Shown here piece by piece: positions 1-64,000 of a stretch of 64,000 bases of DNA (position 1 is the first letter of the stretch; every line of letters begins with the position of its first letter). The stretch comes from an uncultured Parachlamydiaceae bacterium (GTDB taxonomy: Bacteria > Chlamydiota > Chlamydiia > Chlamydiales > Parachlamydiaceae). The position numbers and the translations under genes are program-made. The notes under the pieces were generated by a model. It did no database searches and had not been told where the DNA came from. It saw only the letters and a list, made by a program, of their open reading frames with translations. The stretch is from assembly GCA_963838645.1 (NCBI GenBank), contig CAWIRV010000003.1, positions 58,578-122,577 of the forward strand, given 5' to 3'.

Positions 1-28413: not shown

Positions 28414-29094
28414 ATGAGTATTTATTCCTCTTACTTTTTTGACCTCTCTCATTGCCCTTATGCTAATCTGTTTCAACCAGACTCTTATCCTTGGTTAGCA
28501 TTGGCTAAGATTGGACCTTACCTCAGAAGTCTTACTTTAGGGGTTATTAATGGACAAATCTCTCCTTCTGCCTATTTAGTCTCTCCTGAGCAAATCTCAA
28601 TTGGACAGGGCTCAGTTGTAGAACCAGGAGCCTATATTCAAGGGCCTTGCTGGATTGGAGAAAATTGTACGATTAGACATGGCGCCTATATTCGAGGAAA
28701 CTTCTTGGCCGGAAATGGTTGTGTCATTGGACATGATACAGAAGTCAAAAATGCCATTTTTCTAGAAGGCGTACATGCTGCCCATTTTGCTTATGTAGGT
28801 GATTCCATTTTAGGTAATCATGTGAATTTAGGTGCAGGAACCAAATGTGCAAACTTTAGACTCGATCAAGGTCTTATTTCGGTTCATTTTCAGTATGAAT
28901 GCATTCTGACTCAGCTGCGTAAATTTGGTGCCATTTTAGGTGATAGAACTCAGATTGGCTGCAATACTGTCACAAATCCTGGTACATTGATGGGACAAGA
29001 AGTTTATTGTTATCCTTGTATAAATGCAGGGGGATTCATTCCTACTCGTTCTATTGTGAAGACTGAAATGAAAATTGTTGTTAATAGCTATTAA
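28414..29094 (+). CDS. Hexapeptide-repeat (left-handed beta-helix) transferase, GlmU C-terminal-domain-like
   Basis: Consecutive [LIV]-G-x-x-x-x hexads: IGQGSVVEPGAYIQGPCWIGENCTIRHGAYIRGNFLAGNGCVIGHDTEVKNAIF...VGDSILGNHVNLGAGT. Confidence 0.7.
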   Translation: MSIYSSYFFDLSHCPYANLFQPDSYPWLALAKIGPYLRSLTLGVINGQISPSAYLVSPEQISIGQGSVVEPGAYIQGPCWIGENCTIRHGAYIRGNFLAGNGCVIGHDTEVKNAIFLEGVHAAHFAYVGDSILGNHVNLGAGTKCANFRLDQGLISVHFQYECILTQLRKFGAILGDRTQIGCNTVTNPGTLMGQEVYCYPCINAGGFIPTRSIVKTEMKIVVNSY

Positions 29095-29176
29095 TTTTTT
29101 ACTTCGAATTAAAAAGATTAATGGTAAGATCACGATTTCAAATATTTAACTCGATTTTTGCAAAAGCCCCAGTTAT

Positions 29177-29269
29177 TAACTTACCTTACGCAAAAATAGC
29201 GATATTTCGACTGAACCATGGGAACTTTCGCTCAGTCCAAATGCCACTTTTTTTGCGTAAGGTGAGTTA
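29177..29269. repeat. Palindromic repeat family R2, short form
   Basis: TAACTTACCTTACGCAAAAATAGC...GCCACTTTTTTTGCGTAAGGTGAGTTA. It lacks the inner ATGCTCGTCAGTCACCC palindrome present in the long copies. Confidence 0.8.
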
Positions 29270-29307
29270 TTAATATAAAAATTTAACATGCAAGTAGTTA
29301 AAGAAAA

Positions 29308-32001
29308 ATGCTTATGAATAATCCCGTGTGGTGGAAAATGAATGTGGAAGAAATCTGTTCATCTTTCACAACACATATTCGTCAAGGTCTGAGTGAATCA
29401 CTTGCTCAAAAGCGTTTACAAGAAGAAGGGGTGAATAAGTTACCAGATTTAGCTTCTGTATCCATAAGAGATTTATTATTTAGTCAATTTTCCAATTTTA
29501 TTATCTGGGTTCTAATTGTCGCTGCAATTATTGCAGGTTTTCTACAAGAATGGATAGATGCTTTAGCTATTAGTATTATTTTAATTTTCAATGCGATTTT
29601 AGGCTTTATTCAAGAGTATCGAGCAGAAAAATCTTTGGAAGCTCTTAAAAAACTTTCTAATCCAACATCTAAAATTATTCGAGATGGTAAGTTAAAAACG
29701 CTTCCATCGGATAAAATTGTACCTGGAGATTTGATTCTTTTAGAAGCAGGTGATCGTGTTCCAGCAGATGGAAGAGTAATTGAATCTATTCAACTAACAA
29801 CACAAGAAGCTGCCTTAACAGGAGAAGCCGCGGCAGTTCAAAAGTTTAATTATCCTTTAACTAATCATCAATTAGCTATTGGAGATCGAAAGAATATGGT
29901 TTTTATGGGAACTGTTGTTGTTAGTGGCAAAGGTTATATGATTACAACAGAAACAGGAGTCGACACAGAGATTGGAAAAATTGCTTCTCTTTTGGAGAAG
30001 GGAATAGAAGAACAAACTCCTTTACAAATTCGCTTAGAAGAGTTGGGTAAACGACTTGTTTGGGGATGCTTTGTTATTGTTTTTTTCGTCTTTGGGCTAG
30101 GCATGCTAAAAGGATATCCGCTCATAGAACTCATGCTGACGGCTTTAAGCCTAGCTGTTGCAACTATTCCAGAAGGACTTCCAGTCATTGTGACTGTTGT
30201 TTTAGCCATTGGAGTCAGACGAATGGCTAAGCGCAATGCCCTTATTCGACGTTTACCATCTGTTGAAACTTTGGGATGTACGACAGTCATTTGTTCGGAC
30301 AAAACGGGTACACTGACACAGAATGAGATGGTTGTACAATTTATTTGGGCGGATCAAACTTTTTTTCAAGTTACAGGATCAGGCTATCTTCCAAAAGGGG
30401 ATTTTAAGAAAGGTGAAGAGTTGATTAATCCCTCTCAAATACCAGACCTTGAATTACTCTTAAAAGCAGTGTGTTTATGCAATAATGCCAATTTATACCA
30501 AGAAAAAAATACTTGGCAAATTAGTGGTGATCCAACCGAGGCTGCTTTACTTGTAGTTGCTCAAAAATGTGGTTTTACTAAAGAAAAATTAGAGCTGGAT
30601 TATCTTTGGAAAGATGAGCTTCCTTTTGATTCTGAGAGAAAATGCATGAGCATTTTAAGACAGGATATCAATCAAAAAAAATATATATTGTTCACAAAAG
30701 GTGCCTTTGATGTTATTTTAAAACTTTCAGGCCATATTCTCTTAAATCAAAAAGTTTCCCCTTTAACAGAAGATTTACAACACTCTATTCTTGAGGCTAA
30801 TCATCATCTTGCAAGCCAAGGATTGCGAGTTTTGGCTGTTGCCTTTAGAGAAGTTACCCAAGAGAAAATTGAACCTAAATTCGAGAATGATCTTATATTT
30901 CTTGGTCTTATTGCCATGATGGATCCCCCAAGACCTGAAGTGAAAACTGCTATTTTAGCCTGTAAAGAAGCTGGGATTAAACCGATTATGATTACAGGTG
31001 ATCATAAAGATACGGCTATTGCCATTGGAAAAGAGTTGGGATTAATGTCTCGGGATTCTCTTGTCTTAGAAGGAAAAGAAATTGAACAAATCGATGATAG
31101 CTCCTTTATAAACCTTGTCCAAAATATCACAATTTATGCCAGAGTTTCTGCTTCTCACAAACTCAAAATTGTAAGAGCCTGGAAAAAGAAGGGTGAAATC
31201 GTAGCAATGACAGGAGATGGTGTCAATGACGCTCCAGCAATTAAAGAAGCGGATATCGGAATTGCAATGGGTATAACTGGAACAGATGTCACAAAAGAAG
31301 CTTCTGATATGGTTATTACAGATGACAACTTTGCGTCTATTGTTAAAGCAGTAGAGGAAGGTAGAGGTTTATATGACAATATCGTAAAGTTCATTAGTTA
31401 TTTATTCTCTTCCAATCTAGCAGAGGTTTTAATTATCTTTTTAGGAATGCTTCTGAATTTTAAAGATCAACATGGCAACCTTTTTATTCCCCTTTTGCCA
31501 ACCCAAATCCTTTGGATTAATCTCTTATCAGATGGTTTTCCTGCTATTGCGCTTGGATTAGATCCTATTGATAAAAATACTATGAAAAAATCTCCCCGAA
31601 ACCCTAGGTCCCCTCTTTTACCATTACGTCTTACTATTCAACTAGTTATTATCAGTTCAATTGTAACTATTGCAACTTTATTTGCTAGCTATATAGGTTT
31701 AAAACAAAGTAGAGAAGTGGCTCTAACAATGACTTTTACAACATTAGTCATATTAGAATTAGTAAAAGTTCAAATCATTCGAGCTCCCTATCAATTAAGT
31801 TTGTTTTCTAACTTATGGATTCCTCTTGCTTTAGCAAGCTCTTTTGCTTTACAGCTTTTAGTCATATACAATCCTATACTGCAAAAGGTTTTTGGTACAA
31901 TTCCATTAGGTCAGAACGAATGGATTATAATTGGAGTAATTGCTTCTATTGTTTGGTTTATAAGTCATCTGGTTAATAAAGCTTTTGCTTTCAATCGATG
32001 A
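29308..32001 (+). CDS. P-type cation-transporting ATPase (type II, Ca2+/PacL-like)
   Basis: Phosphorylation site CSDKTGTLTQN, TGES-like TGEA, hinge MTGDGVNDAPAIKEADIGIAMG, PEGLP in TM4, and about 10 TM segments. Confidence 0.9.
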   Translation: MLMNNPVWWKMNVEEICSSFTTHIRQGLSESLAQKRLQEEGVNKLPDLASVSIRDLLFSQFSNFIIWVLIVAAIIAGFLQEWIDALAISIILIFNAILGFIQEYRAEKSLEALKKLSNPTSKIIRDGKLKTLPSDKIVPGDLILLEAGDRVPADGRVIESIQLTTQEAALTGEAAAVQKFNYPLTNHQLAIGDRKNMVFMGTVVVSGKGYMITTETGVDTEIGKIASLLEKGIEEQTPLQIRLEELGKRLVWGCFVIVFFVFGLGMLKGYPLIELMLTALSLAVATIPEGLPVIVTVVLAIGVRRMAKRNALIRRLPSVETLGCTTVICSDKTGTLTQNEMVVQFIWADQTFFQVTGSGYLPKGDFKKGEELINPSQIPDLELLLKAVCLCNNANLYQEKNTWQISGDPTEAALLVVAQKCGFTKEKLELDYLWKDELPFDSERKCMSILRQDINQKKYILFTKGAFDVILKLSGHILLNQKVSPLTEDLQHSILEANHHLASQGLRVLAVAFREVTQEKIEPKFENDLIFLGLIAMMDPPRPEVKTAILACKEAGIKPIMITGDHKDTAIAIGKELGLMSRDSLVLEGKEIEQIDDSSFINLVQNITIYARVSASHKLKIVRAWKKKGEIVAMTGDGVNDAPAIKEADIGIAMGITGTDVTKEASDMVITDDNFASIVKAVEEGRGLYDNIVKFISYLFSSNLAEVLIIFLGMLLNFKDQHGNLFIPLLPTQILWINLLSDGFPAIALGLDPIDKNTMKKSPRNPRSPLLPLRLTIQLVIISSIVTIATLFASYIGLKQSREVALTMTFTTLVILELVKVQIIRAPYQLSLFSNLWIPLALASSFALQLLVIYNPILQKVFGTIPLGQNEWIIIGVIASIVWFISHLVNKAFAFNR

Positions 32002-32020
32002 TAGAGTTTCAGGTAACTAT

Positions 32021-32055
32021 TAACCTGAGTTTTGAGTTTATTTCCTTGATTCTTG
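32021..32055. repeat. Half copy of repeat family R4
   Basis: TAACCTGAGTTTTGAGTTTATTTCCTTGATTCTTG lies just after the ATPase stop, with no matching right arm. Confidence 0.7.
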
Positions 32056-32138
32056 TGTATACACACTGAGATTTATTTTCTTGTTAAATTGCTAATCGGT
32101 TAGAATTAGCTCTTTATTTAATGCAAGGCTAGATCTTT

Positions 32139-33032
32139 ATGTTGACTAAATCCCTTTTATTTTCTCAAGTTCTTGAGCCCTATAAAGATTTTATTGAAGA
32201 GAAGATAGCCGCCTATTTGCTTACTTTGGGGCCTAAGACAGCTTTGCGCGAGGCTTGCGAGTATGCTATTTTAAACGGAGGAAAACGCTTTCGTCCAGCT
32301 ATTGTTCTCATGGTTGCTAAGTCTTTAGGCTATGGAGCTGATGTCTCACAAGCTGCTTTAGGGGTTGAATTTTTTCATACGGCCTCTTTAATTGTTGATG
32401 ATTTGCCTTGCATGGATGATGATGAAGAGAGGCGGAATAAGCCGACTTTGCATAAAGTCTATGGAGAAGCTATTGCCTTATTAGCCACTTATGCTCTCAT
32501 TGCAGCTGGCTATGCCTGTCTAGCACAGAATGCTAAAATGATCAAACAGAGCCATCTTCCTTTCTCTCACCGAAGTGACCAATTATGTGTATTGAGTCTA
32601 GAAAATGCTACCTATAATACAGGAATTTTAGGAGCAACTGGGGGTCAATTTCTGGATATTGTACCTCCTAATCTGTCCCTGGCCATGCTGCGCGAAGTTA
32701 TCCATAAAAAGACTGTGACGCTCTTTGAGATTTCATTTGTTTTAGGGTGGTTATTTGGAGGAGGTGACATCTCTCAACTCAATTTAATCAAAAAAGGGGC
32801 AGAGCACTTTGGCTTGGCTTTTCAAATTGCAGATGATTTAGGAGATATGGAACAAGATACTATTAATGGACGTCTTGCTAATTTAGCCAATATCTGTGGT
32901 GAAGAGAAAGCAAAGCAAATCTTCTTTGAAGAAATTTATCTATTTGAAGAGGTCTTAAAAAAACTTAATTTGAAGTCGGAAGATTTAGATATTTTATCAA
33001 AAATACTTGTCCATCAAGTTGGCCAACTATAG
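32139..33032 (+). CDS. ispA: Polyprenyl (farnesyl/geranylgeranyl) diphosphate synthase
   Basis: First Asp-rich motif LIVDDLPCMDDDEERRNKPT and second Asp-rich motif FQIADDLGD. 297 aa. Confidence 0.85.
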   Translation: MLTKSLLFSQVLEPYKDFIEEKIAAYLLTLGPKTALREACEYAILNGGKRFRPAIVLMVAKSLGYGADVSQAALGVEFFHTASLIVDDLPCMDDDEERRNKPTLHKVYGEAIALLATYALIAAGYACLAQNAKMIKQSHLPFSHRSDQLCVLSLENATYNTGILGATGGQFLDIVPPNLSLAMLREVIHKKTVTLFEISFVLGWLFGGGDISQLNLIKKGAEHFGLAFQIADDLGDMEQDTINGRLANLANICGEEKAKQIFFEEIYLFEEVLKKLNLKSEDLDILSKILVHQVGQL

Positions 33033-33112
33033 AGATAAAGAATAATACCAAGTAGGCAAATTAACTTCAGCTGTTGTTTTATACGCCATCTTTAAGCGAT
33101 TCTTTCTCACCC

Positions 33113-34613
33113 TGTAATTGGTCACTGTGTGCCTCAAAAAGATAATTGCATCTTGATTCTCAATATGTTATAAATTTTAACATGGAAGACAAAGATGCAA
33201 TTATTCTTCAGTTAAGACAAGAGAACGAAGAATTAAAAAAAGAAAATCAAGAATTAAGAAAGATCATCGAGGAACTCAATCGTAAAATCGCTGATCTAGA
33301 AGAGAAGCTGGGTTTAAATTCTCAAAATTCTTCAAAGCCTCCATCATCTGATCGCTATCCTAAGAAGCAGCCCAATTCTTCAAATAAGAAAGGAAGAAGA
33401 AGCCAAGGATTTTTTAGGAAATGGTTTCCAAAAGAAGATGTAAGCGAATACATTAAATATTATCCTCAAAATTGTGATGGTTGTGGTGGGAGTCATTTCT
33501 TACCAAAGGCAAAAGTTGCAGAAGCTCGCCAGACGATAGAGATTCCACCTATTAAGCCAATAGTTACCGAGCATCAAGCAATGAAGTGCAGATGTGCAAA
33601 TTGTGGTAAGCAAGTGAGAGCTAATCTTCCACAAGAAGTCACATCTTCTGTATTTGGTCCTAAAATTAAAGCTTGGTGTACTGTTCTATCTGGCAAATTT
33701 CATTTAAGCAAATCTAAAATCAAAGAACTATTTGAGACACTTCTTGGCATACCTATCAGCAAGGGAAGCGTTATAAATACCCATTACCAAGCAGCATTGA
33801 TGCTACAACACCCTTATGAAGAGGCTTTGCAAACCTTAAGAAAAAGCAATACTGTTTATGCAGATGAAACAGGTTGGAGAACTTTAGGAAAAACCAAATG
33901 GTTATGGCAAGCAACTGATAAAGAAGTTGTAATTTTTAAAATTTTTACTAGCCGTGGTAAAAAAGCCTTTCAATCTCTTCTTGGCAAAGATGTCGTCCAA
34001 AATTTAGTAACAGATAGATTAAAATCTTATTACACAAATGGTCTACACCAATACTGCTGGGCTCATTTAAAAAGAGATTTTAACAGGATCGAGCAACGAA
34101 GCGGACCTATATCAATGATTGGAAAATTAATGGGAACTCTGTGCTCTTTTCTCTTTAAATGTGTACATGAGCAGGACAAAATGAGCGAAGAACAGTTTAT
34201 AGAGAAGGCTAAAGAAATAAAAGATGCATTTCATTATCTCTTTAAACTCGCGCTAAGAGCTGATACTCACGATTTTAAGCTTGGAATAACCGGCCGTTTC
34301 TGTGAACGAATGTTAAGTGATGAAGAAAAGCTGTGGGCTTTTATTGAAGATCAAAATCTCGACCTTACCAATAATCTTTCAGAGAGAAACTTAAGGCCTG
34401 CCGTTCTTTGGCGAAAAGTCTCTTTCGGAAACAAAAGCGCAAGAGGAGAGCAATTCGTCGAAAGAATTCTCTCCGTTATTGAAACCATTAAAATTCAAAG
34501 CCGAAATATTCTTGATTACTTGATTGCTTGTTTTAGCGCTAGAAGCAAATGCTTACCCATTCCTTCTTTTATGTGCATCAATTAAACTTTTGAGGCACAC
34601 AGTGACCAATTAC
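33113..34613 (+). mobile_element. IS66-family insertion sequence (single-ORF type) with 8-bp target duplication
   Basis: 27-bp terminal inverted repeats GTAATTGGTCACTGTGTGCCTCAAAAG. Flanked on both sides by the direct repeat CTCACCCT. Confidence 0.9.
33182..34585 (+). CDS. IS66-family transposase
   Basis: N-terminal leucine-zipper coiled coil (LRQENEELKKENQELRKIIEELNRKIADLEEKL), Cys clusters CDGCGG and CRCANCGK, YADETGWR, and CWAHLKRDF. Confidence 0.88.
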   Translation: MEDKDAIILQLRQENEELKKENQELRKIIEELNRKIADLEEKLGLNSQNSSKPPSSDRYPKKQPNSSNKKGRRSQGFFRKWFPKEDVSEYIKYYPQNCDGCGGSHFLPKAKVAEARQTIEIPPIKPIVTEHQAMKCRCANCGKQVRANLPQEVTSSVFGPKIKAWCTVLSGKFHLSKSKIKELFETLLGIPISKGSVINTHYQAALMLQHPYEEALQTLRKSNTVYADETGWRTLGKTKWLWQATDKEVVIFKIFTSRGKKAFQSLLGKDVVQNLVTDRLKSYYTNGLHQYCWAHLKRDFNRIEQRSGPISMIGKLMGTLCSFLFKCVHEQDKMSEEQFIEKAKEIKDAFHYLFKLALRADTHDFKLGITGRFCERMLSDEEKLWAFIEDQNLDLTNNLSERNLRPAVLWRKVSFGNKSARGEQFVERILSVIETIKIQSRNILDYLIACFSARSKCLPIPSFMCIN

Positions 34614-34630
34614 CTCACCCTTATTCAAAA

Positions 34631-34792
34631 TATACTCATCCCAGTTCAAAGTGAGAAGTTTCGGCTGTGCCAAAGCCTCGGGCTTCAAAGATCAAAAATG
34701 TGTCCATATACTTATATGAACCCATTTTTGATCGTTGAATCGCGAGAGCTTTCGCGTTGCCCAAATTCTCACTTTGAACTGGGATGAGTATA
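34631..34792. repeat. Palindromic repeat family R1
   Basis: Copy lying 18 bp after the IS66 right end. Accounts for the spurious ORF 34524-34787. Confidence 0.85.
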
Positions 34793-34829
34793 TGAGCTTC
34801 GAAACAATCGCTTAAATCTATGCGTTAGC

Positions 34830-35918
34830 TTATACTTCAGCTAGATCTTCTATTACGACTTCTTGGTCTGTAGAAGTAGGTTTAGAAGCTGGCTTAGGGC
34901 GATTTTCTTTATAATGTTGAAGAATGAGTTCTTCCACTTCTTCTAATAATTTGCTATTGTTTTTTAGCTCTTCTCTAAAAGCTTCTCTTCCCTGGAATCT
35001 AAGAGCTTCTCTTCCCTGACCTTTAAAGCTAAACCAAGCCCCCTTTTTCTCAATGATGTTAAATTCAGTTGCTACATCAATTACTGAGCCTGTACGCGAA
35101 ATACCTTCATTGAAGAGAATATCAAACTCAGCAACTTGGAAAGGTGGAGCTAACTTATTTTTGCTTACTTTGACTTTAACTCGATTTCCAACTTCACTGT
35201 TGTCAGCTCCCTTAATGCCTGCTGTGCGACGGATATCCAGTCGAACAGAAGAATAAAACTTGAGTGCTCGGCCCCCAGTTGTGGTCTCTGGATTACCATA
35301 CATGACTCCAATTTTTTCCCGAATTTGATTAATAAAAATAGCGCAAGTATTACTTTTAGCTAAAGCAGAAGTCAATTTTCTTAGAGCCTGTGACATTAAG
35401 CGTGCTTGAAGTCCTACGAACTGATCTCCAATTTCTCCTTCCAATTCTGATTTGGGGACTAAAGCAGCGACTGAATCGATCACAATCACATCGACAACAT
35501 TAGAACGGGCTAATGTCTCGGCTATATTGAGAGCTTCTTCTCCACTATCAGGTTGAGAAATTAAAAGATCATCAAGATTAACACCAATCTTAGCTGAATA
35601 ATGAGGATCTAAAGCATGTTCAGCATCGATATAGGCCGCTATACCCCCATTCCGTTGAGCATTAGCTACAATATGTAGCGCTAAAGTTGATTTACCGGAT
35701 GATTCAGGTCCATAGATTTCAACAATACGACCTCGTGGAACTCCTCCAATTCCTAACGCTATATCAAGGGTTAAAGCTCCTGTCTTAATGACACTAATTT
35801 CCCTTTCAGAAGAATGCTTGCCTAGAGACATAATCGCACCGTCCCCAAATTGCTTTTTAATGTGGGAGACTGCAAGACCTAAGGCTTTCTTGCGTTCAGC
35901 TTCAGTTATTTGAGACAT
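34830..35918 (-). CDS. recA: Recombinase RecA
   Basis: Walker [22 protein letters not shown], the L1/L2 regions, and [35 protein letters not shown]. Start taken at the internal ATG ([13 protein letters not shown]), which has an RBS. Confidence 0.95.
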
Positions 35919-36424
35919 AAAAAACTCCTTTACGTAATTAATAAATAAACATCTCATTTGAAAAGCGCACTAAAAGATAAAGCGAATCAACCCAATCAAA
36001 TTGGCTCCTTAGAAGCCAATGGCCTAAGCCTAAAGAGGAAGTGACGGCGCGAGATAGAGTGTTTGCTCTGTCCTTTTAAGGCATTTTTCGAGTGTGATGC
36101 CTATTCTTAATCTAAACTTTTGATTTAGGTTAAGAATCATCCAAGTTTTATCCTCACCATTCTGTTGATATAAACAAAAATAAAAACTGATTTAGGAGAT
36201 TAATGAACAACAATCATACCCTTTTTAGTATTAAGATACTAGAGGAGAAAAGAGCTTTTTATCTAAATTTTATTGCTCATAATATTTTAATTATTAGTAT
36301 GTTATGTAAAAAATTCAAATGACTACTAGATTTATTTTAACTTTTTTATTTTGATGATTAAAAAAACTCTTGCTGTTTTTTGTGATAAGATATTTTATTA
36401 TTTTTATTGGAGTCTTAGGTTACC

Positions 36425-36620
36425 TATACTCCTTCCAGCTTTCAACTGGGATGAGTATATACTCATTCCAGTTGAAAGCTGCAATTTCGGCTGTGCCAAA
36501 GCCTCGGGCTTCAACGATCAAAAATGGGTCCATATGAGTATATGGACCCATTTTTGATCGTTGAATCGCGAGAACTTTCGCATTGCCCAAATTCCAGCTT
36601 TCAACTGGAATGAGTATATA
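36425..36620. repeat. Palindromic repeat family R1 (with an extra left half-repeat)
   Basis: Same architecture as 27870-28069 in the opposite orientation. Accounts for ORFs 36351-36557 and 36420-36656. Confidence 0.85.
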
Positions 36621-36661
36621 TTCAAAAATCAGGGTTATTAAGCCTTCAATAAACAATTAGA

Positions 36662-37069
36662 ATGGAGTCGTTTATGTTAAAAACAGCTGCCATTATCTTT
36701 GGTATCATTCTTTTAGCTGTAGGGGCATTGGGATTTGTTCCCCAAGCTAAAGTTGGAAACTTGCTTTTAGGGATATTCCATGTAAATTTTATTCATAACT
36801 TGTTTCATATTATCACGGGAATCATTGCTATTTTATCCGGGTTAAGAAGCAATTATGCCTCGCGTATTTATTTTCAGATTTTTGGTGTTATCTACGCTGT
36901 ACTTGCAATTCTAGGATTCTATTATATGGACCGCCATATTTTGGGATATATTGCCAATAATATGGCTGATAATATTTTGCATATTCTCATTGCAATTGTT
37001 ACTCTTTATCTTGGATTTTTCGTAGATTTACCAGCTACTCCGCTTGATCGCGATCGTGATTTTAAATAA
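36662..37069 (+). CDS. Small membrane protein, DUF4383-like
   Basis: Four TM segments. The motif GALGFVP....LLGIFHVNFIHNLFHIITG is typical of that family as I recall it. Confidence 0.55.
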   Translation: MESFMLKTAAIIFGIILLAVGALGFVPQAKVGNLLLGIFHVNFIHNLFHIITGIIAILSGLRSNYASRIYFQIFGVIYAVLAILGFYYMDRHILGYIANNMADNILHILIAIVTLYLGFFVDLPATPLDRDRDFK

Positions 37070-37157
37070 AGGGAATGGTAAGAGGAACAATGATTTTTAC
37101 ATGCTATCTATAGACATCACGCCTGATGTCTATAGACCTGCATTTATTTTCCTGATT

Positions 37158-37739
37158 TTAAAATAAATGATGTTGAGAAAGAGGAACATCTTTTTCATCA
37201 AAAGGAAGATGAAATATTCCCTGTTCTTGAAATCCGACTCCGTAATAGATGGTTTGTGAGGGTAATTGCTTTAAAAAGCGGTCATAATATCCCTTCCCAT
37301 ATCCCAAACGATGACTTGTGCTAAGATTGAAACCTAGCCCTGGAACGAGGACTAAAGAAATGGTAGATGGATCAATCTCTTCGCAAAGAGAGGGCTCTGG
37401 TTCTTGAATATCCCATCGGCCATTTTTAAGGTAAGCTAAATTTTGAACGTGAAAAAGACGTAAATGCATGAGTTCTGTTTTAGGCAATACTAATTTTCCT
37501 TGACTAGCAAGTTGGCGGTTTAATGGCCATAGATCTAACTCCGTTCCAAAACTGGCGTAGGAGAGCACCAGAGAATTTTTCTGAGAAATTGCAGTAAGAG
37601 TTTCGTAAGCAGCTTGTGAGGCCTCTTTTCTTCTTTTTGCAGAAATCTGTGCACGTCTTTGACGTAAATAGATTCGACAAAGCTGCTTCTGCTTTTTCAA
37701 CGAAGGTGAATGAATTTTAATAGTCACTTGGTTTACCAT
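37158..37739 (-). CDS. 5-formyltetrahydrofolate cyclo-ligase
   Basis: LRQRRAQIS...RRKEAS at the N-terminus, VLVPGLGFN....RLGYGKGYYDRFL at the C-terminus, 193 aa. Confidence 0.8.
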   Translation of the reverse strand: MVNQVTIKIHSPSLKKQKQLCRIYLRQRRAQISAKRRKEASQAAYETLTAISQKNSLVLSYASFGTELDLWPLNRQLASQGKLVLPKTELMHLRLFHVQNLAYLKNGRWDIQEPEPSLCEEIDPSTISLVLVPGLGFNLSTSHRLGYGKGYYDRFLKQLPSQTIYYGVGFQEQGIFHLPFDEKDVPLSQHHLF

Positions 37740-39053
37740 TCAAATAAGGAATTTTTTGAATAAAATGGCCATCAGCATCAAATGAAGTAACAGTTCCTTT
37801 GCCTTGAATAACTTGACTGACAGGAACTTTCTCTCCTTTCTTAAAATAATCTCCTCGAATCAATTTATTTTGCTCATATTCCTCAATCATCATTAAGTTG
37901 CCATTGCGATACCAAGCTGTAGAAACACCGTTTTTCATATTATTTGACTATCTCTCTTTGACTCTCCAGAACTCCATTCGAATACCATGTTTTGGCATAT
38001 CCTTGAATTTTTCCTTCATACCAATAAAATGATAATTTGGGCTGGGGTATAGAATCAGAAGAGTTTTTTGAATAGGATTGGATAATCAAAGTATTCGATT
38101 TCTTCTCCATGCTTCATGTTATTTTTAATATGATAAACCCTTTTCAGGCGCCCTTGTGAACTAAAAACTTTGACCTCGCCCTCCAATACCCCCATTTGAT
38201 ATTCCTGGAGTTCTTGAATTCCCTCTTTTCCAAAATCTAGCACGGTAGCCTGTCCCTTGTATGACCTGTGCAATAAGATTTTCCTTTTTATCAAAGTATT
38301 GTCCATTCACTAATTTCCCTTGGTCATACTCTTCTTGGCTTGCAAGTTGATTTTGATCCCAAAAACGCTGAGACGGTCCATGTTTTGACCCCTTGTGCAT
38401 AGGTAATTTGCTGGAGCAATTCTCCTGTATCTTTGTAAATTTCTACTATCCCTTCAATTTGATTTTTAGTATAGGGAATCCGTTTCCACACTTGTCCAGA
38501 AGGATGATAATAGGTAGAAATCCCATCTAAAGCACCTTGTGAATATGGAACTGTCAGCGATTAAATGCCCATCTTCGTCCCAAGCACAGCTTGTGCTATC
38601 AAATAACCATGTCTTCTCTGCTATCAATGTAATATCAGGTGTTCCTCCGATGACCTTAGTTGCGACACTCTGAACGCCATTAGGATGCCATTCTCTATAA
38701 TTCCCAAAGGCCCTAGCATTGAGAATTTCTAAAAATTGCTTAGGATTACCATTAGGATGGTAGCTTGTAACGACTGATCGGACATTTCCCTTCGAATCAC
38801 GCCCATAAATACGTAAGACTTTCTGATAGGATTGAGGTTTGAGAAAATCGACATTTTGAAGCTGACTTAATCGATCTTTGCTGCTAATTGTCTCAGAAAA
38901 TCCATTACGATCAACAATATGCACACTGGCTAAAGGGAGAGGATGTAATTGTTTTCTAGATTGTACTGAACGTTTGGCTGAGGTAAAGGTCACAAGTAAA
39001 ATAAGAGAAATAGAAAACAAGAGACCTTTTTTATAAAGATAATTAAACTTCAT
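37717..39053 (-). pseudogene. MORN-variant (YwqK-like) repeat protein with signal peptide, broken by multiple frameshifts
   Basis: Four successive ORFs (38466-39053, 38161-38400, 38055-38306, 37717-37938) in three frames. All carry the G..x.W..NG......Y..G...G repeat (WHPNGVQS, AWYRNGNLMMIEEYEQNKL). Confidence 0.65.
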
Positions 39054-39673
39054 AGAAATTCTCGCTTCAATAACTTTAGGTTGATTAAAAACACTTCATT
39101 TTTATCATTAATCTTCTTTTTTTCTAATTTGAACTCTGTAATGAGTAATTGAGGACGGTTGGGACCTGGAGTAAAAGCTCCAATCTTCACGTCCTCAATA
39201 CGAGCCAAAATTTTTTTTAAATCATAACTATTAGCTTCAACTGGGTGTACGAGTGTTTCAATCGTTTCTTGGAATAAAGGAAAAGATTGAACCACTCCCT
39301 CAGAAAAAACTAAACTATTTGCCTGACTCGTCAGAAACTCTAATCGTTTTTTAATTCTTTCGTCATCAGCAAAATTCTTATCATTGGTAATTTTTTGTAA
39401 CATTTCAATTTCAGGCTCTAAAAACACTAAGGTTTCTAAATATTTATCAATATAGAAATGGTCGGCATCACGGAAATGTTGGCATACTGCTAGGTTTTGA
39501 GCTTGTTTTTTCTCTTTTAAAAAAGCTTGATATTCAATGCTTAATAGAGTTTCCTGTAATTCTTCTAGATGCCTTTTTTGAGTATAAAGAAAGAATAAAA
39601 CAAAGCATAGAGGTAACAGGCTTAAGACAATTAAATAGAGGGTAATTCTGTGGATAGGGATTTGCTTAAGCAT
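39050..39673 (-). CDS. Bitopic membrane protein, possibly GspM/PilO-like
   Basis: A single N-terminal TM segment (ITLYLIVLSLLPLCFVLFFLY) followed by a coiled soluble domain. Sits directly downstream of the PilM/GspL-like gene and overlaps the next gene start. The call rests on position only. Confidence 0.3.
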   Translation of the reverse strand: MLKQIPIHRITLYLIVLSLLPLCFVLFFLYTQKRHLEELQETLLSIEYQAFLKEKKQAQNLAVCQHFRDADHFYIDKYLETLVFLEPEIEMLQKITNDKNFADDERIKKRLEFLTSQANSLVFSEGVVQSFPLFQETIETLVHPVEANSYDLKKILARIEDVKIGAFTPGPNRPQLLITEFKLEKKKINDKNEVFLINLKLLKREFL

Positions 39674-39676
39674 GAA

Positions 39677-41350
39677 TTATTGACTAGGGTAAGAGGTTTT
39701 GTCTTTCAAGTAAAAAGAGGTACGATATTTCCCTCGATTAGAGCTCCATTTGACTTCCCCCTTAGGATCAACTAAATCGTTAGGAGTAATTAAGGCATCA
39801 TGAAACTCTCTTGCCCACGTAGGCGTTGGACTACTAAATTCTAATTCTACTTTAACCTGATATTTCTCTTGTTTCTTTCCTTGATTAGGTCTTTTTAGCA
39901 TAGTATAAGTAAAATTTTCCAATTGCAAGCGTGATTCTAAATTGCCATTTTCATCCTTGCGCACAACATAAGGATGTTGGCTTAGCCAGGCCAATACATC
40001 GCTAACTAAGGGGATATTAGCAAAAAGGGGAAAGGAATCAGGCGTGGCTTGTAAATCTTTTTGCAGAAAGGCTAGGCGTTCTAAGAGGTCTTGTTGCTGT
40101 AGCTTAGAGACATTGATAATTTCTCCATTTGTTTTTTCGCGGGCAAAGGGATTTTTAGCCAAAAAAGTGGATTCAAAATTCTCATAGGATTTGCCCATAG
40201 AAGCAAGTAAATCAACATAGGCTTGCTTAAGTTCTTGCTCTTGATGAAGGAGATAGTGTTGCCCAAAAAAATATGAAGTGATAGTTAGAATTGTTACCAG
40301 AATAAAATAACAAATTAAAGGTATTGTTATCCGCCTCCAGGGATAAGGATGAGCAAACTCTTGTTGACGAAAGTTAACAGCCTTCTTTTTTGCCTTTGAA
40401 AGAGCTTCTAGAGCCAATCCAATCGAAATAGCATAACGTTGTTTATCTTGAGTGATTAATCCATCTGATGAATCGATACAAGTCAATAAGGGAATTGTTA
40501 ATTTTTCGACTAAAACTTGATCGAGACCAGGTAAAAGCAAGACCTCTCCGGTTAAAAGAATCCCCTCTAAAGGCTCTCCTTTAATCTCCTTAGAGAGAGC
40601 ATAGTGGAGTTTAATGAAAGCTCGTTGAAGTTGCTTCACAGTTTCTGTTAGATTAGGAAAGGAATCTGACGGTAAAGAGTTAAAATAAATATGCTGAAAA
40701 GGGATGTCAGCAAAGACTTTGTCCTTTTCATATGCTTGCCTAATTAAATCTAATCCCTCGGGATGGGTATAAGAGGCAAGCAATTGACCTTCTTTAACAA
40801 TAAGGCAGGTCATGAATTTTTCATTTAAATGTAAGAGGAGAAAAGGTTTATTGGTAAGAACATAATGCTCCCCAAAATGGCATAATGCCATTTGAATACA
40901 AGAGACAACATCCGGTTCTATTTTGATTTGATGCCAATAATCTAAATGCTTACTTATCAAGTCTTTGCGAACAGAAAGAAGAGTGATATCTGTTCCCTCA
41001 CTATCTTGGTGTAAAGTTTGATAGGCGAAAATAGCATTTTCAGCAGGATAAGGGAGAAGAGGCTCAGCTTGAAAAGCCAAGGCTGACTCCATATCTTTTT
41101 CTTTGACTAAAGGAAGGTGGAGAGGACGTATGAGGACATCGTACCCTTCTAAGCCAGTGATAATTAAAGAGCGATTCATGCTCAGTTGTTTAACATCAAT
41201 GGGATTTTCAACAGATCCTGTAAAGGCGAAAAGGCGATGGATAAAAGGTTTCTCCTTTCTAATAGAGACCTCAGCTCCTTTAACCTCAGATGAGGTGGGT
41301 TCAAGACCTATGGTTTTAGAGGACGTTAATAATTCTAACATGTCGCTCAT
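39677..41350 (-). CDS. PilM/GspL-like secretion or pilus assembly protein (actin-like cytoplasmic domain + TM + periplasmic domain)
   Basis: N-terminal IGLEPTSSEVKGAEVS resembles the PilM iGlDiG start. ALAFQAEPLLPYPAENAIFAY resembles the PilM ...eaeq.iPf..de... segment. A single TM lies at ~residue 345 (ITIPLICYFILVTILTITSYFFG). Confidence 0.45.
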   Translation of the reverse strand: MSDMLELLTSSKTIGLEPTSSEVKGAEVSIRKEKPFIHRLFAFTGSVENPIDVKQLSMNRSLIITGLEGYDVLIRPLHLPLVKEKDMESALAFQAEPLLPYPAENAIFAYQTLHQDSEGTDITLLSVRKDLISKHLDYWHQIKIEPDVVSCIQMALCHFGEHYVLTNKPFLLLHLNEKFMTCLIVKEGQLLASYTHPEGLDLIRQAYEKDKVFADIPFQHIYFNSLPSDSFPNLTETVKQLQRAFIKLHYALSKEIKGEPLEGILLTGEVLLLPGLDQVLVEKLTIPLLTCIDSSDGLITQDKQRYAISIGLALEALSKAKKKAVNFRQQEFAHPYPWRRITIPLICYFILVTILTITSYFFGQHYLLHQEQELKQAYVDLLASMGKSYENFESTFLAKNPFAREKTNGEIINVSKLQQQDLLERLAFLQKDLQATPDSFPLFANIPLVSDVLAWLSQHPYVVRKDENGNLESRLQLENFTYTMLKRPNQGKKQEKYQVKVELEFSSPTPTWAREFHDALITPNDLVDPKGEVKWSSNRGKYRTSFYLKDKTSYPSQ

Positions 41351-41633
41351 CCTAATTTCTTAGCAACTTTATAACAAGATTTTAAGATAAATTTTATATT
41401 ATTTCAACAAGACTTCAGAGTATGCTCTTCGTTAAGGAAATTTTTAATAAACGTGAGGTAGGAAATTCAGGAGATTAAATTTCTATGTTTTCCTCAAACC
41501 CCTATTTATTAAAAAGTTTTGTTAAATCAATCAAAGTGAGAATTTAAGCAATACGAAAACTCTCACGATTCAACGATCAATAATGGGGTCTATAACAGGC
41601 CTTAAATGGCGGTCTCCTCACCGTATCTCTCTA

Positions 41634-41794
41634 AGAGACTGTCTACGAATTTAAAATTTTGATTAAAAGTCCTTTTTGCGCCACTTCTTTAATAAAAGCT
41701 TGAAAATATTATCAAATATTTCCGGCGCTTTTATTAAAGAATTTGCATCAAAAATGCCTCTTTTAATCAAGATTTTAAATCGTAGACAGTCTCT
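41634..41794. repeat. Palindromic repeat family R3 (AGAGACTGTCTACGAATTTAAAAT... ends)
   Basis: 161-bp element. Related copies at 42853-43014 and 46429-46590, with a partial at 45706-45734. Flanked by CTAAG/CTAAA. Confidence 0.85.
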
Positions 41795-42034
41795 AAAGAG
41801 GTAGCTATATTAAAAACTAGAATATTCTATTTTTTTCTTATACTATCCCAAAAGATTTGCAAGTAATATAAAAAAAAGTTTAAAATTGATAAAGAGTCTA
41901 TGCTGAATATACTTTAACTAGTCTAGTTCTTTGAATGCTTGAAGAATAATTAAATTAAATATAAATTAATAATTTTTATTATTATTTATAAATATTAATA
42001 ATTTATAATGAAATCATTTAACTATAGAGGTTTT

Positions 42035-42253
42035 ATGAAATATATGTCATCTAAAGAATTAAAATCTATTAGAGCTGGTGCTGAATATTATGCTGAAAAT
42101 TTTGGTGATGTAATGACAGCATATCAACAGCATGCACCTAATGGTACATGGGCAGATACGATTCAGACTTATCATGATCAAGGCAATAATGTTGGTCAAG
42201 CTATTAGCTCCTACGCTCGAAATCCAGAGACTATACGTATTATCATAGAATAA
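42035..42253 (+). CDS. Small protein (72 aa) with a double-glycine-leader-like N-terminus, paralog of 45990-46196
   Basis: MKYMSSKELKSIRAGA... resembles the LSxxELxxIxGG leader pattern. RBS AGAGG 5 nt upstream. Conserved core HDQGNNVG. The upstream and downstream flanks are also duplicated. Confidence 0.55.
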   Translation: MKYMSSKELKSIRAGAEYYAENFGDVMTAYQQHAPNGTWADTIQTYHDQGNNVGQAISSYARNPETIRIIIE

Positions 42254-42323
42254 GGACACAAATAGCTAAAACCGGATCCGGTCAATCTTAATTTGAATAG
42301 CCAACAAATACTTTTTTAAGTAA

Positions 42324-42352
42324 CCTGATTAAGGCACAATGCCTTAATCAGG
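42324..42352 (+). terminator. Hairpin downstream of the small-peptide gene
   Basis: CCTGATTAAGGC-ACAAT-GCCTTAATCAGG is a perfect 12-bp stem. There is no clear T-run, so termination activity is uncertain. Confidence 0.35.
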
Positions 42353-42514
42353 AGTTGATTTGTCTGTTTGGTAGCATGTATCTATCTTGTTAAGGAAATA
42401 ACATATTCAATTTGCATTCAATAAGATAGAGAGCTATAAGCTGCTACCGTTTAGCTAAGCTAAAATTCTCATATGGCTGCAATATGAGAATTTTGCTATA
42501 TTCATTCTATCTGT

Positions 42515-42853
42515 TTGATGCTAGGCCTATTTTGCCTTGTAATGTCTTTTTTATCGTCATTAAACATTTTTGGTCACTTAAGTTATCTTATGCTGTTTTT
42601 TTCTCAATTGATCCATTTTATTTTTCAAATTTATAGTTTAATGATTTTTATTCGAATTATAGCTTCTTGGGTTCCCCAATTTAGTCACTATTGGATTATG
42701 AGATTTATTGCTTACTACACTGATCCTTATCTGAATTTGTTTCGTCGTTTTATTCCCCCGATAGGGATGTTTGATTTCAGTCCTATTATTGCTATTTTAT
42801 GCTTAAGCTTTGTTCAAGATCTCATTTTTAGTTTTCTAAGATTAATCATCTAA
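42515..42853 (+). CDS. yggT: YggT-family membrane protein
   Basis: IFIRIIASWVP...YYTDPYLNLFRRFIPPIGMFDFSPIIAIL matches the YggT signature. The true start is probably an internal Met. Confidence 0.75.
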   Translation: MMLGLFCLVMSFLSSLNIFGHLSYLMLFFSQLIHFIFQIYSLMIFIRIIASWVPQFSHYWIMRFIAYYTDPYLNLFRRFIPPIGMFDFSPIIAILCLSFVQDLIFSFLRLII

Positions 42854-43014
42854 GAGCCTGTCTACGATTTAAAATCTTGATTAAAAGAGGCATTTTTGAT
42901 GCAAATTCTTTAATAAAAGCGCCGGAAATATTTGATAATATTTTCAAGCTTTTATTAAAGAAGTGGCGCAAAAAGGACCTTTTAATCAAAATTTTAAATT
43001 CGTAGACAGGCTCT
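42853..43014. repeat. Palindromic repeat family R3 (inverted orientation)
   Basis: Starts at the last base of the yggT stop codon. Flanked by CTAAG on both sides. Confidence 0.85.
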
Positions 43015-43138
43015 AAGTATCTTTAGAAAAAAGCATAGACAAAATTAATTGAGGACCAAGAAGCCAAGCCTGAGATGCAGAGGTCTATTGGACTTAATAA
43101 AGATTTATGCTAAATAAGACTTAAAAGAGGAAAATCTC

Positions 43139-43435
43139 ATGGAACAGCATCCTGTTCATGTTTTGTGCGAAATGCATGCTCTTATAAGAGGGGAGGTTCA
43201 AGGGGTAGGGTTTCGAGCCACAACCCAGTATTATGCGATGAGGTTGGGTCTTAAGGGGACAGTGCGCAATCTTCCAAACGGAAATGTGGAAATTTATGCA
43301 CAAGGGTCTAAGCAACAGCTTCAGGAGCTTATCCGAAAATTGAAAGAGGAATTTGGATCTAGACAAATTGAAGAGGCTACGGTTGAATATCTTTCTATGA
43401 AAAATCCTTACCGAGACTTTCAGATTATTCATTAA
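43139..43435 (+). CDS. acyP: Acylphosphatase
   Basis: Signature [12 protein letters not shown] and [17 protein letters not shown]. 98 aa. Confidence 0.85.
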
Positions 43436-43518
43436 AGCTCTCGTTTGTCTGAGTTGATAGCCTTACAAGAAAGAGGAGTTATACACAAATAAAAGGATAT
43501 CTTAAAGAAGAGAGACAT

Positions 43519-44265
43519 ATGCCAGAACCTACTTTAACCTCTCGTTTAGCTATAAGGGATTATCCTAAAAATATTTCTCCTTTAATGGAGCAAAAATGGC
43601 GTCGTCTCTTATTTTTGCATTGGGAATGTGATCCTCATATGATTCAAAAGAGTCTTCCAAAAGGATTGCATGTAGATCTATTTCGTGGAAAAGCTTATGT
43701 AGCTATTGTTCCCTTTTTTATACATGATGTACGTCCTAAATTCGGACCCTCTTTGCCTGGTTTTTCTAATTTGATGGAGATGAATTTGCGTACTTATGTC
43801 TATGATGAAACGGGAATTCCTGGAGTTTGGTTTTACTCTTTAGATATTAATAGTCGGTTAGCCGTTCAAATGGCAAGAACTTTTTTTTATTTACCTTACT
43901 TCTATGCTGACATGAAATCTTATTCAACAGATGAGCAAGAAACCGTTTATCGTTGTCAGCGCCATGAAATCTCATCTATATCAGAGTTTATTTATCAAGG
44001 GAATCAGAACCAGATTAAGGTTGAACCTGAATCCTTAGAATTTTTTCTAATTGAGCGTTACGTTCTATTTTCTGATAAAGGAGATCATCAGCTTGTGGCA
44101 GGAAGAGTTCACCATGCTCCTTATCCGCTTTATAGTGCTAAATTATCAAAGTGGGATGATCTGGTATTTGAATGGGATGGTTTAGTAAGGCCAGGAAGGC
44201 CGCCTGAGCACATTTGTTTTTCATCCGGTGTTGATGTAGAGATTTTCCCTTTGAGAGAGGTTTAA
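43519..44265 (+). CDS. DUF2071 (YqjF-like) family protein
   Basis: WRRLLFLHWECDP, GKAYVAIVPFF, FSNLMEMNLRTYV and GIPGVWFYSLD follow the pattern I associate with DUF2071. Confidence 0.65.
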   Translation: MPEPTLTSRLAIRDYPKNISPLMEQKWRRLLFLHWECDPHMIQKSLPKGLHVDLFRGKAYVAIVPFFIHDVRPKFGPSLPGFSNLMEMNLRTYVYDETGIPGVWFYSLDINSRLAVQMARTFFYLPYFYADMKSYSTDEQETVYRCQRHEISSISEFIYQGNQNQIKVEPESLEFFLIERYVLFSDKGDHQLVAGRVHHAPYPLYSAKLSKWDDLVFEWDGLVRPGRPPEHICFSSGVDVEIFPLREV

Positions 44266-44371
44266 GTCTGTAAAAACTGATTAGGTTTAAAATTGGGAGT
44301 TTTTATGAATTATAAGAAGACCTAGTGCTTCGTCACATTAATATTTAATCTTCAATTTTAAGGAGGTTAGA

Positions 44372-44635
44372 ATGGCTAATTATCAACAACAGCAACAACA
44401 ACAGCAAAAACAACAGCTGCAAGAGCCCACAACATGGCCTGATTTTGCGGCTAGCTTATATGATAGATTGACAGGCCGAGGGGCCCAAATTACTTATGAG
44501 TTTGAGGATTTTGATCTATTTATTCCTACTAAAGTGGGTCCACAGCCAACTCATGCGCATTGGAAAATGCGTGGAACCATTAATATTCGAACAACTGATC
44601 CTATCCATCAACAGCCAGGAACAGGGTCTAGCTAA
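44372..44635 (+). CDS. Hypothetical protein with an N-terminal poly-Gln tract
   Basis: RBS AAGGAGG. MANYQQQQQQQQKQQLQ is encoded by a CAA/CAG run. No known motif. Confidence 0.5.
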   Translation: MANYQQQQQQQQKQQLQEPTTWPDFAASLYDRLTGRGAQITYEFEDFDLFIPTKVGPQPTHAHWKMRGTINIRTTDPIHQQPGTGSS

Positions 44636-44638
44636 AAT

Positions 44639-45007
44639 ATGGATAAGCAGATAGAGGTAACAGGATATCTAGACTTGAAAATAGATGGATGGCCTGCTAA
44701 TTTAGAAATAAGAGACAATTATCTACACGTTTATTTTTCTTCATTTTCGGCTTTAAGAAGATTTGATTATTCTTTTCGCTTTGGAGTGCTGAGGAGCTTG
44801 TCTCCTCAGCATCCCTTTTTGGATTGGATGCATCGTCTCACTATTTATTACTATGTTTCCGATTATTTAATAGGAGAAATGGGACCTCAAGTAAAAACAA
44901 ATTGGTGGAGCCGCTACGTGGGGCTAAGAACGATCAGAATCAATATAAAAATGTTGTTAAAAGCTTTAGCAAGTCAATTTTTAAAAGCCTTTAAAATGCA
45001 TCAATAG
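44639..45007 (+). CDS. Hypothetical protein, apparently co-transcribed with 44372-44635
   Basis: Starts 3 nt after the upstream stop. No known motif. Confidence 0.45.
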   Translation: MDKQIEVTGYLDLKIDGWPANLEIRDNYLHVYFSSFSALRRFDYSFRFGVLRSLSPQHPFLDWMHRLTIYYYVSDYLIGEMGPQVKTNWWSRYVGLRTIRINIKMLLKALASQFLKAFKMHQ

Positions 45008-45254
45008 GAGATGCTATTTATCCTATTTGCTCGGGTAGATTCTGTCGCTCTCAAGCATTATGGGCAATTTTACAGCCTTTTTCAGATCAAATTGTTTTGT
45101 TTCCTCCGGCATGCAGCACGTGTCGGTTGGGACCCCTACAATGGACAAATCAATAGATATCGAAATGAGGCTTAAGAATCGTCTTAACCAGACTAATAAA
45201 AGTTTAAGCAGTGGCTTCTTCATGCCTCCATAGAAGGCTTCTTAACCATTTTAT

Positions 45255-45420
45255 TAACTCACCTTACGCAAAAAGAGTGGCATTTGGACTGAAGTGAAAG
45301 TTCCCATGGTTCAATGCTCGTCAGTCACCCTATATTTCCTTATATAGGGTGACTGACGAGCATTGAACCATGGGGCTTTGGCTCAGTCGAAATATCACTC
45401 TTTTTGCGTAAGGTGAGTTA
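45255..45420. repeat. Palindromic repeat family R2, long form
   Basis: TAACTCACCTTACGCAAAAAGAGTGGCATTTGGACTG...GTGACTGACGAGCAT...TTTTTGCGTAAGGTGAGTTA. Confidence 0.85.
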
Positions 45421-45424
45421 TTAA

Positions 45425-45660
45425 GATATTATTTTTCAAATCTTCCCCGATCACGCCATCTCAAAAATAGACGGATCTACATGCTGGAAAATCATGAGAT
45501 AAATCTATTCATCTACAATCTGTTCTAAGAACATAAAAAACTGCATTAAGCATCTCTCGCCTAGAATATTTATAGCGCGTACCTGCGCTACAATAAATCC
45601 CTTCCTTTAGCAAAGGTTCAATCTGATTCCAGTCTTTATCTGTTAAGTCGTCTGGGTCAG
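45425..45660 (-). pseudogene. IS5-family transposase N-terminal remnant
   Basis: The minus-strand translation LTDKDWNQIEPLLKEG...RREMLNAVFYVLRTDCR-stop-...FPACRSVYF matches the LTDxxWxxIxPLLP...LNAIxYVLRTGCxWRxLP...VY pattern. It contains stops and has no DDE core. Confidence 0.55.
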
Positions 45661-45989
45661 ACCTTTCTATTCATAGCTTCTCCTTGATTAAGGAGGAAAA
45701 TTATAGATTAAATTTTAAATTCGTAGACAGTCTCTAAGGGTGACTAGGAAATTTACGTGATTAAATTTTTATATTTTCTTGAAGCACTATCATTAAAAAG
45801 CTATTGTATATAATATAAAAATTATTTAAAATTAATGAAGGCGTGTTTGGTAAACAAACACTTATCTGTTTAGTTTTTTGAATGTTTGCAAAATAATTAA
45901 ATTAAATATAAATTGATTTATTTTTATTATTAATAAATAAATATTATAATTTAATTTTCAAGAATTACTTAAATATAAAAGGTTTTTTT

Positions 45990-46196
45990 ATGAAAGCTAT
46001 ATCATGTGCAGAATTAAAATCTATTAGAGCCGGCGCCCAAAATTTTGGTGAGGCAGTGTCAGCAATCCAACATGGACTTCCTGATCACACATGGTCAGAT
46101 ATGATTCACGCTTTTCATGATCAAGGCAATAATGTTGGCAAAGATATTAGTTATTATGCTAGAAATGCATCGGAATTAGTTATTATCGTAGAGTAA
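45990..46196 (+). CDS. Small protein (68 aa) with a double-glycine-leader-like N-terminus, paralog of 42035-42253
   Basis: MKAISCAELKSIRAGAQNFGE..., shared HDQGNNVG and a C-terminal IIVE/IIIE. The AT-rich upstream block TTTGAATG.TTG.A.AATAATTAAATTAAATATAAATT is shared with the paralog. Confidence 0.55.
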   Translation: MKAISCAELKSIRAGAQNFGEAVSAIQHGLPDHTWSDMIHAFHDQGNNVGKDISYYARNASELVIIVE

Positions 46197-46274
46197 GGGC
46201 AATGATACAAATAGCTAAAACCAAATCCCAGAAATTTTGGATTTGAATAGCTATATCTTTTCTTAATTAACTCG

Positions 46275-46318
46275 ATTAAGGCGTTGTTTAATAGGCTATT
46301 TTTAAACAACGCCTTAAT
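46275..46318 (+). terminator. Hairpin downstream of the second small-peptide gene
   Basis: ATTAAGGCGTTGTTTA...TAAACAACGCCTTAAT is a 16-bp stem around a 12-nt loop. Confidence 0.35.
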
Positions 46319-46640
46319 AACCTGAGTTTATTTCCTTGATTCTTAGGAGTCTTTCCTCTTATCTCTCGTTCTTTTCTTCTCGGAAATAGCCATTTGACTA
46401 TTCCCTTCAAAGAAAAGGACAAGATCTAAGAGACTGTCTACGAATTTAAAATTTTGATTAAAAGGTCCTTTTTGCGCCACTTCTTTAATAAAAGCTTGAA
46501 AATATTATCAAATATTTCCGGCGCTTTTATTAAAGAATTTGCATCAAAAATGCCTCTTTTAATCAAGATTTTAAATCGTAGACAGTCTCTAAGAGAAAAT
46601 CTTCTCTAATAATCAAGGAATAAACTCAAAACTCAGGTTA
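46318..46640. repeat. Repeat family R4 (long form) carrying a nested R3 element at 46429-46590
   Basis: The R4 ends TAACCTGAGTTTATTTCC... and ...GGAATAAACTCAAAACTCAGGTTA are intact. R3 is inserted with a CTAAG duplication at a site that is uninterrupted in the R4 copies at 6299 and 60090. Confidence 0.85.
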
Positions 46641-47660
46641 ACGTCAGTTCGATTTTAAAATCTAGATTTTAGCAAACAAAGAGGCTTGAAAAAAAGCTTC
46701 CTCGTTGGTTAATGTTTGTTTTCCACAACAAGCTTACAACCAAAAGGAAGCAAAAAATGATTAATTTGACCGAGCTATTTTGCAATATAGATGATTTTTG
46801 GAAAAATTTCGAGAAATTATGGAGCGAAAGATTACTTGCTGAAAACAAACGAGAGCCAAAAAGAGAGCCGTGCCTCTGCCCTAGTGAAGTCATGACGTTG
46901 ATTATTTTATTTCATATAATCGGCTATAGGAATTTTAAGACTTTTTATAACAGCCACGTAATTAACTATTTGAAAAGAGAATTTCCAAATCTTCCAAGCT
47001 ATAATCGATTTGTGGAATTGAAAAGTCAACTGGTCTTTCCTCTGCATTGTTATTTGATGACACGTCTAGGAAGTTGCAGCGGCATTTCATTTGTCGATTC
47101 AGCGTCTTTGGAAGTTAGCCACCCAAAGCGTGTCCACAGCCACAAAGTATTCAAAGGGATTGCCAAATGGGGAAAGACCTCTGTTGGTTACTTTTATGGC
47201 TTTAAGCTGCATATCGTAGTGAATGATGCAGGAGAGCTTTTAGCTTATATGATCACTGCTGGCAATATTGATGATAGAAAACCTGTTCCAGGGCTCGTAC
47301 AAAAGGTCTTTGGCAAGGTTTTTGGCGACAAAGGGTACATATCCTCAGATTTATTTGATAGGCTTATGCAACAAGGGGTGCAGCTGATCACCAAAATAAA
47401 ATCAAATATGAAAAATAAGCTGATGCCACTGATAGACAAGCTGATGCTTCGTAAAAGGGGAATCGTCGAAACCATTATTGATCAGCTGAAAAACATTTCA
47501 CAAATCGAGCATTCCAGGCATAGAAGTCCGACCAACTTTTTAGTCAACTTGTTGTCGGGATTAATTGCTTACACCCTTCGTCCTAAAAAGCCATCTCTAA
47601 ATTTGCGCGAAAATGAGCTTAAAGTACTGATGACGAGCTAATTGAAAATCGAACTGACGT
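46641..47660 (+). mobile_element. IS982-family insertion sequence, copy 2, with 7-bp target duplication
   Basis: Inverted repeats ACGTCAGTTCGATTTT. Flanked by the direct repeat CAGGTTA, which is the terminus of the R4 repeat. Confidence 0.9.
46757..47641 (+). CDS. IS982-family DDE transposase
   Basis: Protein identical to 1847-2731. Confidence 0.88.
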   Translation: MINLTELFCNIDDFWKNFEKLWSERLLAENKREPKREPCLCPSEVMTLIILFHIIGYRNFKTFYNSHVINYLKREFPNLPSYNRFVELKSQLVFPLHCYLMTRLGSCSGISFVDSASLEVSHPKRVHSHKVFKGIAKWGKTSVGYFYGFKLHIVVNDAGELLAYMITAGNIDDRKPVPGLVQKVFGKVFGDKGYISSDLFDRLMQQGVQLITKIKSNMKNKLMPLIDKLMLRKRGIVETIIDQLKNISQIEHSRHRSPTNFLVNLLSGLIAYTLRPKKPSLNLRENELKVLMTS

Positions 47661-47746
47661 CAGGTTAATAGGAAGTTAATTTACTAGAAGAGAAAATATT
47701 TTACAAACTAAGAAAAAATAAACCAAAATTCATGATAAGTGAGAAG

Positions 47747-64000: not shown

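Follow-up and report, generated by a model that had tools for sequence, protein, structure and literature searches.

Two small paralogous open reading frames (ORFs) of the window, by which is meant the whole 64,000-nucleotide stretch of DNA analyzed here from an uncultured Parachlamydiaceae bacterium, are proposed, with a probability of roughly 60%, to encode unlinked cargo of an NHLM-type peptide exporter specified by another contig (C7) of the same genome, and to be released as acidic, helical peptides of approximately 55 residues. Because the products of these genes, termed A and B, carry the same 15-residue leader as the peptides encoded beside that exporter, we infer that they are probably cut after an Ala-Gly site and secreted.

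Two paralogous genes within duplicated modules

ORF A (42035-42253, 72 amino acids [aa]) and ORF B (45990-46196, 68 aa) were confirmed at these coordinates, and their products are identical at 39 of 72 aligned positions (54%; E = 2e-27), which bears out the paralogy reported in the preliminary description. The motifs quoted there are likewise present in the alignment, namely, ELKSIRAG, NFG, TW.D, HDQGNNVG, IS.YARN, and the terminal II(I/V)E, and no further copy of the gene exists in the genome. The start of ORF A at 42035 is favored over the ATG at 42008, as it is preceded by AGAGG at a distance of 4 nucleotides (nt) and as ORF B has no counterpart of the upstream start.

The similarity extends well beyond the coding sequences, with 73% identity along an alignment of about 480-490 nt between the module of A (41860-42360) and that of B (45810-46320). 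Besides the ribosome-binding site, this alignment takes in an AT-rich block upstream (TTTGAATG.TTG.A.AATAATTAAATTAAATATAAATT) and a further block downstream (AAATAGCTAAAACC...TTTGAATAGC), both of which had been noted from inspection of the sequence. The stem-loop described downstream of each gene is also evident, two hairpins being found at the end of each module (folding z scores against shuffled sequences of -4.85 for A and -6.55 for B), while the so-called R3 element proved to be a palindromic repeat of ~170 nt that is present about 18 times at full length in the genome (blastn search with 41610-41805). The features of the two modules and their surroundings are as follows.

41620..41800, no strand: R3 palindromic repeat (MITE-like) upstream of module A (blastn against the genome)
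41925..42034, + strand: AT-rich region preceding ORF A, shared with module B (73% identity to its counterpart there)
42026-42030, + strand: ribosome-binding site AGAGG of module A
42035..42079, + strand: leader of ORF A, MKYMSSKELKSIRAG, 15 aa, with a proposed cut after Ala14-Gly15; length and register equal those of the exporter-adjacent leaders (MKKLTKEELRKINAG)
42080..42253, + strand: core of ORF A plus stop codon; 57 aa, pI 4.6, net charge -5, no Cys
42260..42352, + strand: 3' region of module A with the conserved AAATAGCTAAAACC block; folding z score of -4.85
42271-42282, + strand: small palindrome ACCGGATCCGGT of module A
42324-42352, + strand: terminator-like hairpin of module A
42853-43017, no strand: R3 copy in the window (blastn against the genome)
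45710..45738, no strand: R3 fragment of 29 nt upstream of module B (blastn against the genome)
45875..45989, + strand: AT-rich upstream region of module B (from the module alignment)
45978-45982, + strand: ribosome-binding site AAAGG of module B
45990..46034, + strand: leader of ORF B, MKAISCAELKSIRAG, 15 aa; register matches the exporter-adjacent leaders
46035..46196, + strand: core of ORF B plus stop codon; 53 aa, pI 5.0, net charge -5
46210..46328, + strand: 3' region of module B with the conserved AATAGCTAAAACC block; folding z score of -6.55
46222-46245, + strand: small hairpin of module B
about 46276-46317, + strand: long hairpin of module B
46425..46596, no strand: R3 repeat downstream of module B (blastn against the genome)

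Both genes retain an ATG with a correctly spaced ribosome-binding site, and a putative weak sigma-70-type promoter followed by a 5' untranslated region may be represented upstream of A by TTGAAG-17-TAAATT, a match recognized by eye and lying under the threshold of the promoter scan. The encoded cores are acidic, hydrophilic, non-amphipathic, and devoid of Cys, that of A being predicted, with low confidence, to be helical. AlphaFold2 models reached a pLDDT of 47.5 with the pair alignment and 57.2 for the core alone, values too poor for a fold search; residues 1-23 scored below 50, and no confident globular fold including the N terminus was obtained from a model that is itself too poor to count.

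An NHLM-type exporter and its putative cargo genes

The exporter on which the preliminary description depended is present in the genome, where contig C7 encodes an intact C39-peptidase ABC transporter (Peptidase_C39, PF03412; 119.5 bits). The cassette constitutes an intact three-gene NHLM-type trio, each member of which exceeds its curated NCBIfam cutoff (TIGR03796, 878.5 bits versus 853.3; TIGR03797, 736.2 versus 709.4; TIGR03794, 250.2 versus 156.2), and it is adjoined by FtsX/ABC, HlyD, and OEP (TolC-like) genes. The transporter (739 aa) possesses the C39 motifs QMEAVECG, NHF, and NDP with conserved Gln, Cys, His, and Asp motifs, and its C39 domain is, judged from these motifs, catalytically complete. 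Directly after the exporter lie four genes for Gly-rich peptides, and a fifth of the same type is located, unlinked, on contig C2; all five specify a leader of 15 residues, MKKLxKxEL(K/R)K(I/V)xAG. Exporters of this type occur in about 14 of 61 genomes of the order, the closest relative (that of G018) being likewise associated with a 15-residue leader. In six related genomes, leaders of AG type or GG type adjoin the same exporter type, and among 11 sequences no positions of the C39 domain that separate AG-type from GG-type systems were evident.

Genes A and B reside on contig C3, at least about 170 kb from the C7 exporter, and are thus not located beside it. No chaperone gene is found beside them, nor was a conserved partner or immunity gene found for either, and their modules share no promoter homology with the C7 and C2 cassettes. 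The 11-mer TAATTAAATTA, which precedes all seven genes at a distance of 69-96 nt, was discounted, since it has 28 copies in the genome and a word of this length was estimated to be the chance expectation between AT-rich regions.

Leader register and the Ala-Gly site

The leaders of A and B equal those of the exporter-adjacent peptides in length, in register (hydrophobic residues at -15, -12, -7, and -4 and Glu at -8), and in their Ala-Gly end. Counted from Gly15, these positions are occupied by M1, M4, E8, L9, and I12 in A and by M1, I4, E8, L9, and I12 in B, an arrangement which conforms to the rule for PCAT/AMS substrates (hydrophobic residues at -4, -7, and -12, as well as at -15, with Glu at -8) and fits the register of the published recognition rule of Leu(-12), Glu(-8), and Leu(-7) (PMC6363468). 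The cleavage site itself reads Ala(-2)-Gly(-1) in place of Gly(-2) and falls outside the published GG/GA/GS set. The same departure is seen in 5 of 5 exporter-type peptides of this genome and in the peptides beside the exporters of two further genomes (G043 and G044), which gives it the look of a variant peculiar to the clade and not of a failed match; no papers were returned by a literature search for a double-glycine site of Ala-Gly type. The likeness of ELKSIRAG to a leader, formerly regarded as a near match, is strengthened by these comparisons, its Ala-Gly being no near miss but the very ending borne by the five peptides that are unambiguously of exporter type. Alignment of the paralogs, which had been put forward as a check on the cleavage site, revealed nonuniform conservation, with ELKSIRAG identical at 8 of 8 positions and the sole indel (4 residues) placed immediately after AG-A. 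Of the three outcomes named in the preliminary description as fatal to its idea (no exporter, uniform conservation, or a compact fold that takes in the N terminus), none was obtained.

Across 72,743 start-to-stop candidates of the genome, the strict pattern ^M.{3,12}EL[KR].I.[AG][GAS], composed once both peptide sets had been seen, yielded six matches, namely, the four C7 genes, A, and B. A leader hidden Markov model (HMM) built solely from peptides of other genomes assigned 12.3 bits to A (rank 8 of 72,743), a score within the range of genuine exporter-adjacent peptides (11.9-14.0 bits). With a model of all leaders, A was placed at rank 7 (E = 0.054) and B at rank 16, and these were the only non-cassette entries within the top 16 of ORFs of ≤100 aa. 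Overall, leader HMM E values ranged from 0.05 to 0.7 for A and from 2.4 to 11 for B, and a loose motif taken from the literature is expected to match about 10 of the genome's start candidates by chance; the leader match alone is thus suggestive and statistically not decisive. Being paralogs, A and B furthermore represent one independent observation and not two.

Distribution and family searches

The A/B family is an orphan. No homologs beyond the two window proteins were found among 60 relatives, none were recovered elsewhere by a word search of 5.8 billion proteins or by a contig search, and a full HMMER search of 1.84 billion representative proteins produced none that were credible. Six further HMMER matches, to cadherin, TPR, and DUF4215 repeat proteins, were rejected as having arisen from low-complexity stretches. 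Pfam (E up to 10) returned DUF6507 alone, at 13.4 bits against a cutoff of 25, and a DUF6507/WXG100-like helical hairpin was rejected on the basis of this score (E = 0.12 for A) and the lack of any match for B. NCBIfam (E up to 0.1) and PHROGs searches returned nothing, and the best PDB sequence match had an E value of 0.24. The bacteriocin_IIc, NHLP, and Nif11 models suggested in the preliminary description consequently gave no support, neither A nor B being matched at the thresholds applied (Pfam, E ≤ 10; NCBIfam, E ≤ 0.1).

Alternative explanations

The leader-model E values near or above 0.05, the ~10 matches that the loose consensus should produce by chance, the separation of A and B from the exporter, and an acidic, hydrophilic core unlike that of classical bacteriocins would all suit ordinary small cytoplasmic proteins, neither cleaved nor exported, whose resemblance to a leader is coincidental. 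Such a coincidence would, however, need to reproduce the register exactly from Met1, including the unusual Ala-Gly of the genome's own exporter cargo, and to do so in the most conserved block of both proteins, beside their sole indel. Moreover, apart from cassette genes, no ORFs of ≤100 aa other than A and B reach the 16 best scores with the all-leader model, and the C2 cargo gene is unlinked too; a cytoplasmic role is, on balance, considered somewhat unlikely. Export by another route, such as the chlamydial type III secretion system, is regarded as highly improbable. The genome is that of an amoeba-type chlamydia, with three TLC nucleotide transporters, and in organisms of this kind numerous orphan proteins leave the cell through type III secretion, the signals for which are also N-terminal. 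Nothing specific favors this route for A and B, however, as their N terminus is ordered, amphipathic, and of the Glu-Leu, double-glycine type rather than a disordered Ser/polar-rich signal, and an adjacent chaperone gene is absent.

It was also considered whether A and B are functional protein genes at all. They could instead belong to a segment of intergenic or repeat-associated DNA that was duplicated and that perhaps specifies a small RNA or is the relic of a gene in decay, the frame having stayed open by chance. Differences between A and B are distributed evenly over the codon positions (20/15/17), without an excess of third-position changes, and dN/dS is ~0.75, which indicates weak coding constraint outside two blocks; the noncoding flanks (67-73% identity) are conserved to the same degree as the coding core (68%), both copies have R3 repeats on their flanks, pronounced secondary structure marks the 3' regions, and the searches made yielded no homologs. 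Against this, both frames have stayed open through 52 substitutions (P ~0.08, from substitutions alone), the 12-nt indel is in frame, and each copy retains its ATG and correctly spaced ribosome-binding site. In addition, conservation is clustered in the peptide-like ELKSIRAG and HDQGNNVG blocks, within which only synonymous differences occur, and a noncoding origin is accordingly judged improbable.

Proposed export route and its implications

Under the preferred reading of A and B as exporter cargo, the 15-residue leader would form an amphipathic helix presenting Met1 at -15, Met4 or Ile4 at -12, Glu8 at -8, Leu9 at -7, and Ile12 at -4. Docking of this helix into the C39 domain of the transporter (739 aa) is predicted to be followed by cleavage after Ala14-Gly15. 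The 57- and 53-residue cores, acidic, Cys-free, and probably helical, would then be taken up by the pair of ABC subunits, cross the envelope by way of the HlyD-like adaptor and a TolC-like outer membrane channel, and arrive outside the bacterium, either in the vacuole that houses the symbiont or in the cytoplasm of the amoeba. The mature peptides are more likely to have a non-lytic role, as a signal, matrix component, or host- or competitor-directed factor, than to act as a classical pore-forming bacteriocin, given that their core is acidic and non-amphipathic and that neither a conserved partner nor an immunity gene accompanies them. A broader possibility, which we consider unlikely, is that A and B, the Gly-rich peptides, and a 13-residue Trp-rich pheromone-like peptide jointly form a small exporter-dependent secretome with a 15-residue Ala-Gly leader, which would be run inside the host and whose targets might be the amoeba itself or bacteria that share it.

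Leader-cleaving ABC peptide export is well known from free-living bacteria. A literature search found no paper tying it to chlamydiae, the nearest being a generic count of "RiPP-like clusters" (PMC9666466). Here, an obligate intracellular symbiont retains, besides an intact exporter, no fewer than seven putative cargo genes, including the orphan pair A and B. If the peptides are exported, they would give small proteins a way into the host compartment other than type III secretion and supply a defined set of molecules for interaction between symbiont and competitor or host, while the Ala-Gly site would widen the GG/GA/GS rule used by genome-mining tools. Some Parachlamydiaceae symbionts protect their amoebae against Legionella in a manner so far unexplained (PMC3991601; PMC9666466). 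Should the in-host peptide secretome hold true, it would provide a concrete candidate for this protection.

Comparison with known systems

A and B resemble the class II microcins of Enterobacteria in their short N-terminal leader and in the presumed C39-ABC, fusion protein, and TolC-type route out of a two-membrane cell, as well as in an unmodified, fast-evolving core and a precursor of <100 aa. The leader of microcin V also comprises 15 residues. In that system (CvaB, CvaA, and TolC), a C39-peptidase ABC transporter cuts the short leader and acts with a membrane fusion protein and a TolC-type channel (PMC9746304). The microcin site is, however, GG or GA rather than Ala-Gly, microcin genes adjoin their exporter and immunity gene whereas A and B are unlinked and lack a conserved partner, and CvaB differs from the two-ABC NHLM type present here; A and B also differ in their acidic core, and antibacterial activity is not known for them.

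The exporter corresponds exactly to the TIGR03794/03796/03797 trio of NHLP/Nif11 systems, yet the leaders of those systems are long (about 70 residues, compared to 15 in A and B) and homologous to Nif11 or to the alpha subunit of nitrile hydratase, A and B match none of their models, and neither locus encodes a modifying enzyme. Closer in style are the "bacteriocin-like" leaders of Bacteroidota (NF047798, leader_Chryseo), of about 15-18 residues with the form MKKL.K.EL..I.GG. The C7 Gly-rich peptides match this model weakly (13-17 bits, all under the 23.5-bit cutoff), whereas A and B, whose leaders end in AG rather than GG, do not match at E ≤ 0.1. The EbfG1-4 proteins of Synechococcus elongatus, although unrelated in sequence to A and B, bearing a GG motif, and belonging to a free-living organism, offer a precedent for non-bactericidal cargo, being small double-glycine proteins exported by the peptidase-ABC transporter PteB which enable biofilm formation and are not antibiotics (PMC4997328).

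Duplicated modules in the window

Each of two small ORFs in the window lies within a duplicated DNA segment (modules A and B):

42035-42253, + strand: ORF A, 72 aa
45990-46196, + strand: ORF B, 68 aa

As the preliminary description had stated, the two are paralogs with shared flanks (39/72 residues identical; E 2e-27), the modules (41860-42360 and 45810-46320) being 73% identical at the DNA level across ~490 nt, i.e., past the coding part. Identity is highest, at 82%, in the 45 bases that open the coding sequence and drops to 68% over the remainder of the ORF; the 110 nt upstream are 73% identical, and the downstream part 67%. A purine-rich ribosome-binding site precedes each ATG (AGAGG, ending 4 nt 5′, in A; AAAGG, 7 nt 5′, in B), and a small hairpin followed by a long hairpin lies 3′ of each ORF. 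These 3′ regions fold far more strongly than shuffled sequence (z of -4.85 and -6.55), with a terminator-like stem called by scan at 42324-42352. The first hairpin is conserved in position and structure (42271-42282 and 46222-46245) but not in sequence (ACCGGATCCGGT in A, CAAATCC...GGATTTG in B). The flanking R3 elements, also correctly described, belong to a palindromic repeat with ~18 full copies in the genome.

The neighbors of the two ORFs are YggT, acylphosphatase, DUF2071, and two orphans, among which no partner or immunity-like gene conserved beside both copies was found. A two-gene orphan unit at 44372-45007 encodes an 87-aa protein with a poly-Gln start and, 3 nt on, a 122-aa protein, neither of which matches Pfam or PHROGs; between the latter gene and a transposase remnant lies another MITE-like repeat, a long near-perfect palindrome (45240-45420).

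The family comprises only two copies in the genome, with no relatives in 60 related genomes, a 5.8-billion-protein collection, or species-representative genome contigs. A full HMMER search of 1.84 billion representative proteins yielded no credible relative, its few additional matches (cadherin, TPR, or DUF4215 repeat proteins) being spurious. Searches against Pfam, NCBIfam, PHROGs, and PDB sequences returned nothing above threshold; this includes the bacteriocin, NHLP, and Nif11 leader models with which the preliminary description had suggested comparison. The AlphaFold2 models, of low confidence (pLDDT 47.5 and 57.2), contain three or four short helices.

An NHLM-type exporter and its cargo genes

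The genome (2.51 Mb, 17 contigs) encodes three TLC ATP/ADP translocases, which mark an obligate intracellular lifestyle. The C39-peptidase ABC exporter presupposed by the preliminary description was located, intact, on contig C7, where the one Peptidase_C39 match falls in a 739-aa ORF (742-aa open frame) whose C39 domain retains the Gln, Cys, His, and Asp motifs. Together with two neighbors, this gene constitutes an NHLM export trio above all curated NCBIfam cut-offs.

NCBIfam matches of the export trio (score; cut-off)
TIGR03796: 878.5 bits; 853.3 bits
TIGR03797: 736.2 bits; 709.4 bits
TIGR03794: 250.2 bits; 156.2 bits

Directly adjoining the trio are genes for an FtsX/ABC pair, for a further HlyD-like protein, and for an outer-membrane factor of the TolC type (OEP), so that the genome encodes a route through both membranes. 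The products of four small genes 3′ of the exporter begin with MKKLTKEELRKINAG, MKKLRKKELKKINAG, and, in two copies, MKKLTKKELRKINAG, a Gly-rich core following in each case. In the surrounding locus (C7:96000-115000; locus positions 10430-16113), these genes (50 to 56 aa; core GGSGGAGGGAGGSGTPGGSGLPP...) occupy repeated promoter-ORF-long-hairpin cassettes interspersed with IS elements, one cassette being exactly duplicated around an IS. Outside the window, an unlinked fifth gene has a ~170-nt promoter cassette in common with these four:

C2:292373-292459, - strand: leader-peptide gene, 28 codons, MKKLSKEELKKVTAG then VSFTNLLNDWKFW

Its product, 13 residues long and rich in Trp, resembles pheromone-type peptides. 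Each of the five leaders is 15 residues in length, and its terminal pair is Ala-Gly in place of Gly-Gly.

An NHLM-type transporter was over or near cut-off in ~14 of 61 genomes of the order, six of which harbor leader peptides beside it. Those of G033, G018, G034, and G046 are of the GG type, that of G018, whose transporter is closest to the one described here, being the 15-residue MKNLNKEELKMVCGG. AG-type leaders accompany the exporters of G044 (…EELLNIAAG, then S; L023 1821-1982) and G043 (MSESELKSAAAG, then A; L026 15366-15464). Judged from these six genomes, short leaders and leaders ending in Ala-Gly are features of such systems in this clade. A peptidase-ABC exporter homolog in another relative (G030:C31:14891-17017) is interrupted by five in-frame stops, marking the system as decaying there.

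The putative leader of the window ORFs

The window ORFs start with MKYMSSKELKSIRAG and MKAISCAELKSIRAG, 15 residues with an Ala-Gly end. Counted from Gly15, positions -15, -12, -7, and -4 are hydrophobic and position -8 is Glu, in agreement with the published recognition register of Leu(-12), Glu(-8), and Leu(-7) (PMC6363468); this register fits a cut after Ala-Gly rather than after the next Gly-Ala. Among 72,743 start-to-stop candidates, the strict pattern ^M.{3,12}EL[KR].I.[AG][GAS], drawn up with both peptide sets already in view, finds the two window ORFs, the four C7 genes, and nothing else. With a leader HMM built exclusively from other genomes' peptides, ORF A scored 12.3 bits (rank 8 of 72,743 N-terminal 15-mers; E 0.66), which falls among the scores of the genuine C7 peptides (11.9 to 14.0 bits); with an all-leader HMM, ORFs A and B ranked 7 (E 0.054) and 16 (E 2.4). 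In these rankings, the competitors are the N-terminal ends of large housekeeping proteins. By chance, the loose literature consensus by itself should match ~10 times in this genome, and the two ORFs, being paralogs, count as one observation. In view of these E-values, the chance expectation, and the post hoc pattern, the leader evidence is suggestive of exporter cargo, not decisive.

An 11-mer, TAATTAAATTA, lies 69 to 96 nt 5′ of the ATG in all seven leader-peptide genes (window 41947-41957 and 45894-45904). With 28 occurrences genome-wide, it is probably a chance feature of AT-rich DNA and less probably a shared operator.

Proposed export and alternative explanations

We propose, with a probability of roughly 0.6, that the window ORFs encode precursors whose leader would be recognized by the C39 domain of the C7 transporter and cut after Gly15, the cores then passing through both ABC subunits and on through the adaptor and the outer-membrane factor.

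Predicted mature products
A: 57 aa, 6,435 Da, pI 4.6
B: 53 aa, 5,867 Da, pI 5.0

Both are Cys-free with a net charge of ~-5; this acidic core and the lack of a conserved partner or immunity-like gene argue against a classical membrane-active bacteriocin, and a role in signaling or in a matrix, or one directed at the host or at competitors, would fit better.

The expected chance matches leave some room for a cytoplasmic small protein whose leader resemblance is fortuitous, an explanation we regard as the less probable one, since weight is added to the match by the small size of the ORFs, its start at Met1, the rare Ala-Gly in common, and the demonstrable existence of unlinked cargo (the C2 gene). 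Further weight comes from the paralog alignment, in which conservation changes at the proposed cut site, as the preliminary description would predict: ELKSIRAG is invariant between proteins otherwise ~50% identical, and the sole indel begins directly after it.

That the ORFs are a non-functional or RNA-level duplicate appears improbable: both frames are open despite 52 substitutions (simulated P ~0.08), and the 12-nt indel preserves the frame. However, dN/dS is ~0.75, and the three codon positions contribute evenly to the differences (20/15/17). Only two blocks, ELKSIRAG and HDQGNNVG, are invariant; elsewhere, evolution has been nearly free, a pattern which is common for exported peptide cargo and also fits decay. 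Use of another secretion route is considered very improbable.

Relation to known systems

No literature joining chlamydiae with such leader-cleaving exporters was found, the nearest study found being one on "RiPP-like" clusters in amoeba-associated chlamydiae, whose authors note that the way in which symbionts protect against Legionella is not yet explained (PMC9666466; PMC3991601). The window genes, putative orphan cargo, are of interest mainly for the organism and the testable Ala-Gly rule. The exporter is an NHLM trio, yet the window cargo is neither NHLP nor Nif11. In contrast to textbook systems, the proposed cleavage site is Ala-Gly, the precursor genes are not linked to the exporter, and no immunity gene accompanies them. 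The proposed system would work like class II microcin export, which involves a precursor, a PCAT, a membrane-fusion protein, and TolC (PMC9746304), and the GG-motif EbfG proteins of Synechococcus offer a parallel for the roles favored here for the window peptides (PMC4997328).
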